Source: Patescibacteria group bacterium (lineage in GTDB: Bacteria > Patescibacteriota > Patescibacteriia > Magasanikbacterales > GWA2-37-8). Taken from it: a stretch of 64,000 nt of DNA. The notes under the pieces were generated by a model. It saw nothing but the letters and a program-made list of their open reading frames with translations. It was not told the origin of the DNA and did not search any database. Position 1 is the stretch's first letter. Each line of letters opens with the position of its first letter. Made by a program: the position numbers and the translations under genes. The stretch covers positions 78,337-142,336 of the forward strand of contig JAKLGL010000002.1 of NCBI GenBank assembly GCA_022710645.1, read 5' to 3'. Below, piece by piece: positions 1-64,000 of this stretch.

Positions 1-3000
1 AAAATTGTTGCGCCAATTCCCTATAATTTTGCGGAGTGATTTCATAAGCTTTTTCTACAAACAATTTATCATCTCCTTCTTCTTCGCTTGTTCTGCCAAC
101 CACGCAAACCATTCTGCCTTCAACCCAAACATCTTTGGTAGTTTCATAAGTTTTTGGAAATACCAAAAGCTCCAATGTATCAGTCAGGTCAGCAATTGTC
201 ACAAACATCATAGTTTTTCCACTACGAGTAATTTTCTTTTTAGCCGATTCTATTATTCCTCCGACAATCACCCATTGATTCTTGCCTTGAGATGGCAAGT
301 CTTTAACCGGAACTAAACAGTCGCTCATTTTTTTTGCAAACGGTTCAAAAGGATGAGCTGTCACATACACCCCGAGTAATTCTTTTTCCCAATGCAAAAT
401 TTCATCTTTGGTGGCAACCGGAGCCGGATTTATTTTTACTTTATTGGTAAAACCGATAGAGCTTCCCGAAAATAAAGAATTTTGTTTGGTGTTGTTTTGT
501 TCGTGATTTTGTTTGATAAAGAGAAGAAAATTTTCAATATTTCCAAGCAACAATCCCCGGTCATAACCGAAAGCGTCCAAAGCTCCGCATTTGATGAGTG
601 CTTCAAGAGATTTTTTATTCAGATCTTTATCTTTGACTCGCTTGAAAAAATCTTCCAAATCTTTATATTTTCCACCTTCTTTTCTGGTGCGATAAATAAC
701 ATCTGCGATATGTTCACCCAAATTTTTAACTCCGCTCAAACCAAAACGAATATAAGGAGTCGTGCCGTCTTCCGGAGTTATCATGGCAAAATTTTTGAAA
801 CTTTGATTGATGTCCGGCGGTAAAACTTTGATACCAATCTTTTCACATTCATGAATAATTTCCGGCACTTTATCCATATCTCCGCTCTCCGCTATCAAAA
901 TCGCGGTCATATATTGAATCGGATAATTGGCTTTGAGATATGCAGTTTGATAAGCCACTACCGCATAAGAGGCAGCATGAGCTTTGTTGAAACCGTAAGC
1001 GGCAAACGGTTCGATTTTATGCCACAAATCGTCTACCAAAGCGGAATCCAATTTTCCAAATTCTTTACATCCTTTATAAAATTTTTCTTTTTGTTTTTCC
1101 ATTTCTTCGGGAATTTTTTTACCCATGGCTTTACGAAATTTATCCGCTTCTTCCCAGTTGTATCCGGCCAAATTTATAGCGGTCAACAAAACATCGTCCT
1201 GATAAACAATCAACCCCAACGACTGATCAAGATATGTTTCCATGCGCGGATCAAGATAAGTTATCAACTCCGGATTTTGTTTACGCGCAATATAATCCGG
1301 AATCACCGCCATCGGACCGGGACGGAAAAGCGCCACCATCGCCATGATATCAAAAATCGTTGTCGGTTTTAGTTCTTTGAGATAACGCGTCATTCCCGAA
1401 CCGGAAAGTTGAAATACACCGACAGTTTCACCGCGCGCCAACATCTCATAAGTTTTTTTATCATCCCAAGGAATATTGAAAACATCTATTTTTACTCCCG
1501 CGGTTTTTTCAATGATTTCTACGGCATGACCCAAAATAGATAGGTTACGAATACCCAAAAAATCCATTTTCAAAACTCCGGCCGCTTCTACAGTATGCAT
1601 TTCATATTGAGTCACGATACGTTCTCCCCCGGTTTCTCTTTGAATCGGCGTAAAATCTGTGAGTGGTGTCGGAGAAATAACCACACCCGCCGCGTGCATG
1701 GAAGTATGACGAGCACAGCCTTCTATTTTTTGCGCCAAATCAATCAATCTTTTTGCTTGCGCGTTTTTATCGTAAAGCTCTTTGAATTCCGGTTCCAATT
1801 CCAAAGCTTTGGCGATATTTATCTGAAAACCTTGAGCTCCGGCGGGAATAAGTTTTGATAATTGATCGCAAAAAGAATAAGAGTATCCTAACGCTCTACC
1901 CGCATCACGAATAGCTCCGCGCGCCATCATCGTACCGAAAGTTATAATCTGCGCCACTTTGTCCGCGCCGTATTTATCAGTAACATATTTGATCATATCA
2001 TCACGGCGGTCGTCGGCAAAGTCCGCATCAATATCCGGAGGACTCGGACGATAAGGATTCAAAAAACGTTCAAAAGGAAGTTTGAAATAAAGAGGGTTTA
2101 CCGTAGTGATACCCATAGCATAAGAAACTATGGAACCGGCGCCCGAACCTCTGGTTGTTTCCATAATTCCATTATTGCGCGCATAATTTACATAATCGGA
2201 CACAGCGATAAAATATGGAGAATAACCTTTTTTGGCGATAATCCCGAGTTCATAATCCACTCTTTCTCTCACAGCCGGAGAAATTTCTATCAATTTTGGC
2301 AATCTATCGTAAACTTCATCACGCAAATGTTCGTCAGCGGTTTTTCCTTCCGGTAATTCAATCGGCGGAAAATGCCATTTGTTTAATTCCAAAACCAAAT
2401 TTACTCTTTCCGCTATTTTGCCTGTATTTTCCAAAGCTTCCGGAATATGTTTGAAACGAGATGCGATATCTTTTTCATCGCAAAGAGAAAAATCCATCCC
2501 GACCATACTGTGACGTTCCGTATCTTCCAAAGTTTTTCCGTCTCTGATACAGGTCAAAATATCTTGAGCTTCCGCGTCCTCGGGATTCAAATAATGAACA
2601 TCGCGCGTGACGATAAGCGGAATCCCTGTTTCCTGGCTAATTTGTATCAATTGATTATTGATTTCCGTTTGACCTTCAAGCGCGGGAATATCCATCATTT
2701 CCAAAAAGAAATTTCCACGACCGAAAATCTCGTCATATTCAAGCGCGATTTTTTTGGCTTTTTCATAATTATTTTCTTTTTTCAAAGCCCAAGCGATTTC
2801 ACCGCGCATACAAGCGCTACCGCAAATAATACCTTCGTGATATTGACGTAATAATTCTCTGTCCATTCTCGGTTTATAATAAAAACCTTCGGTATGCGCC
2901 AGAGATGAAAGTTTCATCAAATTTTTATAACCAATATAATTTTCCGCCAACAAAAGAATATGAAAATACTTATCATGCGGATTTTTTTCCAAACGAGAAC

Positions 3001-3211
3001 CGCTGGCAATATAACCTTCCATCCCGATAATGGGTTTTATTTCTTCTTTGAGACATGCCTCATAAAATTCAATCGCTCCATACATATTGCCATGATCAGT
3101 CAAAGCCAACGCCGAAAAACCGCGTTTCTTCGCGGTCTTTACCAGTTCTTTGATTTTTGGCAATCCGTCCAAAAGCGAATAGTGGCTGTGGACGTGCAAG
3201 TGTGTAAACAC
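1..3211 (-). CDS. dnaE: DNA polymerase III alpha subunit, N-terminal part. The gene runs off the window start. GTG start at 3211.
   Basis: Minus-strand translation from 3211 reads VFTHLHVHSHYSLLDGLPKIKELVKTAKKRGFSALALTDHGNMYGAIEFYEA..., the PHP domain, followed by the polymerase core (GYNWEEADKFRKAMGKK, AAYGFNKAHAASYA). The ORF track lists only antisense junk ORFs here because this ORF has no end in the window. Confidence 0.85.
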   Translation of the reverse strand, partial: MFTHLHVHSHYSLLDGLPKIKELVKTAKKRGFSALALTDHGNMYGAIEFYEACLKEEIKPIIGMEGYIASGSRLEKNPHDKYFHILLLAENYIGYKNLMKLSSLAHTEGFYYKPRMDRELLRQYHEGIICGSACMRGEIAWALKKENNYEKAKKIALEYDEIFGRGNFFLEMMDIPALEGQTEINNQLIQISQETGIPLIVTRDVHYLNPEDAEAQDILTCIRDGKTLEDTERHSMVGMDFSLCDEKDIASRFKHIPEALENTGKIAERVNLVLELNKWHFPPIELPEGKTADEHLRDEVYDRLPKLIEISPAVRERVDYELGIIAKKGYSPYFIAVSDYVNYARNNGIMETTRGSGAGSIVSYAMGITTVNPLYFKLPFERFLNPYRPSPPDIDADFADDRRDDMIKYVTDKYGADKVAQIITFGTMMARGAIRDAGRALGYSYSFCDQLSKLIPAGAQGFQINIAKALELEPEFKELYDKNAQAKRLIDLAQKIEGCARHTSMHAAGVVISPTPLTDFTPIQRETGGERIVTQYEMHTVEAAGVLKMDFLGIRNLSILGHAVEIIEKTAGVKIDVFNIPWDDKKTYEMLARGETVGVFQLSGSGMTRYLKELKPTTIFDIMAMVALFRPGPMAVIPDYIARKQNPELITYLDPRMETYLDQSLGLIVYQDDVLLTAINLAGYNWEEADKFRKAMGKKIPEEMEKQKEKFYKGCKEFGKLDSALVDDLWHKIEPFAAYGFNKAHAASYAVVAYQTAYLKANYPIQYMTAILIAESGDMDKVPEIIHECEKIGIKVLPPDINQSFKNFAMITPEDGTTPYIRFGLSGVKNLGEHIADVIYRTRKEGGKYKDLEDFFKRVKDKDLNKKSLEALIKCGALDAFGYDRGLLLGNIENFLLFIKQNHEQNNTKQNSLFSGSSIGFTNKVKINPAPVATKDEILHWEKELLGVYVTAHPFEPFAKKMSDCLVPVKDLPSQGKNQWVIVGGIIESAKKKITRSGKTMMFVTIADLTDTLELLVFPKTYETTKDVWVEGRMVCVVGRTSEEEGDDKLFVEKAYEITPQNYRELAQQF

Positions 3212-3270
3212 AATTGAAAAGATTTAAGAGATTTAAAAGATTGCAAGATTTTTGAATAACAAGACTGTTT

Positions 3271-3344
3271 TGTCATTCCTGCGAAAGCAGGAATCCAGGA
3301 TTTTAAACGACTGCCGCTGGATCCCTGCTTTCGCAGGGATGACA
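3271..3344. repeat. Imperfect inverted repeat with 26-bp arms, each arm itself a small hairpin (cctgc-gaaa-gcagg). Arms are separated by 22 nt.
   Basis: tgtcattcctgcgaaagcaggaatcc ... ggatccctgctttcgcagggatgaca. Translated it gives the SFLRKQESRI / PAFAGMT junk peptide typical of a widespread palindromic repeat family. It sits in the dnaE upstream region. Confidence 0.6.
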
Positions 3345-3455
3345 GTTGAATTATATTGTAAAAAAATAAACCAAAAAGACCCTCCCTTTGGCTACTCCAT
3401 AATATCTCAAAAAACCGTCTTTGGCAACCTCCAAAAAATCTAGATTTTAAAATAA

Positions 3456-3486
3456 AAAAACCCGCACGTTATGCGCGGGGTATGAA
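3456..3486 (-). terminator. Rho-independent terminator downstream of paralog A.
   Basis: aaaaaaacccgcacgttatgcgcgggg is a GC stem with a T-run on the minus strand. It is near-identical to the terminator at 4805-4835. Confidence 0.5.
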
Positions 3487-3499
3487 AGAACAGCCGAAA

Positions 3500-4073
3500 T
3501 TAAAATGTTTCTTTACGAACAGCTAAAAACTTAGTTGCAGTAGATTCAGGCCAAGGATAATCAAATAGATAATTATCTAAATGATATCCAGATTTAGATA
3601 AATAATAACTAACAGGAACACAGGGGTGCTTATAACAATTAATAACGGACCCAAGAGCAACTACCATAAACTCCTTTTTTTTTGATTTCAGGATAAGTCC
3701 TGATAAAAACCTTGAATTCATGAAATGTTGCTGGACGAAGTCTGTTTTCTTCCATATGAGAAAGCACATCTTCTGTTGTAGGACGCCCTTCAAAAGGATT
3801 AAAAAGCTCTAAATCAAGATTAAATACACCATGTTCAATAACAGCAGGGAAATTACATTCTTTGTGAACAACATCAAAAACCACTTCTTCATTTTTTTCT
3901 TCATCATAATCAATAGAAATTGGATATTTTTTTGCAGAGATTAATTTATCTTCACAAAAATCTATCACTTTTTTCCTGTTTTTTGGATCAAATAAAGCAC
4001 GAGAATTTCTGTGTCCGAGTGCTTTCAAAAAAATCACCATCTCCTCAAAAAATCGTAACATTGTTTTCTCCAA
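3500..4073 (-). pseudogene. Paralog A of a three-member small-protein family. It is split into two overlapping frames (4073..3639 and 3793..3500) at an A9 homopolymer near 3664-3672. It may be a frameshifted pseudogene or a phase-variable gene.
   Basis: The N-terminus (FLKALGHRN..KKVIDFCEDKL) aligns with paralogs B and C (FIKAVGREN..KVKEFCKTL). Deleting one A from AAAAAAAAA fuses ...PEIKKK to EFMVVALGSV...AVRKETF. The upstream promoter and leader match copy C. Confidence 0.55.
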
Positions 4074-4078
4074 ATCTT

Positions 4079-4200
4079 TTCATTGTATTAATAATAAAAG
4101 GAACATATTTGTTGATTGCTTATCGTATAATATTTTAATGTTTTTGTCAACCCCGCTTAGCGGGGTTACAGTCACGCTCAGCGTGACAATATAATAATTG
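4079..4200 (-). promoter_or_regulatory. Duplicated upstream cassette (copy A). On the minus strand it reads hairpin gtcacgc-tga-gcgtgac, then hairpin ccccgc-tta-gcgggg, then -35 TTGACA, 17 nt, -10 TACGAT, then a conserved leader ending ATGGAGAAAACAATG.
   Basis: About 90% identical over roughly 115 nt to 6662-6775. The -35 is at 4145-4150 and the -10 at 4122-4127 (plus-strand coordinates). Confidence 0.5.
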
Positions 4201-4234
4201 ATCTAATTGATATTATCTTAACTTTTACAAGAAA

Positions 4235-4800
4235 TGAAAACCACCAGCTAACGCTGGTGGTTTCTTTCTTGCCGGCCGTTAGGCCGGCAGAGGCAACTTC
4301 GGTAGCTCTGGTCTGCGGGTTTGTTGATTATTGATATAGTTTTTAAGTTGGTATTCGTTAATACCGACGGTAGAGACAAAATAACCCCTTGACCAGAGCG
4401 AGCCCAACGGTAATTTATTGGGCGCCTTCTTTTTTAACCAATTACTACTTTTACCTTTGAATATTTGAACTACATAGGAAACGGAAAACTTAGGCGGAAT
4501 TATTATATAAAGATGAATATGTTCATCTCCGACATGCCAAGCTAACAATTTAATATCTTTCCATTTGGCTATCACCTTGAAAATTCTTTTTAATTCTTGT
4601 TTAATATACTTATCAACCAATACTTTACCGCGATATTTGGTAATCCAAACTAAGTGATATTGGCAAAGGTAAGTACAATGTTCCAGATTGTACAACCTAT
4701 ATGGTGCGGATGGAATAAAAATCACCTCCTTTCTGCTAAGCGGGGTGATTTTATTTTACCATGAGCTACGCTCCAAAAGGACACGCCGGCTAAAGCCGGC
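4235..4800 (-). mobile_element. IS200/IS605-family element carrying tnpA only. Boundaries are approximate.
   Basis: TnpA ORF flanked by subterminal hairpins: ccaccagc-taac-gctggtgg and gccggcc-gtta-ggccggc at 4243-4291, and cgccggc-taaa-gccggcg at 4775-4792. It is inserted between paralog cassettes A and B. Confidence 0.55.
4279..4725 (-). CDS. tnpA: IS200/IS605 family HUH/Y1 transposase TnpA (148 aa, GTG start).
   Basis: CQYHLVWITKYRGKVL ... DEHIHLYI (HuH) ... FKGKSSNWL ... LWSRGYFVSTVG (catalytic Tyr) ... NYINNQQ. This is a close pattern match to IS608-type TnpA. Confidence 0.8.
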   Translation of the reverse strand: MIFIPSAPYRLYNLEHCTYLCQYHLVWITKYRGKVLVDKYIKQELKRIFKVIAKWKDIKLLAWHVGDEHIHLYIIIPPKFSVSYVVQIFKGKSSNWLKKKAPNKLPLGSLWSRGYFVSTVGINEYQLKNYINNQQTRRPELPKLPLPA

Positions 4801-4804
4801 GGTT

Positions 4805-4835
4805 TTCGATTAATAAAAACCCGCACGTTGTGTGC
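4805..4835 (-). terminator. Rho-independent terminator downstream of paralog B.
   Basis: aaaaacccgcacgttgtgtgcggg has a 7-bp stem with a T-run on the minus strand. It is a near copy of the 3456-3486 terminator. Confidence 0.5.
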
Positions 4836-4853
4836 GGGATAACTTTGAGAATT

Positions 4854-5417
4854 TTAGGATTTGCGACGAAGGAGAAGAGCATTTTTTTTAAAAAAAAGAT
4901 CTCCATCCTTAAAATTATCACTTCCCCAACAATTTTCCTCCAGTAACTTAGATTCTTTGTCCCAAGTCAAATAATATTGATGGAAAGTATTTCCTATTCT
5001 TGGATTTAGATAATTGATGTTTTTTTCATCAACACCATCAACAAAAATCAAACAGTACTTCATAAAAATTTCTGGGAGACATTCTTTAAGCTCTAAAACA
5101 TAATCAATATCTTCAACCTCAACAACAGCGTTCAGTTCTTTTGCTCGTCTAATTACTTCATGGCCACTGATAGCATCCTCATCTTCTTTTAAAAAGGTTA
5201 TAATTTCATAAATCCGTCGACCAATTTTCATCTCTGTTGGTAATAAATTATGACCATTAGGTTTAATAGGGGCGAGAGTTTTACAAAAATCCTTCACTGC
5301 TCGACCGTTGTTTTTATCAACTAACCTTTCTGCATCTTCTTGTCCAAGATAATTAAGAAGATTGAGCAAATCTTTAACAGAAATTTTAACATGCAATCTT
5401 TCCATTTTAATCTCCAT
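4854..5417 (-). CDS. Paralog B of the small-protein family (187 aa). The likely true start is the second Met (MERLHVK...), using the GGAG inside ATGGAG as its SD.
   Basis: It shares FCKTL..LPTE.K.G.R.YE...FLK.DE..ISG and a C-terminal YY..W...LLLRRKS with paralogs A and C. It has its own consensus promoter. Confidence 0.6.
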   Translation of the reverse strand: MEIKMERLHVKISVKDLLNLLNYLGQEDAERLVDKNNGRAVKDFCKTLAPIKPNGHNLLPTEMKIGRRIYEIITFLKEDEDAISGHEVIRRAKELNAVVEVEDIDYVLELKECLPEIFMKYCLIFVDGVDEKNINYLNPRIGNTFHQYYLTWDKESKLLEENCWGSDNFKDGDLFFKKNALLLRRKS

Positions 5418-5458
5418 ACAAAGTTTAAAAATAAAAGGAACAATTTTACTAACTGCAT

Positions 5459-5487
5459 ATTATAGCACATTTTAGCACCCTTGTCAA
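5459..5487 (-). promoter_or_regulatory. Perfect sigma70 consensus promoter for paralog B. Minus strand: TTGACA-agggtgctaaaatgtgc-TATAAT, with the palindrome acccttgacaagggt overlapping the -35.
   Basis: Plus-strand tgtcaa at 5482-5487 and attata at 5459-5464, with a 17-nt spacer. The spacer is 14/17 identical to the promoter at 61503-61531. Confidence 0.5.
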
Positions 5488-5588
5488 GGGTATAATTTGG
5501 CTAATTTAAGACATTTTACAAAACAAAAACCCGCCATTTTCAGACGAATTTTTTATAATTTCGTAATTTTTCGTAAGTTCGTACGTAT

Positions 5589-5975
5589 TTATTTTTTCAT
5601 TTTCTTCGCCACTTTCTTAACCTTCTTCTGCGCAACCTCCATAGCTCTATCAACCGCATCTTTGGCGATGTCGCCAAAATCATCAACTTTATCATCCATA
5701 AAATTTCTAGCTTTTTTGGTAATGAAATTTTTTACCATTCCTCCGGCTGTTTCTTTGGCCATACCGAGCAAAGAAGAAATTCCTTCTATTTTATCTTGGA
5801 TAGAATTTATCGTATCTGTGATTCTCTGCAAACGAAGACGAAATTCTTCTACAATTGTATTTACATTTTTCAAAATCATCGCGGCGTAATAAAAAGTGTA
5901 ACAAAGAAACGCCGTTAACCAAATAATACAAAACGAAATGACGATATATAAAATATCTTTTGAATTTTCCAACAT
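5589..5975 (-). CDS. Small membrane-anchored coiled-coil protein (128 aa), possibly DUF948-like.
   Basis: N-terminal TM helix ILYIVISFCIIWLTAFLCYTFYYAAMIL followed by a charged helical tail. A strong RBS (aaggagg) precedes the ATG. Confidence 0.5.
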   Translation of the reverse strand: MLENSKDILYIVISFCIIWLTAFLCYTFYYAAMILKNVNTIVEEFRLRLQRITDTINSIQDKIEGISSLLGMAKETAGGMVKNFITKKARNFMDDKVDDFGDIAKDAVDRAMEVAQKKVKKVAKKMKK

Positions 5976-6069
5976 ATTTCCTCCTTATTAAATTTTAATT
6001 ATATTTGAATTATAACATTTTTTAGAAAAACGAGCAAATAGTCATAAATAAACTTACGAAAGTATATAA

Positions 6070-6122
6070 AAAAAGAAAACCCTGTATATCATTTGCTAAA
6101 AGCATTTGATACACAGGGGTAT
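6070..6122 (-). terminator. Rho-independent terminator for paralog C (12-bp stem).
   Basis: Minus strand: ccctgtgtatca ... tgatatacaggg followed by ttttctttttttat. Confidence 0.5.
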
Positions 6123-6182
6123 GAATTTGCGAAGTGCCCAAGGAATCAAGAAACGATTCCAAGAATCCAAGGACCCAAGCGA

Positions 6183-6662
6183 CTACTTGCGACGGAGAAT
6201 CAGACCAGCGTCACGCTGGTAGTAGTCGTTATGAGAGACCCAGCCTCCGATCCAACGGTCATCGTCCCAGTAGACATAGCAGACGTCACCGGAACCGTCG
6301 GGACGGTGCCAATTTGTAAAGACAAAGTAAACTTTGCCTCTAAAATTTTCCGGAATATTCTGCTGGTGATCCAGCAAATATTGCCCGTCGTCCTCTCCGA
6401 GATGTGCCAACATCTCTTTTGCCTGCCTGACCATACCGTTCCCAGAAATTATTTCCTCGTCCCCTTTGAGGAATCCGAGAAGTTCGTAGGTACGATCACC
6501 TACTTTTATTTCAGTCGGCAGGTCTGAAGGAGAAATAAGAGTTTTGCAAAACTCTTTTACTTTTTCTATATTACTTTCCTTAAGTAATATAGTGAAATTT
6601 TCTCTCCCGACGGCTTTGATAAAATTACTGATTTTTTTTAAGAAATTCATTTCAATCTCCAT
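6183..6662 (-). CDS. Paralog C of the small-protein family (159 aa). The C-terminal variable half is GC-rich.
   Basis: MEIEMNFLKKISNFIKAVGREN..KVKEFCKTLISPSDLPTEIKVGDRTYELLGFLKGDEEIISG ... YVYWDDDRWIGGW...LILRRK. Its promoter cassette is the same as paralog A's. Confidence 0.6.
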   Translation of the reverse strand: MEIEMNFLKKISNFIKAVGRENFTILLKESNIEKVKEFCKTLISPSDLPTEIKVGDRTYELLGFLKGDEEIISGNGMVRQAKEMLAHLGEDDGQYLLDHQQNIPENFRGKVYFVFTNWHRPDGSGDVCYVYWDDDRWIGGWVSHNDYYQRDAGLILRRK

Positions 6663-6775
6663 TACAAATTTATAATAATAAAAGGAACTATTTTATTGAT
6701 TGCTTATCGTATAATATTTTAACTTTTTTGTCAACCCCGCTTAGCGGGGTTGTAGTCACGCTCAGCGTGACAAAA
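6662..6775 (-). promoter_or_regulatory. Duplicated upstream cassette (copy C): two GC hairpins, then TTGACA-17-TACGAT, then the conserved leader.
   Basis: tgtcaa at 6729-6734, ccccgcttagcgggg at 6735-6749, gtcacgctcagcgtgac at 6755-6771, and the -10 atcgta at 6706-6711. Confidence 0.5.
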
Positions 6776-6861
6776 CTCCATTTAATTCAGCTAATTTAGC
6801 GATTCCGCAAAACAAAAAACCGCCCTTGCGAGCGATTTTTAATATCCAGTATCCAATATTT

Positions 6862-9324
6862 TTACCCTCTCATTTCCGCTTTAAACTTTTCTTTCAAAAT
6901 ATTTGAAATTTTCCCCATCACTTCATCAACTTCTCCGGTATTAAGTGTTCTTTCCGAAGAACCGAAAATAAATCTGTAAGCCATGCTTTTATCCCCCGCT
7001 TTCACATGTTCACCTTCGTAAACATCAAAAAGTTCTGCGGATTTCAAAAGAGGATAAACATCTTTGATTTTGGAAATAATTTCTTGATGAGAAATATTTT
7101 TATCAACTGTAAAAGCTAAATCTCTTTCCACAGTCGGAAATTCGGAAATCGACGTGTAAGTAAAAGGATTTTTCTCTTTCAATATATCGAGCAAATCATT
7201 CAAATTAATTTCCAATACCCCGACTCTTTCGTTTAAATCCCATTTTTTCGCTGTGAGAGGATTGATTTCAAAAATCATACCGACCATTTTACCATCAATA
7301 AAAATTTCTCCCACTCTGCCCGGATGGGCAAAATTTTTCACAAACTTCGGAGCTTCAATCAAAAAGTCTGTTTTCAAATCCGCCATGATTTTTTCCAAAG
7401 CCAAACGAACTGGGAAAAATCCGCTTTGTCCTTTTTTGGAATAATTCACGATTGTCAACACACTATCTTGTCTCGGCAATAATTCATCATTATTGGAAAG
7501 AGCTCTCGGACCGGCCAATTCCGCCAAATAAATTTTACCGATTTCAAAAATATTCACTTGATCAAAATTTTCCATGTTTTTTTGAACATTTTCCAACACA
7601 TTCGGCAACAATTCTCGACGTAAATACGGTTTTTCTTTTGAAAGCGGATTATCAAGTTCCAAATATTTGGTTTTATCTTCGCCTAAACGTTCAATTTGAG
7701 CATCGCTGATAAAAGAATAATTATAAACTTCGTCATAAGCGAGTTCTTTGGATAAAATATTGCGTAAACGATGTTCCAAATCTCGCAATTCATTTTTCTC
7801 CGGCGGCGCAATTTCAAAAGACGGTAAAATACTTTCTATTTTATCGTAACCGTAAATTCTGCCTATTTCTTCGGCTAAATCCTCGGCCATGGAAATATCT
7901 TTGGTCGCGCGCCAGGTCGGAATTTTCACGCTTAAACCGTCTTTACCTTTTTCTTTAACTTCAAAACCCAAGCGTGTCAAGATACCGATAATTTCTTTTT
8001 TATCCAAATCAATTCCGATTTTCTTACAAATATCTCCGACACTGGTTTGAATCGGTCCGGTAGCCAAATGAAAATTCTTTTCATCTACTATATTACTTAC
8101 AACTTTGGCTTCCGGACAAAAATCCAATATCATTTCTACTGCTTTTTTCAAAGCATCAGACGTCATATTCGGATCCAAACTTTTTTCAAAACGCGCGGAA
8201 GAATCTGTGCGACTATCATAACGAAGCGCAGTTTTGCGAATATTTACCGGTTCAAAATTAGCTGATTCAAAAATAATTGTTGTTGTGCTATCACTGATAC
8301 CACTATCAAATCCGCCCATCACCCCAGCTAGAGCAATAGGTTTTTCTTCATCCGCAATTACCAAATCATTTTCCGTCAATTTAATCACTTTTTCATCAAG
8401 TAATTTAAAATCTTCTTCCGGTTTAGCGGTACGAACAATAATAGTTTTTGAATTTTTGTTTTTAGTTTTTAAATTATTGGCATCAAAAGCATGAAGTGGT
8501 TGTCCCAAATCATACATTATATAATTGGTAATATCCACGACATTGTTGATACTACGCAAACCAACAGCTGACAAACTTTGTTGCAACCAAAGCGGAGACG
8601 GCCCGATTTTTATTCCATCTACTACGACCGCCATATAACGCGGACACAATTTAATATCATCCACATCTACTTTTAATTTTATTTCTTTACCGGGAATAAT
8701 TTCTTTTGTTTCATAATTTTTTAATTCTCGTGGAAAAAGCACAGATACTTCACGCGCTATACCGTAATGTCCCCACAAATCCGGGCGGTTGGAAAGTGAT
8801 TTATTGTCAATTTCCAAAACTACATCGTCTAATCCTAAAGCTTTTTTCAATTCTGTTCCTGGTTTAAATTTCAATTCTGTAAAATCCAAAATTTCTTTCT
8901 CTCCTTTTGCCGGAAACATCTGTTCCAAACCGATTTCACTACCTCCACACATCATCCCGTAAGAATCTACATCGCGAATTTTGGTTGGTACAATTTCTAC
9001 CAAATCTTTTTCCCCATGCCAATGTACTTTGGCTCCGACTTTGGCCACTGCCACTAACATTCCATCCGCTACATTGCTACCACCACAAACAATTTGCAAA
9101 CTTTCTTTTCCTACATCCACCAAACACAATTTCAATTTATCAGCATTTGGATGTTTGTCAGCTTTGAGGACTTTTCCAACTACAATATTATGTAGCCCGT
9201 CACCTTGTCTGATAATATTTTCCACTTCTACCGTACTCAATTTCAATTTTTCCGCTACTATCTCCGGAGTAATGGAATCAGGCAAGGTAATATATTTTTT
9301 TAACCAATTGTAAGAAATATTCAT
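6862..9324 (-). CDS. pheT: Phenylalanine--tRNA ligase beta subunit.
   Basis: 820 aa. The N-terminus MNISYNWLKKYI is PheT-like, with the tRNA-binding and B3/4 regions arranged in PheT order and pheS immediately downstream in the operon (pheS is transcribed first on the minus strand). Confidence 0.9.
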   Translation of the reverse strand: MNISYNWLKKYITLPDSITPEIVAEKLKLSTVEVENIIRQGDGLHNIVVGKVLKADKHPNADKLKLCLVDVGKESLQIVCGGSNVADGMLVAVAKVGAKVHWHGEKDLVEIVPTKIRDVDSYGMMCGGSEIGLEQMFPAKGEKEILDFTELKFKPGTELKKALGLDDVVLEIDNKSLSNRPDLWGHYGIAREVSVLFPRELKNYETKEIIPGKEIKLKVDVDDIKLCPRYMAVVVDGIKIGPSPLWLQQSLSAVGLRSINNVVDITNYIMYDLGQPLHAFDANNLKTKNKNSKTIIVRTAKPEEDFKLLDEKVIKLTENDLVIADEEKPIALAGVMGGFDSGISDSTTTIIFESANFEPVNIRKTALRYDSRTDSSARFEKSLDPNMTSDALKKAVEMILDFCPEAKVVSNIVDEKNFHLATGPIQTSVGDICKKIGIDLDKKEIIGILTRLGFEVKEKGKDGLSVKIPTWRATKDISMAEDLAEEIGRIYGYDKIESILPSFEIAPPEKNELRDLEHRLRNILSKELAYDEVYNYSFISDAQIERLGEDKTKYLELDNPLSKEKPYLRRELLPNVLENVQKNMENFDQVNIFEIGKIYLAELAGPRALSNNDELLPRQDSVLTIVNYSKKGQSGFFPVRLALEKIMADLKTDFLIEAPKFVKNFAHPGRVGEIFIDGKMVGMIFEINPLTAKKWDLNERVGVLEINLNDLLDILKEKNPFTYTSISEFPTVERDLAFTVDKNISHQEIISKIKDVYPLLKSAELFDVYEGEHVKAGDKSMAYRFIFGSSERTLNTGEVDEVMGKISNILKEKFKAEMRG

Positions 9325-9336
9325 ATACTTTCAAAA

Positions 9337-10368
9337 TTAAAATTGTTTTACAAACCGAAGGTCACCACTCTGTAATAAACGAACATCATCGATTCCGTAT
9401 TTGAGCATTACCAAACGAGTTAGACCAAAACCAAAAGCAAAACCGCTGTAAACTTTCGGATCAAGTCCGCCATAATTCAAAACATTTGGATGAATCATAC
9501 CAGCACCAAAAATCTCCATCCAACCGGTGTGTTTACAAACACTACAACCTTTACCACCACACAACAAACAGGTCACTTCTCCGTTTACTCCCGGTTCTAC
9601 AAATGGATAAAATTTTGGACGTAAACGAACTTTTGTTTCCGGTCCAAATAAATTTTTTGCCACAGTTTCCAAAACCGCTTTCATGTGGCCAAAATTAATA
9701 TTTTTATCTATTACCACACCTTCCATTTGATAAAATGTATGTTCGTGACGAGCATCGGTGGATTCATTACGAAAACATCGTCCCGGAGTAATCATGCGAA
9801 GCGGAGCGCCATATTTTTCCATAGCCCGCACTTGATTGGCAGAAGTATGAGTTCGCATCAACCAATTTTCATGATTTTTGATATAAAAAGTATCTTGCGA
9901 TTCTCTGGCCGGGTGAGTCGGAGGAATATTGATTGCTTCAAAATTGTAATAATCACTTTCCAATTCAGAACTATCAAGTACCATAAAACCCATGGAGGTA
10001 AATAAATCTTCCAATTGTTTTTGCACAATAGAACTCGGATGAATATGTCCGCTTTCTTTTTTTGGTAAACACGGCTGACTCAAATCAATCTTTTCTTTGG
10101 TAATTTGTTCAGCAAAACCGGCATTGTTCAATTCTTCTCTTTTTTTATTGATTGATTCTTCTAATTCTTTTTTGATTTCATTGAGTATTTGTCCGAAATT
10201 TTTCTTTTCTTCCGGATTAAAATCTTTGAGACCTTTCATGAGTTCGGTTAATTCACCGTTTTTACGACCTAAATATTTATTTTCCAAACTTTCAAGTTCC
10301 TCCGCGGTTTTAACACTAATAATCGCGGGCAGAGCTTCATTTTTTAATTGTTGCAATTTTTCTTGCAT
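9337..10368 (-). CDS. pheS: Phenylalanine--tRNA ligase alpha subunit.
   Basis: 343 aa, class II aaRS core ...FRNESTDARHEHTFYQMEG... Adjacent to pheT. Confidence 0.9.
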   Translation of the reverse strand: MQEKLQQLKNEALPAIISVKTAEELESLENKYLGRKNGELTELMKGLKDFNPEEKKNFGQILNEIKKELEESINKKREELNNAGFAEQITKEKIDLSQPCLPKKESGHIHPSSIVQKQLEDLFTSMGFMVLDSSELESDYYNFEAINIPPTHPARESQDTFYIKNHENWLMRTHTSANQVRAMEKYGAPLRMITPGRCFRNESTDARHEHTFYQMEGVVIDKNINFGHMKAVLETVAKNLFGPETKVRLRPKFYPFVEPGVNGEVTCLLCGGKGCSVCKHTGWMEIFGAGMIHPNVLNYGGLDPKVYSGFAFGFGLTRLVMLKYGIDDVRLLQSGDLRFVKQF

Positions 10369-10373
10369 ATATA

Positions 10374-11534
10374 TTAAAATATTTTATTTATCAAATTTAC
10401 AAAAACTCCTTTAAACGCCGTTAAATCTTTGATAGTAACGGCCAAAATCAAAATCATGAGCAACATAAAACCAATCGAATGAGCGATTTGTTCAAATTTT
10501 GCCGGAGCTAATTTTTTATTTATTTTATTTAAAATCAAAAATAATAATCTTCCGCCATCAAGCGCTGGGATCGGTAAAATATTAATAAATGCTAAATTTA
10601 AAGATAAAATAGCGGTAAATTGGAGTAAATAAATAAAACCTAATTTTGCGATTTTACCCGTCATCACCGCGATTCCTACCGGTCCGGCCATGTCTCCGGC
10701 TACACTGGTACCAACAAATAATCCGACGATAAAATCATAAAAAGCTGTCGCAATAGCCCCAAACATCAAAAATGCATTTTTGAAACCGTAATAAAAAGCC
10801 AAATACCAAGGATAAGAAACCGTGCCCAATTCCGCGATTGCCACACCTATTCCCGCTTTACCGGTATCAGGATAAACAAAAGGTTTGATTTCTTTGGTGA
10901 TGATTTCTTCTCCGCGTTTTACAGAAACAGAAATATTTTCTTCTTTGTGAGAATTCACGTAATCTTGCATTTCTTTGAGACGAGGATTGTTAATAGAACC
11001 TACTTTTATCACTGTATCCCCCTCTTGTAGACCGGCTGTTTCCGCCGGTTTACCGGAAATAATTTGTAAAATCTCCACGCGTTGATTTTTTACTTTAGCG
11101 CTATTTGGCAGTTCCTCGGTAATCTGAGGTAAACCAAAAAGATAACCTATTCCAAAAAGAACACCGGCTAAAACTATATTCATTACAACACCGGCAACTA
11201 TGGTTATGGCTTTTGGCCAAAAACTTTTGGTTTGAAAACTATCTGGCGCCAAATCTTGTTCATTTTCTCCACGAATACTAACAAAACCTCCTAAAGGCAA
11301 CCAATTTATACTATATAAAGTATCGGCCGGACATTCTTTGGCTTCGTATTTACCGCCGACAAAACGAATTTTTTTGGTTATTGGATCTTTATACCAACCA
11401 AAAGCGCGCGGTGGAAAACCAAAACCAAATTCATAAACTTTCATCCCGCTTTTACGCGCAGAAATAAAATGTCCGACTTCGTGAGACAGAACAAGCACGG
11501 CGAGAACAGCGATGAAGATGATGAGGGTGGCCAT
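10374..11534 (-). CDS. rseP: RIP metalloprotease RseP (site-2 protease, M50) with a PDZ domain.
   Basis: HEVGHFISARKSGMKV (HExxH motif) and multiple TM helices, 386 aa. Confidence 0.8.
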   Translation of the reverse strand: MATLIIFIAVLAVLVLSHEVGHFISARKSGMKVYEFGFGFPPRAFGWYKDPITKKIRFVGGKYEAKECPADTLYSINWLPLGGFVSIRGENEQDLAPDSFQTKSFWPKAITIVAGVVMNIVLAGVLFGIGYLFGLPQITEELPNSAKVKNQRVEILQIISGKPAETAGLQEGDTVIKVGSINNPRLKEMQDYVNSHKEENISVSVKRGEEIITKEIKPFVYPDTGKAGIGVAIAELGTVSYPWYLAFYYGFKNAFLMFGAIATAFYDFIVGLFVGTSVAGDMAGPVGIAVMTGKIAKLGFIYLLQFTAILSLNLAFINILPIPALDGGRLLFLILNKINKKLAPAKFEQIAHSIGFMLLMILILAVTIKDLTAFKGVFVNLINKIF

Positions 11535-11640
11535 AAAAATATTGAATATTAAATATTGAATATTAGTTAGGATTTTTAGTTTTCTCCAATATCCAATATT
11601 CAGTATTCAATCTACTTGTCAAAAAGACTAATTTTATATA
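11535..11640. repeat. AT-rich intergenic palindromic repeat built on aatattgaatatt / ccaatattcagtattcaat motifs.
   Basis: aaaatattgaatattaaatattgaatattagttaggattttt ... ccaatatccaatattcagtattcaat. Related to the repeats at 12247-12364 and 46674-46780. Confidence 0.4.
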
Positions 11641-11679
11641 CAATAAAAAAACAATTAAGTAATTTTTAACTTAAAATCT

Positions 11680-12246
11680 ATGAGTATACTTTACATCGTT
11701 TTGGGGGTTTTGGCAATAGTCATAATTTGGCTTATTGCTACATATAACGGCTTGATTACAACAAAAAATCGCGTAGACGAAGCGCTTAGCGATATTGATG
11801 TTCAGCTCAAACGTCGTTATGATTTAATCCCGAATTTAGTGGAAACTGTCAAAGGCTATATGACCCACGAACAAAGCACTTTGATTAAATTGACCGAGGC
11901 TCGCGCTTCCGCTATGTCCGTTCATGATAATAAAAACGCTACTTTAGCCCAAAGAGAACAGGCCGAAAATGCCTTATCTTCCACTTTAAAATCTTTATTT
12001 GCCGTAACGGAAAATTATCCTGATCTCAAAGCCAGTCAAAATTTCTTGCAACTTCAAGATGAAATTTCCGATACAGAAAATAAAATCCAAGCTTCTCGCA
12101 GATTTTATAATGGTAATGTTCGTGATTTCAACACCAAAATTCAAATCTTCCCTACCAACCTTATCGCCGGAATGTTGAAATTTGTTAAATACGATTTTTT
12201 TCAAGCCGCCGAACAAGAGAGAAATAATGTACAAGTTAAATTCTAG
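11680..12246 (+). CDS. lemA: LemA family protein.
   Basis: N-terminal TM helix plus the IDVQLKRRYDLIPNLVETVKGY motif. It is paired with an htpX-like gene, as is common. Confidence 0.8.
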   Translation: MSILYIVLGVLAIVIIWLIATYNGLITTKNRVDEALSDIDVQLKRRYDLIPNLVETVKGYMTHEQSTLIKLTEARASAMSVHDNKNATLAQREQAENALSSTLKSLFAVTENYPDLKASQNFLQLQDEISDTENKIQASRRFYNGNVRDFNTKIQIFPTNLIAGMLKFVKYDFFQAAEQERNNVQVKF

Positions 12247-12364
12247 GAATTAAAGCTCTAAGCTCTAATTCCTAATCTCTAAACAATATTAAAAACAAAA
12301 TTTCAAAATTAGATATTTGATATTCAAACATTGTTTAGGATTTAGGGTTTAGGATTTAGGATTT
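12247..12364. repeat. MITE-like element: roughly 35-bp terminal inverted repeats (ctctaagctctaattcctaatctctaaacaatatt / aatattgtttaggattt...) around an AT-rich core. It ends in a TTTAGGA/TTTAGGG tandem heptamer run (about 4 units, 12334-12364).
   Basis: Same architecture and about 80% similarity to 46674-46780. Confidence 0.5.
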
Positions 12365-12370
12365 TGTTTT

Positions 12371-13270
12371 ATGTATAATGAAATAGCTTCAAACAAACGC
12401 AAATCTGTCTTTTTGATGATGTTTTTCATCGCCTTTATTATTCTCATTGGCTATATTTTTGATTTAGCTTATGGAAATAAAAACGGCATTTCCGGAATTT
12501 TTATCGCGGTGATTTTTTCTTTGGGCATGACAACTATCTCTTATTTTCAAGGAGATAAAATCGCGCTTAGCACTACCGGCGCCAAATTGGTGGAACATGA
12601 CGATAATAAATATTACTATCATTTGGTGGAAAATCTCTGTATTACCAACGGGATGCCGATGCCAAAACTCTATATCATAGAAGATCAAGCGATAAACGCT
12701 TTTGCCACCGGACGAAAACCAGAGTTAGCTTCTATTGCCGTGACTCGCGGAGCCTTGGAAAAACTAACTAACGAAGAAATGGAAGGCGTATTAGCTCATG
12801 AATTGTCACATATCAAAAATTATGATATTCGTTTTATGATGCTTGTGGCCGTGTTGGTCGGAGCTATTGCTATAATGTCGGACATTTTTTTACGGTCCGG
12901 TTTTTGGGGTGGACGCGGTAAAAACGATCGCGAAGGAAGCAGTAACCAACTGGCCGCTATTTTCATGGTTATCGGAATCATAATCGCAATTTTATCCCCT
13001 CTTATCGCCGAACTCATCAAACTAGCCGTATCACGTCAAAGAGAATATCTTGCCGATGCTTCCGGAGCTTTACTCACTCGTTACCCCGAAGGATTGGCCA
13101 ACGCCTTACAAAAAATATCCGAAGAAAACAGGCCTCTACAAAAAGCATCTTCAGCTACCGCCCATCTTTTCATCGCTTCGCCGTTTAGCGGTAAAAAACT
13201 TTCCGCTATGTTTTCAACTCACCCGCCGGTAGAAGAAAGAATCAAAAGATTAAGGTCAATGGGAAGATAA
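12371..13270 (+). CDS. htpX: M48 family zinc metalloprotease, HtpX-like.
   Basis: VLAHELSHIKNYD (HExxH motif), four TM segments, 299 aa. Confidence 0.8.
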   Translation: MYNEIASNKRKSVFLMMFFIAFIILIGYIFDLAYGNKNGISGIFIAVIFSLGMTTISYFQGDKIALSTTGAKLVEHDDNKYYYHLVENLCITNGMPMPKLYIIEDQAINAFATGRKPELASIAVTRGALEKLTNEEMEGVLAHELSHIKNYDIRFMMLVAVLVGAIAIMSDIFLRSGFWGGRGKNDREGSSNQLAAIFMVIGIIIAILSPLIAELIKLAVSRQREYLADASGALLTRYPEGLANALQKISEENRPLQKASSATAHLFIASPFSGKKLSAMFSTHPPVEERIKRLRSMGR

Positions 13271-13318
13271 AAAATTCAATTTTAAATAAAAAAAAGGCAG
13301 GCCGATAAACGACCTGCT

Positions 13319-13858
13319 TTATTTATTGTCCGCAATCAGCTGGCACAACTCTTTGGCCAGAACCGAGGGACTTTTTAAAAAATCTTCACCTTTCAAAGAA
13401 GGAAAATCTTTTCCGGGTTTTGCTCCGCGACGGAGAAGGTCTTCAACAAATTCTATGCCGTAAAATTTCTTTGTTACTGCGGCATATTCAACAGACAACA
13501 GAAGAGCTGATTTCTTTTCGCTGGTTTGAATATTTACTTCAACCCCTAGCTCTAAAAGTTCTCTAAAAAGAGAGCTGTCCCGTTGACATATCGCTATCTC
13601 CAATAACGATATCCCCTCAACATCCGTCCCGTTTAATTGCAATCCATTTTCTTTGAAAATTTTGAGTAAAAAGACAGCTTGGCGTCGCGAAAAAATACGC
13701 ACCAAAAAACCTTTTTTTACTCCAAAAATGCAATTAGGGTCGACTTCTCCGGACAAAAGCCAGAAAGGCACATCTTCAAACCACCCTTTTTCAAGAGCTT
13801 TGATAAACTCCTTTTTATTTTCTTCAGGAGTTAAAGATTGCTTCATACGTCCACTCAT
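13319..13858 (-). CDS. Ankyrin-repeat-like hypothetical protein.
   Basis: GISLLEIAICQRDSSLFRELLELGVEVN fits an ankyrin repeat consensus. Hairpin terminators flank it on both sides. Confidence 0.45.
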   Translation of the reverse strand: MSGRMKQSLTPEENKKEFIKALEKGWFEDVPFWLLSGEVDPNCIFGVKKGFLVRIFSRRQAVFLLKIFKENGLQLNGTDVEGISLLEIAICQRDSSLFRELLELGVEVNIQTSEKKSALLLSVEYAAVTKKFYGIEFVEDLLRRGAKPGKDFPSLKGEDFLKSPSVLAKELCQLIADNK

Positions 13859-13990
13859 CTTTTTACCCCTTTTGTTTTATTATAAAGAACTAACATATAA
13901 TTTAAGCATAAAATAACAAAAAAGTCAATGTTTTGATATTTATTGAAATAAAAAACCGGGGTCTTCGTAAACCCCGGTAGACTGAACGAA

Positions 13991-14377
13991 CTATCTTATT
14001 CCGTATCTTTTTCCTACGAAATAACAGGCAAGGTGATCATTGAAATTTTTTCTGATAAATTTCATCTGGTTGAAATTGACTACGACATATACCAATTCAC
14101 CGTTAGTACACGCCGATGCGTAATTTTTTATGAAAGATATCATTGCTTTCTGATCGTGTTCCGCCTCCAAAAAAGAACTTGCTATCGGTTTAATCTGCAT
14201 GCAGTCGCTTATCTTTCTTCCAATTTCATAAGACTGCCCAGTATGCGCGCAAAGCACGCGTTTTTCAGGTTTTTTAATGGCAAAGTCTTTGATTCCTCGA
14301 TCAAATTCTTCAACCACCATTTCAGGATTTTGACAATGATTAGCAGAAACAAACACAATTCCGGATTCTGACGGCAT
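13991..14377 (-). CDS. Hypothetical protein (128 aa) with strong RBS GGAGGGA.
   Basis: ORF with taggagggaacgATG. It is preceded by a 44-aa small ORF and the CCCCGC hairpin/promoter module. A terminator lies at 13955-13980. Confidence 0.5.
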   Translation of the reverse strand: MPSESGIVFVSANHCQNPEMVVEEFDRGIKDFAIKKPEKRVLCAHTGQSYEIGRKISDCMQIKPIASSFLEAEHDQKAMISFIKNYASACTNGELVYVVVNFNQMKFIRKNFNDHLACYFVGKRYGIR

Positions 14378-14386
14378 CGTTCCCTC

Positions 14387-14518
14387 CTAAAAATGAAAAG
14401 ATCTTACTGAAAATCTGCCATACCTTTTTTTACCGCCTAACATTGAATTTACGGCAATACCGCAAATCAATATTAGCAGAATGAAATAAACCAATCCGTT
14501 AATAAAAACGCGTTTCAT
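14387..14518 (-). CDS. Possible 44-aa hydrophobic peptide, MKRVFINGLVYFILLILICGIAVNSMLGGKKRYGRFSVRSFHF.
   Basis: Short ORF between the promoter module and the 128-aa gene. It has a single predicted TM helix. Not in the ORF track because of its size. Confidence 0.3.
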   Translation of the reverse strand: MKRVFINGLVYFILLILICGIAVNSMLGGKKRYGRFSVRSFHF

Positions 14519-14559
14519 TTAACACCTCATGTGCGTATGATGAATAAAGAGCTCGCATC

Positions 14560-14603
14560 AGTATAAACTAAAATTTATCTTTTGTCAACCCCGCTAAGCG
14601 GGG
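14560..14603 (-). promoter_or_regulatory. Third copy of the CCCCGC-hairpin plus TTGACA-17-TATACT promoter module.
   Basis: Plus strand tgtcaa at 14583-14588, ccccgctaagcgggg at 14589-14603, and -10 agtata at 14560-14565. Confidence 0.45.
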
Positions 14604-14696
14604 CCCCGTCCCATTCCATAACTTCTACCTACAAAAAAACCAGCTTTAAACTGGTTTTTTTGTTTGTTTTAACCTTTAAACGGAACTAATTTTAAA

Positions 14697-16052
14697 CTAT
14701 TTTTCAATAATTTGCCTTATTTCAGAGGTTTTTTTCACCACTATTTCCTCGTCTATTCCTTCCAAATTCAATCTTAATAGAGATTCCGTGTTACTCACTC
14801 TGACGTTAAACCAAAAATCAGGATATTCAAAAGTCAGCCCGTCCAAATCGGAAATTTTGGCATCCGCGAATTTTTCTTTGAGTTTTTCCAGTACCGCGGT
14901 TTTGTCCGCAACTTTAAAATTTATTTCTCCGGAATGGAAATATTTTTTCAAAGGTTTTACATAGTCAGCCAAGGAAATATTTTTTTCTGAAAGTTCTTGC
15001 AATAATTTTAAAGTCACAATCATTGGCGCTTCAAAAACTCCGTAAGGAAATTTTGCAAAAAAATGTCCAGAAGATTCTCCGCCAAAAACCGCACCTGTTT
15101 CAAGCATCTGTTTTTTGATAAGCGAATGACCGACTCGAGTCACACTTGGCACTCCTCCGTTTTGTAAAATCATATCGCGAGTAATTTTTCCCGGACGAAT
15201 GTCATAGCAAATCGTGCTTCCCGGGTTATCACGTAAAAATAATTCCGCCATAATCCCGCGTATTATAGCGGGTTCTACCAATTCTCCGGTGTTATCAACA
15301 AAAAATATTCTATCTCCGTCACCATCGGTCGCAATACCCAAATCAGCATTTTCTTCCAAAACACGTTTTCTTAAATCTGTATTATTTTCTTCTTTAAACG
15401 GATCAGCTTCGTGAGCCGGAAAAGTGCCGTCCAAATCAAAATTCATTTTTATGAGTTCTATTTGCGGTAAATCTCTAAATAATTCTTCCAAATATTGAGC
15501 TCCCATAGCATTGGCCGTATCCACGACTATTTTCATGGGTTTTATTTTTTTTAAATCCGCAAATTTTTCTTCTTCTTTTATCTGGGCAAACAATATTTCT
15601 TCTTTCAAAACAACATTACCTTTGTTTTCAGAAATTATAAATTCGTTTTGTTCCACCCATTTTTGCAATTCTTCCATACCGTTGCCTTGACCAAAAGGTT
15701 TAGCTCCTTCACGCACAATTTTTATCCCATTATATTGCGCCGGATTGTGCGAAGCGGAAACCATTAACCCTCCATCATAACCGAAATAAGCAACAGAAAA
15801 ATAAAAAGTCGGAGTGGAAACCAAGCCAACATCAATTACCCGAACTCCGCTTTGAATCAATCCTTCAACCACTTGTTTTTTTAAACTCGGAGAAGATATT
15901 CTCATATCAGCACCTACCACAATGGTAATTTGCTCTTTATTTAGCTCTTTTTTACGCATCAAAGCAAAGGCTTGAGCGATTTTTTTAGCCAATTCTTCAT
16001 TTAACTCTTGCGGATAAATACCGCGGATATCATAAGCCTTATAAATTGACAT
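14697..16052 (-). CDS. Phosphoglucomutase/phosphomannomutase family (alpha-D-phosphohexomutase).
   Basis: MSIYKAYDIRGIYP N-terminus and the SASHNP active-site phosphoserine loop. 451 aa. Terminator hairpin at 14637-14670. Confidence 0.8.
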   Translation of the reverse strand: MSIYKAYDIRGIYPQELNEELAKKIAQAFALMRKKELNKEQITIVVGADMRISSPSLKKQVVEGLIQSGVRVIDVGLVSTPTFYFSVAYFGYDGGLMVSASHNPAQYNGIKIVREGAKPFGQGNGMEELQKWVEQNEFIISENKGNVVLKEEILFAQIKEEEKFADLKKIKPMKIVVDTANAMGAQYLEELFRDLPQIELIKMNFDLDGTFPAHEADPFKEENNTDLRKRVLEENADLGIATDGDGDRIFFVDNTGELVEPAIIRGIMAELFLRDNPGSTICYDIRPGKITRDMILQNGGVPSVTRVGHSLIKKQMLETGAVFGGESSGHFFAKFPYGVFEAPMIVTLKLLQELSEKNISLADYVKPLKKYFHSGEINFKVADKTAVLEKLKEKFADAKISDLDGLTFEYPDFWFNVRVSNTESLLRLNLEGIDEEIVVKKTSEIRQIIEK

Positions 16053-16139
16053 AGACTATTGAAATTAGATCTTGTTTTTTATATAAAAAAATTATATAAT
16101 AACCCCGAGAATTAAGCAAATTCCTATTTTTGATTTTAT

Positions 16140-16610
16140 ATGAAAAAAATATTAACTCTTTGCATAGTTCACGATGAAAGTAGAGTTCTTTTGGGTATGA
16201 AAAAACGCGGTTTTGGAATGGATAAATGGAACGGATTTGGAGGAAAAATTCAAGACGGAGAGACTATTGAACAGGCAGCTGTTCGCGAATTACAAGAAGA
16301 AGCAGGTATTACCCCTTTAAAAATGGAACAATTTGGTTTATTAAACTTTAAATTTCAAGACGGTGCGAGTGAAGAAATGGAAGTAGCGGTTTTTTCTGTC
16401 ACCGATTTTGATGGTATTCCGACCGAAAGCGAAGAAATGCGTCCCGCATGGTTTCTCAAAAGCGAAATACCTTACGAAAAAATGTGGGCTGATGACAAAT
16501 ATTGGCTACCACTACTTTTTGCCGGAAAAAAATTTAACGGCAATTTTGAATATATGGATTACAATATCATGCTTAGTCATGAAGTGGAAGAATTAAATCA
16601 AATCTTGTAA
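16140..16610 (+). CDS. NUDIX hydrolase (MutT-like).
   Basis: Nudix box GGKIQDGETIEQAAVRELQEEAGI. Confidence 0.75.
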   Translation: MKKILTLCIVHDESRVLLGMKKRGFGMDKWNGFGGKIQDGETIEQAAVRELQEEAGITPLKMEQFGLLNFKFQDGASEEMEVAVFSVTDFDGIPTESEEMRPAWFLKSEIPYEKMWADDKYWLPLLFAGKKFNGNFEYMDYNIMLSHEVEELNQIL

Positions 16611-16618
16611 TTATAATT

Positions 16619-19144
16619 ATGCATTTATCCGAACGATTTAGTACACATCTCAAAAATGTTTTGGTCAAAGCCATCCAACTGGCAACCGAATTAAAACAAA
16701 AGGAAGTTGTTCCGATACATCTTTTATTTGCCATTTTGAAAGAAAAAGGTTCTTTGGCTCACGAAATATTACAAAGAACCAATCTAAAAGAAAACATATT
16801 GGAAAATGCCATTTTAAATATTCCTTCAAATAACAGACAGGATCCCGAACAAATTTCAGTTAACACTACCACCCAAGCCGATTTGGCGCCACTATCTTCC
16901 ATCGCTAAAGGAGTCTTGGAGAAAGCTTTTCTTATCGCTTCAGAAAATAATCATAATTTTTTAGGAACCGAACATCTACTGTCGGCTATTTTACAAATAA
17001 ATGACCCTGTTGTTTCTGAGATAATCAATCAAACTAAAACTTCAATCAAAGAAATAGAAGACCAGTTAAAAAATATCCTTGTCGGAACTTCTCAATTTCC
17101 CCAAATTGATGAAATAGCTCAAACATTTGATAAAATTTCCGAAAATATTGAAAACGAAATTCCCGTATCGGAAATTATCCCTAAGAAATCAAAAAATAAC
17201 ATCAAACAAAAATCGGAATCGGCTTTAGAAGTTTTTGCCACCGATTTGACAGATCAGGAAATTCAAAAAAATATTGATCCGGTTATCGGAAGAGAAAAAG
17301 AAATAGAACGTCTGGTGCAAATTATTTGTCGCCGCAATAAAAATAATCCCATTTTACTTGGTGATCCAGGAGTAGGCAAAACCGCTATTGTTGAAGGTTT
17401 GGCAAAAAAAATAACTCAAGGCGAAGTGCCGGATTTATTAAAACGTAAAAAAATTTACGCACTCGATATGGGGCTACTTATTGCCGGAACCATGTATCGC
17501 GGTGAATTTGAATCTCGTTTACGACAAGTCATAGAGGAAACTTTGCAAAATCCAGATATTATTTTATTTATCGATGAATTACACAATATCGTAGGAGCCG
17601 GAAGCTCGCAAGGTAGTATGGATGCGGCAAATATTTTGAAACCGGCTTTGGCTCGCGGACAAATTCGTTGCATAGGTAGTACCACCGGAGCTGAATTTAA
17701 AAAATTTATTGAAAGCGACGCTGCTTTGGAAAGGCGTTTTCAACCGATAATCGTACGCGAACCGACGATTGATGAAACCGTCAAAATCTTAAACGGTTTG
17801 AAAAAAAATTATGAAAAATATCACCGAGTGAAAATAAACGAAAATGCGGTTATAGCTGCGGTTAAACTTTCGGTTCGCTACATCAACGATAAATTTTTAC
17901 CTGATAAAGCCATTGATTTGATAGATGAGACAGCTTCAGCCAAAAGATTGAGTTTTAGCGCCGATATCAAAGAAAATAAGCTTTGGCAGTTGAGAAAAAA
18001 ATTGAATAAAATAATCTTTGATAAGGAAAAAGCGGCTTTGGATAATGATTTTGGCTTAGCAATGACCATGAAAGAAGATGAAATAAAGATAGCCGGAGAA
18101 ATAAAAAAATTAGAAAAAGAAATCAATGAACAAAAAGAGAGATTTCTCGGTACAATCACAGAAAAAGACGTCATGGAAACAATAGCTAAAATCATAGGCA
18201 CCACCCCAAACGAGCTCATACTTGACAACAGAGATCGTTTCTTAAAAATCAAAGAAGGTTTGAAAAAAAACATAATTGGTCAAGATGAAATCATAGATGA
18301 AATCATAAAAACCGTCGAAAAATCACAATTGGGATTGACCGATCCGCAAAAACCTTTGGGTTCTTTTATGTTTGTGGGTGTTTCCGGGACCGGAAAAACT
18401 GAACTTAGCAAATTGTTGGCTAAATATTTTTATCCAAATACCGATGCTTTGATAAAATTGGACATGAGCGAATTTAACGAATCTTTTGGAGTTTCTAAAC
18501 TACTCGGTTCTCCGGCCGGATATGTCGGCTACAAAGAAACAAATCAATTTACCGATAAGATAAAAATGAATCCTTATTGTGTGATTTTGTTCGACGAAAT
18601 AGATAAAGCCCATCGTGACGTAACAAAACTTCTTTTGCAATGTTTGGAGAATGGCACTATTACCGATTCCACCGGCAAGAAAATTTCTCTAAAACATGCT
18701 ATAATAATTATGACCACTTCTTTGTTTGCCGATGAACTTAGTAAGGATACATTTGGCTTTACAGATGATAAAAATCATAATTCTGATACCAAAAACAAAT
18801 TAATGGAAAAACTTAAAGAACGTTTTTCTCCGGAACTTATAAATCGCTTAGATAAAATCTGTTTATTCAATCCTTTAACTCAACAACATTTGGAGAAAAT
18901 AGCTCGTTTAGAAATAGATTCTTTCAATGAAAGATTGAAAAATTATAAAACCAAATTAGCAGCTTCGCAAAACATATTCACTTGGGCGATCTCTTCACTC
19001 AAACCGCAGAATCTCAATGCTCGCGAGCTGCGTTCCTTGATAGAAAACCGTGTGGAAGAAATGATGGCAGAAATAATTTTGAAAGGAAAAATAAAAAAAC
19101 AATATTCGTTAAAGATAAAAAACGATAAACTAACAATTGTTTAA
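16619..19144 (+). CDS. clpC: Clp/Hsp100 AAA+ chaperone (ClpC-like, two AAA domains, Clp-N repeats).
   Basis: Duplicated N-terminal Clp repeats, a [15 protein letters not shown] Walker A motif, a second NBD with [12 protein letters not shown], 841 aa. Confidence 0.85.
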
Positions 19145-19145
19145 T

Positions 19146-19703
19146 ATGGCGGACAATTTTTCCGACGCCAAAAAACAATATCAGACTCCGAAACCGTTCG
19201 AATATGAACAGCCGGATATAGAATCATCGACTTCCAAAGCGGCCGATGAAGCTTTTGAAAAAAGAAAACAAGCGGAAAAACAACAAAAAATCGATAAGGA
19301 GCAGAAAGAACAATTATCTCCGGAGGAACAGTCAAACGCCGCTGTGGAAATGAGTCAAAAAAAACAAGCTCAAACACAAAAAGTAGATTCGCAACAAGAG
19401 CAAGCTGCCCGTTTAGCCGCTACCGCCGCCACATCTATACCGGTTGCCGGTGGGTTTATAAAAATAACCGCCTTTTTGATCCGAGGATTAAAAGTTTTTT
19501 TTGGCGAACAAATAGCCGGTTTTATCGCCGTTTGGATAATATTAACTGCTTTGATTTCACCTTTAGCTTTAATACCTATAGTCGGATTGATCTTTATCTT
19601 TGTTTTACCTCCCTGCGCAGCTTTAGTTTTTACCCCTCTGCTTTGGCCGAAATTAAAACCTTTTGTAGAAGAAGCTGGAAAAATAAATCCAATAAAAAAA
19701 TAA
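19146..19703 (+). CDS. Hypothetical membrane protein with a Gln/Lys-rich N-terminus and C-terminal TM helices.
   Basis: ATG at 19146 (MADNF...). The C-terminal region is hydrophobic: FIAVWIILTALISPLALIPIVGLIFIFVLPP. Confidence 0.45.
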   Translation: MADNFSDAKKQYQTPKPFEYEQPDIESSTSKAADEAFEKRKQAEKQQKIDKEQKEQLSPEEQSNAAVEMSQKKQAQTQKVDSQQEQAARLAATAATSIPVAGGFIKITAFLIRGLKVFFGEQIAGFIAVWIILTALISPLALIPIVGLIFIFVLPPCAALVFTPLLWPKLKPFVEEAGKINPIKK

Positions 19704-19724
19704 TTTTAAATTTATAAATTAAAT

Positions 19725-20966
19725 ATGTCGGAAACTACAAAAAAAATATTATTGATAATCGGTTTAGTCGCGATTACCGCACTTTTAGGCTTCGGTCTTT
19801 ATTATTTTTTCTCCAGAACTATACCCGGAACCACAACCAAACCTTCCGGTGAACAAATAACAACCACCACCGGTCAAGGATTTGTACCTTCTGGAGTTCG
19901 TGTAGTTACCACTACCGGTCCAAACGGAGAAATAATTACAACCACCTTACCAACAGCCGGTACTATTCCGACAGTCGGTCCGGGTTATTATCAAAGAGAA
20001 ACGGTTACTAAACTTATTGAACAACCTGTTTCTTATACCGCCATAAATAATAAAAACGGCGAATTACGATTTTACAACGAAAACGATGGAAAATTTTATA
20101 AAGTGGAAAATGACGGAGCCGTACAAAAACTTTCCGACAAAATATTTTATAATGTTTCCAAAACAACTTGGGCTAACGGCAGTGATAAAGCAATTTTGGA
20201 ATTTCCGGACCAAAATAAAATAATTTATAATTTCGAAGAAGACAAACAATATACCCTACCTAAACACTGGGAAGAGTTTTCTTTTTCTCCGGACGATGAT
20301 AAAATCGCCGCCAAAAGCATCGGCTATTCGGAAGATAATCGTTGGTTACTGACGGTAAAAGACGACGGTACCGGCACCTCTCTTATCGAACCTATGGGTA
20401 ACAACGCAGATAAAGTAACGGTTTCTTGGTCTCCTAATCGTTCGGTCATAGCTTTCAGTAAAACCGGCGGTAATGATCTGGGAACTTATCGTAAAGAAAT
20501 ATTGTTAATAGGACAAAATCAAGAAAATTTCAAATCTATAACCGTCGAAGGTTTAGGGTTTGAATCTCAATGGTCTCCGAACGGAGAAAAATTGCTTTAC
20601 AGTGTCTACAGCCCGAATAGCAATTATAAACCAGAATTATGGATAACCAATGCCTCAGGAGAAAAAATCGGTTCCGGAAGAGAATTGCTTAAGCTTAATA
20701 CTTGGGCGAACAAATGCACTTTTGCCGATAATAATATTCTTTATTGCGCCGTACCCAGAACCTTACCTCAAGGCGCCGGCATATCCCCTTCTATCGCCAA
20801 CGGTACATTGGATGATCTTTATAAAATAGATTTATCAACCGGACTTAAATCTCCGATAGATTTGGGAGGAGATTATTCCATAAAAAACATTTATTTTGAT
20901 AAAACCGCTTCTAAATTATTTTTTTCCGATTATAATCAAACCGGTTTATTTGAAGCTAAACAATAA
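19725..20966 (+). CDS. Membrane-anchored beta-propeller protein (TolB/PD40-like repeats) with a Thr-rich linker.
   Basis: N-terminal TM helix, then TTTKPSGEQITTTTG..VVTTTGPNGEIITTT, then repeated WSPNGEK/WSPNRS blades. Confidence 0.5.
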   Translation: MSETTKKILLIIGLVAITALLGFGLYYFFSRTIPGTTTKPSGEQITTTTGQGFVPSGVRVVTTTGPNGEIITTTLPTAGTIPTVGPGYYQRETVTKLIEQPVSYTAINNKNGELRFYNENDGKFYKVENDGAVQKLSDKIFYNVSKTTWANGSDKAILEFPDQNKIIYNFEEDKQYTLPKHWEEFSFSPDDDKIAAKSIGYSEDNRWLLTVKDDGTGTSLIEPMGNNADKVTVSWSPNRSVIAFSKTGGNDLGTYRKEILLIGQNQENFKSITVEGLGFESQWSPNGEKLLYSVYSPNSNYKPELWITNASGEKIGSGRELLKLNTWANKCTFADNNILYCAVPRTLPQGAGISPSIANGTLDDLYKIDLSTGLKSPIDLGGDYSIKNIYFDKTASKLFFSDYNQTGLFEAKQ

Positions 20967-20972
20967 AATTGT

Positions 20973-21620
20973 ATGAATAAAAAAATAATGTTTTTAAGTA
21001 TATTGATTTTAATATTAATGTTTCTTTTTACTTTTTCGGTTATCAAAAAAAGTTCGCAAATAAATATCAAACCGACAAGTAAACCTTTAATCGAAGATTT
21101 ATCGGTAATTTTACCAGCTGATGAAGAAGAACATATTTACGGCAATCCGGGGGCACCAACCACGGTAAACGAATTTTTTTCTTTTGAATGCGACCTGTGC
21201 GCAAAAAGGCATGCGGAAATAATTTCTTTTATAGAAAAAAATCCGGGACAGGTTCGTTTGATAACCAGAGAAATAGCAAAAGAAGATTGGTTAGGCAATA
21301 AAAAAACATTTCCCCTACTCACTCTTAAGTGTGCCGACTTGCAAGATAAATATTGGGATTTTTTAAACCAGGCCGTCCAATTGCGTAATTTTGACACAAA
21401 AACAACGGAAAAGCTCGTTACAGATTTGAAATTGAATACCGAACTTTTCAATCAATGTCTGCAAAATAATGAATACAAAAATAACATCATTAACGAACAA
21501 AACAATTTAACAAATCTCGGTTTTACAGAAACTCCCAATATTTTTATAAACAATAAAAAAGTAAATTTAACCGACGATGTAAAATTGGAAAATATTTTAA
21601 AACAAGTCCCTATACAATAA
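20973..21620 (+). CDS. Thioredoxin-fold thiol-disulfide oxidoreductase (DsbA-like), membrane anchored.
   Basis: N-terminal TM helix and a CDLC (CxxC) motif in FFSFECDLCAKRH. Confidence 0.6.
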   Translation: MNKKIMFLSILILILMFLFTFSVIKKSSQINIKPTSKPLIEDLSVILPADEEEHIYGNPGAPTTVNEFFSFECDLCAKRHAEIISFIEKNPGQVRLITREIAKEDWLGNKKTFPLLTLKCADLQDKYWDFLNQAVQLRNFDTKTTEKLVTDLKLNTELFNQCLQNNEYKNNIINEQNNLTNLGFTETPNIFINNKKVNLTDDVKLENILKQVPIQ

Positions 21621-21621
21621 T

Positions 21622-23151
21622 ATGAAAAAATTCATCGCATTATTGTTTATTTTTTTCGGAATCTTACAACCTTCTCTTGCTTCCGCTGAAGATGTTCTTT
21701 GTACTTGCACTTACATCAATAAAAATGGAGACCCTCTAGAAAAAACTACGCAAGAATTCGTAACCAATATTGGCGAATCGTCTTGCGATTCTTTACCGGT
21801 AGTAATAAACGGCCGCAATTGTCCTTCAGGCATAGAAAACTGTGACGAAATAGCTTCTTTTTGTCAGGCCGTTCCGACAACTTACGAAACGATCAGATGC
21901 GTTTGTGAAGTTTATTCCGTTCCCTATGAAAGAATAGACGCCACTATTTATCCTTACGTTCAAAAATTCCCCAACGAAACCAAAGAAGGAGTTTGTAATA
22001 AAAAAGCCATAGAACTTGATCAAGCCAGCAATAATACAACTAAAAATTATTGCAAAGTTTATGTTCCGGCAACAACTAAAATAGAAGACGAATTCGGTTT
22101 AAAGGCTCCGACATTACAAGTAAAAATTCCAGGCTTAGAAAAATTTTCCGAACCCCCTTCAATAATGGATGAGAGCGGTCGAGCTTATTTCCCTTGGGTC
22201 GGAGAATATATCCGCGCCGTTTATAATTTCGGTTTAACCATCATAAGTATTTTGGCGGTTATCATGATTATCGTTTCGGGAATTAAAATAGTAGGTTCGG
22301 GTTTAGGTGGAGATCGTAAAGACGCATACAAAAGAATAACTCAAGCCGTTATCGGGTTAGCTTTGGCTTGGGGATCTTACACATTGCTTTATCTGATAAA
22401 TCCTGAACTTTTAAATTTAAAAAGTTTGGGGGTAAAGCTTATCCAACCTATGGAAATATACGAAGGTTTAGGTGAAGGAGAAAGCGGTCCGGAAACTGCC
22501 GGAAAATGTGGCGGCATGTCGGGAAAACCACAAACTTTAGCGTCAAATTTCGGGCTTAAAGGAGACTTTTATCAACATTCAAATTATAGTACTCGTTATG
22601 GAAATACTTGCGAGGTGCCGGCAGTAATAAAAGCCGTAGTCCTCCATTATACAGCCACCCCACCGGCAACAAAAATTTCCGGTATAGTTAAATATTGGGG
22701 AAATGACCAGTTACCTATTAATGAAAGACCGGGGGCTTCTTGCCAAATAATTTTAGACAGAGACGGAAGTGCTTATCAAATTACCGAAAAATTGGAAGAA
22801 AAAGTTATTTGTCACGGAGGTTCTAGCGGTAAAAATTGGAATATCGGAGGAATAGGCATAGAGATAATGGGAGAAAACACCAAAGAATTATTGGGTAATA
22901 AAAAACAGATTGAAGCAGTTGCTGCTTTGGTAAAAAAAATAAGTGTGAATTACGGAATCCCTCTAACCAATAATGTGGATAATCTGTTCAACGGTACTGG
23001 TGGAATTTTTTCTCACCAACAAATTACCAAATGTGAAGGAGCTACCAATCAAAAACAGGATCCCGGAGAAGAATTTATGAAAGAAGTTTTTAAACAATTA
23101 GGAGGAAACTATACCGACTGGACCACTGATAATAGATGCTACAAGAAATAA
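21622..23151 (+). CDS. Secreted Cys-rich protein with a two-TM pilin-like (TrbC/VirB2-like) segment and a C-terminal N-acetylmuramoyl-L-alanine amidase (Amidase_2/PGRP) domain.
   Basis: Signal peptide, 14 Cys in the first 140 aa, TM pair YNFGLTIISILAVIMIIVSGIKIVGSG...AVIGLALAWGSYTLLYLI. The amidase_2 pattern is VVLHYTATPP...ILDRDGSAYQ...CHGG...IGIEIMG...AVAALV. Confidence 0.55.
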   Translation: MKKFIALLFIFFGILQPSLASAEDVLCTCTYINKNGDPLEKTTQEFVTNIGESSCDSLPVVINGRNCPSGIENCDEIASFCQAVPTTYETIRCVCEVYSVPYERIDATIYPYVQKFPNETKEGVCNKKAIELDQASNNTTKNYCKVYVPATTKIEDEFGLKAPTLQVKIPGLEKFSEPPSIMDESGRAYFPWVGEYIRAVYNFGLTIISILAVIMIIVSGIKIVGSGLGGDRKDAYKRITQAVIGLALAWGSYTLLYLINPELLNLKSLGVKLIQPMEIYEGLGEGESGPETAGKCGGMSGKPQTLASNFGLKGDFYQHSNYSTRYGNTCEVPAVIKAVVLHYTATPPATKISGIVKYWGNDQLPINERPGASCQIILDRDGSAYQITEKLEEKVICHGGSSGKNWNIGGIGIEIMGENTKELLGNKKQIEAVAALVKKISVNYGIPLTNNVDNLFNGTGGIFSHQQITKCEGATNQKQDPGEEFMKEVFKQLGGNYTDWTTDNRCYKK

Positions 23152-23175
23152 ACTTCCTTTTGTTTTTAAAATATT

Positions 23176-24522
23176 ATGCCCAAAAATCAAACAATTTTTA
23201 TTTGTTCCAATTGCGGCGCGCAATTCCAAAAATGGGTTGGGCGTTGTTTGGAATGTGGAAAATGGGGAACAATAGATAAAAATCCAACTACTATATCCCC
23301 TGACGAAAAAACCGAAGAAACAATTTATCCGACCATTAAAACCGTTCCGCTTAATGAAATAAAAGGCGTGGAAACAAAAAGAATCACAACCGGCATTTCC
23401 GAAATAGATAGAGTGCTTGGCGGCGGGCTTGTGCCCGGAAGTTTTGTCTTACTCGGAGGCGAACCGGGAATCGGAAAAAGCACTATTGCCCTGCAATTGG
23501 CCAATACCATCCAAAATACCTTTTATATTTCCGGCGAAGAATCCACTGAACAGATAAAAATGCGTGCTGATAGATTGGGAATAAAAAATAATAGCCTGAT
23601 ATTGGCCAATGAAACACACGTGGAAAAAATAATCGCCACCATAAAAGAAAAAAAACCGGTTTTGGTAGTGATTGATTCCGCACAGACAATTTATTCGGCC
23701 GAGTCAGATGGTGAAGCTGGCGGATTGTCGCAAATCCGCGTTTGCGCCACCAAAATCATGGAAACTGCCAAAACAACCAACACAGCCATAGTTCTGGTCG
23801 GACACGTCACCAAAGACGGTGAAGTGGCCGGTCCAAAAACCTTGGAACACCTTGTTGATACCGTGCTTTATCTTGAAGGCGACCGCCACCATTTTTACCG
23901 CGTACTACGCACAGTTAAAAACCGTTTTGGCAGTACGGATGAAGTCGGAGTTTTCAATATGGGACAAAACGGATTGGAAGAAGTAAAAAATCCCAGTGCC
24001 TTGTTTTTGGAAGAACGCCAGGAAAATTTACCCGGTAATGTCATCACCTGTCTTATGGAAGGCACCCGCCCAATGCTTTTAGAAATACAAGCATTGGTTT
24101 CTAAAACTTCTTTTGGCTATCCGGTACGCAAAGCCAGCGGATTTGACCTCAATCGCTTACACGTTTTGATAGCAGTACTACAAAAACGCGTCGGGCTCAA
24201 TTTGGAATCATACGATATCCATCTCAACGTGGTCGGTGGATTGACAGCCGACGAACCGGCGGCTGATTTGGCCGCGGCTCTGGCCATTGCTAGTGCCTAC
24301 AAAGACAAACCACTTGATTCCCACCTGGCTTCATTTGGTGAAGTTGGATTAAACGGAGAAATCAGACCTGTCCCCTATGCTGAAAAAAGGATAAAAGAAT
24401 GCGAACAACTCGGCATGAAAGCCGTCATCACAAATTTGGGAGCAAAAAATAAACTTAAAACTTCGGAAAAAGTAAAAATAGTAGAAATAAAAAATATTCA
24501 GGAAATTATAAAGCATACATAA
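23176..24522 (+). CDS. radA: DNA repair protein RadA/Sms.
   Basis: C4 zinc finger CSNCGAQF...CLECGKWGT, RecA-like Walker A GGEPGIGKST, Lon-like C-terminus, 448 aa. Terminator at 24528-24550. Confidence 0.9.
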   Translation: MPKNQTIFICSNCGAQFQKWVGRCLECGKWGTIDKNPTTISPDEKTEETIYPTIKTVPLNEIKGVETKRITTGISEIDRVLGGGLVPGSFVLLGGEPGIGKSTIALQLANTIQNTFYISGEESTEQIKMRADRLGIKNNSLILANETHVEKIIATIKEKKPVLVVIDSAQTIYSAESDGEAGGLSQIRVCATKIMETAKTTNTAIVLVGHVTKDGEVAGPKTLEHLVDTVLYLEGDRHHFYRVLRTVKNRFGSTDEVGVFNMGQNGLEEVKNPSALFLEERQENLPGNVITCLMEGTRPMLLEIQALVSKTSFGYPVRKASGFDLNRLHVLIAVLQKRVGLNLESYDIHLNVVGGLTADEPAADLAAALAIASAYKDKPLDSHLASFGEVGLNGEIRPVPYAEKRIKECEQLGMKAVITNLGAKNKLKTSEKVKIVEIKNIQEIIKHT

Positions 24523-24581
24523 AAAAACCACCCGCAAGGGTGGTTTAAAATTAAGGTACAAATGATTCAGATCAGATAGGT

Positions 24582-24965
24582 TTAAGAAGGTCTTGTTTGC
24601 GAACACCGGCAAGGTTTTTTCGCCTGTTTTTCTGCAAGCAAACAAAGATTTTTTGCCTCTTCTGCTTTTTGAACATCTTCAAATTCTTTCGGGATAGATC
24701 CGTTTTCTAGCACATGCACATTGGTGCAAACAAGATGCCGGAAAACCAAGCGGGCTTTGGAACCGTCAAAAAACTTAACGGTTGTTTCACCCTCTGGAAT
24801 AGTCTTCAGATCGGAAGCTCCGCCGACAAATTCGGCGATGGTTCCAACCTGGGTCAAATGGCATGCAGCCTCTTGACCTTTCAGTTCGCGATGACGACAA
24901 GGAGCCGCTTTTTTGAACAGAGCTTCGACTACCTGAGCCGCAGTTAAAATTCCATTACCGGGCAT
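24582..24965 (-). CDS. Hypothetical GC-rich small protein (127 aa) with paired cysteines. It is convergent with radA.
   Basis: Strong RBS ataggaggcattccATG. The local GC content is visibly higher than the flanks. Cys pairs are CRHRELKGQEAAC and KKPCRC. Confidence 0.5.
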   Translation of the reverse strand: MPGNGILTAAQVVEALFKKAAPCRHRELKGQEAACHLTQVGTIAEFVGGASDLKTIPEGETTVKFFDGSKARLVFRHLVCTNVHVLENGSIPKEFEDVQKAEEAKNLCLLAEKQAKKPCRCSQTRPS

Positions 24966-25062
24966 GGAATGCCTCCTATAAAAAAATAATAACGAACCGC
25001 CGATACTTTAACACAAAACCCTTGATAGTTCAAGGGTTTTATTAACAGGATTTATTTATTAA

Positions 25063-27177
25063 TTATTCAAGGTGGATGCTTTTTTCCCAAGCTCCGAATT
25101 TAGCTTTTAACCCGGGGTATTTGGCCAATTTTGGCGCTAATTCTTTTGCCGTTTCCCGCGCTTTTTTTACCAATTCTTGATCCGTCAATTTGGCCAAACG
25201 CAAATTTTCTTCTCCGCTCTGCGCCGTGCCATATACATCGCCCGGTCCCCTGATTTCCAAATCCTTTTCCGCCAATTTGAAACCATTGTTTTCTCTTTCA
25301 AAATATTTCAAACGCTCGGATGATTTTTGTGTTTGTTTTTGCGGAAACAGAAAACAGTAAGATTGATATTCACTTCTACCCACGCGTCCGCGGAATTGAT
25401 GTAATTGTGCCAAACCAAATCTCTCTGCTCCTTCTATCATCATTACTGTGGCATTCGGGATATCTACTCCGACTTCAACTACAGACGTAGAAACCAAAAT
25501 ATCAATTTCTTTATCTTTAAATTTTTTCATTATCAAATCTTTTTCTTCATTTTTCATTTTGCCATGCAAATATCCAACTCGTAAATTCGGAAAAATATTT
25601 TTACTCAATTTTTCATACTCGCTCATCACACTTTTCTTTTCCAAAGAAACATTCCAAGCCGGTTGGTAATTATTTATTTCAAGTTCTGTTTCATCTTCTT
25701 TTAATTTTTCCTCTATTAACGGGCAAATCACAAACACTTGTCTCCCCTGTTTTACTTGAGCACCGATAAATTCATAAGCTTTTTGACGATTATGTTCTTC
25801 TACCAAACGTGTCATTATTTTTTTTCTTCCAAGAGGCATTTGTGAAATGATAGAAACATCCAAATCACCATAAACCATCAAAGCAAAAGATCGCGGAATC
25901 GGAGTGGCCGTCATACTCAAGAAATGCGTTCCTGCCCCTTTTTCTTTTATCAATTTTCTTTGGTTCACACCGAAACGATGTTGTTCATCCACCACCACCA
26001 TTCCTAATTTTGAAAAATTAACTTTATCACCCAACAATGCATGAGTACCAATAATAATATCTACTTCCCCGTTTTTAATTTTATCAAAAACTTCTTTTTT
26101 ATTATTAGATTTTACCTTACTTGAAAATTGAAAATTGAAAATTGAAAATTTCGCGTTGGTAAGCAACGCGATCCTTACTTTATCACCTAATAGCTTACAC
26201 AAAGTATTATAATGCTGATTGGCCAATATCTCGGTGGGCGCCATTAAAACACCTTGAAACTTATTCAAAACAACATTTAACAAACAAATACCGGCGACAA
26301 TTGTTTTGCCCGACCCTACATCGCCGGACAACAGACGATTCATAGGTATATCCTTTTGTAAATCCTGCAAAACCTCCCAAGCTGACAAGCGCTGGGTATC
26401 GGTCAGCTTATATGGCAAAGAAGAAACGAAGTTTTTTATCTCTTGCTCAAAAAAATTCATTTTCGGTGCGTTTCTTTTTGTCCTATTGGCACGCGTAATT
26501 TCGGCTTTGAGTTGCAAAAGTAATAATTCGTTAAACTTGAGACGATCAGTGCTTTGTTTAAGCTCTATTTCATCATCAGGGAAATGAATTCCGCGAACAG
26601 CTGCAGACAATGGCGCAAAGTCATATTTTTCTATAACTTCCTCAGGCAACCAATCTTTCATTTTGTCGGCTAAGGGAAGAACTTGTTCTACAAGATATCG
26701 CATTTGTTTTTGCGATACGCCGTGAGTCAGCGGATACATAGGCACCAAGCGTGCAGTATGTGATTGACGTTCTTTAAATTTTTCATAATGAGGACTATTC
26801 ATTTTCACTCCGAACATGTCGACGCTTATTTTCCCCGATAAATATATTTGATCCCCGGTTTGTAAAATCTTGGAAATAAACGGTTGATTAAACCAAACTA
26901 CCCGCAAGGATCCGCTATCATCGCTAACCATGGCTTCAATAATATTTTTTCCACGCCTGCGGCTTCTTTTATTGTTTAAAAATTCCACCCTGACTAAAAC
27001 TGTAGCCGTCACACCCTCTTGTAAATCCCGTATTTTGTAAATTTGACGATAATCTTCATAACGAAAAGGAAAATATGACAAAAGATTCCCAACATTTTTA
27101 ATGTTAAGGCGTTTCAAATGCGCGGCAGCTGTTTTGCCCACCCTATTTAAAGAAGATATCGGGGTGGTTAAATTCAT
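25063..27177 (-). CDS. recG: ATP-dependent DNA helicase RecG.
   Basis: N-terminal wedge domain, helicase motifs (GDVGSGKT, DEQHRFG), 704 aa. Terminator hairpin at 25012-25038. Confidence 0.9.
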   Translation of the reverse strand: MNLTTPISSLNRVGKTAAAHLKRLNIKNVGNLLSYFPFRYEDYRQIYKIRDLQEGVTATVLVRVEFLNNKRSRRRGKNIIEAMVSDDSGSLRVVWFNQPFISKILQTGDQIYLSGKISVDMFGVKMNSPHYEKFKERQSHTARLVPMYPLTHGVSQKQMRYLVEQVLPLADKMKDWLPEEVIEKYDFAPLSAAVRGIHFPDDEIELKQSTDRLKFNELLLLQLKAEITRANRTKRNAPKMNFFEQEIKNFVSSLPYKLTDTQRLSAWEVLQDLQKDIPMNRLLSGDVGSGKTIVAGICLLNVVLNKFQGVLMAPTEILANQHYNTLCKLLGDKVRIALLTNAKFSIFNFQFSSKVKSNNKKEVFDKIKNGEVDIIIGTHALLGDKVNFSKLGMVVVDEQHRFGVNQRKLIKEKGAGTHFLSMTATPIPRSFALMVYGDLDVSIISQMPLGRKKIMTRLVEEHNRQKAYEFIGAQVKQGRQVFVICPLIEEKLKEDETELEINNYQPAWNVSLEKKSVMSEYEKLSKNIFPNLRVGYLHGKMKNEEKDLIMKKFKDKEIDILVSTSVVEVGVDIPNATVMMIEGAERFGLAQLHQFRGRVGRSEYQSYCFLFPQKQTQKSSERLKYFERENNGFKLAEKDLEIRGPGDVYGTAQSGEENLRLAKLTDQELVKKARETAKELAPKLAKYPGLKAKFGAWEKSIHLE
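26123..26150. repeat. Tandem heptamer (gaaaatt) x4 inside recG, followed by the palindrome cgcgttggtaagcaacgcg. The unit is flanked by 8-bp direct repeats ccttactt (26115-26122 and 26173-26180).
   Basis: Read directly from the sequence. It encodes the extra FSIFNFQFSS segment relative to typical RecG. Confidence 0.6.
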
Positions 27178-27179
27178 AT

Positions 27180-28112
27180 TTATTTCAAAACTTTTTCTTT
27201 TTCCAATTCTTTAACAGATAACCAAAAGAAAATTCCGACTACGACAAAAGTTATTATCGGAGCGGTAAATGAAGAAATTTGTAAATTATAACTTTCCCCT
27301 ATCATAATTGCACCCAAAGATAAAATGGAATACATAGCTCCATTTTTTAAATAACGATATTTTTTGATAGTGTTCAAACCATGAATAGTAAAATAACGAA
27401 CTATATAAGCGCCTAGACCATTACCTAATACAATCAACGGTACCGACATTGTAAAAGCAAAAGCCCCGAGCACACCGTCAATGGAAAAAGTGGTATCAAT
27501 AAGTTCCAAATACAAAATTTTGGCAAAATCTGACATGGTTTTATTATGACTTAATTCTTTTTCAGCAGCTTCGGCATTAGTCTTGAAACCGGTAGTGATA
27601 AAAAAAGCCGTTGAACCTATTACCGCACCAAGCGCGATAAAAGGGTTAATTTTGATAGTAGTCCAAACAACGAAAAGCAAAATCAAAGAAATTATGGAAT
27701 AAAACCAAAAATTCAATTTATGATGAACATATTTTTCCAAAAAGAAAGCGTATTCTTTGGTTTCCAAAAATAACCAATGAAAAAATAAAAAGACAAGATA
27801 AATTCCACCGCCGGCCAAAAGAATAGGGGTGCTTTTTTCAATACTTTCTTTGACCGCTGGATCTGAACTGAAAGTAGCCCAAAATGAACCGACCAAACCA
27901 AGATCGGGATTGGCAAAATATACTATAATAAGAGGTAAGAGGCCTCGAACAACAAAGACAGCGATAATAATACCATAAAACAAAAACCATTTTCGCGCGC
28001 GTTGCGACATGGTTACTAAAACATCGGCGTTTATAACAGCATTATCAATACTGCTGATAATTTCAAATAAAGAAAGACCCAGAACTATGGCCACAGCTTC
28101 GGCTACACCCAT
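27180..28112 (-). CDS. TerC family integral membrane protein.
   Basis: SIDNAVINA motif, multiple TM helices, 310 aa. Confidence 0.7.
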   Translation of the reverse strand: MGVAEAVAIVLGLSLFEIISSIDNAVINADVLVTMSQRARKWFLFYGIIIAVFVVRGLLPLIIVYFANPDLGLVGSFWATFSSDPAVKESIEKSTPILLAGGGIYLVFLFFHWLFLETKEYAFFLEKYVHHKLNFWFYSIISLILLFVVWTTIKINPFIALGAVIGSTAFFITTGFKTNAEAAEKELSHNKTMSDFAKILYLELIDTTFSIDGVLGAFAFTMSVPLIVLGNGLGAYIVRYFTIHGLNTIKKYRYLKNGAMYSILSLGAIMIGESYNLQISSFTAPIITFVVVGIFFWLSVKELEKEKVLK

Positions 28113-28294
28113 ATAAATTTATAAAATTATAAAATGAAATGTTGATATTATTTTAGCAGATTTAGGGGAAAAAATAAAGGAAACATGATCTCGCCTACTC
28201 GTCCCGCTTGTTTTCCCAAACCCTTTCAAGTTCAATTCCTAGTGTAACCATAGTAATAAAAAAACACCCCCTAACGGGAGTGTTTTTTTATTAT

Positions 28295-28366
28295 GTGATC
28301 TCGCTAGGAATTGAACCTAGATTTGCAACTTCGCAGGCTGCTGTCCTATCCGTTGAACGACGAGAC
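28295..28366 (-). tRNA. tRNA-Arg, anticodon GCG as read (72 nt, CCA not encoded).
   Basis: Manual cloverleaf: GGTCTCG..GTTC-AACGGAT-AGGAC..GCAGC-CTGCGAA-GTTGC..CTAGG-TTCAATT-CCTAG-CGAGATC-A. Confidence 0.7.
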
Positions 28367-28431
28367 CTTTTGGGCTTAAAAATTGATGCTTTTAGCATCA
28401 ATTTTTAAACTGGCTATACTATAACACAAGT

Positions 28432-28938
28432 TCAATGTAATTTCAAGAGTCTACCCATTTTATCGGAAAAAGGCTCGTCTTCTTCCTCTAAATTTTCCGT
28501 AACAAAACGACTCAGATATTTATGTACCAAACGCGGATCAATATCACCCAACGGAATATGCAGACGGTGTTTAAAAACATCTTTGAGTCCAAAATATAAA
28601 ACCTTAACTTCCGGAGGATTATAAATAACCCAAAAATCTTTCAATTCACTAAAACGATAATACTTATTACCAACTATAATGCCCGTTTCTACGATAGCAA
28701 AAGGAATTTCGATCGGCTCGTTTTTGTCTTGTAAAAAAATAATAATGGAAAAAAGCACAATAATAATGCCAAAAAGATAATTTTGACTTATAAAAGCATA
28801 GGCAACCAAAGCTAATCCTAAAATACTGGCAAGCCAATACCAACGAGAAGAACGTTCATGTTTTTCATATTCTTTAAAACTCCAAGAATATACTACTTCT
28901 CCAAAATTAACTTGTTCTTTGGTCAAATCTTGTGGCAT
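28432..28938 (-). CDS. Hypothetical membrane protein. The start is reassigned to Met-25 of the track ORF so that it does not overlap tRNA-Val.
   Basis: The track ORF 28432..29010 runs into the tRNA at 28952-29025. An internal ATG at 28938 gives MPQDLTKEQ... with two TM helices. Terminator at 28385-28415. Confidence 0.5.
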   Translation of the reverse strand: MPQDLTKEQVNFGEVVYSWSFKEYEKHERSSRWYWLASILGLALVAYAFISQNYLFGIIIVLFSIIIFLQDKNEPIEIPFAIVETGIIVGNKYYRFSELKDFWVIYNPPEVKVLYFGLKDVFKHRLHIPLGDIDPRLVHKYLSRFVTENLEEEDEPFSDKMGRLLKLH

Positions 28939-28951
28939 ATTTTTATTTATG

Positions 28952-29025
28952 TGGATGATACTGGATTCGAACCAGTGGCCTTTGCAATGTGAATGCAACG
29001 CTCTAACCAACTGAGCTAATCATCC
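28952..29025 (-). tRNA. tRNA-Val, anticodon CAC (74 nt).
   Basis: GGATGAT-TA-GCTC-AGTTGGTTA-GAGC-G-TTGCA-TTCACAT-TGCAA..CCACT-GGTTCGAATCC-AGT-ATCATCC-A. Confidence 0.8.
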
Positions 29026-29040
29026 TTTTTGAATCATTCC

Positions 29041-29120
29041 CTCCGCATATTTAAGAGCGTATGCTCCCCGCCCGTACCGAATGGTACGTTCGGGAGGGTA
29101 ACCAACTGAGCTATGAATCC
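29041..29120 (-). other. tRNA-like 5' fragment: 18/22 identical to the first 22 nt of the adjacent tRNA-Val, followed by a GC-rich imperfect hairpin. It does not fold as a complete tRNA.
   Basis: GGATTCATAGCTCAGTTGGTTA then CCCTCCCGAACGTACC-ATTC-GGTACGGGCGGGGAG. No T-arm or matching acceptor 3' strand was found. Confidence 0.35.
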
Positions 29121-29283
29121 GTTTCAGATATTTTCAAGTTATTTCTGAGAACATTTATAACAAAAAACCCCCTACACCCCGAATTAATTTTAACATAGGC
29201 AAAAAAACTTATCAAGTGCTTATTTTATCATAGAATAAACAAACATTGAATTTAAAAAAACGCTATGATATAATCATTTTCGT

Positions 29284-30846
29284 ATGGAAAACAAAGAAAA
29301 ACAAACAACTGAAGAACAAAAAATCGAAGATCTTGAAGCTGGAAAAACAAAAAAAATAAATCGACTGTGGTATTTAGCGACCGGAGTATTTTTGGTCTTA
29401 CTTTCTTTTTTGGCTTATCATAACATACAAAGCGCCAAAAGTGGCGGCTTACAATTGTTGGAGCCGAAAAAATTCGGTATTTTTTCTTCGGTAAAAAATC
29501 TGTTTTTTAATTCCGGCGGAATGGTAGAAGGACAAAAGGATGATAGGATAAACATACTTTTGCTTGGTATAGGTGGTAGCGGACATGACGGGCCTTATCT
29601 TTCCGATACTAATATTATCGTCAGTATCAAACCTAGCACTCAAGAAGTAGCTATGATTTCCATTCCCCGCGATTTGGGTGTACAAATAAAAGATAAGGGA
29701 TTAAATAAAATAAACTTTGCCGACGCTATTGGAGAAGCGGAAAACCCCGGACAAGGAGGCGAATATGCCAGACAAGTATTTGAAGAAATTTTTGGTATTT
29801 CAATCCCCTATTATGTACGTGTCGATTTTAAAGCTTTTGAAGAAATAATTAATTCCGTAGGCGGTTTGGATGTTGATATATCCAACTCTTTTATTGACCA
29901 ATCATACCCCGGAGAAAATTATTCTTACCAAACTGTGCAATTTGAAAAAGGTGTAGAACATATGGACGGCGCAAGAGCTTTGATTTATGCTCGTTCTCGT
30001 CACGGAACCAATGGTGAAAATTCCGATTTTGCTCGTTCTCGTCGACAACAACAAATCATGTCTCTACTCAAAGACAAACTAATGTCTTTTGAAACATACA
30101 GCAATCCGGCAAAAATAAAAAATATTTTGGATTCTTTATCCAAAAATATTTCAACCAATTTTAATATAGGACAGATAATTTATTTGGGAAATTTGGTAAA
30201 AAACACTAAACAAACAGATATAAAAAACTTGGTTCTTGATAGTGGAATCAACGGCTTTACCGTTCCTTATGTCGGCGAAAATGGTGCATTTATGCTCGCT
30301 CCTCGCGGAGGAAAGTTGGACTATATCAATTACGCTATAAATAGAATCTTTGACAATGTCACCACTACTCCAAATTGGAATGTAGTAATAAACGACGAAT
30401 CTGTTTATAAATTCAACGAAGAAAAGAAAACCGTATCATCGACTGATCAACGTCATACAATTCCCGTCTGGCCGAATATAAAAATAGAAATACTCAACGG
30501 TACTTGGCGCGCCGGATTGGCTTCTCGTTATCAAAGCAAATTAGAAGATAACGGTTTTAATGTCATTTCTATAGGAAACGCCGATAAAAGACCTACGGAA
30601 AAAACCACTATTTATCTCATAAATAAAGACATTGATAACGAGGTAATCATTGCTTTAAATAAAGACATAACGGGTAAAATAATAAACTCAGCTCCTGACT
30701 GGTATTTGGCAAAATTTATTACCACCACTGATGCGTTGCCCAATAATTATGAAGGTTTGGATGAAGAAGGAGAAACCTCAGAAATATTGACAAATTCGCT
30801 AATCTCTGATATTCTTATCGTTCTTGGCGCTGATGCAAAAGAATAA
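29284..30846 (+). CDS. LytR-CpsA-Psr (LCP) family cell-envelope protein with a C-terminal LytR_C-like domain.
   Basis: N-terminal TM helix, NILLLGIGGSGHDGPYLSDTNIIVSIKP...ISIPRDL core, 520 aa. Confidence 0.8.
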   Translation: MENKEKQTTEEQKIEDLEAGKTKKINRLWYLATGVFLVLLSFLAYHNIQSAKSGGLQLLEPKKFGIFSSVKNLFFNSGGMVEGQKDDRINILLLGIGGSGHDGPYLSDTNIIVSIKPSTQEVAMISIPRDLGVQIKDKGLNKINFADAIGEAENPGQGGEYARQVFEEIFGISIPYYVRVDFKAFEEIINSVGGLDVDISNSFIDQSYPGENYSYQTVQFEKGVEHMDGARALIYARSRHGTNGENSDFARSRRQQQIMSLLKDKLMSFETYSNPAKIKNILDSLSKNISTNFNIGQIIYLGNLVKNTKQTDIKNLVLDSGINGFTVPYVGENGAFMLAPRGGKLDYINYAINRIFDNVTTTPNWNVVINDESVYKFNEEKKTVSSTDQRHTIPVWPNIKIEILNGTWRAGLASRYQSKLEDNGFNVISIGNADKRPTEKTTIYLINKDIDNEVIIALNKDITGKIINSAPDWYLAKFITTTDALPNNYEGLDEEGETSEILTNSLISDILIVLGADAKE

Positions 30847-30934
30847 ATTACAAAATTACAAAAATTAAAAATTGAAAAGATATTATCTAATCTTTGTAAT
30901 CTCTGCTATTTCTTCAATCTTTTAAATCTGGCTT

Positions 30935-32389
30935 ATGGCTACTCCCGCAAAAATCATAGAACAAAATCTACCTACCGTCGCTTTGGTCGGCAGAGTTAAT
31001 GTTGGTAAATCCACCCTTTTCAATAAAATCACCGAAACCGCGCATGCCTTGGTCTCAAATATTCCCGGCACTACCCGCACCCGCAATATAGGAATCGCTT
31101 CTTGGCGCGGAAAACAATTTCGCCTTATTGATACCGGAGGTTTAACCTTTGACGAAAGTGTGCCGCTCGAAAAAGAAATCATCGCCCAAACTGAAATAGC
31201 TCTAAACGAAGCCGACGTGATAGTTTTTGTGGTTGATATTCAAGATGAACTTTTGCCTCAAGAAAAAGAATTGGCTCGCCGTCTCAGACAAAAAGAAAAA
31301 AATAAGCCTGTTATTTTGGTAGCCAATAAAGCGGATAATGCCGCTTTCCGTTCCCGTGCTTATGAAGAGCAGTGGCTCAAATTGGGTTTAGGAGAACCTA
31401 TTCCAGTTTCAGCTGGCAACGGCAGTAATGTAGGAGACTTTTTGGACTTACTTTATAAACAATTCAATAAAACAAAAATTCGTCCCAAACAAGAAAAAAA
31501 TTTAAACCCGATTAAAGTAGCTTTGATAGGAAAACCCAATGTTGGTAAATCCACGCTTTTTAACAGCTTGATAGGAGAAGAAAGAGTTATTGTAAGCGAA
31601 ATGCCGCATACTACTCGCGAACCGCACGATATTTTGGTGGAAGCCGAAGATCAAGCTATGTTATTTGTTGATACAGCCGGTATAAGACGCAAAACCAAAG
31701 TCAGCGGAGAATTGGAAAGAATAGGTATTGGTAAAAGTTTGGATGCTATAAATAAAGCCGACATTGTTTTATTTCTTCTTGATGCCGGAGAACCGATAAC
31801 TGATCAAGATCAACAACTTGGCGGATTTCTTAAAGAACATACCAAAAGCACTATCATCGTAATAAATAAATGGGATAAGGCCGAAGCCAATGACGATGAG
31901 TTTCGCGGAGAAGTTAAACAATTGATTTATAACAATTTTCCTCACTTGGATTTTGCGCCCGTTGTTTTTGTTAGCGCCAAATCGCAATATCGCGTACACC
32001 AAATTTTTCCTCTTATCAAACAAGCATATGAGGCCAGACAAATCACGCTTGATGATGCCACACTGAAAGAATTCCTCAAAAATACTACACACAAAAGAAT
32101 GCCGACGACCGGAAAAGGTGTACGCCATCCGAAGATTTTGAGCTTGAAACAATTGGCCAGCAATCCGCCGGTATTTGAATTGATGATCAAGGTAAAAACT
32201 TCTTTACATAATTCTTACATCCAATATCTCAAAAAACGCTTGCGTGAAAAATTCGGTTTTTTCGCCACTCCGCTCATAATCAAAGTTTCAAAATTGAAAC
32301 AATTGGCTTTTAACAAGCAAGAGAGAAAAGCCGGAGAAAAACCCGTTAGAAAAAGAAAATTTGTACGCACCGCGCAAAGATACAGATAA
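30935..32389 (+). CDS. der: Ribosome-associated GTPase Der (EngA) with a basic C-terminal tail.
   Basis: Two G domains (VALVGRVNVGKSTLFN, VALIGKPNVGKSTLFN) plus a KH-like domain. Terminator at 32395-32425. Confidence 0.9.
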   Translation: MATPAKIIEQNLPTVALVGRVNVGKSTLFNKITETAHALVSNIPGTTRTRNIGIASWRGKQFRLIDTGGLTFDESVPLEKEIIAQTEIALNEADVIVFVVDIQDELLPQEKELARRLRQKEKNKPVILVANKADNAAFRSRAYEEQWLKLGLGEPIPVSAGNGSNVGDFLDLLYKQFNKTKIRPKQEKNLNPIKVALIGKPNVGKSTLFNSLIGEERVIVSEMPHTTREPHDILVEAEDQAMLFVDTAGIRRKTKVSGELERIGIGKSLDAINKADIVLFLLDAGEPITDQDQQLGGFLKEHTKSTIIVINKWDKAEANDDEFRGEVKQLIYNNFPHLDFAPVVFVSAKSQYRVHQIFPLIKQAYEARQITLDDATLKEFLKNTTHKRMPTTGKGVRHPKILSLKQLASNPPVFELMIKVKTSLHNSYIQYLKKRLREKFGFFATPLIIKVSKLKQLAFNKQERKAGEKPVRKRKFVRTAQRYR

Positions 32390-32487
32390 AAATAAAATCG
32401 TCCGCCTAAGGCGGACGATTTTTGTCTCCCTGATTATTTCTATATCCTTCTTGATGTTAAGCACTATATAATATATACTATACTCAT

Positions 32488-33012
32488 ATGAAACTTATAA
32501 TCGGTCTTGGAAATCCCGGTAAAGAATACGAAAAAACGCGTCATAACGCGGGTTTTTTGGTTGTTGATGCGCTGGCCCAAAAACTTGGCGCAAGTTTTAA
32601 ATTCCAAAAAAAATTCAATGCCGAAATCGCGCAAACCAAACTTGAAGGCGAAGACGTATTACTCATGAAACCGCAAACTTTCATGAATTTATCCGGCGAA
32701 TCTGTTCGCGCGGTAATGGATTTTTATAAAATCAAACCCAAAGATATTGTTGTAATCCAGGATGACAAAGATATACTTTTTGGACAAGTAAAATATCAAA
32801 CCGACAGATCTGCAGCCGGACACAATGGCATAAAATCTATCATTGAACATTTAAGCACACAGGAATTTGCTCGCATTCGCATTGGTGTGGCTTGGAAAGA
32901 CAAAGAAAAAATGGGAGAGACGGCAGAGTTTGTGCTACGGAATTTTAGCAAATCGGAAATGGAAGAATTGAATGTAATTATTGAGGAAATTTGTGGAAAA
33001 ATACTTTCATAA
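32488..33012 (+). CDS. pth: Peptidyl-tRNA hydrolase.
   Basis: MKLIIGLGNPGKEYEKTRHNAGF. Confidence 0.9.
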   Translation: MKLIIGLGNPGKEYEKTRHNAGFLVVDALAQKLGASFKFQKKFNAEIAQTKLEGEDVLLMKPQTFMNLSGESVRAVMDFYKIKPKDIVVIQDDKDILFGQVKYQTDRSAAGHNGIKSIIEHLSTQEFARIRIGVAWKDKEKMGETAEFVLRNFSKSEMEELNVIIEEICGKILS

Positions 33013-33091
33013 TTTACAATTTACAATTTTTAATGAATTTCCAATATTACAATTTACAATTGAAGATTGATTAAAAATTAAAAATTTCGTT
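33013..33091. repeat. Short direct repeats, caatttacaatt x2, around an AT-rich core.
   Basis: aatttacaatttacaatttttaatgaatttccaatattacaatttacaattg. Confidence 0.4.
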
Positions 33092-34171
33092 GTGTTTCTC
33101 TTACTCCCCTTCTTCCCAAAAATCACCTATTCCCGCTTCAAAAAGGCGGTGAATTATTTTTTAAACCCCGAAGATATTTGGTCTGCCGAAATTAGTGATT
33201 TGATTACCGCCGGTTGGGAAGAAAATGTGGCTGAGGAATTCGTGACTTGGAAAGATAAACAAACAAAAGAAAAATTACAAGAAATTTTGGACAAAGAAAA
33301 TATCCGCGCGATTAAAATAGATGATGCGGAATATCCAACTTTACTCAAAGAAATAAAGGATCCTCCGTTTGTTTTATTTGTGCGCGGAAAAATTCCCTCT
33401 TTTATTCCGCGAAGTATAAGTGTAGTTGGTACACGCAAACATAGTATTTATGCCAAAATAGCCGTACAAACTATTGTCACTGATCTGGTAAAACGCGGTT
33501 TTGTGATAGTTTCCGGATTAGCTCTCGGAATTGATGCTTTGGCTCACGAATATGCTCTCAAGGCTGGCGGAAAAACCGTAGCTTTTTTGGGAAGTAGTGT
33601 AGTGCAAAAAGAAATTTATCCGGTAAACAACCAAAAATTAGCCGAAGAAATAGTCGCAAACGGCGGAGCGGTAATTTCCGAATATCCGCCCGGTTTTGAA
33701 CCCACACTTTACTCTTTTCCCATGCGAAACCGTCTTATCGCCGGTTCTACCCCCGGAACACTGGTTATTGAGGCCCCAAATGGCTCAGGATCGCTGATTA
33801 CAGCGGAAAACGCCAAAGAATACAGTAGAGTTGTAATGTGCCTCCCCCACCCTATAAACTCAGTTTTTGGCGCCGGAGGTAATTTATTATTGAAAAAAGA
33901 CGCCAAAATTGTACTAAAATCCGAGGATATTTTGGAAATTCTCAATTTGAATTTAGCGGTCAAAGAAGTCACAAAACAAACAGTGATGAATTTTAGCTCT
34001 GATGAAGAAAAAATTCTAAATACCTTGTCAACTGAGCCAAAAAACATTGATTTTATCATCCGTGAATCAGGCCTACCCGCTCCCCAAGTCAGCACTCTAA
34101 TGGTACTTTTGGAAATGAGAGGTATTATCAAAAACGCCGGGAATATGAATTTTTATAAAAATATCGTTTAA
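33092..34171 (+). CDS. dprA: DNA processing protein DprA (Smf), GTG start.
   Basis: Rossmann-like core SVVGTRKHSIYAKIA...VSGLALGIDALAHEYAL, 359 aa. Confidence 0.85.
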   Translation: MFLLLPFFPKITYSRFKKAVNYFLNPEDIWSAEISDLITAGWEENVAEEFVTWKDKQTKEKLQEILDKENIRAIKIDDAEYPTLLKEIKDPPFVLFVRGKIPSFIPRSISVVGTRKHSIYAKIAVQTIVTDLVKRGFVIVSGLALGIDALAHEYALKAGGKTVAFLGSSVVQKEIYPVNNQKLAEEIVANGGAVISEYPPGFEPTLYSFPMRNRLIAGSTPGTLVIEAPNGSGSLITAENAKEYSRVVMCLPHPINSVFGAGGNLLLKKDAKIVLKSEDILEILNLNLAVKEVTKQTVMNFSSDEEKILNTLSTEPKNIDFIIRESGLPAPQVSTLMVLLEMRGIIKNAGNMNFYKNIV

Positions 34172-34248
34172 TTTGTTTAAATTGACAAATTATTTTATTA
34201 CTTTTATAATAAAATTAGATCTTTATAAATTTTAATAAGGGGTTAGTC

Positions 34249-34419
34249 ATGTCAAAGCTTTCGGAAAAAGAACAAAAAAGAATAGACAAAATCAATCAGG
34301 TAGATGAAGAAGAATTAAGATTTGCTACTTCTGTAAGAGAGGTGCTTCCACCGCTGTGGGGAGAAAAAAAAGAAAAAAAAATTGAAGTTAGGGTTTATCC
34401 CATGGAACCTCCAAAATAG
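34249..34419 (+). CDS. Small ORF (56 aa) behind a perfect consensus promoter. It contains A8/A9 tracts.
   Basis: TTGACA (34182-34187), 17 nt, TATAAT (34205-34210). RBS aaggggttagtcATG. MSKLSEKEQKRIDKINQVDEEELRFATSVREVLPPLWGEKKEKKIEVRVYPMEPPK. Followed by a hairpin. Confidence 0.35.
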   Translation: MSKLSEKEQKRIDKINQVDEEELRFATSVREVLPPLWGEKKEKKIEVRVYPMEPPK

Positions 34420-34593
34420 CGTCCTTTATGGGCGCTTTTTTATTAAAAATTATTTATTTTGCAAAAATATTATCTAGAATTTGAAATAATTTTGAAAATA
34501 AAAAAATGACAGGGTTTATTCTGTCATTTTTTATTTATTTTAGAAGTATCAAAATATCAAAGAAACAAAATAAAAAAATAAGTTAACAAGTGA

Positions 34594-36510
34594 TTACACT
34601 TGCCTGCCCGCCTCTGGCGGGCGGAGAGAAAAGACAAACCCGTAGTAATCATACCACCTAAAGTCAGGCCTGGCATCGTTGCTGTCGAGCCAAAGAGCGT
34701 CGCCACTATTGCGCAGAGTGAACACGCGCGGGTGGCGGACGCTGTCGGCTATTTGTTTCATTCCAATTACAATATATTCTCTAGTTTGATTTTGCAATCT
34801 GAAATTTGGCCCCGTTTCCGGAGGACAAAGTTCTAAACCAAGTTCTTTAGCTTTGGCAAATATTTCATCCGTGGTTTGATTTTTAGTTTTGAGATCTGCT
34901 ACTTTTAAACGGATAAGGGTTTCATTTTGTTTGGTTTTTGAAGTAGTAAAATCAGGACTATTAAACACATCTTGCGCCCAGTCGGAGATTACGATATTTT
35001 GTTTTTTCATTTCTTCTTCTAATTCATCTTTGTTTTTTCCGCCAATTTCAATGTTATATCTTCGGATTTTACCTTCGGGAAATTCGGTGTAGATATGTTC
35101 GGTTTGAAGAACTTGGAAAATATTTGGGAACAGTTCACCAACGTAGGCCTTAGTATTTTCATTGATTTCTTTTTGGTTATGAGCAACTTGATTAGGTTCA
35201 TAATCAAAAATTATGAGTATATCTCTATCTTTGTTTCTGGTATCTCGTATTTCTTTGATACGAGGATCATCGTCATAACCAAAACCTTGAATAGGTCGGT
35301 CTATTTCATAAAGGAAAGTTAATTCGTCTTTGTTTAGTTCTTCGTTGTTTTTGGTTTTTTTATCAATTTGGGTGAGGAGTTTCATATCCGCGGATTTTTT
35401 GATATATTTTTCCGCTCCCGGCAGTTCGTTCATTTTCTTTTGCGCGATATCTACCATATTACCTTCAAGATTTTGGTCATTGTCAGATACTCCTCTTACT
35501 TCACCGATATCTTTTCCTTGCATTCTGATGGCTATGCGCGGAATGGTCGGCTTGCCTTGTTTGTCAAAAGTATAATAGACATAAAAATCACCGCCCTTGA
35601 GCTGGGTTTGCGCTGTGCCGAAACCTTTAGTGCACCAAGCTGTGCCTTTGTTTTGCAGGGACGCCCATAGAGCCGTCGGGTCTGTGTCTTTTTGATATTT
35701 TTTCCATTCACCTCTGGTTTCTTCTCGCATTTCCGGAGTAATTTCTCCAGATTGTTTTATCGCTTCGGTATATTGTTTGGCAAAAGAAAGTTTAGCGAAA
35801 TTTGCCACTTTTTCTTTGGTAATTAATTGATCTTCAGGAATATTTTCCAAAGCTGCTGATTTTTGGGCTTTTCTGAGTTTTTCAAGTATTTCCGGATTTT
35901 TATCAGCTTCGATCATTTGTTGCACATATGCTAAAGCTCCTCGATCAATATCAGGAAAAAGACGGACCGTTCCCGGAGATCGTTTAGTAAATTCTCCTTT
36001 ATCTTTGTCATAATCGCCCATATCAAGGATGTTGCGAAAGGCGTAATATCTAAACCAAGTCGGATAAGGCTCGTTGGCATCGGACAGATATGAAATCCAA
36101 CCATCCAAACTTTTTTCTACATCAGTAACAGCGATTTCTCCGCGCTCTGCAAGTTCTTCTTGTCCATATTGAGCTTCTATGCCCAAAGTTCTGGCGGCAC
36201 GTTCTTCAACTCTGGCCGCGTTTTCAGCCATTTTTTCTTTATGAGGACGGACATATTTATCCATTACCATTTCTCGGAGTAATGACAACGCCCGAGGACG
36301 AGATTCCGCATTAACTGTTTTTTTACTCTGCTTTTTATCAGGATCAAGGACTAAACCTTCTAGACGATCAAGGTAATTTTGAATCATGGATTCCGGATCA
36401 CCTTTTACCTTTTCGCCGGTTTGACTTTCAGTGCGTTTTTTGGCATTCAAAACTTCTTCACTGGTGTGAAGGTTGTATTTGTTTTTAAGGAAATTTGGGT
36501 TTTCGGACAT
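34594..36510 (-). CDS. Large orphan protein (638 aa) of unknown function, inserted between dprA and topA. The 3' end is GC-rich.
   Basis: Intact ORF, opposite strand to both neighbours, with a charged helical N-terminus. No motif I recognise. The last ~160 nt are GC-rich and end in the hairpin gcccgcc-tct-ggcgggc. Terminator at 34505-34540. Confidence 0.55.
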   Translation of the reverse strand: MSENPNFLKNKYNLHTSEEVLNAKKRTESQTGEKVKGDPESMIQNYLDRLEGLVLDPDKKQSKKTVNAESRPRALSLLREMVMDKYVRPHKEKMAENAARVEERAARTLGIEAQYGQEELAERGEIAVTDVEKSLDGWISYLSDANEPYPTWFRYYAFRNILDMGDYDKDKGEFTKRSPGTVRLFPDIDRGALAYVQQMIEADKNPEILEKLRKAQKSAALENIPEDQLITKEKVANFAKLSFAKQYTEAIKQSGEITPEMREETRGEWKKYQKDTDPTALWASLQNKGTAWCTKGFGTAQTQLKGGDFYVYYTFDKQGKPTIPRIAIRMQGKDIGEVRGVSDNDQNLEGNMVDIAQKKMNELPGAEKYIKKSADMKLLTQIDKKTKNNEELNKDELTFLYEIDRPIQGFGYDDDPRIKEIRDTRNKDRDILIIFDYEPNQVAHNQKEINENTKAYVGELFPNIFQVLQTEHIYTEFPEGKIRRYNIEIGGKNKDELEEEMKKQNIVISDWAQDVFNSPDFTTSKTKQNETLIRLKVADLKTKNQTTDEIFAKAKELGLELCPPETGPNFRLQNQTREYIVIGMKQIADSVRHPRVFTLRNSGDALWLDSNDARPDFRWYDYYGFVFSLRPPEAGRQV

Positions 36511-36639
36511 AGAAAAATGTTTAAAACTGCTTTGTTTATCTAATTATAGCATAAATTGATGATTTTGGCAATATACCACATTTTGATGATAAATTGACGA
36601 AAAAGGAACTATATAGTAGTATAGAGTTTAATAAATTTT

Positions 36640-38844
36640 ATGAAAACACTCGTAATCGTAGAATCTCCTACAAAAGCCAAGACTATTTCCAAATTTTTAG
36701 GACGAAATTTCACTATTAAGTCCTCTTTTGGTCATGTCCGAGATTTACCAAAAAGCAAGCTCAGTATTGATGTTGAACATGATTTTGTGCCAAAATATAT
36801 AGTTTCCAAAGATAAAACCAAGGTTGTCAAAGAACTAAAAGACGCGGCCAAAAAAGCAGATGAAATAATACTGGCAAGCGATGAGGACCGCGAAGGAGAA
36901 GCTATTGCCTGGCATTTGTCCGAAATTTTGGATTTGAAAAAGAAAGATCTCAAACGCATCACTTTCCACGAAATTACCAAACATGCTATTGAAGAAGCTC
37001 TCAAACATCCGCGCGAATTGGACATGAACTTGGTGGATGCGCAACAAGCTCGTCGTGTATTGGATAGACTTGTCGGTTATGAATTATCTCCGTTTTTATG
37101 GCGTAAAGTCGCCAAAGGATTATCTGCCGGACGCGTGCAATCTGTAGCTGTCCGCTTGATTGTAGAACGCGAACGTGAAATCAAAGATTTTAAAACCGAA
37201 GAATATTGGAGTTTGGACGGATTTTTTTCCAAAAACAAAAGTTCTTCTTTTGAAGCAAAATTGCATTCCATCGCTGACAAAAAATTGGACAAAATGGATT
37301 TGAAAAACGAAGAACAAGTAAATAAAATAATCGCTGATTTGGAAAATCAAAAATACACTATAAAAGATTTAGAGAAAAAACAAACCAAACGCAATCCTCT
37401 ACCTCCTTTTACCACTTCCACTCTGCAACAAGAAGCCAATAACGCTCTGGGTTTTTCCGCCAAACAAACTATGATGTTGGCGCAAAAACTTTACGAAGGC
37501 GTGGAGCTCGGAACCGAAGGACATGTCGGTCTCATCACTTATATGAGAACCGATGCGGTAAATTTATCGGAAAAATTTTTAAATGAAGCCCAAGATGTTA
37601 TCGCCAAAGAATATGGTGCAAAATACGGATTGAAAGAACCGAGATTTTATAAAAACAAAAATAAAAACGCGCAAGAAGCGCATGAAGCTATTCGTCCGAC
37701 AGATGTTTTCCGCACACCAAAATCAGTAGAACCGTATTTGGACAGAAATCAATTTCGACTTTATGATTTGATTTGGCGTCGAGCCGTAGCCACCCAAATG
37801 GCGGAAGCGGAAATGAATTCCGTAAGCATGGATGTAGTATCTGAAAACAATTATTTATTCCGCGCTACCGGTCAAACTATTATTTTTGACGGTTTCTTGA
37901 AATTATTTCCGGAAAAATCCAAAGAAAACGCTTTGCCGGAACTCACTACCGGAGATAAGGTTGATTGTGATGAATTAAAACCTGAACAACATTTCACCGA
38001 ACCGCCGGCCCGATATAGCGATGCTACATTGGTCAAAGCCATGGAAGAATTCGGTATCGGCCGTCCGAGTACTTATGCTCCGACTATCGCCACGATTGAA
38101 AGTCGCGGATATGTTGATCGTGATGAAAAAAAACGTCTCGCTCCAACCGATATTGCCTTTTTGGTAAATGATGTTTTGGTAGAACATTTCGCGCAAATCG
38201 TGGATTATAAATTTACCGCGGAAATGGAAGAATCTCTTGATGAAATCGCGGAAGGAAAAAAACAATGGCCTCCGGTGATTCGCGCTTTTTATACACCTTT
38301 CAAAGAAAATTTGGTTGCCAAAGACAAAGAATTGGTAAAAAAAGATATTGTGGAAATGGAAACAAATGAAGTTTGTGAAAAATGCGGAAAACCAATGGTT
38401 ATCAAAACTTCTCGTTATGGAAAATTTCTCGCTTGTACCGGTTATCCGGAATGTAAAAATACCAAAAATATCAATCGTGACGGTAAAGTGGAAGAAAAAG
38501 CTCCGGAAGAAATAACCGGTGAAAAATGTGAAAAATGCGGTGGCGATATGATCAAGAAGGTCGGGCGTTTTGGTCCTTTTATGGCCTGTGCCAACTATCC
38601 AAAATGTAAAAATATCAAAAATATCGATGTAAAAATAGATATGAAATGCCCGAAATGCAATATTGGCGATATTGTTCAGAAAAAAAGTAAACGCGGAAAA
38701 ATATTTTTCGGATGCAGTAAATATCCGGATTGTGATTTTGCGCTTTGGGATAAACCGACCGGTAAATTTTGCGAAAAGTGTAAATCTCCGATGGTAACTG
38801 ATAGAAAAGGCGTGGAAAAATGCAGTAATAAAGAATGCGAATAA
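36640..38844 (+). CDS. topA: DNA topoisomerase I with C-terminal zinc ribbons.
   Basis: Toprim N-terminus MKTLVIVESPTKAK, a catalytic Tyr region, and repeated CxxC..CxxC (CEKCGKPM..., CPKCN...). Two hairpins downstream at 38851-38912. Confidence 0.9.
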   Translation: MKTLVIVESPTKAKTISKFLGRNFTIKSSFGHVRDLPKSKLSIDVEHDFVPKYIVSKDKTKVVKELKDAAKKADEIILASDEDREGEAIAWHLSEILDLKKKDLKRITFHEITKHAIEEALKHPRELDMNLVDAQQARRVLDRLVGYELSPFLWRKVAKGLSAGRVQSVAVRLIVEREREIKDFKTEEYWSLDGFFSKNKSSSFEAKLHSIADKKLDKMDLKNEEQVNKIIADLENQKYTIKDLEKKQTKRNPLPPFTTSTLQQEANNALGFSAKQTMMLAQKLYEGVELGTEGHVGLITYMRTDAVNLSEKFLNEAQDVIAKEYGAKYGLKEPRFYKNKNKNAQEAHEAIRPTDVFRTPKSVEPYLDRNQFRLYDLIWRRAVATQMAEAEMNSVSMDVVSENNYLFRATGQTIIFDGFLKLFPEKSKENALPELTTGDKVDCDELKPEQHFTEPPARYSDATLVKAMEEFGIGRPSTYAPTIATIESRGYVDRDEKKRLAPTDIAFLVNDVLVEHFAQIVDYKFTAEMEESLDEIAEGKKQWPPVIRAFYTPFKENLVAKDKELVKKDIVEMETNEVCEKCGKPMVIKTSRYGKFLACTGYPECKNTKNINRDGKVEEKAPEEITGEKCEKCGGDMIKKVGRFGPFMACANYPKCKNIKNIDVKIDMKCPKCNIGDIVQKKSKRGKIFFGCSKYPDCDFALWDKPTGKFCEKCKSPMVTDRKGVEKCSNKECE

Positions 38845-39165
38845 AAAAACAAAACCTTCCTGATTACGGGAGGGTTTTTTAAAAGCGAAACACCTCCCCA
38901 GGGGGGAAGTGTTTCTAAATTGCGCAACGGCGAGACGCCTTAATGCCTTTGGTAATGCCAAGGTTCTGCCGCAACGCAAAATAATAATAACAAAAAAGAA
39001 TAAAAAAAGCAAGATAAAAAGCAAAACTCCGTGCCCAATAAATTGTGCACGGAGTTAAGCCAGCTTTAAAGGCTATCTTGACATTACCAAATATAATATA
39101 GCACATTTTTGGCATCTTGTCAAGAGTTGAATTTGAGGATATGATATATAGTAGAGATAAATTTT

Positions 39166-40671
39166 ATGAAAAGAGGTTGGTTTTTCGAAATTCCCAAAAA
39201 TTTAGATGCAAATTTGCTTTTTAAAGAATTAAAAACATACTGTTCACCAAGCGATGTTGAACGGGCTGTTTTAGCGTATGACTATGCCGCAGAAGCTCAT
39301 AAAGACAAGAAGAGATATTCCGGAGAACCTTATATTACCCACCCCTTAACTGCCGCATATTTTCTCGCCAAAATGCATATTGATATAAATATCGTTATTG
39401 CCGGGCTGCTTCATGACGTGCCGGAAGACGCCGGCATACCATTGGAAGAAATAGCTAAAAATTTCGGCGACGATATCGCCGGAATGATCAAAGGCATCAC
39501 TAAACTTGGTAAATTGAAATACCGCGGCTTGGAAAGATATATAGAAAATCTGCGTAAAATGTTTTTGGCTATGGCCGAGGACATGCGCGTGATGATTATC
39601 AAATTCGCGGACCGTATTCACAATCTGAAAACTTTGGAATTTCACACTCCGGCCAAACAATATCGCATTGCCAAAGAAAGCTTAGAAATTTACGCCCCTA
39701 TTGCCAACCGTCTCGGTATGGGCGAATTTAAAGGCGCTTTGGAAGATCTTTCTTTTCCCTATGTTTATCCGGAAGAATACGCCAGGGTTAAAAAAATTCG
39801 TGATAATTTCATCTCCGAATCCGAAGAATATTTGGAACAAACTATGGAAACCGCCAAAAAAGAATTGGCTAAAAATAATATTCAAACGATCGATGTTCAT
39901 GGCCGAAAAAAACAACTTTACAGTTTATATCAAAAATGTTTGGCAAAAAACTGGATGGTTGATCAAATTTACGATATTGTGGCTTTGCGTGTGGTGGTAA
40001 AAGATTTAGGAGACTGTTATGCGGCACTTGGCATCATCCATAAACTTTGGCGACCGCTCAAAGGACGTATCAAAGATTACATCGCCCAACCAAAACCAAA
40101 CGGTTATCAATCATTACACACCACTGTTTTTTGCGATGACGGTAAAATAGTGGAATTTCAAATTCGCACCCCTGAAATGCATGACGAAGCCGAATATGGT
40201 ATCGCCGCTCATTGGCATTATGATGAAAAAGGTAAAGCTAAAATACCGAATCGCGATATACCTTGGGCCAAAGAACTGGCTAAAATTCAAAAAGAGATTC
40301 TCAATAATATGTCCGATTTGGAAAATTTAAAATTGGATTTTTTCCAAAATCGAATCTTTATTTTTACTCCGGTCGGCGATGTTATAGACTTACCTGAAAA
40401 CGCCACTCCAGTTGATTTTGCTTATCAAATACACACCGACGTAGGAAACAAATGTATCGGCGCAAAAATAAACGATCAAATGGTCAGTTTGGATACTCCT
40501 TTGAAAAACGGAGATGTGGTGGAAATATTGGTAGACCGAACACGAAAAAATCCCAATTCCGACTGGCTGGAATTTGTAAAAACAAACAGCGCTAAAACAA
40601 AAATTAAAGAAGCTCTCAATAATAATAAAACCAACTGGTTAAAGAAATTGATTCCGCCATTAAAAAAATAG
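39166..40671 (+). CDS. RelA/SpoT-family (p)ppGpp synthetase/hydrolase, short form ending after the TGS domain.
   Basis: HD motif HDVPEDAG, synthetase domain, and a TGS domain (IFIFTPVGDVIDLPENATPVDFAYQIHTDVG). 501 aa, no ACT region. Confidence 0.85.
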   Translation: MKRGWFFEIPKNLDANLLFKELKTYCSPSDVERAVLAYDYAAEAHKDKKRYSGEPYITHPLTAAYFLAKMHIDINIVIAGLLHDVPEDAGIPLEEIAKNFGDDIAGMIKGITKLGKLKYRGLERYIENLRKMFLAMAEDMRVMIIKFADRIHNLKTLEFHTPAKQYRIAKESLEIYAPIANRLGMGEFKGALEDLSFPYVYPEEYARVKKIRDNFISESEEYLEQTMETAKKELAKNNIQTIDVHGRKKQLYSLYQKCLAKNWMVDQIYDIVALRVVVKDLGDCYAALGIIHKLWRPLKGRIKDYIAQPKPNGYQSLHTTVFCDDGKIVEFQIRTPEMHDEAEYGIAAHWHYDEKGKAKIPNRDIPWAKELAKIQKEILNNMSDLENLKLDFFQNRIFIFTPVGDVIDLPENATPVDFAYQIHTDVGNKCIGAKINDQMVSLDTPLKNGDVVEILVDRTRKNPNSDWLEFVKTNSAKTKIKEALNNNKTNWLKKLIPPLKK

Positions 40672-40713
40672 ACCTAACTAATAGGTCTATTTTTTTAATA
40701 CAAAATTATAAAA

Positions 40714-41637
40714 TTATTCAAGGCCGGTAATTTTACGGATAAGTTGAGCAAGCTCATCTTTGGAATAATAACTGATATTGATACTTCCACTTTCCCCGCG
40801 AGCGGTAATGGAAACTTTTGTTCCCAAAGATTCGCGAAGTTTTTCTTCCAAAAATAACAGGTTGGCGTCTCTTTTGATCGGAATTTTTTTAATTCTAACT
40901 TTTTGCGTTTCACGTTCCAGTTCTCGAACAGTTATCTTTTTTCCTAACATGGAGGCCAACATATCCAATCTTTCCTTGTCCGAAGGCAAAGAAAGAAGAG
41001 CTCTGGCTTGTCCGGTGTTTATTTTTCCCTCAACTAAAGATTCTTTAATTTGTTCGGGCAAATCCAAAAGACGCAACGTATTGGCTACGGCTGAACGACT
41101 TTTTCCCACCCTGTCGGCCACCTCTTCCTGGGTCAAATCAAATTCTTCTACTAGACGTCGATAAGCAAAAGCTTCTTCCAAAGGATTTAGATCGGCGCGT
41201 TGAACATTTTCTATCAAAGCTATTTCCAATTTTTCTTGATCTTTATATTGTTTTATGATCGCTGGCACTGTCGCCAAACCGGCAATCTTGCTGGCGCGCC
41301 AGCGACGTTCACCGGCAATTATTTCATAATTCCCATCGATTTTTTCCGATAAAATCAAAGGTTGTAAAACTCCGTGTTTTTTGATACTTTCCGCTAACTC
41401 ATTCAAAGGTTCGGCTTTGAAATTTTTACGCGGCTGATCTGGATTTCCGGTAATTTTACTTACGGGAACAAACCAAATATTTCCAGATTCGTTTTTTAAT
41501 TCTTTTTTTACATCATTTTTTTCTTTTTCAGAAACAACAACATCAGCCGGTTTCAAAATAACCGGCGCTGTAGCTACCTCTTTCTTTTGATTGTTATTGG
41601 CAGAAATTAAAGCACCCAAACCGCGTCCTAAAGACAT
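40714..41637 (-). CDS. parB: Chromosome partitioning protein ParB/Spo0J.
   Basis: ParB box GERRWRASKIAG and an HTH region. 307 aa. Confidence 0.85.
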   Translation of the reverse strand: MSLGRGLGALISANNNQKKEVATAPVILKPADVVVSEKEKNDVKKELKNESGNIWFVPVSKITGNPDQPRKNFKAEPLNELAESIKKHGVLQPLILSEKIDGNYEIIAGERRWRASKIAGLATVPAIIKQYKDQEKLEIALIENVQRADLNPLEEAFAYRRLVEEFDLTQEEVADRVGKSRSAVANTLRLLDLPEQIKESLVEGKINTGQARALLSLPSDKERLDMLASMLGKKITVRELERETQKVRIKKIPIKRDANLLFLEEKLRESLGTKVSITARGESGSINISYYSKDELAQLIRKITGLE

Positions 41638-41666
41638 AAAATTAAGTTAAAAGTTGCAAGTTAAAA

Positions 41667-42452
41667 TTAAATATTATTAGAATTGCTGTTTTCAAATCTT
41701 TCCATCAATTCCCTGCTTAATCTTTCATAGGCTTTTGCTCCTTTACCACTGGGTTCATAATGAAAAATACTTTTTCCGTAAGAAGGAGCTTCAGCTAAAC
41801 GCACGGTACGCGGAATGACGGAACGAAAAATATTGTTGGGAAAATATTTATAAAGTTCATGCAACACTTCTTCGGATAATCTATTACGGCTGTCAAACAT
41901 GGTTAAAACCGCACCCAAAACATTAAGCTCAGGTTTAACATTTTCTCTCACCAATTCAATAGTTTTGAGAAGTTGTCCTAAACCCTCTAAAGCATAATAT
42001 TCAGCCTGTACAGGAATGAGAATATGATCAGCCGCCACTAAACCGTTTAAAGTCAAAATACCAAGAGAAGGCGGGCAATCTATAATAATATAATCATAAG
42101 CATGTTTGGCTTGCGCTAAAATATCATCTAATTTAAATTCGCGTCTATCCAAATTAACCAATTCTACATTAGCTCCGGCTAAATCGGCGGTTGCGGGAAT
42201 AATGCGTAAACCTTCATGTTTGGAATTGACAATAACATCATGAACAGGGTGTTCATTAATCAATGCGTGATAAAGCCCTTTTTCAAGTTCATTGTGATTT
42301 ACTCCCAACCCCGAAGTGGCGTTGGCTTGAGGATCCAAATCTACAAGTAACACAAATTTCCCCAATTCGGCTAAACCGGCGGCTAAATTTACAGCTGTTG
42401 TAGTTTTACCCACACCCCCTTTTTGATTAACTACAGAGATAACTTTGGACAT
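41667..42452 (-). CDS. parA: Chromosome partitioning ATPase ParA/Soj. Start reassigned to MSKVISVV.
   Basis: Deviant Walker A KGGVGKTT. The track ORF begins 22 codons upstream with non-ParA residues. Confidence 0.85.
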   Translation of the reverse strand: MSKVISVVNQKGGVGKTTTAVNLAAGLAELGKFVLLVDLDPQANATSGLGVNHNELEKGLYHALINEHPVHDVIVNSKHEGLRIIPATADLAGANVELVNLDRREFKLDDILAQAKHAYDYIIIDCPPSLGILTLNGLVAADHILIPVQAEYYALEGLGQLLKTIELVRENVKPELNVLGAVLTMFDSRNRLSEEVLHELYKYFPNNIFRSVIPRTVRLAEAPSYGKSIFHYEPSGKGAKAYERLSRELMERFENSNSNNI

Positions 42453-42548
42453 ATATTGAAAAATTAGCCAAAAATTCATGACTGTGTTTATTTTAACACA
42501 AGCTTGACAAAAAATCAAAATATTGATATTATTATTGACATAAAACTT

Positions 42549-42600
42549 GCCCTGGTGGCGGCCCCATCACCTAAACTTCGTTTGGTGAGGGACTACAAGA
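42549..42600 (+). other. Exact 13-nt copy of the 5' end of tRNA-Leu (GCCCTGGTGGCGG), followed by a GC hairpin. It lies 90 nt upstream of the intact tRNA.
   Basis: GCCCTGGTGGCGG-CCCCATCACC-taaacttcgtt-TGGTGAGGGAC. Confidence 0.4.
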
Positions 42601-42650
42601 TAACCAAAAGTTATTAAAATGGTGGCTTAATTAAAAATTCAAAATCATTT

Positions 42651-42732
42651 GCCCTGGTGGCGGAATTGGTAGACGCGCACGACTCAAAATCGTGTACCGC
42701 AAGGTGTGAGAGTTCGATTCTCTCCTAGGGCA
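42651..42732 (+). tRNA. tRNA-Leu, anticodon CAA, class II with a long variable arm (82 nt).
   Basis: GCCCTGG..CACGA-CTCAAAA-TCGTG..GAGAG-TTCGATT-CTCTC-CTAGGGC-A. Terminator at 42743-42770. Confidence 0.8.
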
Positions 42733-42802
42733 CTTAAAATAAAAACAGGCTTAATGCCTGTTTTTATTTTAGGCGGGGTACCCTAGGCGAAAATCGAACT
42801 TT

Positions 42803-43372
42803 TTACAATATAATCAAGTTCGCTACTAAACCAAAAATTACCACACTGAGCATATCTTGAATAACTGTAGCAATAGGCCCAGTACCAGCAGCCGGATCTT
42901 TATTGGCTGATTGAAAAGCGTGCGCCACCAACAAAGCTACGACAGGCGCAGTGGCAATAGCTACAAAAGAAGCTATTGAAACGGTTAAGGACAATAAATT
43001 ACTACGGAGCCACAATAATGTAACTACTCCGGAAACAATGCCAAAAATAAGACCAAAAATCACTCCCAAAGAAAATTCTTTGTGTAGATACTTACTAAAA
43101 TCAGCTTTACCGGTCTTCAAATCTCTGGAATAAATAGCTTCGGTTTGTGTCCCTATAGCATCAGCCACATAAACCACAAAAGGCAAAAAGAAAGCCAATT
43201 GAACATTTTTTAATAAAACTTCTTCAAAGTTGGAAGTTACAAAAGAAATACCAATACCGAGCATTAATCCGAGCATCAAGGCCGGAGCTCTCAATTTAAA
43301 AAGCGTTCCTATTGATTCGTAATCATCATCGGCATACTGACAATGATTGTGATTTGGATTTTGATTATTCAT
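42803..43372 (-). CDS. MgtE-like divalent cation transporter, membrane domain only (189 aa).
   Basis: NKDPAAGTGPIATVIQDMLSVVIF matches the MgtE TM-domain signature. There is no N-terminal or CBS cytoplasmic domain. Confidence 0.55.
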   Translation of the reverse strand: MNNQNPNHNHCQYADDDYESIGTLFKLRAPALMLGLMLGIGISFVTSNFEEVLLKNVQLAFFLPFVVYVADAIGTQTEAIYSRDLKTGKADFSKYLHKEFSLGVIFGLIFGIVSGVVTLLWLRSNLLSLTVSIASFVAIATAPVVALLVAHAFQSANKDPAAGTGPIATVIQDMLSVVIFGLVANLIIL

Positions 43373-43479
43373 AAAAAATTATTTTATAAATAAACTTTAG
43401 CAAATTTAGAAGAAACTGTCTAATCAATCATTGAACCGATATTGTTTTTTCTTCAAAAAAAGGCTAAAATAAAGCTACT

Positions 43480-44448
43480 ATGAATTTTATAAATGTCGTT
43501 ATTTACGGATATATTATCACGGCTTGTTTGCTGGTTTATTTTATAATTCGCGATTTGAAAATAGCGGGTTTATTTTTCAATAGAAGAAAAAATCTTAGTT
43601 ATGCTTTAATTACAATTTTAATCTTTGGGGTTTTTATCGCTTTATATTCTCATTTTATTGAACCTTTTATTTTGGTTACTAAAACCATAGAAATAAATGA
43701 TACGAAAATAAAACAACCTTTCAAAATCGCTTTTGTGACTGATATTCAAGTCGGAAATCACAAAAAATCCGTTTGGGTGGAGAAAGTTGTAGAAAAAATT
43801 ATCGATCAAAATCCGGATCTGGTAATTTTTGGTGGAGATTTGATTGATAATGAAGGAACTTTTGAAAACGAAAGTAAATATTTGGAACCTTTGCGAAAAA
43901 TCGCGGAAAAATATCCGAGTTTTTATGTACTTGGCAATCATGAATACGGTTTGGGACAACCGGACAGATCTTTGGATCGTTTAGGCACGGGAAACCGCTC
44001 GCAAGAATTGATAGACGAAATGTCAAAACTGAAAATTTCTCTTTTGCGTAACGAATTGCACTGTTTAAAAATCAAACAACAAGATATTTGTCTTTTTGGT
44101 ATTGACGATATTTATGCCGGTAAAAATGACTATTCGGCATTGGAAAAACTTCCGGAAAAAATTCCTTTGATTTTTATCTCTCATAATCCTGACGGTATTT
44201 TGTCATACCCCGTTATTTTCCGTAAACCAGATTTAGTATTATCTGGACACACTCACGGAGGTCAATTGGCTTTTCCTTTTTTGGGGCCGTTGGGCGAAGC
44301 TGATTTGATTTTGCCAAAAAAATTCTATCGCGGACTTAATTATTGGAACGATATTCCTATTTTCACCTCAGTCGGAGCCGGAGAATCGGGCGGGCAAATA
44401 CGTTTTCTTGCCATTCCGGAAATAGTTTTCATAAATTTATTATCTTGA
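43480..44448 (+). CDS. Membrane-anchored calcineurin-like metallophosphoesterase.
   Basis: GDLID, GNHEY and SGHTHGGQ motifs. N-terminal TM helices. Confidence 0.75.
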   Translation: MNFINVVIYGYIITACLLVYFIIRDLKIAGLFFNRRKNLSYALITILIFGVFIALYSHFIEPFILVTKTIEINDTKIKQPFKIAFVTDIQVGNHKKSVWVEKVVEKIIDQNPDLVIFGGDLIDNEGTFENESKYLEPLRKIAEKYPSFYVLGNHEYGLGQPDRSLDRLGTGNRSQELIDEMSKLKISLLRNELHCLKIKQQDICLFGIDDIYAGKNDYSALEKLPEKIPLIFISHNPDGILSYPVIFRKPDLVLSGHTHGGQLAFPFLGPLGEADLILPKKFYRGLNYWNDIPIFTSVGAGESGGQIRFLAIPEIVFINLLS

Positions 44449-44491
44449 TTTTTAAGCTAATTTTTGCTAAAATAAAGACAATAAAAAATAT

Positions 44492-45499
44492 ATGCTTTAT
44501 CCAAAAAAACTCACTAAACTTAGCCAAATAAGCTTGGTTCACACCTCATCTCCGGTAGAAAGAAAGGATTTGGGTGATTTCAAAAAAGCAATCGAAAAAA
44601 TCCAAAAAGATTATCCGATGACAAAATTCTTTGACGTGGAAAGAAACTCCCTTGACCCACGCTATTTGTCGGCTTCCGGTTTGGAACGGTTGCGAAAACT
44701 ACGTAAAGCCCTAAAAAAAGTAGATTGGCTTTTGCCTGTTTATGGTGGTACCGGTTGCGCTGATATAGTTCGTAAATTATCACCAGAAGATTTATCACGC
44801 ATCAAAAAACGTCGACCTATTGTCAGCGGATTTTCCGATAGTACTTTTTTGATAAACTATTTGTATTTTAAGCTCAAACTTTTAACTTTCAGTTACGCCA
44901 ACGCTTGCGGACTTTATGATCATGACAATAATAAACTTTTTTTTGATATTATTTCCGGAACACAAAGAAATTTTTCTTTTAAAGAAGAAAGCTATAAATG
45001 GATAGGGCATGCCGGAGCGCCGGAAAAACCTATTGAGGGTTTTTGCATCGGTGGTAATTTCAGCACTTTCCGCGATATGCTGGATATTGGTGAAATCAAT
45101 CCCCGCTCTTGGGAAGATTACATTTTATTTATCGAGGAACTTGATATGGATTTGGAAGATTTGCACCGCATCGTAATATCTCTTGATCAGCGCGGAGTTT
45201 TCCGACATATCAAAGCTTTGGTTATCGGAAAAATGAATGAAAAAAAATTATCCGGAGATTATCGTCGTTTTAATTCTATCTTCAATCGCGAACCGGAAGA
45301 AAAATTTACCAATGTTTTTGAATATTTAATTTCCGATGTATTGAAAAAAAGAATGGCAGATAACGACCCGCTTTATATTTTAAAAGTGGAAAATTTCGGT
45401 CACGGGTTAAACAAAAATACAATGATCTTACCTATCGGGGGAAAAACCGTTATACATCCCGATAAAAAAATAGAGTTTGTAGGTCCATTTGTTGAATAA
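44492..45499 (+). CDS. LD-carboxypeptidase (peptidase S66 / MccF-LdcA-like).
   Basis: VSGFSDSTFL matches the S66 GxSDxT nucleophile motif. 335 aa. Confidence 0.65.
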   Translation: MLYPKKLTKLSQISLVHTSSPVERKDLGDFKKAIEKIQKDYPMTKFFDVERNSLDPRYLSASGLERLRKLRKALKKVDWLLPVYGGTGCADIVRKLSPEDLSRIKKRRPIVSGFSDSTFLINYLYFKLKLLTFSYANACGLYDHDNNKLFFDIISGTQRNFSFKEESYKWIGHAGAPEKPIEGFCIGGNFSTFRDMLDIGEINPRSWEDYILFIEELDMDLEDLHRIVISLDQRGVFRHIKALVIGKMNEKKLSGDYRRFNSIFNREPEEKFTNVFEYLISDVLKKRMADNDPLYILKVENFGHGLNKNTMILPIGGKTVIHPDKKIEFVGPFVE

Positions 45500-45545
45500 T
45501 TTTTTTAAACAAAATAAAAAACATCGGAATCAATTCCGATGTTTT

Positions 45546-46265
45546 TTATTTCAATAACGGGCTTGGTAATGGTATCTTTTTTTCGCTATGATAAGCACAA
45601 AAAATGAATAAAAGTTTTTCTTGTTTTTCAAGATCTTCTTCACTCATTTTGATTTGCGGCCAAAGTCCGGTGATAAGTAATTTCAAACTTTGTTTTTCTT
45701 GAGTATTAAAAAACAACATATTATTTGTTTCAATAGTTTTGCTTTTACAATCTTCACAAACACACCCACCGTGGAAAGCGGAAAAATATTTTGTTTCTTT
45801 ATCCTCCCCACAAATGACGCAATTTTTCAAAGTCGGTAAAAATCCAAGTAAGCATAATGATTTCCACAAAAAAGAAATTATTAAAACCCTGTTTGCCTCT
45901 TTGGTATTCTCGAGATAATTCAAGAAACCAAAAACCAAATCAAAAATCTTTTTTTCCGCCGCCCTCTCCGGCAAAATCACGTTTAAAACTTCACAAATAT
46001 ATCCAGCTATCAAACTTTTTTCCAAATTAGCCCGAATGTTTTTGAAACTTTCCACCGGAACAGCTTTGGTCAGGTGCCAAACTTCCTTTCCTTCCACAAT
46101 CTCCGCTTCAATCAAAAAAAACGGCTCCAAATAAGCCGAATTTTTAGCAATAACTTTTTTGACACCTTTGGCTAAAACTTCTATTTTTCCTTTTTCCGCC
46201 GAAAATAAAGCTACTACTTGATCAAATTCTTTTAAATCTCGACGTTTCAAAACAAACGATAACAT
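45546..46265 (-). CDS. recO: DNA repair protein RecO.
   Basis: N-terminal OB fold plus a C-terminal Cys4 motif (CVICGEDK...CEDC). Confidence 0.8.
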   Translation of the reverse strand: MLSFVLKRRDLKEFDQVVALFSAEKGKIEVLAKGVKKVIAKNSAYLEPFFLIEAEIVEGKEVWHLTKAVPVESFKNIRANLEKSLIAGYICEVLNVILPERAAEKKIFDLVFGFLNYLENTKEANRVLIISFLWKSLCLLGFLPTLKNCVICGEDKETKYFSAFHGGCVCEDCKSKTIETNNMLFFNTQEKQSLKLLITGLWPQIKMSEEDLEKQEKLLFIFCAYHSEKKIPLPSPLLK

Positions 46266-46268
46266 ATT

Positions 46269-46652
46269 TTATTTATTTGCTTCCAAATAATCTTGCAAAA
46301 TTATCATTGCAGCTTTTTCATCACGTGTTGCTCCCCCTTCCATTTGGTCTGCAGCAAAAGAACTTAAACGTTCATCATAAAAATCAACAGGAACATTGAT
46401 ATTTTTTTTCAAATCATCAATAAAGGCACGGACCCTTCTGCTATTTGGACTTTCTTGACCTTCCAATGTTAACGGTAAACCAAAAACCACTTTATCGATC
46501 TTTTCTTCATTGATTAATTTGGCTAAATTTAGCAACATTTCCGTTCTATCTTTGCCTCTGATTTGACCATAAGGCAAAACAACGCCGATTTCCATCTGTG
46601 TCCATGCAAGCCCTATTCTTTTTGTTCCAAAATCAACACCTAAAATATTCAT
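46269..46652 (-). CDS. ruvX: Holliday junction resolvase-like RuvX/YqgF.
   Basis: MNILGVDFGTKRIGLA. Confidence 0.85.
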   Translation of the reverse strand: MNILGVDFGTKRIGLAWTQMEIGVVLPYGQIRGKDRTEMLLNLAKLINEEKIDKVVFGLPLTLEGQESPNSRRVRAFIDDLKKNINVPVDFYDERLSSFAADQMEGGATRDEKAAMIILQDYLEANK

Positions 46653-46673
46653 AAATTTATAAAACTCTAAGTT

Positions 46674-46780
46674 CTAATTTCTAAACTCTAAACAATATTT
46701 AAATTCAAATATTTAATTACAAAATTTAAATATTGGATATTAGATATTAAATATTGTTTAGGATTTGGAGCTTAGAATTT
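46674..46780. repeat. MITE-like AT-rich element with terminal inverted repeats. It is the same family as 12247-12364.
   Basis: ctctaagttctaatttctaaactctaaacaatattt ... aaatattgtttaggatttggagcttagaattt. Confidence 0.5.
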
Positions 46781-46782
46781 CA

Positions 46783-47577
46783 TTAAACAACTTCTTTGTT
46801 TTCATCCGGTCTCCTTGTAATTACTTCACACCCTTTTTCTGTAACAACCACTGTGTGTTCATAATGAGCGCAAACCGAATCGTCTATGGTATCTATGGAA
46901 AAACCGTCCGAACCGTCTTTCACTCTCCAATCACCTAGAGAAACCATAGGCTCTATAGCCAAAACCATTCCCGGTTTCAATTTGAAATTTTCCATTTTTC
47001 TATCGTAATAATTAGGCACCATCGGATCTTCATGAACTTTATGCCCGACTCCGTGCCCTACTAATTCTCTGATTATACCGTATTTTCCCTGACTGTTTAC
47101 ATACTTTTCAATAGCCTTACCTATATCCGCCACACTATTCCCCGGTTTAACCGCTTTTATTCCTTCTTCAAGAGATTGTTTTGTGACACGCATTAATTCT
47201 TTTATTTTTGGATTAACTTTTCCTATACATAGAGTAATCGCCGTATCGGTAAACAATCCGTCTTTTTCCATGCCGATATCAACGGTAAAAATATCTCCAT
47301 CTTTCAAAATGACTTTTTTTGAAGCTATAGCGTGAACTATTTGTTCATTTACACAAGCGCAAATAGTAGACGGAAAAGGAATGTCTCTGGGGTCGCTTTG
47401 ATAATTTTTAAACGCCGGTTTACCGCCTGCTTTTTTTATCATTTCTTCGGCTTTTTTATCTATTTCCAAAGTATTTTCTCCAACAATGCAAAATTGGCTC
47501 AAATCAGCTAAAATTTGGCCTAAAATTTTACCTCCTTTTTGTAATTTTTGTATCTCTTCTTTGCTTTTTATAAGCAT
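46783..47577 (-). CDS. map: Methionine aminopeptidase type I.
   Basis: Metal ligands D..D..H..E..E in the pita-bread fold, 264 aa. Confidence 0.9.
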   Translation of the reverse strand: MLIKSKEEIQKLQKGGKILGQILADLSQFCIVGENTLEIDKKAEEMIKKAGGKPAFKNYQSDPRDIPFPSTICACVNEQIVHAIASKKVILKDGDIFTVDIGMEKDGLFTDTAITLCIGKVNPKIKELMRVTKQSLEEGIKAVKPGNSVADIGKAIEKYVNSQGKYGIIRELVGHGVGHKVHEDPMVPNYYDRKMENFKLKPGMVLAIEPMVSLGDWRVKDGSDGFSIDTIDDSVCAHYEHTVVVTEKGCEVITRRPDENKEVV

Positions 47578-47580
47578 ATT

Positions 47581-48249
47581 TTAACCGTTTATTATTTCAT
47601 TTTCTACCAAAAGCGTAACTTCGTCAATACTTTTCATTCCATCAATAATTTTCAACATTTTTCGTTTACGATAAAAATCCAAAATCGGTTTTTGCGCTGT
47701 CGAACCTTGAGCTTTGATTCTTTTTTTGATAACAACCAAATTATCATCTTTTCTCAATTTTAATTTACCTCCGCATTTAGGACAAATTTTCAATTTAGCG
47801 GTAAGAGAAGTCCAAGGGATAATTTCATCGCATTTACCGCAAATACGTCTTTTGGTTAATCGATCAAAAGATTCCCGATTGGAAATTTTGATATCCAAAG
47901 TCAAAACTTCATCGCCTAAACCAAGTTTTTCAAAATGTTTTTGAAAAGCGCGAGCTTGTTTTACATTTCTAATGGCGCCGTCAAAAATAATACCTTTTGA
48001 TTTTTTTAAAATCAATTTGTCAGCTTCTGGAAAAACTATTTTATAAACCAGCCAATCCGGAACCAGGTGCCCTTTTTTCATAAACTCCAGAGCCTTTATC
48101 TCTTTTTTTGCCAAATCCTGTCGTTCGCTTAAGCGACGTAATAAAGCTCCCGTACTAATATGAACATAGCCGAATTCTTCCACCATTCTTTTGGCTTGAG
48201 TACCTTTTCCCGAACCCGGACTGCCTATAAAAATAATGATTTTTTTCAT
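47581..48249 (-). CDS. adk: Adenylate kinase with a Zn-lid.
   Basis: GSPGSGKGTQ P-loop. CGKCDEI...CPKCGG lid. Confidence 0.9.
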   Translation of the reverse strand: MKKIIIFIGSPGSGKGTQAKRMVEEFGYVHISTGALLRRLSERQDLAKKEIKALEFMKKGHLVPDWLVYKIVFPEADKLILKKSKGIIFDGAIRNVKQARAFQKHFEKLGLGDEVLTLDIKISNRESFDRLTKRRICGKCDEIIPWTSLTAKLKICPKCGGKLKLRKDDNLVVIKKRIKAQGSTAQKPILDFYRKRKMLKIIDGMKSIDEVTLLVENEIING

Positions 48250-48356
48250 GATTTTTAAATTATTTTTTACGTCGGTATTATAACAAAAACACCCTTTTTA
48301 TACAATTAACCCCGCTTTATTTTTGAAGCGGGGTTAATTTGAAAATATATTATTTT

Positions 48357-49634
48357 TTACAGATGATCGTATTGATGCATCGTAACTTGAGAATCTATTT
48401 GTTTGTAAGTTTCAATAGCCACCGCAACCACGATAAGCAGAGAAGTTCCACCGATAGTTAAATTGCGAGAACCGATAATAGCTTGCAATAGCAGAGGTAA
48501 AACCGCAATCAAACCCAAAAATGAAGCTCCGACCAAATTGATACGATTAACGGTTTTTTGCAGATACATTTCCGTTTCTTTACCCGGACGAATACCCGGA
48601 ACAAAACCGCCTTGTTTCTGTAGATTCTCGGCGATTTTTTGCGGATGAAAAACAACTGAAGTGTAAAAATAAGTAAAACCGAAAACCATCAAGAAATAAA
48701 CGATACCGTAAAAAGCTTGGTTCTGAAATAAACCGATAATAAAATAAGCAAAACTTTGCAACCATTCAGCTTTGGCATTTACGAAAAATTGAGCGATCAT
48801 CGGGGGTATCATTACCAAAGAAATGGCAAAAATTATCGGAATAACTCCGGCCATATTCACACGGAGCGGCAGATGAGTAGAAGACCCGCCATAAACTTTA
48901 TTACCATGCATTTGTTTAGCATAATTTACCGGAATTTGACGTTGACCTTCATTGATAAAAACCACACCAACAACTGTCAAAACAGCTAAACCGGCAAACA
49001 TTAACAATGTATACAAACTGCCAGAATTATAGTTTACAACAACGCTCCCCAAAGCCGTAGGCAAAGAAGAAACTATACCGGCAAAGATAAGCAAAGAAAT
49101 ACCGTTACCGACTTTGCGTTCTGAAATAAGTTCGCCGAGCCAAACCAAAAACATGGTTCCCGCGGTAATACCGCACATCATTATCATCATATCAAATCCT
49201 GAAAAATCAGCCGGTAAAATGGAACGAGCGGAATTACTCAATAATTTGATCATGGCGTAAGACTGTAAAAAAGCCAAAGGTACGGTTAACCAACGAGTAT
49301 ACATGTTAATTTTTTGACGACCGCCTTCTCCTTCTTTGCTCATTTCTTCCAATTTCGGAACAATCATAGTCAATAATTGAAAGATAATGGAAGAAGTGAT
49401 GTAAGGAGCCACACCGAGCATTACAAGCGAAAAATTCTTTACTGTACCTCCGGCAAATACGTCCAACAATTGAAACATTTGTTGTCCGGCAAGAAAATCA
49501 CGCAAACTGCGGACATCAACTCCCGGAACCGGAATATGCGCTACCAAACGAAAGACGACCAATAATCCCAAAACCGCCAAAATATTATTGCGAACATCTT
49601 TGATTTTCCAAATTTTTTGAAAGGTTTCCCACAT
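48357..49634 (-). CDS. secY: Preprotein translocase SecY.
   Basis: Ten TM segments, 425 aa, in the conserved position after rplO. Confidence 0.9.
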   Translation of the reverse strand: MWETFQKIWKIKDVRNNILAVLGLLVVFRLVAHIPVPGVDVRSLRDFLAGQQMFQLLDVFAGGTVKNFSLVMLGVAPYITSSIIFQLLTMIVPKLEEMSKEGEGGRQKINMYTRWLTVPLAFLQSYAMIKLLSNSARSILPADFSGFDMMIMMCGITAGTMFLVWLGELISERKVGNGISLLIFAGIVSSLPTALGSVVVNYNSGSLYTLLMFAGLAVLTVVGVVFINEGQRQIPVNYAKQMHGNKVYGGSSTHLPLRVNMAGVIPIIFAISLVMIPPMIAQFFVNAKAEWLQSFAYFIIGLFQNQAFYGIVYFLMVFGFTYFYTSVVFHPQKIAENLQKQGGFVPGIRPGKETEMYLQKTVNRINLVGASFLGLIAVLPLLLQAIIGSRNLTIGGTSLLIVVAVAIETYKQIDSQVTMHQYDHL

Positions 49635-49672
49635 AGGGTTTGAAAATTATAACCTTAAATTAAAACCTTGTT

Positions 49673-50113
49673 TTATTTAATTTCACCGCCTAAATTTTTA
49701 ACAATTTCCGCGGCTGTAGACGTAAATTTAATTCCTTCAAAAACTAACTTTTTGGTTAGTTTGCCGGTGTTTACGATTTTTACATTTTTAACAGTATCTT
49801 TGATAAGATTTTTTTCCATCAACGAAGCTATGTTAACTTTATCTCCGTTTTGAAATTTCTTTTCCAAAGTTTCAAAAGTCAAAGTTTCCGGTTTTACTTC
49901 CAAAGAATTAAAACCTCTTAATTTCGGAGTGGATTGCATCAAACGACGAAAAGCTTTTTGACGTAAGCGATGGGCTCCGCCGGATCTGGCAGTTTGTCCT
50001 TTTCCGCCGCGAGTAGCAGAAGTACCGTGTCCGGAAGCGTTACCGCGACCGACTACTTTGCCTTTCTTGTTTGAACCGCGAGCCGGTTTTAAAGTATGAA
50101 TGTTCAATTTCAT
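49673..50113 (-). CDS. rplO: 50S ribosomal protein L15.
   Basis: KPARGSNKKGKVVGRGNASGHG. Confidence 0.9.
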   Translation of the reverse strand: MKLNIHTLKPARGSNKKGKVVGRGNASGHGTSATRGGKGQTARSGGAHRLRQKAFRRLMQSTPKLRGFNSLEVKPETLTFETLEKKFQNGDKVNIASLMEKNLIKDTVKNVKIVNTGKLTKKLVFEGIKFTSTAAEIVKNLGGEIK

Positions 50114-50117
50114 AAAA

Positions 50118-50744
50118 TTATTCTTTATTGCCTTTTTTAGTTTCTTTTTTTACCGGCTTGGCTGGAGTGAATTTTACTTCTGCTTTCTGAACAACAGCCG
50201 GTTCGACTGAAACTTTTTTATTTTGTTCTTTTTCTTTTATTTTTGCCATCACATCATAGCGTCCATTTTTGCTTTTGAAAGATTGTAGTGCGGCAAAAGT
50301 TGCTTGAACGATAGCGATTTTGTTTTTGGTACGACCCAATATTTTAGAAGATACATTAGGAACTCCGGCCAATTCCAAAACAGCGCGAACCGCACCACCA
50401 GCGATAATACCGGAACCTTTTGGGGCCGGTTTGAGCATTATTACGGCAGCGTTGGCTTTAGAGATAACTGGATGAGGAATAGTATCGTTTACTATCGGCA
50501 CATTGATAATGTGTTTTTTTGCTTGACGAACGGCTTTTTCTACACCATATTGTACATCCTTTCCTTTGGACAAACCAAAACCGACTCTACCTTTACGATC
50601 TCCCAAAATAACACAAGCGCGAAAGCTAAGATGTTTTCCGCCTTCGGTAACGCGAGTAACGCGAGCTAAGTCCAAAATATATTGGTCAAACTCTTTCTTT
50701 TCCTCGCGAGGACGGTTGTCTTTTTTGCGATTATTTTTATTCAT
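50118..50744 (-). CDS. rpsE: 30S ribosomal protein S5 with a Lys-rich C-terminal extension. It is directly followed by rplO, with no L30 gene between them.
   Basis: S5 dsRBD core. Only a 4-nt gap to rplO. Confidence 0.9.
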   Translation of the reverse strand: MNKNNRKKDNRPREEKKEFDQYILDLARVTRVTEGGKHLSFRACVILGDRKGRVGFGLSKGKDVQYGVEKAVRQAKKHIINVPIVNDTIPHPVISKANAAVIMLKPAPKGSGIIAGGAVRAVLELAGVPNVSSKILGRTKNKIAIVQATFAALQSFKSKNGRYDVMAKIKEKEQNKKVSVEPAVVQKAEVKFTPAKPVKKETKKGNKE

Positions 50745-50759
50745 ATGGAAAAATATTTA

Positions 50760-51134
50760 TTAAAATTGTAAACCGCCCGCTCTGGCTCCGTCTGCGGCTG
50801 CAGCGACACGTCCGTGATAACGATAACCGCCTCTATCGAAAATAGCTTTGGAAACACCTTTAGCTTTCGCCAATTCGGCCAATTTTTGACCGGCCAAAAA
50901 AGCTACGGCCACTTTAGCCTCTTTACCTTCAACTTTAGACGGTTTAATTTCCGCGGAATTTACAAAACATAAAGTTATCCCTTTGGAATCATCGACTAAT
51001 TGTAAGGTGATATTTTTTAAGCTGCGAAAAACCGACAAGCGAGGAGTTTCGGAAGTTCCAATAACTCTGGCGCGAACACGTTGATGTCGCACTTGTCTCA
51101 AATTATTTTTAGCTTTTGAAAAATTTCTTTTCAT
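50760..51134 (-). CDS. rplR: 50S ribosomal protein L18.
   Basis: Position in the cluster and composition. Confidence 0.85.
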   Translation of the reverse strand: MKRNFSKAKNNLRQVRHQRVRARVIGTSETPRLSVFRSLKNITLQLVDDSKGITLCFVNSAEIKPSKVEGKEAKVAVAFLAGQKLAELAKAKGVSKAIFDRGGYRYHGRVAAAADGARAGGLQF

Positions 51135-51157
51135 AACGGTAATTATTAAGCTATATA

Positions 51158-51706
51158 TTATTTAGCGGTTTTGGCCGCAGTTTTACCGGCTTTTCGTTGG
51201 ATAACTTCATCAACATATTTGATGCCTTTTCCTTTATAAGGTTCCGGTTTTCTTATCTTGCGGATTTGCGCCGCGGTTTCGCCGACCAAATGTTTATCAA
51301 TACCTTCTATGGTAATAAGGTTTTTTTCAACTTTAAAAGAAATTCCTTCCGGAGCCGCAAACACAACAGGGTGAGAATAACCAACTTCCAAAGCCAAATC
51401 TTTTCCTTTCATAGCAACTTTAAAACCTACGCCATTGATTTCCAATTCTTTTTTAAAACCATTAGTTACTCCTTCCAATAAATTTTCCAATAAACTGGAG
51501 AATGTTCCCCACAAAGCGCGATCTTTTTTATCGGTTTCATCAACAACGCTCACTGTCAACGAGCCATCTTGTTGAGCTACGGTTACACGCGGATGCAAAG
51601 CCAAGCTAAGTTTACCTTTCGGACCGTTAACTATCAAATTGCCGTTTTTTATTTCCACGGTTACGCCGGAAGGAATTTTTCGAATTATTTTACCTACACG
51701 AGACAT
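51158..51706 (-). CDS. rplF: 50S ribosomal protein L6.
   Basis: MSRVGKIIRKIPSGVTVEI... Confidence 0.9.
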   Translation of the reverse strand: MSRVGKIIRKIPSGVTVEIKNGNLIVNGPKGKLSLALHPRVTVAQQDGSLTVSVVDETDKKDRALWGTFSSLLENLLEGVTNGFKKELEINGVGFKVAMKGKDLALEVGYSHPVVFAAPEGISFKVEKNLITIEGIDKHLVGETAAQIRKIRKPEPYKGKGIKYVDEVIQRKAGKTAAKTAK

Positions 51707-51732
51707 ATAATTATAAAATTAAGATGTGGAAA

Positions 51733-52122
51733 TTAATAAACTTCGCAAATAACTTCACCGCCGACTTTTTCTCGGGAAGCTTCCCAGTTGGTCATAATTC
51801 CTTGCGGAGTAGACAATATAGCGATACCGAAACCGTTAAGCACCTTGCCGATTTCGCCGCTTTTAACATAACGTCTTTGTCCCGGTTTACTCACACGCTT
51901 AAGCGAATGAATCATCGGTTCGCGACCTTCGTATTTCAAAGAAATAACCAATTGAGGAATTTTATCTTTGGTCTTTTCCACTTTTTCCAAATAACCCTCT
52001 TTTGCGAGAGTTTGTGCAATCGCCATTTTAAGTTTTGAATAAGAAACCGTAACTTCGTGTTTTCTCACCATGGAAGCGTTGCGGATTCTAGTCAGCATAT
52101 CGGCGATAGGATCAGTCATCAT
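51733..52122 (-). CDS. rpsH: 30S ribosomal protein S8.
   Basis: MMTDPIADMLTRIRNA. Confidence 0.9.
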   Translation of the reverse strand: MMTDPIADMLTRIRNASMVRKHEVTVSYSKLKMAIAQTLAKEGYLEKVEKTKDKIPQLVISLKYEGREPMIHSLKRVSKPGQRRYVKSGEIGKVLNGFGIAILSTPQGIMTNWEASREKVGGEVICEVY

Positions 52123-52166
52123 AAAGCTTTTTGTTAAAAATATTTAAATAAATCGCAAATTAAAAT

Positions 52167-52352
52167 TTACCAACTTGATTTGCGAACGCCCGGAATCTTG
52201 CCATCGTTGGCTAATTCGCGAAAACAAATACGGCATAAACCGAATTTGCGAAAAAAACCGTGCTGACGACCGCATTTCCAGCAACGACGCACTATCCTAG
52301 TGCTAAATTTTGGTTTGCGATTTGATTTTGCTATTTGATTTTGAGTAGCCAT
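52167..52352 (-). CDS. rpsZ: 30S ribosomal protein S14, type Z (zinc-binding).
   Basis: 61 aa, with [20 protein letters not shown]. Confidence 0.9.
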
Positions 52353-52362
52353 AAGGGTTTAA

Positions 52363-52908
52363 TTATTTGGTGATAAAAGGAAAACCCAAAAGAGCCAACA
52401 AGGATCTGCCTTCTTCCTTGCTTTTAGCCGTGGTATTCACGGTTATTTCCAAGCCGTGGGTTTTATCGATTTCGGTTTGTTTAATTTCCGGAAAAGCCGA
52501 CAATTCTTTCAAGCCGAAATTATAATTTCCTTGACGATCAAAAGATTTATCGGAAATACCGCGAAAATCACGCACGCGAGGAAAAGTGATACTCAACAAT
52601 TTTTCCAAAAAATAATACATTCTCGGACCGCGTAGAGTCACTACAGCTCCGATTTCCATCCCTTCTCTGATTTTAAAGTTAGAAATGGATTTTTTGGATT
52701 TTGTGCGAACGGGTTTTTGACCGGAAATTTTAGTTAAGTTTTTTTCCACCAATTCGGCGAAATTTCCTTCTTTCAAAAAGCGACCATAGCCGACATTTAA
52801 GACGACTTTGGTAATTTTCGGCACTTGCATAACGCTTTTATAACCAAACTCTTTCATCAAGGCCGGAACCACTTCTTTTTTGTATTTTTGATATAAAATA
52901 GGAGTCAT
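52363..52908 (-). CDS. rplE: 50S ribosomal protein L5. Start set at the internal Met, which removes the overlap with rplX.
   Basis: MTPILYQKYKKEVVP... The track ORF carries an N-terminal extension overlapping L24. Confidence 0.85.
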   Translation of the reverse strand: MTPILYQKYKKEVVPALMKEFGYKSVMQVPKITKVVLNVGYGRFLKEGNFAELVEKNLTKISGQKPVRTKSKKSISNFKIREGMEIGAVVTLRGPRMYYFLEKLLSITFPRVRDFRGISDKSFDRQGNYNFGLKELSAFPEIKQTEIDKTHGLEITVNTTAKSKEEGRSLLALLGFPFITK

Positions 52909-52912
52909 ATTT

Positions 52913-53221
52913 TTAATCGATAAACTGTTTGCATTTTTTACAAACACGCTTTTTGACATCAGCTTCTTCTTTGGCGGCGACACGCACGGCTAATCCGCAT
53001 TTCGGACAAATAACTTTGGCGTTACTAGCGTTAAGCGGAGCCGGTAATTCTATAATTTGACCTTTTTCGCCTTGTTTTCTGGCGCGTAAATGTTTTTTAA
53101 GTAAATTCACACCTTCGACCACGATTTTGTTTTCTTTTTTGAAAACTTGGATAACTTTTCCTTCTTTACCGCGATCTTTACCGGCGATAATTTTTACTTT
53201 GTCATTGGTTTTTATATTCAT
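52913..53221 (-). CDS. rplX: 50S ribosomal protein L24 with a C-terminal CxxC...CxxC extension.
   Basis: KOW motif at the N-terminus. C-terminal CPKCG...CKKC. Confidence 0.85.
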   Translation of the reverse strand: MNIKTNDKVKIIAGKDRGKEGKVIQVFKKENKIVVEGVNLLKKHLRARKQGEKGQIIELPAPLNASNAKVICPKCGLAVRVAAKEEADVKKRVCKKCKQFID

Positions 53222-53246
53222 ATTTTTAAAATCAAATTTCTTTTCT

Positions 53247-53618
53247 TTATAAAACTTCCGGAGCCAAAGAAATAATCTTCTGAAAACCTTTGACGCGCAA
53301 TTCGCGAGCGATAGGTCCGAAAATACGAGTGCCTTTCGGTTCTTTGTTTTTTCTGTCTACTATGACGGCGGCGTTTTCATCAAAACGAATGTAAGTTCCA
53401 TCTCCTCTTCTGGTTTCTTTGCAAATACGCACCAAAACCGCATGAACTACTTCGCCTTTTTTAACCAAACCTCTCGGAGCGGCTTCTTTGACGGAACAAG
53501 TGACAATATCGCCTAAACGAGCATAACGTTTTTTATAACCGCCCAGCACGCGAAGACATTGTAATTTTTTGGCTCCGGAGTTATCAGCCACCACCAACAT
53601 TGAACGATGTTGAATCAT
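53247..53618 (-). CDS. rplN: 50S ribosomal protein L14.
   Basis: [18 protein letters not shown]. Confidence 0.9.
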
Positions 53619-53630
53619 ATATTTCAAAAA

Positions 53631-53900
53631 TTATTTTTGCTCTTTAATCACCGCTGCCAAACGCCATCTTTTGGTTTTGGATAACGGACGACATTCCACG
53701 AATTTGACGGTATCGCCGACTTTAGCGATTTTCTTTTCATCGTGAATGTGAAATTTTTCGGAAACGCGATACGATTTTTTGTATTTCGGATGCATTTTCA
53801 AAGCGTCGACTTTGACCACCGCGGTTTTTTCCATCGCTGCGGAAACAACCTGACCGATGAAAGAGCGCATGCTCTTGCTTTTTGTTTGTTTCTTTTCCAT
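53631..53900 (-). CDS. rpsQ: 30S ribosomal protein S17.
   Basis: Position and OB-fold pattern. Confidence 0.85.
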   Translation of the reverse strand: MEKKQTKSKSMRSFIGQVVSAAMEKTAVVKVDALKMHPKYKKSYRVSEKFHIHDEKKIAKVGDTVKFVECRPLSKTKRWRLAAVIKEQK

Positions 53901-53909
53901 ACGATTTTA

Positions 53910-54113
53910 TTATTTATTTAAACTGCGCAATTTCAGTTCGGTTTGAATGCGCGCAATGGTTTTTTTTGTTTCCGAAATTTTGCTATTTTGTTTCAAACTT
54001 TGAGCACTGACTTTAAAACGTAAAACTCGTAATTCTTCTTTCAAGTCCGCGGAAATTTTTTCCAATTCTTCGGAAGTTTTAATTTTGATATCTTTAAAAT
54101 CCATATTTTTCAA
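53910..54113 (-). CDS. rpmC: 50S ribosomal protein L29.
   Basis: 67 aa, helical, in the cluster position. Confidence 0.8.
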   Translation of the reverse strand: MKNMDFKDIKIKTSEELEKISADLKEELRVLRFKVSAQSLKQNSKISETKKTIARIQTELKLRSLNK

Positions 54114-54117
54114 ATTA

Positions 54118-54528
54118 TTATTTCACAATCATGCGAGTTTTAACCCCTAATTTATGACCACCCAAAGTCATGGCTTCGGTCGCCGATTCTTTGGTAATAC
54201 CGCCCATTTCAAAAATAATGGTGCCAGGTTTTACTACGGCCACATAATGATCCGGAGATCCTTTTCCTCCACCCATCGGAGTTTCATTGCCTTTTTGAGT
54301 AACCGGTTTATCGGGAAAAATACGAATCCAAATCTTACCACCGCGACGTACATAACGAGTCAATACGCGTCTGGCAGCTTCAATTTGACGGGAAGTAATC
54401 CAGCCGAAATCTTCGGATTTTAAACCGAAATCTCCGAAAGCCAAAGTGGTCAAACGAGTCGCTACGCCTTTTTGGCGGCTGCGACCTTTTTGCCATTTGC
54501 GATGCAATACTTTTTTAGGTAACAACAT
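54118..54528 (-). CDS. rplP: 50S ribosomal protein L16.
   Basis: [16 protein letters not shown]. Confidence 0.9.
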
Positions 54529-54541
54529 ATATTTGTTTTAA

Positions 54542-55216
54542 TTATTTCTTTTCTTCCCTTTTTTCAAATTTATCTCGACGTCCGAAAGCTTCTCCGTAAT
54601 AAATCCAAACTTTAACGCCGATTTTTCCATAAATAGTGTGGGCTTCGGCAAAAGCGTAATCAACATCGGAACGTAAGGTAATAAGCGACATTTTACCGGC
54701 GGAAAGATTTTCGCGACGAGCTATTTCCACGCCGTTCAAACGACCGGCCATATTGATCTTTACTCCTTTAGCTCCTGCTGCCATCACTTTTTCAAGTACT
54801 TGTTTCATGATACGACGGAAAGGAATACGTTTTTCTATCTCAGCCACCGCTCCTTGAGCGACGACTTGAGCGGAAAGAGCCGGTTGTTTTACCGGTAAAA
54901 CATTGATTTTTACTTTCAATTTATATCCCAAATATTTTTTTTCTATTTCTTTGCGGATATCTTCCAATCCTTGACCGCTACGACCGATAACTACGCCCGG
55001 TTTAGCAGCTAAAACAGTAATGGTCATTTCTTTCGGAGTTCTTTCCAAACAAATAGAATCAATTCCGGCTTCTTTTAATTTTTTATTCAAAAAAGCTCGT
55101 ATATTAACTTCTTGTTTCAAAAACAATGAAAGTTGGTCTTTTTTTCCAAACCATCTGGAATCCCAAGCATAAATATTGGGAATGCGATAAATTTTCGGAT
55201 GTACTTTGTGTCCCAT
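54542..55216 (-). CDS. rpsC: 30S ribosomal protein S3.
   Basis: MGHKVHPKIYR plus KH domain. Confidence 0.9.
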   Translation of the reverse strand: MGHKVHPKIYRIPNIYAWDSRWFGKKDQLSLFLKQEVNIRAFLNKKLKEAGIDSICLERTPKEMTITVLAAKPGVVIGRSGQGLEDIRKEIEKKYLGYKLKVKINVLPVKQPALSAQVVAQGAVAEIEKRIPFRRIMKQVLEKVMAAGAKGVKINMAGRLNGVEIARRENLSAGKMSLITLRSDVDYAFAEAHTIYGKIGVKVWIYYGEAFGRRDKFEKREEKK

Positions 55217-55227
55217 AGGTTTTAAAA

Positions 55228-55608
55228 TTATTTTTTAGCTTTTCCGCTAGTGGCGGATTTTTCGCGTTTTTCAACTGTTTTCAAAATCATCGTCACGTGA
55301 GATGTTCTTTGTCTTATCGGAGTCGCTCGACCGTGCGCTTTCGGCATCCAACGTTTTAGCATCGGACCTCCGTCTACGGTGATATTTTTGATAAACAAGG
55401 TCTCTTCGTCCAATTTAAAATTATTTTTAGCGTTAGCAATAGCGGAATTTAATAATTTCAAAATCGGCAAAGCCGCTCTTTTGTTGGTAAGAGTGAGAAT
55501 ATCGCGAGCGCGCAAAGCTTTACGTCCTTTTACCAAATCGGTAATCAAACGAACTTTTCGCGGCCCCATTCTCAAAAATCTTAATTTTGCAATAACTTCC
55601 TGGTTCAT
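55228..55608 (-). CDS. rplV: 50S ribosomal protein L22.
   Basis: Cluster position and motif. Confidence 0.85.
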   Translation of the reverse strand: MNQEVIAKLRFLRMGPRKVRLITDLVKGRKALRARDILTLTNKRAALPILKLLNSAIANAKNNFKLDEETLFIKNITVDGGPMLKRWMPKAHGRATPIRQRTSHVTMILKTVEKREKSATSGKAKK

Positions 55609-55616
55609 ATGTTTAA

Positions 55617-55946
55617 TTATTTTTTAGCTGCCGGAGCTGCTGCCGGAGCGGCGGAGGCATTAGCGGCCGCTTCTTGTTCTTTGGCCATCTTACCGCCGTG
55701 GCGAATAAATTTCTTGGTCGGAGCGAATTCTCCCAAACGATGACCTACCATATTTTCTTCCACAAAAACATTCAAAAAATCTTTACCGTTGTGGACCAAA
55801 AATGTCGTTCCCACCATTTCCGGAGAAATGACGCAAGCGCGAGACCATGTTTTGATAGGTTGACGCTTTCCGCTATCTTTCATCGTCAACACTTTTTTCA
55901 TAATTCGCGGATCGACGTAAAGTCCTTTTTTTAAACTTCTAGACAT
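55617..55946 (-). CDS. rpsS: 30S ribosomal protein S19 with an Ala-rich C-terminal tail.
   Basis: [12 protein letters not shown]. Confidence 0.9.
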
Positions 55947-55958
55947 ATTGATTACTTA

Positions 55959-56804
55959 TTAAGCGGTTTTTTTAACGCGTCTTTTAATAATAAATTTTTC
56001 ACTCCATTTTCCTGGTTTTCGGGTTTTTACACCACGGGCTTTTTGACCGTAAACAGTCATCGGACCTCTCTTTTGACCTATCGGAGAATGTCCCTCACCA
56101 CCACCATGCGGATGGTCTACCGGATTCATATTTTTACCTTTAACTCTAGGTTTGATTCCACGATGACGCATGCGACCAGCTTTACCCCAACGGATAAGAC
56201 GACGATCGGCATTACTTAGCATACCGATGGAAGCCATACCTTCTTTACGAACTTTTCTGATTTCTCCTGAAGGAAGTTTAATTAAAGCGAAATCTCCTTC
56301 AACACCAACCAACTGAGCTGACATACCGGCACCACGGACCAACTGTCCGCCTTTACCTGGAGTAACTTCAACATTATAAATGAAAAGACCTATCGGAATC
56401 TGAAAAAGAGGCATACGATTGCCGTTTTTGGCTTCTACTAAGTTTTTGGAAGAAACCACTTTATCTCCGACTTTCAATCCAGCAGGAGCCAAAACGTAAG
56501 ATTTTACATTATCAGCATATTTAATCAAAGCTATACGCGGGCCTCGATTCGGATCGTATTCAATAGCCAAAACTTCAGCCGGAATATCAAACTTTTCTTG
56601 TCTGAAATCAACCAAACGATAAAGTTTTTTCGCGCCACCGGCTTGATGACGAACAGTAATAACACCCTGGTTATTGCGACCTGCTTTTTGACGCAAAATT
56701 GTTACCAAGGATTTTTCCGGATTTTTCTTTGTCACATCGGAAAAAGAATCTACGCTGCTGATACGGCGTCCCGGAGTGGTAGGTTTGTAAACTTTAATAG
56801 GCAT
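55959..56804 (-). CDS. rplB: 50S ribosomal protein L2.
   Basis: GGGEGHSPIG-like C-terminus. Confidence 0.9.
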   Translation of the reverse strand: MPIKVYKPTTPGRRISSVDSFSDVTKKNPEKSLVTILRQKAGRNNQGVITVRHQAGGAKKLYRLVDFRQEKFDIPAEVLAIEYDPNRGPRIALIKYADNVKSYVLAPAGLKVGDKVVSSKNLVEAKNGNRMPLFQIPIGLFIYNVEVTPGKGGQLVRGAGMSAQLVGVEGDFALIKLPSGEIRKVRKEGMASIGMLSNADRRLIRWGKAGRMRHRGIKPRVKGKNMNPVDHPHGGGEGHSPIGQKRGPMTVYGQKARGVKTRKPGKWSEKFIIKRRVKKTA

Positions 56805-56831
56805 ACTTTTTATATTTTATTTCGTGAGCGA

Positions 56832-57146
56832 TTAAACACCTTCATGAGTAATAGTTTGTCCGGAAGCCAATGTAACAATAGCTTTTTTCGTATCACTTCT
56901 TTTTCCGGTAACGCGTCCGCGAGAAACAAATTTTCCTTGAACGTTTATCATGTTAACCGCTATCGGTTTTACATTATAAATTTCTTCAACCGCTTTTTTA
57001 ACTTCATTTTTTGTCGCTGTGCGATTGACCAAAAAACCGTATTTATTTTTACCCGCCTCAATAGCCATTTTTTCGGTTACGAGAGGGCGTAAAATAATTT
57101 TATAGGCCTTTTTGGTTTTATTTTCTTTTTTGATTTCGCTTGTCAT
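56832..57146 (-). CDS. rplW: 50S ribosomal protein L23.
   Basis: Cluster position. Confidence 0.85.
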   Translation of the reverse strand: MTSEIKKENKTKKAYKIILRPLVTEKMAIEAGKNKYGFLVNRTATKNEVKKAVEEIYNVKPIAVNMINVQGKFVSRGRVTGKRSDTKKAIVTLASGQTITHEGV

Positions 57147-57166
57147 ATATTTCTTTATTGATGATT

Positions 57167-57796
57167 TTATTTAACCAAAACGGCTTCCAATTGTTCCAAA
57201 CCCAATTTACTGACAATCACAGCTTCTTTGTTGAGCAAATCGGAAACAGTCACGTCTTTGGCGCGAATAGTGTTCAATTTTTTGAGGTTACGACTAATTT
57301 TCACCAAATTTTTATTGCTTTCATCATTGAGCAAAACAAAATTTTTGTTTTTACTCGGTAAATTTTTCAAAAATTCGGCCACCAATTTTGTTTTCGGTTC
57401 GACAAAATTAAAATCTTCAACCACATAAAAAGCGTTGTTTTGAGCTTTATCGGTCAAACACATTTTTACCGCTAAACGTCTGGTGTTTTTATTTATTTTC
57501 ATTTTCCAATTACGTTCCGATGTCGGACCGAAAGTCACACCACCGCCGCTCCAAATCGGAGAACGAGAAGATCCGTGACGAGCGCGACCAGTGCCTTTTT
57601 GAGCCCATGGTTTTTTACCGCCACCTCTGACATCGCCTCTGGTTTTGGTATGAGCGATAGATTCGCGAGCATTGCTGCTTTGCGCCACATAAACTTGGTG
57701 AACAACGGCCGGTTTTACTTCAACGTTAAATACGGCATCATTTAATTCAACGGCACCGATTTCTTTTCCTGAAAGATTATAAACTGCTGTTTTCAT
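57167..57796 (-). CDS. rplD: 50S ribosomal protein L4.
   Basis: Cluster position and motif. Confidence 0.85.
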   Translation of the reverse strand: MKTAVYNLSGKEIGAVELNDAVFNVEVKPAVVHQVYVAQSSNARESIAHTKTRGDVRGGGKKPWAQKGTGRARHGSSRSPIWSGGGVTFGPTSERNWKMKINKNTRRLAVKMCLTDKAQNNAFYVVEDFNFVEPKTKLVAEFLKNLPSKNKNFVLLNDESNKNLVKISRNLKKLNTIRAKDVTVSDLLNKEAVIVSKLGLEQLEAVLVK

Positions 57797-57810
57797 ATAA
57801 ATTCAAATAT

Positions 57811-58509
57811 TTAAGCGTTGTTTTCAGCCGGAGTTTCCTCTGCGACGCTTGCTGATTTAACTTCGACCTCTGCATTTTTTTTGCTGATTTTCAAATCGCC
57901 GTTTCCTTGCAAAATCAAAAATCCATTGCGACCTCCCGGTACGGCTCCTTTAATATATAAAATATTTTCCTGCGGATTAACTTCTACAATTTCCAAATTT
58001 TTTATCGTAACTTGTTCGCCGCCCATACGTCCGCCCATGCGCATGCCTTTAAAAACTCTTTGCACGCCACCGGCGCCGATAGAACCCGGCATTCTCAAGT
58101 TATCTTTATGACCATGAGAAGCTGGACCTCCGCGAAAATGATGTCTTTTAACCACACCGGCAAAACCGCGTCCTTTGGAAAAACCAATAACATCGATAAT
58201 ATCTCCGGCGGTAAAAGTCTCGGCGGTTATCAAATCCCCTTTTTCAATACCGTCTGTTTTTTCTACGGCAAAATCTTTCAAAAAGCGAACACTTTGCAAA
58301 CCTTTCAAATGACCGGCTTGCGGTTTGCTTAAGCGAAATTCTTTTTTATCGCCAAAACCAACCTGTAAAGCTTTTTGATTGTCTTTGCTTCCGTCCTTTA
58401 CTTGTACTACAACACAGGGACCGGCTTGAATTTTGGTAACCGGAACCATTTCGCCGCTCGGTAAAAATACCTGCGACATCTCCATTTTTTGTCCTAAAAT
58501 AAATTTCAT
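57811..58509 (-). CDS. rplC: 50S ribosomal protein L3 with a C-terminal extension.
   Basis: MKFILGQKMEMSQVF. Confidence 0.9.
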   Translation of the reverse strand: MKFILGQKMEMSQVFLPSGEMVPVTKIQAGPCVVVQVKDGSKDNQKALQVGFGDKKEFRLSKPQAGHLKGLQSVRFLKDFAVEKTDGIEKGDLITAETFTAGDIIDVIGFSKGRGFAGVVKRHHFRGGPASHGHKDNLRMPGSIGAGGVQRVFKGMRMGGRMGGEQVTIKNLEIVEVNPQENILYIKGAVPGGRNGFLILQGNGDLKISKKNAEVEVKSASVAEETPAENNA

Positions 58510-58929
58510 AATAAATAAATGTCATAGGCCTCTCGTTTCGGGTTAAAACGAGGTGCTTAACAAAAAAACTAGAAGCGCTAACATCGATATTTCTATCATC
58601 AATGATACTGCTTCTAGCCCTTTTTCTGCGTACCCTCTTTCAATATCGCAGGAAACCCTTTTTAAAAAGAGTCTTTGGCTTTTTACAATACATTTATTTT
58701 TGTTAGCGTTTTCCTTTCTTTTTGCATTATCGATTCTTTTGCCTAAAGGTTTTTGTCAGCTTTGAGCTGAACAATCTTATTTAGTTAAAGATTCAATAAT
58801 AAATTTTTTCCCATCCTAAGTCATTTTTTGACTTTTGTCAACCCGTCTTCGTTTATTTTTAAAATTCAAACGGATAAGGAAAATTAAATTTCTCGGGAAA
58901 AATATTTTTTTGTTGTAAACAAACTTCTT
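58510..58929 (-). promoter_or_regulatory. Unusual 420-nt structured spacer between rpsJ and rplC. It contains a minus-strand promoter (TTGACA-17-TAGGAT near 58818-58846), an 8-bp-stem hairpin followed by a T-run (58561-58620), and a 7-bp hairpin about 20 nt before the rplC ATG.
   Basis: Minus-strand reading: ...gggTTGACAaaagtcaaaaaatgactTAGGAT..., then gctagaagc...gcttctag+ttttttt, then cctcgttt-taacccg-aaacgagagg. Confidence 0.4.
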
Positions 58930-59271
58930 TTACATTTTAATTTCCACGTCTACACCTGAAGGCAAATTGAGACTCATCAAAGCATCAATGCATTTGGCGG
59001 AGGCGTCCAAGATATCAATCAAACGTTTATGAATGCGCATTTCGTACTGTTCACGAGCGTCTTTATGCACAAAAGTGGAACGGTTGACGGTAAATTTATT
59101 CACTTCGGTTGGAAGCGGTACCGGACCGACGACTTTGGCATCATTGCGCTCTGCAGTTTCGATAATGGTCTTGGTTGCTTGATCAATAATCTTATTGTCG
59201 TAAGCGCGAATTTTGATTCTGATTCTGCTTACTTCGGCGTGTTTCTTAATTGTCAGATTTTTTTCTGTCAT
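58930..59271 (-). CDS. rpsJ: 30S ribosomal protein S10.
   Basis: RIRIKIRAYD. Confidence 0.9.
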   Translation of the reverse strand: MTEKNLTIKKHAEVSRIRIKIRAYDNKIIDQATKTIIETAERNDAKVVGPVPLPTEVNKFTVNRSTFVHKDAREQYEMRIHKRLIDILDASAKCIDALMSLNLPSGVDVEIKM

Positions 59272-59336
59272 GTTATTAACATTAAAGAACTTTATAGCTT
59301 AAGGGGGCGCAATCACTTGCACCCCCTTAACTATAA

Positions 59337-60527
59337 TTATTTAATAATTTTTGTTACTACACCGGAACCAACGGTACGACCACCTTCGCGAATAGCGAAG
59401 TTCATTTTGTCTTCCATAGCAACCGGTTTGATAAGTTTAACAGTAAAGTTAACAGTATCTCCAGGCATAACCATTTCTGTGCCGGCAGGCAAAGTGACTT
59501 CACCGGTAACATCAGTAGTTCTGATATAGAACTGTGGTTTGTAACCGTTGAAGAAAGGTTTGTGACGACCGCCTTCTTCTTGTTTGAGCACGTAAACTTG
59601 AGCTTCATATTCGGTATGAGGAGTGATGGAGCCAGGTTTGGCCAAAACCATACCTCTTTCTACATCTTCCTTTTTTGTACCGCGAAGCAACAATCCGGCG
59701 TTATCTCCAGCTTGACCTTCTTTCAATTGTTTATTAAACATTTCAATACCGGTAATCACGGTTTTGGAAGTTTCTTCTTTCAAACCGACGATTTCAACTT
59801 CATCATTGATATGAACGGAACCGCGACCGATACGACCGGTAACTACAGTACCGCGACCTTCAATAGAGAATACATCTTCGATAGGCATCAAAAACGGTTT
59901 ATCAACATCGCGAGTAGGAGTCGGAATATATTCATCAACGGCTTTCATCAAATCCAATACGCATTTTGAAGCAGCTTCATCGCTAGGATTTTGCAAAGCT
60001 TTCAAAGCGGAACCGCGAATGATAGGAGTGGTATCTCCAGGGAAATTATATTTTTTGAGCAAATCACGAACTTCGGCTTCCACCAAATCAATCAATTCCG
60101 GATCGGTAACTTGATCAACTTTATTTAAAAAGACAACGATATACGGCACACCTACTTGACGAGCAAGCAAAATGTGTTCGCGAGTCTGAGGCATAGGACC
60201 GTCAGCAGCGGAAACAACAAGAATAGCACCGTCCATTTGAGCGGCACCAGTAATCATGTTTTTCACATAGTCAGCATGACCAGGACAGTCAACGTGAGCA
60301 TAGTGACGAGCATCAGTTTCGTATTCTACATGAGCTGTAGAAATGGTAATACCGCGAGCTTTTGATTCTGGAGCTTTGTCCAAATCATCCACGCCCTTAT
60401 TTTGAGCGGTCATGCCATGTGCAGTTAAAACTGACAAAATAGCAGCGGTAAGAGTAGTCTTACCGTGGTCGACGTGGCCAATAGTACCAACGTTGACGTG
60501 TGGCTTGCTTCGTACGAATTCAGCCAT
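59337..60527 (-). CDS. tuf: Elongation factor Tu.
   Basis: [14 protein letters not shown], 396 aa. A hairpin lies between tuf and rpsJ at 59290-59320. Confidence 0.95.
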
Positions 60528-60761
60528 ATTGGTTAACTTAAATCGTGCGGCACTTTCCCCGAGTGGTCGGGATAAGAGTTTTGTAATCCAACCGCGAAAA
60601 AAATTTTAAATAAAAAATGTTATCAAACAACAGCCCATAACCGTTTATTTGGTTAACAGCTGTTTTTTAATAGCTTTTGCATTATAGCAGGTATTTTTAA
60701 TTTTGGCAAGAGGCTAATGTGGACATTTTGTGCATAAATTAGCCACCGTTTAATTTTGATA

Positions 60762-61346
60762 TTATTCAACCGGTTCCAAATAAAACCTTTCCTCTTCTTC
60801 GGGAATATCATTAAGATTTTCTTCTCCAAAAAAACCGTTATTATAAAACTCCTGGTCCGGATCATTTTTTTTGCGTAATTTCTGCTCAAAATCCTCTTTT
60901 TTGACATCTCGACGGCGAGAAACTACATCCTGAGAGGTTAAGACATCTTTCAAAGAAACTAAACCCGGTCCAAGATTGTTTTTTCGCTCAGTTCTGCTAA
61001 AATTTATTTCTGGTTGGTTGTTTTTTCTATCTTCATTGATAAGCTGTTCCAAAGCCCGGTTGATGCTCTTTTTTTCTTTATTTTTACGCAAAATCTCCTC
61101 AAATTCTTCATATTTTTTCTTTTCTTCTTGCAGAGAATGCCAGAAAGCTATTTCTTTGTTTACTTTTTCAAGCATTTCATCTTCATTCAAATTTGCAATT
61201 TGATGATGGGTGCCAGAAGTAAGTTTTTCATATTCAGAAGCCGGTAAAATAACATACAAATCCCCGTTTTCTCCGTCTGCCAAAACACCACGACCATCTG
61301 TTTGACGCAGTAAACGAAATAAATCTTTAAAAACTTTATTAAACAT
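60762..61346 (-). CDS. Orphan charged/coiled-coil protein (194 aa) in the fusA-tuf insertion.
   Basis: ORF with promoter TTGACT-16/17-TAAAAT upstream. Terminator at 60620-60665. Confidence 0.5.
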   Translation of the reverse strand: MFNKVFKDLFRLLRQTDGRGVLADGENGDLYVILPASEYEKLTSGTHHQIANLNEDEMLEKVNKEIAFWHSLQEEKKKYEEFEEILRKNKEKKSINRALEQLINEDRKNNQPEINFSRTERKNNLGPGLVSLKDVLTSQDVVSRRRDVKKEDFEQKLRKKNDPDQEFYNNGFFGEENLNDIPEEEERFYLEPVE

Positions 61347-61563
61347 AGAAATATTGATTTTAAAAGTTTTTTCATTTTAACATTATGTGAAGAAAAGTCA
61401 AGTTTTTCAGCTATTTTGCTAATTTTATTTTTTATGCTAAAATAAAAATGGCTAGAAAAATAGCTTTTTGGCTAATTTTAGCCAAAATAAAGCAAAAAGC
61501 TCTTGACAAAGGTGTCAAACTGTGCTATAATAATATGTTTTATAGCTAATTTAAGAGAAAAAT

Positions 61564-62424
61564 ATGGAAAATTCTTTTCCTCCATACCATGAATTTATAA
61601 AACAAAACAAAAAACCTGAAAAAAAAGATGGTTTTTATATCTCTTCTATAGATCCAGCATCATCGGAGAAATTAAAAATATTAGAAAAGATGGCAGAAGA
61701 AGATATGAAAAAAGCAAAAAAGCCTTTAAAGCCAGCTATGGAATATTCGGAATTTAAAAATAGTGAACTAAAAAAAGGTTATTATCAAAAAATGAAGAGA
61801 TTGTTTTTAGAATATGAAAAATTAACTTCTCCGGAAGAAAAAGAAAGTTTTATAAAAAAAATAATCCAAGAAGAAAAATTAGAATTCAATGACCTATACA
61901 CCACTTGGATGTTTTTGATGGAAATTGAAAAACATAATGAAACTGAATTACTAAAACAAGAAAAGATTGTTGGAGAAACTGAAGGCGGAGGCGAAGTTAT
62001 TGAGGAACAAAAATTGGCAAACTCTTTAAATAATTTTAGAAATTTTTTAATTGATATTTCTAAACAAACCGATTGGATTTCTAAACCTGTAGATTATAAA
62101 GATTATTTAAAAGAAGGTTTTGAAATGGTAGATGGAAAACCAATAAACTTAGAAGATAAACTCGTGTTGGAAAAATTAAAACAAATAGAAAGTTTGGTTG
62201 AAAGTTACGATCCCGGTAGTGCTGATTCTATGAAATTGGTAGAGAAAGGTAAAAAAAATATACAAATAATTAGTAACTACCTAAAAGAAAGTCCTGAAAA
62301 TTTAGTTCAAAATATTTCAAGAGAATCTGACGAAAAAGGAAAGTCATTCTTTGAACAAATTTTAAAATCTCTGGTTACTAAACCTGTTGAAAATAATGAT
62401 TTAAACAATTTAATAACAACTTAA
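61564..62424 (+). CDS. Orphan protein (286 aa) behind a perfect consensus promoter.
   Basis: TTGACA (61503-61508), aaggtgtcaaactgtgc, TATAAT (61526-61531). The promoter is nearly identical to that of paralog B. Confidence 0.5.
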   Translation: MENSFPPYHEFIKQNKKPEKKDGFYISSIDPASSEKLKILEKMAEEDMKKAKKPLKPAMEYSEFKNSELKKGYYQKMKRLFLEYEKLTSPEEKESFIKKIIQEEKLEFNDLYTTWMFLMEIEKHNETELLKQEKIVGETEGGGEVIEEQKLANSLNNFRNFLIDISKQTDWISKPVDYKDYLKEGFEMVDGKPINLEDKLVLEKLKQIESLVESYDPGSADSMKLVEKGKKNIQIISNYLKESPENLVQNISRESDEKGKSFFEQILKSLVTKPVENNDLNNLITT

Positions 62425-62443
62425 AAAATTTAATTTTAAACAT

Positions 62444-62755
62444 ATGAGATTAGGAACATGGAATTTAGATGAGGCCAAAAAAGCCGAAGAAATAAAATTT
62501 TCACAAAAAAGATTAGAAAAACAAAACGCCCTTAAAAATTCAAACAGGGCAGAGCATAAGGATTTAAAAAAACACAGTGTCTTAACTGAACAAAACATAC
62601 GGGATCTAGCAGAAATAAATATCTCAAATCCATTTCTATATGACGATGATGAATTTGAAGGAGAAGGAGAAGGATCAAAAACACAAATTATTTCTCAAGA
62701 AGCATTGGAAGAAAAAGAATTAGAACAAGCAAGAAAAAGAATAGGTAAAGCTTAA
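62444..62755 (+). CDS. Orphan acidic protein (103 aa), probably co-transcribed with the previous gene.
   Basis: 20-nt gap from the upstream ORF. Terminator hairpin at 62762-62790. Confidence 0.45.
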   Translation: MRLGTWNLDEAKKAEEIKFSQKRLEKQNALKNSNRAEHKDLKKHSVLTEQNIRDLAEINISNPFLYDDDEFEGEGEGSKTQIISQEALEEKELEQARKRIGKA

Positions 62756-62808
62756 AAAATAAAAATCTCTCCGTTTTTGCGGAGAGATTTTTTATTTAAC
62801 AAAATGTT

Positions 62809-64000
62809 TTATTTTTGTTTTCCAGAGATGATATTTTGAGCGACATTATTCGGTACTTCGGCATAATGAGAAAATTCCATAGTGGAACTAGCGCGACCCT
62901 GAGTAATGTTGCGTAAATTGGTGGTATAACCAAACATAGAAGCGAGCGGAACAATGGCTTTCACCACTTTGAGTTGTCCGCGTTCAGTCATTTCTTGAAT
63001 TTGACCTCGTTTGGAGTTCAAATCACCGATAACGTCTCCCATGAATTGTTCCGGGGTTAAAACTTCAACTTTCATGATAGGTTCCAAAATAATCGGATTG
63101 GCTTTGCGACACGCATCTTGAAAAGCCATAGAGCCGGCCATTTTGAAAGCAGCTTCGGAAGAATCTACTTCATGATAAGAACCGTCAAAACAAGTAACTT
63201 TGATATCCACTACCGGATAACCTGCTTGCACACCGCGAGTGATGGCTTCTTTGATACCTTTTTCAATGGCCGGAATATATTCGCGAGGAACAACACCGCC
63301 TTTGACAGCATCGACAAATTCAAAGTTACCTTTGGTTTTATCTTCTTGAGGTTCAACACGCAACCAGCAATGACCATATTGACCGCGACCGCCAGATTGT
63401 TTGATATATTTACCTTCGGCTTCGGCGGAATTTTTGATGGTTTCTTTGTAAGCAACTTGTGGAGCGCCGACATTGGCTTCCACTTTAAATTCACGTTTCA
63501 TGCGGTCCACGATAATTTCCAAATGCAACTCACCCATACCTTCGATGATGGTTTGTAAAGTTTCTTCATCAGTATGAACGCGGAAAGTCGGATCTTCTTC
63601 GGTAAGCTTTTGTAAAGCCATACCGATTTTTTCTTGATCAGCTTTGGTTTTCGGTTCAATAGCGATAGAGATAACCGGTTCTGGAAAAGTAATTTTTTCC
63701 AAAACTATAGGTTTGTTTTCATCACAAAGAGTGTCTCCGGTCACCGTATCTTTGAGCCCGATAGCAGCGGCGATTTCACCGGCAAAAACTTCGTTTACAT
63801 CTTCACGATGATTGGCGTGCATACGGACGATACGAGAAATTCTTTCTCTTTCGCCTTTGGTAGAATTGAGCACATATGAACCGGTAGTAACTTTACCGGA
63901 ATAAACACGGAAGAAAATCAAACGACCGACAAAAGGATCGGTAGCAACTTTAAAAGCCAAAGCGGAAAAAGGTTCTTCGTCTTCGGCTTTACGAGACATA
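62809..64000 (-). CDS. fusA: Elongation factor G, C-terminal part. The gene continues beyond the window end.
   Basis: Domains III-V of EF-G: ...[16 protein letters not shown]..., ending SGKQK. Confidence 0.9.

What the first reader, a model, noticed from the sequence alone, without database searches (positions are those of the whole stretch)
3220..6860. Accessory island between dnaE and pheT: three divergent paralogs, each in its own promoter-hairpin-terminator cassette, with an IS200-type element interleaved
Between two core genes sits a 3.6 kb block holding three homologous small ORFs, A at 3500-4073, B at 4854-5417 and C at 6183-6662. They share an N-terminal about 60 residues (F.KA.G..N....L.....KV..FCKTL..P..LPTE.K.G.R.YE...FLK.DE..ISG) and a C-terminal YY..W......RRK tail. 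Their middles differ completely and are GC-richer than the genome. Copies A and C are driven by an about 115-bp near-identical upstream cassette containing two GC hairpins, a TTGACA-17-TACGAT promoter and a conserved leader ending ATGGAGAT.GAAATG. Copy B has its own perfect consensus promoter with the same leader. Copies A and B share the same terminator. Repeated cassette duplication with middle-domain diversification, each copy carrying an independent strong promoter, is the architecture of a diversifying family such as immunity-type or surface-variable proteins. No partner toxin or other partner gene is visible in the window.
Basis: partly seen in the sequence, partly recalled or inferred. 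Interest (0 to 1): 0.8.

Follow-up and report, generated by a model that had tools for sequence, protein, structure and literature searches.

The report
Orphaned DGR variable-protein gene cluster
The three small genes between pheT and dnaE belong to a family that related ultra-small (CPR) bacteria hypermutate with a diversity-generating retroelement, but here one intact copy and two decayed copies sit with no retroelement in about 82 kb, so this is a known system caught after duplication and decay.

Summary
There are three promoter-to-terminator gene cassettes, a 92%-identical upstream cassette shared by A and C, and an IS200 transposase gene between B and A. The three genes are not equivalent, however.

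- **C (6183-6650, minus strand)** is an intact member of a large unannotated CPR family (1339 cluster representatives). It has a predicted C-type-lectin-like fold.
- **Family link to DGRs.** In homologues, including C's closest relative (63% identity), the last ~126 nt form a DGR variable region (VR). A template repeat (TR), usually bAvd, and a reverse transcriptase (RT) lie next to it. All or nearly all VR/TR mismatches fall on template adenines (16/16, 15/15, 17/17, 23/24).
- **C's own 3' end** carries that signature: 59% GC and 17% A, against 38% and 35% in the rest of the gene.
- **B** is a full-length paralogue that has lost the signature.
- **A** is a frameshifted chimera. It keeps only the family's N-terminal ~50 residues, tail and terminator.

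No TR, RT or Avd lies in the window or in about 18 kb beyond it. The site where the closest relative keeps its DGR is empty in this genome.

Verdict: this is a new member of a known kind, namely an orphan or remote DGR target cluster. It is not an immunity-protein array.

The parts
6183..6650 (-). Gene C (155 aa from the GGAG-preceded ATG at 6650; locus tag P5230_03075). It is an intact family member with an N-terminal three-helix module and a C-type-lectin-like domain.
6186..6311 (-). Variable-region-like 3' end of C (last 42 codons, WHRPDGSGDV...LILRRK).
   Evidence: GC 0.59 and A 0.17, against 0.38 and 0.35 in the rest of the gene. Third codon positions are C21 T13 G7 A1. It has the same length and register as the 126-nt VR/TR of L048. 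Against that TR, 21/35 adenine positions differ vs 17/91 other positions, Fisher p 1.9e-5.
6129..6182 (-). Imperfect long hairpin with CTTGG repeats directly 3' of C's stop codon. The same element follows the VR in many family loci.
   Evidence: C's copy lacks about 8 nt of the 3' arm relative to L048's. A role in DGR target recognition is inferred, not shown.
6066..6119 (-). Intrinsic terminator-like hairpin plus T-tract ending the C transcript.
   Evidence: Read from the sequence and the fold of the 3' flank.
6668..6773 (-). Upstream cassette of C. It holds hairpin GTCACGC-TGA-GCGTGAC (6755-6771), palindrome AACCCCGC-TAA-GCGGGGTT (6733-6752) abutting TTGACA, a promoter at 6706-6734, and the leader.
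   Evidence: 92% identical to 4082-4189. Promoter scan. The same architecture, with a compensatory change in hairpin 2, sits upstream of the L015 homologue.
5589..5975 (-). 128-aa membrane-anchored coiled-coil protein. It is conserved between pheT and the family gene in relatives and is not a family member.
   Evidence: Only weak DUF948/YtxH-like matches. The same gene is in L007, L008 and L009, at 88% amino-acid and 84% nucleotide identity.
4854..5405 (-). Gene B (183 aa; P5230_03085). It is a full-length paralogue of C whose VR-equivalent C-terminus has decayed: AT-rich, with an insertion and K/E-rich.
   Evidence: 34% identity to C, E 3e-24. Last 129 nt are 33% GC. The likely orthologue P0017 aligns at 47% over the first 130 residues only. 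A plain terminator follows the stop, with no CTTGG hairpin.
5459..5487 (-). Promoter of B: TTGACA-17-TATAAT with TG extension. The leader continues to 5406.
   Evidence: 12/12 match. The promoter and leader are 83-88% identical to those of the homologues in L007/L019, L013 and L048.
4820..4838 (-). Terminator of B.
4190..4812 (-). IS200/IS605-type insertion sequence with approximate ends. tnpA is at 4279-4725 and is flanked by GC hairpins at 4237-4264, 4271-4292 and 4784-4801.
   Evidence: Pfam Y1_Tnp E 1.2e-33. Hairpins. Sub-threshold Rfam hits over the end hairpins. The element is absent from relative L007. The Logan contig L002 breaks inside it.
4082..4189 (-). Upstream cassette of A, with the same two hairpins, TTGACA-17-TACGAT promoter (4122-4150) and leader as C's.
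3500..4061 (-). Gene A (P5230_03095), a frameshifted chimera. Residues 1-50 are family-like, the middle is unique, and the last codons and terminator are family-like. The frameshift is at the A9 run 3675-3683.
   Evidence: Two ORFs, sequence. Only the N-terminus matches the family. There is no homologue other than itself among 5.8 billion proteins. The 3' end and terminator match those of the L007 gene.
3461..3479 (-). Terminator of A.
   Evidence: It is closer to the terminator of the L007 gene than B's is.
3248..3367 (.). Inverted repeat with 51-nt arms built from two copies of the dispersed palindromic element GTCATYCCYGC...GCRGGRATCCAG. It bounds the cluster on the dnaE side.
   Evidence: repeat I1. 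In 6 of the 7 sequences that carry it, the element lies within 134-424 nt of the family gene or cluster, out of ~457 kb searched.

Best explanation
The pheT-dnaE interval of this Candidatus Magasanikbacteria (CPR) genome holds a small birth-and-death cluster of genes from a family of DGR variable proteins.

Family members are small proteins with no evident signal peptide or membrane helix. They have an optional N-terminal three-helix module and a C-type-lectin-like domain. The last ~42 residues of that domain form the ligand-binding surface. In related genomes a DGR rewrites exactly those 126 nt. A template repeat is transcribed, then copied by an error-prone reverse transcriptase that misincorporates at adenines, usually with bAvd. 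The cDNA replaces the variable region.

Gene C is an intact member whose variable region still carries that imprint. It probably encodes a working binding protein, and consensus-type promoter and terminator signals flank it. Gene B is a paralogue that has drifted out of the system: its VR signature and VR-flanking hairpin are gone. Gene A is a recombinant of a C-type promoter and N-terminus with an ancestral terminator, has a unique middle, and is now frameshifted.

The cluster arose by duplication and exchange of promoter and terminator modules, plus an IS200 insertion.

Shown here: family membership, the VR imprint, DGR linkage in homologues, and absence of a TR, RT or Avd in ~82 kb.

Inferred: C's VR was written by a DGR (about 0.85). 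C is now an orphan whose sequence is frozen (about 0.55-0.6), rather than a remote target still rewritten in trans (about 0.3).
For: **Family and fold**
- C has 20 close homologues and 1339 representatives at E<=1e-3. The conserved core is residues ~41-155.

**DGR linkage in homologues**
- L003/L004: target, TR, bAvd and RVT_1 together. All VR/TR differences visible in the sequence lie at TR adenines.
- L014 15/15, L022 17/17 and L039 23/24 mismatches at TR adenines, each with Avd and RT.
- L048, C's closest homologue (63% identity): 16/16, with an RT downstream.
- L021 is a remote paralogue matching L014's TR in the same MAG, 17/18 at adenines.

**Imprint on C**
- The VR is 59% GC and 17% A, against 38% and 35% for the rest of the gene. 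Codons are almost all NNC/NNT.
- Against L048's TR, 60% of adenine positions differ vs 19% of others, p 1.9e-5.
- A CTTGG hairpin follows the stop codon, as in DGR-linked members.

**No DGR nearby**
- The adenine-tolerant TR scan of the window is negative.
- tblastn with RT and Avd is negative in the window and in ~18 kb of flanks, L049-L051.
- The 2.97-kb target-TR-RT insert of L048 is replaced by 76 nt at the syntenic site of this genome.

**Mosaic origin**
- L007's single gene matches B's promoter (83%), C's coding sequence (89%) and A's terminator and flank (78-88%).

**Literature**
- CPR DGR targets (clade 2) typically lack transmembrane or other recognisable domains (PMC8144416).
Against: - No TR or RT was found for C itself, so its DGR history rests on homology and composition.
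- C departs from the family at positions that template repeats encode without adenine (W-x-W-L becomes W-V-S-H). Its own template must therefore have differed, or the VR has drifted.
- Only ~82 kb of a genome likely close to 1 Mb could be examined, so a DGR elsewhere cannot be excluded.
- The source genome proved absent from the two large DNA collections, because its own VR was not found there.
- The function of the proteins and their ligand are unknown.
Confidence: 0.8

Rival explanations
1. C is a live remote target. A DGR (TR plus RT, with or without Avd) elsewhere in this genome still rewrites C's variable region in trans, and the cluster is part of an active diversification system.
For: - Remote targeting occurs in this family: L021's VR matches the TR of L014 on another contig of the same MAG, 17/18 mismatches at adenines.
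- 34 of 37 genomic family loci lack a DGR within 6 kb, yet most of them keep GC-rich, A-poor 3' ends.
- C keeps a strong A-depleted VR, an intact ORF, consensus-type promoter and terminator signals, and a VR-flanking hairpin.
- CPR-type DGR RTs are extremely common, with more than 8000 hits.
Against: - No TR, RT or Avd lies in ~82 kb around C.
- The site where the closest relative has its DGR is empty here.
- C's flanking hairpin lacks 8 nt of one arm relative to that relative's.
- The C-like gene of relative L007 has the same VR in four samples.
- Neighbours A and B are visibly decaying.
Confidence: 0.3
2. The three genes are immunity-type or antitoxin-like proteins of a polymorphic toxin system. 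They would be duplicated as independently expressed cassettes.
For: The genes are small and have no evident export signals, sit in tandem, each have their own promoter, and have divergent sequences.
Against: - No Pfam, NCBIfam or PADLOC match exists, including to any immunity family.
- No toxin gene lies beside them here or in the related loci whose genes were examined.
- The fold is C-type-lectin-like.
- The recurrent partners in homologues are a reverse transcriptase and bAvd.
Confidence: 0.03
3. The block is mainly a product of mobile-element activity. The double-hairpin promoter cassette, the GTCATYCC...GGRATCCAG palindromes and the IS200 would move or recombine the genes. On this reading the genes themselves are decaying passengers with no current function.
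For: - The cassette is far better conserved (92%) than the coding sequences it precedes (about 35% amino-acid identity over the N-terminus).
- It recurs upstream of a homologue in a different genomic context, L015.
- The palindromic element sits within 134-424 nt of the family gene or cluster in 6 of the 7 sequences that carry it. It also lies at the edge of L048's 2.97-kb DGR insert.
- A is frameshifted, B is degenerate, and an IS is present.
Against: - C and B are intact ORFs with strong promoter matches in an AT-rich genome, where random ORFs close quickly.
- C's core is 89% identical at nucleotide level to a relative's over 93 nt, which indicates constraint.
- No transposase specific to these elements was identified.
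- Mobility explains the arrangement, not what the proteins are.
Confidence: 0.15

Closest known systems
DGR variable proteins with C-type-lectin fold (Mtd of Bordetella phage BPP-1, TvpA of Treponema denticola) and the CPR-restricted 'clade 2' DGRs of Roux et al. 2021 (PMC8144416)
   Same: The diversified ~126 nt lie at the extreme 3' end of the gene, and the fold is C-type-lectin-like. In homologues a TR, usually bAvd, and an RT sit next to the gene, and VR/TR mismatches fall on adenines. As reported for CPR targets, there is no evident signal peptide, membrane helix or Pfam domain.
   Different: C itself has no TR, RT or Avd within ~82 kb. The protein is much smaller than Mtd or TvpA. It carries an N-terminal three-helix module of unknown role. 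Sequence similarity to solved targets is undetectable.
Multi-target DGRs with remote or orphan variable regions (known for example in Treponema and Legionella; from general knowledge)
   Same: Paralogous target genes lie away from the RT/TR cassette. This is shown for this family by L021 and L014. The decayed DGR in L018, with its TR kept and most of its RT deleted, shows how orphans arise.
   Different: For the window's genome it is not known whether any DGR remains. Two of the three paralogues have already lost the VR signature.
Polymorphic-toxin immunity gene arrays (SUKH/Imm families)
   Same: Tandem small paralogues, each with its own promoter.
   Different: There is no family match, no toxin neighbour, a different predicted fold, and a different diversification mechanism.
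IS200/IS605 insertion sequences
   Same: A single ~148-aa Y1 transposase gene flanked by subterminal GC hairpins, in an element of about 0.6 kb.
   Different: It is a passenger here, inserted between B's terminator and A's promoter cassette. There is no evidence that it mobilises the genes.

Membership tests
DGR variable (target) protein | A variable region with a cognate template repeat that differs from it almost only at template adenines | tested here: not met
   The adenine-tolerant scan of the 64-kb window found no TR for A, B or C. No further copy was found in L049-L051. The feature is met in the homologues: L003, L014, L022 and L039, L048 and, remotely, L021.
DGR variable (target) protein | A DGR-clade reverse transcriptase (often with Avd) in the same genome, usually adjacent | tested here: inconclusive
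   None lies in the window or in ~18 kb of flanks. The syntenic DGR site of L048 is empty here. The rest of the genome could not be read.
DGR variable (target) protein | Sequence homology to proteins whose 3' ends are demonstrably DGR-diversified, with the VR in the same register | tested here: met
   C is 63% identical to P0002 (L048) and 47-50% identical to the targets in L003, L014 and L022. C's 126-nt 3' end aligns without gaps to L048's VR and TR.
DGR variable (target) protein | Compositional imprint of adenine mutagenesis in the VR (A-depleted, NNC/NNT codons, differences concentrated at template-A positions) | tested here: met
   Met for C (Fisher p 1.9e-5). Not met for B (33% GC) or A (31.6% GC over the whole gene).
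DGR variable (target) protein | C-type-lectin (or Ig-like) fold presenting the VR | tested here: met
DGR variable (target) protein | Cis elements for retrohoming at the 3' end of the VR (IMH and a flanking hairpin) | tested here: inconclusive
   A CTTGG hairpin follows C's stop codon as in other members. It lacks 8 nt relative to L048's. RNAalifold gave no consensus structure on the crude alignment. Function is not testable here.
Polymorphic-toxin immunity protein (SUKH/Imm) | Match to an immunity family profile or fold | tested here: not met
   No Pfam, NCBIfam or PADLOC hit at E<=1 to any immunity family. The fold is C-type-lectin-like.
Polymorphic-toxin immunity protein (SUKH/Imm) | An adjacent toxin-domain gene | tested here: not met
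   Neighbours are pheT, dnaE, a 128-aa coiled-coil protein and IS200 tnpA. Homologous loci show an RT and bAvd instead.
IS200/IS605 | A Y1 (HUH) transposase of ~150 aa | tested here: met
   Pfam PF01797 E 1.2e-33, covering profile positions 2-121 of 121.
IS200/IS605 | Subterminal hairpins at both ends, and multiple copies in the genome | tested here: inconclusive
   GC hairpins lie on both sides. There is no second copy in the window. A Logan contig breaking inside the IS hints at repeats.

The most novel reading that the evidence does not exclude
Most members of this large CPR family (34 of 37 genomic loci) sit far from any DGR. The pheT-dnaE cluster may therefore record a general life cycle of DGR targets. 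In that cycle, cassettes bounded by a specific palindromic element and carrying portable promoter modules are copied around the genome. They are diversified in trans for a time, and then either freeze as fixed-specificity binding proteins (C) or decay (B, A). The double-hairpin element abutting the -35 box, which also precedes an unrelated small gene at 14589, may be a shared operator that co-regulates these genes.
Probability: 0.25. Interest if true: 0.5.

Novelty: new member of a known kind. Interest (0 to 1): 0.3.

Why it matters
- **An annotation.** Three 'hypothetical' genes, and a family of more than a thousand unannotated CPR protein clusters, can now be described as C-type-lectin-like DGR variable proteins.
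- **The cluster itself.** An apparently odd paralogue cluster is the residue of a known hypermutation system rather than a new kind of cassette array.
- **A paired comparison.** The window's genome and L048 give an empty site against a 2.97-kb target-TR-RT insert. Together with L018's half-deleted DGR, they are a useful natural series for studying how DGR targets are gained, moved, orphaned and lost in reduced genomes.
- **Open question.** The ligand of these proteins in CPR bacteria remains unknown.

Tried and rejected
- **Profile searches.** Pfam, NCBIfam and PADLOC scans of A, B, C and the 128-aa protein gave nothing useful. A PDB sequence-profile search gave only chance hits.
- **RNA families.** The Rfam scan of 2500-7500 gave only sub-threshold sRNA matches over the IS end hairpins. 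There is no riboswitch or leader family.
- **TR search in public collections.** A degenerate 'VR base or A' pattern found nothing in genome contigs or metagenome contigs. Local controls showed that the pattern works, so the source genome is simply not in those collections.
- **VR variants in metagenomes.** A gapped pattern anchored on constant flanks found nothing.
- **Finding this genome's RT.** A protein search with an RT alignment returned more than 8000 CPR RTs. None was labelled with this MAG's locus-tag prefix, so the result is uninformative.
- **Gene A.** A single-sequence AF2 model of the repaired protein was unusable (pLDDT 37). A homologue search found only A itself.
- **VR-flanking hairpins.** RNAalifold gave no consensus because the alignment was poor.
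- **afdb50 fold library.** It was not available.
- **Other VR/TR candidates in the window.** A-poor GC-rich stretches and AAC-rich stretches were checked. The one candidate pair read (48.9 kb and 49.95 kb) is ordinary coding sequence. The other four A-poor stretches flagged were not read.
- **IS200 and the cassette hairpin.** The 12-nt similarity between the IS200 5' end and cassette hairpin 2 is not significant.

Full report
**What is in the sequence**

All genes of the interval are on the minus strand. Reading in the direction of transcription:

| Order | Feature | Coordinates |
|---|---|---|
| 1 | pheT | 6862-9324 |
| 2 | Terminator of pheT | 6815-6840 |
| 3 | Upstream cassette of C | 6668-6773 |
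| 4 | Gene C | 6183-6650 |
| 5 | Imperfect long hairpin | 6129-6182 |
| 6 | Terminator of C | 6066-6119 |
| 7 | 128-aa gene | 5589-5975 |
| 8 | Consensus promoter of B | 5459-5487 |
| 9 | Gene B | 4854-5405 |
| 10 | Terminator of B | 4820-4838 |
| 11 | IS200-type element (tnpA 4279-4725) | about 4190-4812 |
| 12 | Second copy of the upstream cassette | 4082-4189 |
| 13 | Gene A | 3500-4061 |
| 14 | Terminator of A | 3461-3479 |
| 15 | Large inverted repeat | 3248-3367 |
| 16 | dnaE | from about 3217 |

- The two cassettes are 92% identical over about 108 nt.
- Each cassette contains two perfect hairpins followed directly by TTGACA-17-TACGAT.
- B's promoter is a 12/12 consensus with a TG extension.
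- tnpA matches Pfam Y1_Tnp at E 1.2e-33.

**The three genes are not equivalent**

- B and C align over their full length (34% identity, E 3e-24).
- A matches C only over the first ~50 residues (E 1e-5; hhalign against the family profile, 85% probability, residues 2-52).
- A is split by a frameshift in an A9 run at 3675-3683. One fewer A would give a single 186-aa ORF.
- A has no homologue other than itself among 5.8 billion proteins.
- Only C is GC-richer than the window (43% vs 37%). A and B are 32%.

**What family this is**

- C has 20 close relatives in the word-indexed search.
- A profile built from them (A1) finds 1339 cluster representatives at E<=1e-3, of which 633 are at E<=1e-10.
- The conserved core is residues ~41-155. 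The N-terminal helical module is optional.
- Some proteins carry 2-4 tandem copies of the domain.
- None of Pfam, NCBIfam or PADLOC recognises the family.
- An AlphaFold2 model of C built on the alignment is confident (pLDDT 88.9). It shows three N-terminal helices followed by a beta-hairpin, two helices and a five-stranded sheet.
- Foldseek agrees only weakly, with no hit at E<=0.001.

**The family is a DGR target family**

| Locus | Relation to C | Local DGR parts | VR/TR mismatches at TR adenines |
|---|---|---|---|
| L003-L005 (P0018) | 47% identity | TR, bAvd, RVT_1 | every difference visible in the sequence |
| L014 | family member | TR, Avd, RT | 15/15 |
| L022 | family member | TR, Avd, RT | 17/17 |
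| L039 | family member | TR, Avd, RT | 23/24 |
| L048 (P0002) | closest homologue, 63% identity | TR, RT | 16/16 over a 126-nt pair |
| L021 | family member on another contig of L014's MAG | none local | 17/18 against L014's TR |

- In L003 a 122-nt repeat of the gene's 3' end follows the gene. The gene's own copy is the VR and the downstream copy is the TR.
- L021 shows that members far from the cassette can be rewritten in trans.
- L018 shows the opposite fate. Its TR is still present, but Avd and RT residues 1-246 are deleted and the RT tail carries stop codons.
- Overall, 34 of the 37 genomic loci have no DGR within 6 kb, yet most keep GC-rich, A-poor 3' ends.
- The literature reports that CPR ('clade 2') DGR targets typically lack transmembrane or other recognisable domains. 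It leaves open whether they are genuinely non-membrane proteins (PMC8144416).

**The imprint on gene C**

- C's last 126 nt (6186-6311) are 59% GC and 17% A, against 38% and 35% for the rest of the gene.
- Third codon positions there are C21, T13, G7 and A1. This is the composition expected after adenines of a template have been randomised.
- The segment has the same length and register as L048's VR and TR. Against that TR, 21 of 35 adenine positions differ but only 17 of 91 other positions do (odds ratio 6.5, Fisher p 1.9e-5).
- Directly after the stop codon lies a long imperfect hairpin with CTTGG repeats. The same element follows the VR in many family members, including DGR-linked ones.
- C's copy of that hairpin lacks about 8 nt of the 3' arm compared with L048's.
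- B, A and the L007 gene have a plain terminator at this position instead.
- B's VR-equivalent region is 33% GC and no longer aligns with that of its likely orthologue P0017.

**No DGR near C**

- An adenine-tolerant scan of both strands of the window finds no template for A, B or C.
- tblastn with RT and Avd finds nothing in the window.
- I extended the sequence by about 9.5 kb beyond dnaE (L049) and 8.4 kb beyond the window's other end (L050, L051). L050 and L051 are 100% identical to the window where they overlap it. Again there is no RT, Avd or further family copy.
- The extension was informative in another way. L048's genome is a close relative, with flanking genes 82-83% identical at nucleotide level. 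Its target-TR-RT cassette is a 2,972-nt segment between a SAM methyltransferase gene and a small ORF upstream of a pseudouridine synthase gene.
- In the window's genome the same two flanks are separated by only 76 nt. The DGR is therefore absent from the place where the closest known relative keeps it.
- The rest of the genome (assembly GCA_035454185.1, contig DAOTEN010000004.1; Candidatus Magasanikbacteria, locus tags P5230_03075, _03085 and _03095) could not be searched. It is not in the two large DNA collections.
- An RT protein search returned thousands of unlabelled CPR RTs.

**How the cluster arose**

A second relative, L007 (pheT 84% identical at amino-acid level), has only pheT, the 128-aa gene, one family gene and dnaE, with no IS. 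Its single gene is a mosaic of the window's three:

| Part of the L007 gene | Matches in the window | Nucleotide identity |
|---|---|---|
| Promoter and leader | B's | 83% |
| Coding core | C's | 89% over 93 nt |
| 3' end and terminator | A's | 78% |
| Downstream flank | A's | 88% |

- L048's target has a B-type promoter (88.5%) and a C-type coding region with the hairpin (76% over 557 nt).
- The double-hairpin cassette of A and C recurs upstream of the homologue in L015, after uvrB, with a compensatory change in hairpin 2: AACCCCGC/GCGGGGTT becomes AAGCCCGC/GCGGGCTT.
- The three copies are therefore products of duplication and exchange of promoter and terminator modules, followed by an IS200 insertion and decay of A and B.
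- The C-like gene of L007 has an identical VR in four independent samples. That gives no sign of ongoing diversification in that lineage.

**Conclusion and confidence**

| Claim | Confidence |
|---|---|
| C is a member of a DGR variable-protein family | about 0.9 |
| C carries a DGR-written variable region | about 0.85 |
| C is now an orphan with a frozen sequence | about 0.55-0.6 |
| C is still rewritten in trans by a DGR elsewhere | about 0.3 |

- The balance between the last two rows rests on the empty syntenic site, the shortened hairpin and the decaying neighbours. Only the complete assembly or read-level data can settle it.
- The immunity-protein idea has no support.
- The finding is a correct observation of an unusual-looking cluster, but it belongs to a known system. 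Interest is moderate to low.

Noticed in passing
window 3248-3367; also L007 7559-7583, L015 5696-5720, L012 5843-5867, L048 4690-4734: A dispersed palindromic element (GTCATYCCYGC...GCRGGRATCCAG) occurs in only 7 of the ~40 sequences searched (~457 kb). In 6 of those 7 it lies within 134-424 nt of the family gene or cluster. In L048 it sits 45 nt inside the edge of the 2.97-kb DGR insert. It may mark cassette boundaries or recombination sites.
   Followed up: partly
window 14589-14603 (also 4151-4165 and 6735-6749): The palindrome CCCCGCTWAGCGGGG abutting a TTGACA -35 box occurs three times in the window (0.04 expected by chance). The third copy is upstream of an unrelated 128-aa ORF (13991-14377, minus strand). 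It could be a shared operator or an insulating hairpin.
   Followed up: partly
window 3675-3683: An A9 homopolymer causes A's frameshift, and A8 would restore a 186-aa ORF. JGI contig L001 is 100% identical to the window over this region, but it may derive from the same reads. Slippage, phase variation or a sequencing error cannot be told apart.
   Followed up: partly
window 6129-6182; L003, L011, L016, L017, L025, L035, L048 and others, directly after the VR stop codon: A rod-like hairpin of 6-7-bp helices, separated by TT/TT internal loops (CTTGG repeats), follows the variable region in many family members. The helices differ between loci while the TT loops are kept. It is possibly the DGR target-recognition structure for this clade.
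   Followed up: partly
L011, L014, L023, L025, L038, L040 leaders: Many family members share a 5'-UTR motif, GGCTTTCTTYGTG, followed some tens of nt later by its complement just before the start codon. This suggests a conserved leader stem-loop. It is absent from the window's three copies.
   Followed up: no
L018 4900-5700: A decayed DGR. The TR and its terminal hairpin are retained after the target gene, but Avd and RT residues 1-246 are deleted and the remaining RT tail contains stop codons.
   Followed up: yes
L051 13796-13873 (about 6 kb beyond window position 64000) vs L048 4646-7617: This is an empty site against an occupied site. The relative's 2,972-nt target-TR-RT cassette is replaced by 76 nt in the window's genome, between conserved flanks that are 82-83% identical.
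   Followed up: yes
L002 (Logan SRR5007146 contig), end at 12213: An independent assembly of the same genome breaks inside the IS200 tnpA. This suggests that the IS is present in more than one copy in the genome.
   Followed up: no
window 4219-4305: Sub-threshold Rfam matches (BSnc120, 33.8 bits against a gathering score of 114; psRNA14) lie over the GC hairpins at the 3' end of the IS200 element. They are probably IS-end structures rather than sRNA genes.
   Followed up: no
P0021-P0028: Some predicted proteins contain two to four tandem copies of the family domain in one ORF, for example P0021 with 517 aa and four copies.
   Followed up: no
L011-L019 and other loci: Many TPA_asm MAGs carrying the family are titled 'uncultured Gammaproteobacteria'. 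One of them (L019) shares the pheS-pheT-128aa-family gene order with the Magasanikbacteria window. The label therefore looks like a placeholder rather than a real taxonomic assignment.
   Followed up: no
window 4884-4899: A T8A8 tract lies inside the 3' end of gene B (encoding LFFKKN). It is another slippage-prone homopolymer pair in the cluster.
   Followed up: no

What the first reader, a model, noticed from the sequence alone, without database searches (positions are those of the whole stretch)
4140..4800. IS200/IS605 TnpA with its own GCCGGC subterminal hairpins, bracketed by inverted REP-like CCCCGCTTAGCGGGG hairpins that recur elsewhere
The TnpA (HuH plus catalytic Tyr) is flanked by hairpins gccggcc-gtta-ggccggc at 4272-4291 and cgccggc-taaa-gccggcg at 4775-4792. 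These look like left-end and right-end transposon hairpins. Just outside are a complete CCCCGCTTAGCGGGG hairpin at 4151-4165 and an inverted half-copy at 4733-4750. The same hairpin recurs at 6735-6749 and 14589-14603, each time fused to a -35 TTGACA. So either an IS200 has inserted into a REP-bearing cassette, or the TnpA is a RAYT-type enzyme that mobilises these REP-like hairpins. The second possibility would also explain how the promoter cassette spread.
Basis: partly seen in the sequence, partly recalled or inferred. Interest (0 to 1): 0.55.

Follow-up and report, generated by a model that had tools for sequence, protein, structure and literature searches.

The report
Ordinary IS200 beside promoter hairpins
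This is a standard small IS200-type jumping gene with well-defined ends, sitting next to GC-rich promoter hairpins of a Magasanikbacteria-like bacterium; it does not carry those hairpins, and they form a separate, unexplained repeat family.

Summary
The TnpA gene (4279-4725, minus strand) is real and is an IS200-type Y1 transposase, not a RAYT. It scores 124.9 bits against the NCBIfam IS200 model (cut-off 55) and 28.4 bits against the RAYT model (cut-off 80).

Six independent insertions of this IS or close relatives define the element as about 582 bp, window 4232-4813. It always lies just 3' of a terminator hairpin plus TTTAY. Its end hairpins are 4784-4801 (LE) and 4240-4261 (RE).

CCCCGCTTAGCGGGG occurs three times (0.03 expected), each abutting a minus-strand TTGACA-N17 -10 promoter. 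It lies 66 bp outside the IS. The "half copy" is inside the IS, in the stem-loop that sequesters the tnpA Shine-Dalgarno sequence. Two of the three copies belong to a 101-nt duplicated upstream region of paralogous small genes.

Unexpectedly, the same 15-mer fused to TTGAC occurs in at least 13 candidate phyla radiation (CPR) genomes. It is often flanked by a TTGA direct repeat. One orthologous promoter shows empty and differently filled alleles. So the hairpins may be a gain-and-loss repeat family, but nothing links them to this TnpA.

The parts
4232..4813 (-). IS200-group insertion sequence, about 582 bp, with tnpA only
   Evidence: Homology with independent copies L006, L007, L008 and L012 starts and stops here. 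L004 shares the LE boundary with a different flank.
4814..4818 (-). Target pentanucleotide TTTAT, immediately 5' of the LE
   Evidence: All six insertions have TTTAT, TTTAC or GTTAT at this position, 5-9 nt after a terminator-like hairpin.
4820..4838 (-). Intrinsic terminator of the upstream 187-aa gene (CCCGCAC-ACAAC-GTGCGGG followed by TTTTT)
   Evidence: Terminator scan. It lies outside the IS.
4784..4801 (-). LE subterminal hairpin CGCCGGC-TTTA-GCCGGCG, followed by TGTCCTTTT. It is also terminator-like.
   Evidence: It is conserved with compensatory changes in distant copies.
4718..4752 (-). Stem-loop in the tnpA 5' UTR that sequesters the Shine-Dalgarno sequence (AAAAUCACC..GGUGAUUUU). 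It contains the 'half copy' CCCCGCTTAGC.
   Evidence: RNA fold z = -3.7. The stem is conserved in 6 copies.
4279..4725 (-). tnpA, a Y1 HUH transposase (H69, H71, Y115). The true start is probably 9 nt downstream of the GTG, which lies inside the SD.
4270..4289 (-).
   Evidence: Relatives have different stem sequences at the same place.
4240..4261 (-). RE-distal hairpin ACCACCAGC-GTTA-GCTGGTGGT. It is the same type as the LE hairpin and is followed by the terminal TTTTCATTT (4232-4239).
   Evidence: 9-bp stem with 3-4 covarying pairs.
4151..4165 (-). Hairpin A copy 1 (CCCCGC-TWA-GCGGGG), abutting the -35 TTGACA (4150-4145) of the 140-aa gene promoter. The -10 TACGAT is at 4127-4122.
4171..4187 (.). 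Hairpin B copy 1 (GTCACGC-TSA-GCGTGAC)
4089..4189 (-). 101-nt upstream module (hairpins B and A, promoter, conserved 5' UTR) of the 140-aa paralogue. It is 92% identical to 6673-6773.
   Evidence: D3. The promoter and 5' UTR part also occurs at 5426-5487 and in relative L034, with or without a hairpin.
6673..6773 (-). Second copy of the module, with hairpin A at 6735-6749, hairpin B at 6755-6771 and the promoter at 6734-6706. It lies upstream of the 159-aa paralogue.
   Evidence: The proteins are paralogous.
14560..14603 (-). Hairpin A copy 3 (14589-14603) with TTGACA-N17-TATACT. It lies upstream of a 43-aa ORF and a 128-aa gene.
48306..48337 (-). Variant with the same arms, CCCCGCT and AGCGGGG, but a 10-nt loop. 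It is flanked by TTAA on both sides and lies just 5' of TTGTAT-N17-TATAAT.

Best explanation
Window 4232-4813 (minus strand) is one copy of an ordinary IS200-group insertion sequence (IS200/IS605 family, tnpA only). The host is a Candidatus Magasanikbacteria-like Patescibacterium.

The IS. Its single gene encodes a Y1 HUH transposase. By homology with IS608 and ISDra2, this enzyme excises and inserts the top strand as single-stranded DNA. It recognises an ACCRCCRGC-type hairpin near each end and cuts at T-rich sites, TTTAY| at the LE flank and ...TTCATTT| at the RE. These mechanistic steps are inferred, not shown.

The element inserts just 3' of hairpin-plus-T-run sequences, that is, intrinsic terminators or the RE of a sister element. 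These resemble its own RE.

The LE hairpin doubles as a read-through terminator, and a second stem hides the Shine-Dalgarno sequence. This is the classic IS200 arrangement for keeping transposase expression low.

The hairpins. The CCCCGCTTAGCGGGG hairpins are not part of the IS and are not its substrates. They belong to host intergenic regions, sitting directly 5' of the -35 box of co-directional promoters. Two of the three copies are explained by a duplicated or converted upstream module of a paralogous small-gene family.

Hairpin A is a specific short GC-rich palindrome found next to TTGAC in many CPR lineages. The best reading is a low-copy, REP-like repeat that is gained and lost at TTGA sites. 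It probably also acts as a terminator or insulator between an upstream gene and the next promoter. What spreads it is unknown.
For: - Family: the IS200 HMM is passed and the RAYT HMM failed. Pfam Y1_Tnp matches. The best PDB relatives are IS200, IS608 and ISDra2 TnpA. NCBI names the identical protein an IS200/IS605 transposase of Ca. Magasanikbacteria.
- Ends: homology with four independent metagenome copies spans exactly 4819/4813 to 4232.
- Target: six different LE flanks all end in a terminator-like hairpin plus TTTAY.
- Architecture: it is conserved with compensatory pairs in relatives of 58-96% identity. Both ends fold significantly.
- L004: its LE flank is a solo RE-like remnant ending in TTTAC.
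- Position of the hairpins: hairpin A lies 66 bp outside the RE, and the half copy is inside the 5' UTR stem.
- Paralogy: sites 1 and 2 are a 101-nt repeat upstream of paralogous genes. Homologous promoters in relative L034 carry a degenerate hairpin or none.
- Nearest relative: L032 lacks the IS, these genes and the hairpins.
- Promoter context: 13 of 20 hairpin-A/TTGAC sites have TANNNT at 16-18 nt, against a 6-10% background.
- Wider distribution: 17 genome hits, mostly CPR. 8 of 17 have a TTGA direct repeat.
- Polymorphism: the orthologous rodA-rplU junction has empty and differently filled alleles.
Against: - No transposition assay or empty site for this particular insertion was obtained. 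All three contigs carrying the neighbouring 187-aa gene have the IS.
- The 11-nt identity between the IS 5' UTR loop and hairpin A is hard to dismiss as chance. CCCC is explained by pairing with the SD, but GCTTAGC is not.
- L004 keeps the RE-side flank identical through the cassette while the LE flank differs. That pattern would also fit a larger unit moving together.
- The whole genome could not be scanned, so the true copy number of hairpin A is unknown, as is the presence of a RAYT or other Y1 gene elsewhere.
- The function of the hairpin is inferred from position only.
Confidence: 0.85

Rival explanations
1. The TnpA is a domesticated RAYT-like enzyme, or acts in trans, and mobilises the CCCCGC hairpins as REP-like substrates. 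This would spread the promoter cassette.
For: - The hairpin recurs far above chance.
- A partial copy lies in the tnpA leader.
- L030 shows the A and B hairpins in an inverted, mosaic arrangement like a BIME or REPIN.
- Y1 enzymes with a TTGAT target are known (ISDra2; from my own knowledge).
Against: - The RAYT HMM scores 28.4 bits against a cut-off of 80, while the IS200 HMM scores 124.9 bits.
- There is no RAYT among the PDB matches.
- The gene travels with its own LE and RE in six contexts, none carrying hairpin A at an end.
- The cleavage flanks of the IS are T-rich (TTTAY, TTCATTT), not TTGA.
- Hairpin A abuts its putative cut sites, leaving no room for the guide-to-cleavage-site spacing used by IS608-type enzymes (inference).
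- Hairpin-A loci in 17 other genomes show no adjacent tnpA.
Confidence: 0.05
2. Hairpin A and similar GC-rich palindromes are tiny non-autonomous mobile elements. They insert at TTGA, typically in the -35 TTGAC, and duplicate TTGA so that the promoter is regenerated. The enzyme is unknown. They would resemble the mobile GC clusters of yeast mitochondria.
For: - The identical 15-mer plus TTGAC occurs at non-orthologous promoters in at least 7 CPR lineages, whereas chance predicts far fewer than one hit in CPR genomes (my own estimate).
- It recurs within genomes: the window, JACOYB01, CAYOOO01 and L024.
- TTGA sits on the 5' side in 8 of 17 hits, and the Watson-Crick complement TCAA never does.
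- At rodA-rplU, L041 (empty) and L042 (filled) differ by exactly palindrome plus TTGA, with homologous spacers.
- L025 and L038 are 92% identical in RodA but carry unrelated palindromes.
- Yeast mitochondrial GC clusters are flanked by short direct repeats (PMC4478555).
Against: - Only about half the copies have the TTGA repeat, and the three window copies do not.
- Copy number per genome is low, at 1-3.
- The L038 and L043 palindromes are homologous, so that allele is old and vertically inherited.
- The 'empty' L040 spacer matches the left half of that palindrome, so at least one empty allele is a secondary deletion.
- No autonomous partner or mechanism is known.
- The search pattern required TTGAC, which biases what was seen.
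Confidence: 0.25
3. Hairpin A is a selected functional site and not a repeat element. It could be the operator of a CPR-wide dimeric transcription factor centred near -43. Or it could be a U-tract-less terminator or insulator hairpin that evolves in place.
For: - Its position relative to the -35 is fixed, and the central base is free (T or A), as expected for a symmetric site.
- A hairpin is retained at the rodA-rplU junction in relatives of 76-92% identity, with G.U-compatible changes on the sense strand.
- Upstream genes are co-directional in the cases examined (the window sites and L025). In L025 the hairpin is the only terminator-like structure between rodA and the rplU promoter.
Against: - The downstream genes form no coherent regulon. 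They include rpmE, rplU, csoR, rseP and hypothetical genes.
- Different palindromes occupy the same site in close relatives, which does not fit a single factor.
- Window sites 2 and 3 already have canonical terminators 30-45 nt upstream.
- Selection for structure alone does not explain the same 15-mer across phyla or the TTGA direct repeat.
Confidence: 0.25

Closest known systems
IS200 (Salmonella/E. coli) and the tnpA-only IS200 group of the IS200/IS605 family
   Same: - It has a single Y1 HUH transposase gene of about 150 aa.
- It has no terminal inverted repeats and no target duplication.
- It has subterminal hairpins.
- The LE hairpin is terminator-like, and a second stem occludes the ribosome-binding site.
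- It is a small element.
   Different: - It is shorter, about 582 bp against about 700 bp.
- The RE carries two hairpins, one overlapping the stop codon.
- All six insertions seen lie just 3' of a terminator-like hairpin plus TTTAY.
- The host is a CPR bacterium.
IS608 (Helicobacter) and ISDra2 (Deinococcus) TnpA, the structurally characterised single-strand 'peel and paste' transposases
   Same: - The fold family is the same (PDB matches with E 6e-21 and 2e-13).
- There is a hairpin at each end, and insertion is 3' of a short specific sequence.
   Different: - There is no tnpB.
- The target and cleavage sequences are T-rich (TTTAY, TTCATTT), not TTAC/TCAA or TTGAT.
- The guide-pairing rules were not tested here.
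RAYT / REP (REPIN) systems of gamma-proteobacteria
   Same: - The catalytic superfamily (Y1 HUH) is related.
- The host genome contains short GC-rich intergenic palindromes, some in inverted doublets (3271-3344; L030).
   Different: - The protein fails the RAYT model.
- The gene is inside a mobile IS with its own ends and is not flanked by the REP-like hairpins.
- Hairpin copy number is low.
Mobile GC clusters of yeast mitochondrial DNA (PMC4478555). Correia elements of Neisseria are a further comparison, from my own knowledge.
   Same: - They are short GC-rich palindromes in an AT-rich compact genome.
- They are flanked by short direct repeats and are polymorphic between relatives.
- Correia elements can supply promoter parts.
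   Different: - Hairpin A is far smaller, at 15 nt.
- Its direct repeat is TTGA, coinciding with the -35 box.
- No mobility has been demonstrated.

Membership tests
IS200/IS605 family, IS200 group | Y1 HUH transposase with an HUH motif and a single catalytic Tyr | tested here: met
   H69-I-H71 and Y115. Pfam PF01797 at 116 bits. NCBIfam NF033573 at 124.9 bits against a cut-off of 55. PDB relatives 2f4f, 2ec2, 2a6m and 2xm3.
IS200/IS605 family, IS200 group | tnpA alone, with no tnpB, in an element of about 0.6-0.7 kb | tested here: met
   The element is 582 bp between boundaries defined by independent copies, and tnpA is the only ORF in it that matches a protein family.
IS200/IS605 family, IS200 group | Subterminal imperfect palindromes at both ends, with no terminal inverted repeats | tested here: met
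   The LE hairpin at 4784-4801 and the RE hairpin at 4240-4261 are of the same ACCRCCRGC type. They covary in relatives.
IS200/IS605 family, IS200 group | Insertion 3' of a short conserved target, without target duplication | tested here: met
   Six LE flanks end in TTTAT, TTTAC or GTTAT. The RE flanks are unrelated and no direct repeat is present.
IS200/IS605 family, IS200 group | Single-strand excision and integration activity | not testable with these tools
   Inferred from homology only.
RAYT (REP-associated tyrosine transposase) | The protein matches the RAYT equivalog model | tested here: not met
   NF047646 scores 28.4 bits against a cut-off of 80. No RAYT structure appears among the PDB matches at E<=1.
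RAYT (REP-associated tyrosine transposase) | A single-copy gene flanked by its cognate REP hairpins in inverted orientation, and not part of a mobile IS | tested here: not met
   The gene lies in an IS found at six different loci. Hairpin A is on one side only, 66 bp outside the RE. The other 'copy' is a partial match inside the leader.
REP / REPIN-like repeat (for hairpin A) | Many intergenic copies per genome, often as inverted doublets | tested here: inconclusive
   There are 3 exact copies and 1 variant in 64 kb, all intergenic and all in one orientation relative to promoters. An inverted mosaic is seen only in L030. The whole genome was not available.
MITE-like element with target-site duplication (for hairpin A) | Direct repeat flanking the element, plus empty sites in relatives | tested here: inconclusive
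   The TTGA repeat occurs in 8 of 17 genome hits but in none of the window copies. The L041/L042 pair fits this model and L040 does not.

The most novel reading that the evidence does not exclude
CPR bacteria may harbour a class of minimal mobile palindromes of 15-25 nt, of which CCCCGCTWAGCGGGG is the most widespread. These would insert at the TTGA of -35 boxes (TTGAC) and regenerate the box through a TTGA repeat. Promoters would survive the insertion and could acquire an upstream terminator or insulator hairpin. This would be the smallest bacterial repeat element known, and a new way in which promoters and terminators become coupled in streamlined genomes.
Probability: 0.2. Interest if true: 0.65.

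Novelty: new member of a known kind. Interest (0 to 1): 0.3.

Why it matters
The flagged object itself does not matter much. It is one more IS200, already named as such in GenBank, although its strict insertion next to terminator-like hairpins is a neat case of a target mimicking the element's own right end.

The side observation could matter more. An identical 15-nt palindrome is fused to the -35 box across distant CPR lineages, with TTGA direct repeats and empty and filled alleles at one orthologous promoter. If these palindromes are mobile or are copied between promoters, they would be a new and very small class of bacterial repeat. They would also help explain how gene boundaries are organised in ultra-compact genomes that cannot yet be studied in culture.

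Tried and rejected
1. I suspected that hairpin A in L026 was the LE hairpin of a sister IS200, because AGAAAGGAGGTGAT follows it. Rejected: the downstream ORF is not a transposase and that sequence is simply a strong SD.
2. I looked for a common regulon downstream of hairpin-A promoters. The genes are unrelated (rpmE, rplU, csoR-like, rseP, PHP, hypotheticals).
3. I scanned all held DNA (about 250 kb) for other perfect hairpins abutting TTGAC. None turned up beyond hairpin A and the rodA-rplU orthologues, so this is not a general promoter architecture.
4. I looked for half-sites that might mark a longer element with CCCCGCT and AGCGGGG as termini. Only the 10-nt-loop variant at 48310 appeared.
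5. A scan of viral contigs for the motif found 0 hits.
6. A literature search for the hairpin sequences found 0 papers. Searches for RAYT or palindromic repeats in CPR found nothing relevant.
7. At gathering thresholds, Rfam finds only tRNAs in the window. A permissive search gives a sub-threshold BSnc120 match over the IS RE (33.8 bits against 114), which I do not treat as membership.
8. I considered template switching or tandem duplication as the origin of the TTGA repeat. The L038 spacers show some similarity, but other alleles do not fit, so this is unresolved.
9. An empty site for this particular IS insertion was not found. All contigs with the neighbouring gene carry the IS.

Full report
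**What is at the coordinates**

The region 4140-4800 contains a 148-codon ORF on the minus strand (4279-4725). It carries H69-I-H71 and Y115. It matches Pfam Y1_Tnp at 116 bits and the NCBIfam IS200 equivalog at 124.9 bits (cut-off 55). The RAYT equivalog scores only 28.4 bits (cut-off 80).

Its solved relatives are the Sulfolobus IS200 transposases (E 4e-26), IS608 TnpA (E 6e-21) and ISDra2 TnpA (E 2e-13). No RAYT appears among them. The identical protein is deposited as 'IS200/IS605 family transposase [Candidatus Magasanikbacteria bacterium]'. PheT homologues also place the window in Magasanikbacteria-like Patescibacteria.

**True ends of the element**

The exact protein is encoded on two further short contigs. 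Relatives of 58-96% identity lie on nine metagenome contigs.

BLAST and alignment show that homology with four independent copies (L006, L007, L008, L012) runs from about window 4819/4813 down to 4232 and no further. The IS is therefore about 582 bp.

On the LE side, six different flanks all end in a terminator-like hairpin, a T-run, and TTTAT, TTTAC or GTTAT. The common TAATCGAAAACC... follows immediately. On the RE side, identity stops after ...GCTGGTGGTTTTCATTT.

It is of the same ACCRCCRGC type as the LE hairpin. Both show compensatory changes in distant copies.

Relatives carry a hairpin at the same place with a different stem sequence, although the predicted consensus pairs there are weak.

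The LE folds into a terminator-like hairpin followed by a stem that pairs AAAAUCACC with GGUGAUUUU and buries the Shine-Dalgarno sequence (z = -3.7). The stem is conserved in six copies. From my own knowledge, this matches the published architecture of Salmonella IS200.

In L004 the LE flank is different. It has the two-hairpin layout of an RE and ends in TTTAC. So there the IS has landed right after the remnant of a sister element. I infer that the element targets sequences resembling its own right end, and intrinsic terminators do.

**Relation to the CCCCGC hairpin**

The 15-mer occurs three times in the window, against 0.03 expected.

- Copy 1 (4151-4165) is 66 bp beyond the RE end, so it is outside the IS.
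- The 'inverted half copy' (CCCCGCTTAGC, 4734-4744) is inside the IS, in the stem-loop that sequesters the Shine-Dalgarno sequence. It is present in all close IS copies at other loci.
- Its CCCC is explained by pairing with the SD. The remaining GCTTAGC match is unexplained and may be chance.

The IS is therefore not bracketed by the motif.

All three full copies sit directly 5' of TTGACA on the minus strand, with a 17-nt spacer and then TACGAT, TACGAT or TATACT.

Copies 1 and 2 are embedded in a 101-nt direct repeat that is 92% identical. The repeat also contains a second hairpin, GTCACGCTSAGCGTGAC, and a conserved 5' UTR. The genes behind the repeats are diverged paralogues, with 34-35% identity.

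The promoter and 5' UTR part recurs at 5426-5487 without hairpins. In relative L034 it recurs with a degenerate hairpin at one copy and none at the other. So the 'cassette' is largely a conserved regulatory leader of a small-gene family, in a variable region between pheT and dnaE.

The closest relative, L032 (84% PheT identity), has neither these genes, nor the IS, nor the hairpins.

**The hairpin beyond this genome**

A scan of 185,579 species genomes for CCCCGCTWAGCGGGGTTGAC gave 17 loci. At least 13 are labelled CPR: Saccharibacteria, Gottesman-, Magasanik-, Levy-, Davies- and Amesbacteria, Peregrinibacteria and Minisyncoccia. One of these (L021) is a 23S rRNA helix, and one (L026) looks like a leader terminator.

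Counting the three window sites with the 17 genome loci, 13 of 20 sites have a TANNNT hexamer 16-18 nt downstream. The background is 6-10%. So TTGAC is a genuine -35 box in most of them. The genes downstream are unrelated to each other.

In 8 of the 17 genome hits the hairpin is also preceded by TTGA, which makes a direct repeat. The Watson-Crick complement TCAA never occurs there.

L030 has the same A-plus-B double hairpin as the window. It also has a second, inverted B'-A' copy and a truncated third copy in one intergenic region. L024 has three copies within 80 nt.

A fourth window site (48310-48333) has the same arms with a 10-nt loop, again just 5' of a promoter.

**An orthologous test case**

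In L025 (Daviesbacteria) hairpin A lies in the last codons of rodA, immediately 5' of the rplU promoter. I retrieved the same junction from seven relatives.

| Locus | Junction |
|---|---|
| L040, L041 | single TTGAC-N17-TAAAAT (empty) |
| L025 | RTTGA-CCCCGCTTAGCGGGG-TTGAC |
| L037, L038 | RTTGA-CCACGTTCAGTTTCATGAACGTGG-TTGAC |
| L043 | RTTGA-CCATGTTCAGTTTACATAAATGTGG-TTGAC |
| L039 | RTTGA-TCCCGCACCATGATGGCGCGGGA-TTGAC |
| L042 | RTTGA-TCCCGATTGAATCGGGA-TTGAC |

- L041 and L042 differ by a clean palindrome-plus-TTGA indel, and their spacers are homologous.
- L025 and L038 are 92% identical in RodA yet carry unrelated palindromes.
- The L038 and L043 palindromes are homologous, so that allele is old.
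- The spacer of 'empty' L040 matches the left half of the L038/L043 palindrome, so L040 is probably a secondary deletion.

The data show gain, loss and replacement of palindromes between two TTGA(C) copies. They do not decide between a mobile mini-palindrome and local duplication and deletion under selection for a hairpin.

**Verdict**

The flagged object is an ordinary IS200-group element with defined ends, inserted next to a terminator and upstream of a hairpin-bearing promoter. The RAYT idea fails every test I could run.

The hairpins are a separate phenomenon. They are a specific GC-rich palindrome, with companions, sitting at terminator-promoter junctions of CPR genomes. They are over-represented and polymorphic, and how they spread is unknown.

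I found no paper containing these sequences. The nearest analogy I can cite is the mobile GC clusters of yeast mitochondria, which are flanked by short direct repeats (PMC4478555).

Noticed in passing
window 3271-3344: An inverted doublet of a different GC-rich palindrome: TGTCATTCCTGCGAAAGCAGGAATCCAG, an 18-nt spacer, then CTGGATCCCTGCTTTCGCAGGGATGACA. It lies upstream of dnaE and looks REPIN- or MITE-like. The orthologous spot is empty in L032. In L034 it holds a different doublet (GTCATTGCGAGG...CTCGCAATGAC). L006 carries a similar doublet at 3975-4039. All these units, and hairpins A and B, begin with GTCA.
   Followed up: partly
window 3480-4061 (-): The 140-aa gene downstream of the cassette looks frameshifted. 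Its frame ends at 3639, but an overlapping frame (ORF 3500-3793) continues to just before the terminator at 3461-3479. The shift is near an A-run at about 3680. This could be a pseudogene or a homopolymer sequencing error.
   Followed up: no
window 4089-4150, 5426-5487, 6673-6734; L034 5390-5450 and 6066-6130: A conserved promoter plus 5' UTR (TTGACAAAA...ATAAGCAATCA..AAAAT.GTTCCTTTTATT) is shared by a family of small paralogous hypothetical genes between pheT and dnaE. It is much better conserved than the coding regions. It may be a regulatory leader.
   Followed up: partly
window 4716-4725 (-): The annotated GTG start of tnpA lies inside the Shine-Dalgarno sequence (AGGAGGTGA). An in-frame AUU 9 nt downstream has ideal spacing. 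In L012 a GTG sits at the corresponding place after an in-frame stop. The real protein is probably about 145 aa and may start at a rare codon.
   Followed up: partly
window 4219-4305 (-): The two-hairpin RE of the IS gives a full-length but sub-threshold Rfam match to BSnc120 (Brucella sRNA 120; 33.8 bits against a gathering score of 114, E 2.6e-5).
   Followed up: no
L025 5283-5307; L037, L038, L039, L040, L041, L042, L043 (rodA-rplU junction): In Daviesbacteria the -35 box of the rplU promoter lies in the last codons of rodA (KR[IV]D = ..RTTGAC). Different palindromes are inserted there and change the RodA C-terminus. Its stop codon is often the TGA of the second TTGAC.
   Followed up: yes
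L021 2060-2074: The same 15-mer, with a GTCAA head, forms a helix within a 23S rRNA gene of a Peregrinibacteria genome. This is probably coincidental.
   Followed up: no
L036 8316-9692; L033 7559-7930: In relatives, the variable region next to pheT holds a bAvd plus reverse-transcriptase pair, the hallmark genes of a diversity-generating retroelement. Between pheS and pheT there is a 23S_rRNA_IVP-family gene. Neither is present in the window.
   Followed up: no
L033 3350-3400 and L034 3735-3765: The same 25-nt piece (TGTAGTTTATACCCGCTTGACGGGT) is nested in the loop of a GGAATGAC-type palindrome at two loci of one genome. The piece is itself a small hairpin containing TTGAC. These are palindromes inserted within palindromes.
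   Followed up: no

What the first reader, a model, noticed from the sequence alone, without database searches (positions are those of the whole stretch)
34172..36639. A 638-aa orphan protein and a small ORF are inserted on the opposite strand between dprA and topA
In the conserved dprA-topA pairing the two genes lie close together on the same strand. Here 2.4 kb intervenes, carrying two additions. The first is a 56-aa ORF behind a textbook TTGACA-17-TATAAT promoter. The second is a 638-aa ORF on the opposite strand with no motif I can assign, whose last ~160 nt (34600-34760) are GC-rich and end in the GC hairpin gcccgcc-tct-ggcgggc. That composition shift inside an otherwise AT-rich genome suggests foreign origin. 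A large, strongly delimited orphan protein inserted into a conserved neighbourhood is a candidate for a novel function such as defence, toxin or host interaction.
Basis: partly seen in the sequence, partly recalled or inferred. Interest (0 to 1): 0.7.

Follow-up and report, generated by a model that had tools for sequence, protein, structure and literature searches.

The report
Hypervariable-tip protein lacking its retroelement
The "orphan" 638-aa gene belongs to a very large, highly conserved protein family of ultra-small (CPR/Patescibacteria) bacteria, and its odd GC-rich tail is a binding tip that a mutagenic reverse-transcriptase element rewrites in relatives, although no such element lies near it here.

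Summary
The ORFs, the TTGACA-17-TATAAT promoter, the GC-rich 3' end and the GC hairpin are all real. The protein is not an orphan. It has more than 3,700 homologue clusters across Patescibacteria, many 60-67% identical over the full length, and none has a Pfam domain.

In 14 of 35 informative related loci the gene is followed directly by a template repeat (TR), a bAvd gene and a reverse transcriptase. TR and the gene's 3' end differ almost only at TR adenines. That is a classic diversity-generating retroelement (DGR), and the family is its variable protein.

The window's GC-rich stretch (57.8% GC against 37% for the window) is the homologous variable region (VR). It is not foreign DNA: the rest of the gene is 38% GC, and two close relatives (84% identity) carry it beside dprA, one between dprA and topA as here.

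No TR, RT or Avd lies within about 72 kb. However, the VRs of cassette-less relatives differ at TR-adenine sites in an NNY codon pattern (p=4.5e-7).

So this is either a remote DGR target or a recent relic. The N-terminal module contains a GNAT-like subdomain, and the protein has no signal peptide. It is a new member of a known kind.

The parts
34594..36510 (-). 638-aa gene, a member of the Patescibacteria-wide family that serves as the DGR variable (target) protein
   Evidence: Homologues are 60-86% identical over the full length, in 3,745 clusters. 14 of 35 informative homologous loci carry TR + bAvd + RT directly downstream.
35161..36510 (-). Conserved N-terminal module (residues 1-450). 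It also occurs with other C-termini in longer relatives.
   Evidence: 30 columns are invariant across 98 diverse sequences. Representatives of 700-1131 aa match only residues 1-450. Substitutions follow a purifying-selection pattern of 0.09/0.03/0.35 per codon position. The AF2 model has pLDDT 84 and pTM 0.73.
35311..35718 (-). Predicted GNAT-like alpha/beta subdomain (about residues 265-400). It carries the invariant residues W292, C293, P324, R325, E337, G340, Q346 and N347.
34621..35148 (-). C-terminal half (residues 455-630), a confidently modelled domain that carries the variable tip. Its fold is weakly C-type-lectin/FGE-like.
34621..34749 (-). Variable-region (VR) equivalent, codons 588-630.
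   Evidence: It aligns with the VRs and TRs of DGR-bearing homologues. Composition is 57.8% GC and 22% A, against 38.5% A in the rest of the gene. 51% of residues differ from close relatives, against 11% in the rest of the protein. Variability is concentrated at TR-adenine sites (24/27 vs 27/80, p=4.5e-7) with an NNY codon pattern.
34602..34620 (-). 19-nt insert CCGCCAGAGGCGGGCAGGC, containing the GC hairpin at 34606-34622. It splits the conserved VR 3' boundary ...CTCCGC | AAGT... and extends the ORF by 7 codons.
   Evidence: Compare L010, which reads ...ctccgcaagtga. The same or related inserts occur in L173, L174/L011, L013, L014, L029, L034 and L043, but in 0 of 14 DGR-adjacent loci (p=0.027). 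In L043 the TR-VR homology ends exactly at the insert.
36543..36571 (-). Promoter-like site of the 638-aa gene (TTGCCA-17-TATAAT with an upstream TG)
   Evidence: 11 of 12 positions match
34501..34532 (.). Bidirectional terminator-like hairpin between the convergent 56-aa ORF and the 638-aa gene
34182..34436 (+). Strain-specific small transcription unit: a perfect sigma-70 promoter, an AAGGGG ribosome-binding site, the 56-aa Lys/Glu-rich ORF (34249-34419) and a terminator (34418-34436). It is not part of the DGR story.
   Evidence: It is called as a gene in L005-L007. It is absent in L010 and L174. No family match was found, and no Avd similarity.

Best explanation
The 638-aa gene encodes a variable (target) protein of the Patescibacteria clade of diversity-generating retroelements (DGRs).

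Architecture of the protein:
- It is soluble, with no signal peptide or transmembrane segment.
- Its very conserved N-terminal module of about 450 aa contains a GNAT-like alpha/beta subdomain with invariant Cys, Arg and Glu residues.
- A C-terminal domain follows whose last ~43 codons (34621-34749) are the variable region (VR).

How diversification works in relatives:
- A template repeat (TR) just downstream is transcribed.
- It is reverse-transcribed by the adjacent RT, with bAvd, with misincorporation opposite adenines.
- The product is copied into the VR. AAY codons become NNY, which rewrites a ligand-binding surface while the scaffold stays fixed.

The GC-rich, A-poor composition of 34600-34760 is the signature of this VR, not of foreign DNA.

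In this genome the gene sits alone between topA and dprA, with no TR, Avd or RT within about 72 kb. I judge it most likely a stand-alone ('remote') target that is, or recently was, rewritten in trans by a cassette elsewhere in the genome. The GC hairpin insert at the VR 3' boundary may act as the target-site structure.

What is shown and what is inferred:
- Shown: family membership, the DGR association of the family, and adenine-site-biased variation of the VR among cassette-less relatives.
- Inferred: trans-activity in this genome, the role of the hairpin, and any enzymatic role of the GNAT-like module.

My confidence is about 0.95 for 'DGR variable-protein family member with a VR', and about 0.5 for 'still serviced in trans'.
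For: Family size and conservation:
- Homologues are 60-86% identical over the full length in many CPR classes, in 3,745 clusters.

DGR association of the family:
- In L001/L020 the gene is followed by a TR, then bAvd on the minus strand and an RVT_1 gene on the plus strand. All core TR-VR mismatches fall at TR adenines.
- The same cassette is present in 14 of 35 loci with enough flank, and 4 more have a TR copy only.

Variable region in the window:
- The window's 3' end aligns to these VRs and TRs and is the GC maximum of the window.
- Against relatives at 84% identity, the VR differs at 51% of residues, against 11% elsewhere. Changes per codon at codon positions 1/2/3 are 0.37/0.27/0.27 in the VR, against 0.09/0.03/0.35 elsewhere.
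- Among four cassette-less Magasanikbacteria alleles, variable columns fall on TR-adenine sites (24/27 vs 27/80, Fisher p=4.5e-7).
- AAY-type codons vary at position 1 in 100% of cases, position 2 in 83% and position 3 in 33%.

Remote targeting occurs in this family:
- Two Komeilibacteria paralogues about 290 kb apart on one contig both match the single TR almost exclusively at non-A positions.

Hairpin insert:
- It occurs only in loci without an adjacent cassette (0/14 vs 6/19).
- It directly follows the end of TR-VR homology in L043.

Protein features:
- There is no hydrophobic segment (maximum KD19 0.41).

Literature:
- CPR DGRs form their own clade, and their targets lack recognisable domains or TM segments (PMC8144416).
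- The CPR architecture is target-TR-avd-RT, called 'B3' (PMC5758913).
Against: - No TR-like copy, RT or Avd was found in the 64-kb window or in 8 kb beyond its right end. None was found within 10 kb in relatives L010, L173 or L174.
- The rest of the genome could not be searched. My one metagenome scan was wasted on poly-A matches.
This is weak evidence, because more than 8,000 RTs exist.
- Cassette decay does happen in the family. L014 and L039 keep a TR but have unrelated genes where Avd and RT should be.
- The segment downstream of the gene differs among the three Magasanikbacteria relatives (56-aa ORF, NYN gene, nothing). That pattern would also fit independent cassette loss.
- The hairpin insert interrupts the conserved ...CGC/AAGT boundary and could just as well have inactivated the target site.
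- The four assemblies of this strain are 100% identical over 13-22 kb, so nothing is known about VR heterogeneity within the population.
Confidence: 0.6

Rival explanations
1. Fossil target. The lineage once had the full target-TR-Avd-RT cassette between topA and dprA and has lost TR, Avd and RT. The VR is now a frozen allele that evolves only by ordinary mutation and selection, and the hairpin insert is a later, possibly inactivating, insertion at the former homing site.
For: - No cassette lies within about 72 kb or near the relatives' copies.
- Decaying cassettes exist in this family: L014 and L039 keep a TR but have lost RT and Avd, and L043 has only an Avd fragment.
- The DNA just downstream of the gene, where the cassette would sit, differs in each of three close relatives.
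- The insert splits the conserved CGC/AAGT boundary.
Against: - Three species that share the cassette-less position next to dprA have VRs differing at 51% of residues, in an adenine-site, NNY-type pattern.
- That requires either DGR action after the cassette-less arrangement arose or three independent losses.
- Remote targeting is directly seen in the family.
Confidence: 0.35
2. One reading: a horizontally acquired orphan gene, such as a defence, toxin or host-interaction island, inserted into the dprA-topA pair and betrayed by foreign GC content.
For: - In the 41 fetched loci from other CPR lineages neither dprA nor topA lies within 10 kb of the gene, so its position between them is specific to this lineage.
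- No known domain was found.
- The GC-rich segment is real.
Against: - It is not an orphan.
- The gene body is 38.3% GC against 37.0% for the window, and only the 160-nt VR deviates.
- Relatives at 84% identity have it at the same position.
- Codons 1-450 are under strong purifying selection.
- There is no PADLOC or PHROGs hit.
Confidence: 0.03
3. An ordinary conserved cytoplasmic enzyme with a GNAT-like acyltransferase core. On this view its C-terminal variability reflects relaxed constraint or plain positive selection, and the GC hairpin is simply part of a transcription terminator.
For: - GNAT-fold hits.
- Extreme conservation of the N-terminal module.
- No signal peptide.
- A hairpin lies near the stop codon, with a terminator 60 nt further on.
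Against: - This does not explain the TR + Avd + RT cassettes next to 14 homologues, with adenine-only mismatches.
- It does not explain the NNY pattern with conserved third positions.
- The hairpin lies inside the ORF and has no T-run. The actual terminator-like site is at 34501-34532.
Confidence: 0.02

Closest known systems
Variable proteins of the CPR/Patescibacteria DGR clade (Roux et al. 2021 'clade 2', PMC8144416; 'CPR set', architecture B3, Wu et al. 2018, PMC5758913; Paul et al. 2017, cited there but not readable here)
   Same: - Same host group.
- In homologues, the same cassette order of target-TR-avd(reverse)-RT, the same adenine-specific TR-VR mismatches and a C-terminal VR.
- No recognisable Pfam domain, signal peptide or TM segment, as those surveys report for CPR targets.
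   Different: - This copy has no cassette within about 72 kb and carries a hairpin insert at the VR boundary.
- I could not check whether this exact protein family is one of the published VR clusters (UVR1-6 or the Roux protein clusters).
Bordetella phage BPP-1 Mtd, Treponema TvpA and Thermus TaqVP (C-type-lectin-fold DGR variable proteins), and the BPP-1 target site with its IMH plus a GC hairpin/cruciform downstream of the VR (Guo et al. 2011, from my own knowledge)
   Same: - The VR forms the C-terminal ~45 codons.
- AAY-to-NNY diversification.
- A conserved 3' boundary that distinguishes VR (..CGCAAGT) from TR (..CGAAAGT).
- A short GC-rich hairpin with a 3-4-nt loop immediately 3' of the VR in a subset of loci, including this one.
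   Different: - No sequence similarity.
- The protein is not a phage tail fibre or a lipoprotein.
- The hairpin is absent from DGR-adjacent family members (0 of 14), so it is not a general requirement here.
Remote (non-adjacent) DGR targets, e.g. Treponema denticola and 'Lineage 4' DGRs (PMC5758913)
   Same: - A target gene far from the RT/TR that still carries a TR-matching VR.
- This was directly seen for family members L029 and L043, about 290 kb apart.
   Different: - Wu et al. found remote targets more than 100 kb away only in Lineage 4 DGRs and their neighbours on the RT tree, not in the CPR set.
- For the window itself, no cognate TR has been found.
GNAT-fold acyl-CoA N-acyltransferases, including the tRNA-acetylating toxins TacT and AtaT
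   Different: - Identity is only 3-12%.
- There is no Pfam Acetyltransf hit in 50 diverse members.
- No recognisable Q/R-x-x-G-x-G/A motif.
- The strands after alpha-3 appear to be missing.
- The resemblance is in fold only, so this is not membership.

Membership tests
DGR variable (target) protein | Full-length homology to proteins that are demonstrable DGR targets | tested here: met
   The window protein is 58-74% identical to proteins in L012, L016, L018, L020, L023, L024, L028, L033, L036, L037, L040, L044, L047 and L048. Each of these is followed by TR + bAvd + RVT_1.
DGR variable (target) protein | A cognate template repeat whose differences from the VR are confined to TR adenines | tested here: inconclusive
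   This is met in 18 homologous loci. For the window, no TR-like copy exists in 64 kb. The rest of the genome could not be searched, because the metagenome scan matched only poly-A.
DGR variable (target) protein | DGR-type reverse transcriptase and accessory Avd encoded nearby | tested here: not met
   tblastn with the L001 RT and Avd against the window gave nothing better than E=0.2. No RVT_1 or bAvd occurs in 8 kb beyond the right end or around the relatives' copies.
DGR variable (target) protein | Variation among alleles restricted to TR-adenine positions (AAY to NNY) on a fixed scaffold | tested here: met
   24 of 27 strong A-sites are variable against 27 of 80 non-A sites, p=4.5e-7. AAY-type codons vary at positions 1/2/3 in 100%/83%/33% of cases. 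The VR differs at 51% of residues against 11% elsewhere.
DGR variable (target) protein | Conserved homing boundary (IMH-like) at the 3' end of the VR | tested here: inconclusive
   The family boundary ...CTCCGC-AAGT is present, with VR reading C where TR reads A. In the window it is split by the 19-nt hairpin insert at 34602-34620.
DGR variable (target) protein | VR displayed on a C-type-lectin (or Ig) fold | tested here: inconclusive
GNAT acyltransferase superfamily | GNAT fold (beta1-alpha1-alpha2-beta2-beta3-beta4-alpha3-beta5-alpha4-beta6) | tested here: inconclusive
GNAT acyltransferase superfamily | Sequence signature: Pfam Acetyltransf_* match and the acetyl-CoA pyrophosphate-binding motif Q/R-x-x-G-x-G/A | tested here: not met
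   No acetyltransferase family appeared at E<=0.1 in any of 50 diverse members or at E<=1 in the window protein. The beta4-alpha3 loop reads RGVSDNDQNLEG.
Known anti-phage defence systems | Match to a PADLOC defence-protein model | tested here: not met
   0 families at E<=1.
Horizontally acquired genomic island | Atypical composition of the whole gene and absence from the same site in relatives | tested here: not met
   The gene without its VR is 38.3% GC against 37.0% for the window. The same position between topA and dprA is seen in L010, and next to dprA in L174.

The most novel reading that the evidence does not exclude
The family may be a cytoplasmic, CPR-wide 'programmable' enzyme. On this reading, a conserved GNAT-like catalytic module with invariant Cys, Arg and Glu residues has its substrate-recognition tip rewritten by a DGR, giving an intracellular adaptive effector directed at phage or host molecules. 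A sub-class marked by a GC hairpin inserted at the VR boundary, including this gene, would be serviced in trans from a distant cassette. That would extend remote targeting to CPR DGRs and assign the hairpin a role in target selection.
Probability: 0.15. Interest if true: 0.8.

Novelty: new member of a known kind. Interest (0 to 1): 0.45.

Why it matters
- DGRs are unusually abundant in CPR bacteria, but published surveys state that their targets have no recognisable domains and that it is unresolved whether they are surface proteins at all (PMC8144416).
- This locus shows that one such target family is very large and extremely conserved: about 63% identity across classes, and no Pfam entry.
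- The protein lacks any export signal and has a GNAT-like core. That makes an intracellular, possibly enzymatic, DGR-diversified protein a testable idea.
- About half of the family's genes stand without a cassette, so automated DGR finders will miss them and annotators will call them 'hypothetical' or 'orphan'.
- For genome scanning in practice, a sharp GC-rich, A-poor block of about 150 nt at the 3' end of a gene in an AT-rich genome is a usable signature of a DGR variable region, even when the retroelement itself is out of view.

Tried and rejected
1. Pfam, NCBIfam, PADLOC, PHROGs and PDB-sequence searches of the protein found nothing significant. A profile search against PDB sequences and a scan of 50 diverse members against Pfam also found nothing. 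The weak DUF7366 hit (E=0.037) did not recur in other members. The 'PcfJ-like' motif reported for some CPR targets (PMC5758913) was not found.
2. Searches for a TR, RT or Avd in the window were negative: the repeat finder, and low-stringency blastn and tblastn.
3. I scanned the metagenome collection for a remote TR with a pattern in which every VR base was allowed to be itself or A. This was a design error, because poly-A runs satisfy the pattern. On known loci the same pattern recovers the TR in 15 of 18 cases, so the idea is sound if non-A anchor bases are required.
4. I looked for this genome's RT among the homologues of the closest available DGR RT (L048). More than 8,000 hits exist, and none of the top 120 is on a contig of matching length or name. 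The result is inconclusive.
5. Extending the view beyond the window ends mostly failed. Three look-ups failed because the ORF starts did not match the called genes. One succeeded and showed only translation genes.
6. I tested the hairpin as a general DGR target-site element. This is rejected as a general feature, because only 1 of 14 DGR-adjacent loci has a comparable hairpin near the VR. It is retained only as a feature of the cassette-less or remote sub-class.
7. An Rfam search of 33900-36800 found nothing near significance.
8. Comparing VRs across assemblies of the same strain was uninformative. All are 100% identical over 13-22 kb, so they represent the same clone.
9. Paul et al. 2017, the primary CPR DGR survey, could not be read.
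Full report
**1. Observation**

- dprA at 33092-34171 (+)
- a 56-aa ORF at 34249-34419 (+)
- a 638-aa ORF at 34594-36510 (-)
- topA at 36640-38844 (+)

The small ORF sits behind a perfect TTGACA-17-TATAAT promoter (34182-34210) and ahead of a terminator-like hairpin. The large gene has its own TTGCCA-17-TATAAT promoter (36571-36543, minus strand). It ends 60 nt before a bidirectional terminator at 34501-34532.

The hairpin gcccgcc-tct-ggcgggc is at 34606-34622, inside the last codons of the ORF.

Positions 34600-34760 are 57.8% GC. The window mean is 37.0% (sd 5.9), and no other 161-nt stretch in the 64 kb is richer. The remainder of the gene is 38.3% GC, which is ordinary for this genome. The shift is therefore real and highly non-random, but it covers only about 160 nt.

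**2. Not an orphan**

Pfam, NCBIfam, PADLOC, PHROGs and PDB sequences gave nothing significant.

A homologue search returned more than 2,452 proteins. The top 120 all match nearly the whole query, most over 98-100% of its length, at 60-86% identity. They come from Magasanik-, Lipton-, Giovannoni-, Yanofsky- and Terrybacteria and from other Patescibacteria. An exhaustive search of cluster representatives found 3,745 clusters at E<=1e-3. A second search seeded from a 35%-identical member reached Microgenomates, Berkelbacteria and others.

The N-terminal ~450 residues are extraordinarily conserved. Thirty columns are invariant across 98 diverse sequences. This module also occurs with other C-termini in proteins of 700-1131 aa. 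None of 50 diverse members hits any Pfam family recurrently.

**3. What the family is**

The first genomic context I looked at belonged to a Yanofskybacteria homologue, locus L001 (the same region as L020). There the gene is followed by a 153-nt copy of its own 3' end, then a bAvd gene on the opposite strand, then an RVT_1 reverse transcriptase. Every core mismatch between the two copies lies at an adenine of the downstream copy. This is the defining signature of a diversity-generating retroelement: an invariant template repeat (TR) and an adenine-mutagenised variable region (VR).

A scan of species-representative genomes gave 43 homologous loci. Of the 35 with at least 1.9 kb of downstream sequence:
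- 14 have the full TR + Avd + RT cassette.
- 4 more have a TR-like copy only. In two of these, L014 and L039, unrelated genes occupy the place of Avd and RT.
- 17 have nothing within 10 kb.

The order target-TR-avd(reverse)-RT is the 'B3' architecture reported for 90% of CPR DGRs (PMC5758913). Roux et al. noted that CPR DGR targets typically lack any recognisable domain or transmembrane segment (PMC8144416).

**4. The window's copy**

The GC-rich stretch aligns codon for codon with these VRs and TRs. I place the VR equivalent at 34621-34749, codons 588-630. It is A-poor, at 22% A against 38.5% in the rest of the coding strand.

Comparison with the two nearest species (84-85% identity; L010, L011):
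- Codons 1-450 show the pattern of purifying selection, with 0.09/0.03/0.35 differences per codon at positions 1/2/3.
- The VR shows 0.37/0.27/0.27, and 51% of its residues differ, against 11% elsewhere.

I then defined 'A-sites' from 15 TRs of related loci. Among four Magasanikbacteria-clade alleles, none of which has a cassette nearby, 24 of 27 strong A-sites vary against 27 of 80 non-A sites (Fisher p=4.5e-7). Codons that are AAY in the TRs vary at position 1 in 100% of cases, position 2 in 83% and position 3 in 33%. This NNY pattern is what DGR mutagenesis produces. Plain positive selection would not be expected to spare third positions in this way.

**5. Where is the retroelement?**

No TR-like copy, RT or Avd exists in the 64-kb window or in about 8 kb beyond its right end.

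The nearest relatives have the gene in the same place, again without a cassette. L010 has it between topA and dprA, and L174 has it beside dprA. In the 41 loci from other CPR lineages, neither dprA nor topA is nearby. The position is therefore a trait of this clade, older than the species split, and not a recent insertion.

Two readings remain.

*(a) Remote target.*
- In a Komeilibacteria contig, two paralogues about 290 kb apart (L029, L043) both match the one TR next to L043, with essentially only adenine mismatches.
- Trans-targeting therefore occurs in this family.

*(b) Relic.*
- L014 and L039 show that cassettes decay.
- The DNA immediately downstream of the gene, where a cassette would sit, differs in each of three close relatives: the 56-aa ORF here, a NYN-domain gene in L174, and nothing in L010.

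I could not search the rest of the genome. My degenerate TR pattern for the single metagenome scan was satisfied by poly-A, and all 120 hits were poly-A. The RT family is too large (more than 8,000 hits) to pick out this genome's copy, if one exists. I put the two readings at about 0.5 and 0.35-0.4.

**6. The hairpin**

In most family members the gene ends ...CTC CGC AAG TGA. The VR and TR differ there by one base: VR reads CGCAAGT and TR reads CGAAAGT.

In the window, 19 nt (CCGCCAGAGGCGGGCAGGC, 34602-34620) are inserted between CGC and AAGT. This creates the hairpin and adds 7 codons.

Related inserts of 19-35 nt, each hairpin-forming and ending in GGGCA(A/G)GC, occupy the same spot in L173, L174/L011, L013, L014, L029, L034 and L043. 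None occurs in the 14 DGR-adjacent loci, against 6 of 19 non-adjacent loci (p=0.027).

In L043, TR-VR homology stops exactly at the insert. This is the position of the target-site hairpin/cruciform of the Bordetella phage DGR, which I recall from my own knowledge and did not test.

A generic screen showed that comparable GC hairpins are rare next to DGR-adjacent VRs (1 of 14), so the hairpin is not a general requirement. Whether it marks trans-targets or is a disruptive insertion remains open.

**7. The protein**

No 19-residue window reaches a hydropathy above 0.41, so the protein has no signal peptide or membrane anchor.

With a shallow alignment, AlphaFold modelled residues 300-630 well. 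With 98 diverse sequences the N-terminal 455 residues reached pLDDT 84 and pTM 0.73.

- The same hits appear with the full-length model.
- From the order of secondary-structure elements, I infer that they map to residues ~265-400. That region holds the invariant W292, C293, P324, R325, E337, G340, Q346 and N347.

This is fold-level resemblance only. No Pfam acetyltransferase match or acetyl-CoA motif was found, and the strands after alpha-3 seem absent.

**8. The 56-aa ORF**

It has textbook expression signals and is called as a gene in three assemblies of this strain. It is absent from the relatives' loci. It has no family match and no similarity to Avd. I treat it as a strain-specific small gene unrelated to the main finding. 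Its wider distribution was not searched.

**9. Verdict**

The gene belongs to a known kind: a variable protein of the CPR DGR clade.

It is interesting on four counts:
- The family is huge, Pfam-less and apparently cytoplasmic.
- It has a GNAT-like core.
- This copy stands alone in a housekeeping neighbourhood.
- It carries a hairpin-type VR boundary seen only in cassette-less copies.

I rate novelty as a new member of a known kind, and interest as moderate.

Noticed in passing
L029 and L043 (both on Komeilibacteria contig JBLYPW010000001.1, about 290 kb apart): Two paralogues of the family lie in one genome. A single TR next to L043 matches both VRs with almost only adenine mismatches. This would be a remote (>100 kb) target in a CPR DGR, which Wu et al. 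2018 did not find in their CPR set. L043 has only an Avd fragment downstream. It also has an RVT_1 ORF (3903-5126) 5 kb upstream that is only 24% identical to the canonical RT.
   Followed up: partly
L014 12293-12427 and L039 12283-12412: TR copies persist downstream of the target gene, but the Avd/RT positions are occupied by unrelated genes: AbiEii-like and SpoU genes in L014, and ABC ATPase and NHL-repeat genes in L039. These look like decaying DGR cassettes.
   Followed up: partly
3' flanks of most family loci, e.g. L032 5000-5090, L018 11320-11380, L024 11963-12030; weaker in window 34540-34593: The DNA just after the stop codon is built from degenerate units of about 9-10 nt, (N)CTTTGA or GAAACTTAG. 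This holds in loci both with and without a DGR. The function is unknown.
   Followed up: no
window 3951-6773: Three direct-repeat copies are spaced about 1.3 kb apart, and 4089-4189 is 92% identical to 6673-6773. This is probably a tandem array of paralogous genes with conserved upstream regions.
   Followed up: no
window 3248-3367: A long inverted repeat with 51-nt arms that are 75% complementary and 18 nt apart (GTCATTCCTGCGAAAGCAGGAATCC...).
   Followed up: no
window 46656-46786, 11537-11582 and 12322-12365: An inverted repeat with 61-nt arms, made of AAATATTGAATATTA-like units, with related copies at two other places in the window. This is a dispersed AT-rich repeat family.
   Followed up: no
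window 34420-34593 compared with L010 11897-11992 and L174 1806-2744: The spacer between the target gene and dprA is the only variable part of an otherwise collinear neighbourhood. It holds the 56-aa ORF here, nothing in L010 and a NYN-domain gene in L174. This is the position where a DGR cassette sits in other family members.
   Followed up: partly
(contig-length columns): Several target homologues and RT homologues share identical longest-contig lengths (549,591; 213,618; 26,187 bp). They probably lie on the same contigs, so these records could be used to measure target-RT distances.
   Followed up: no
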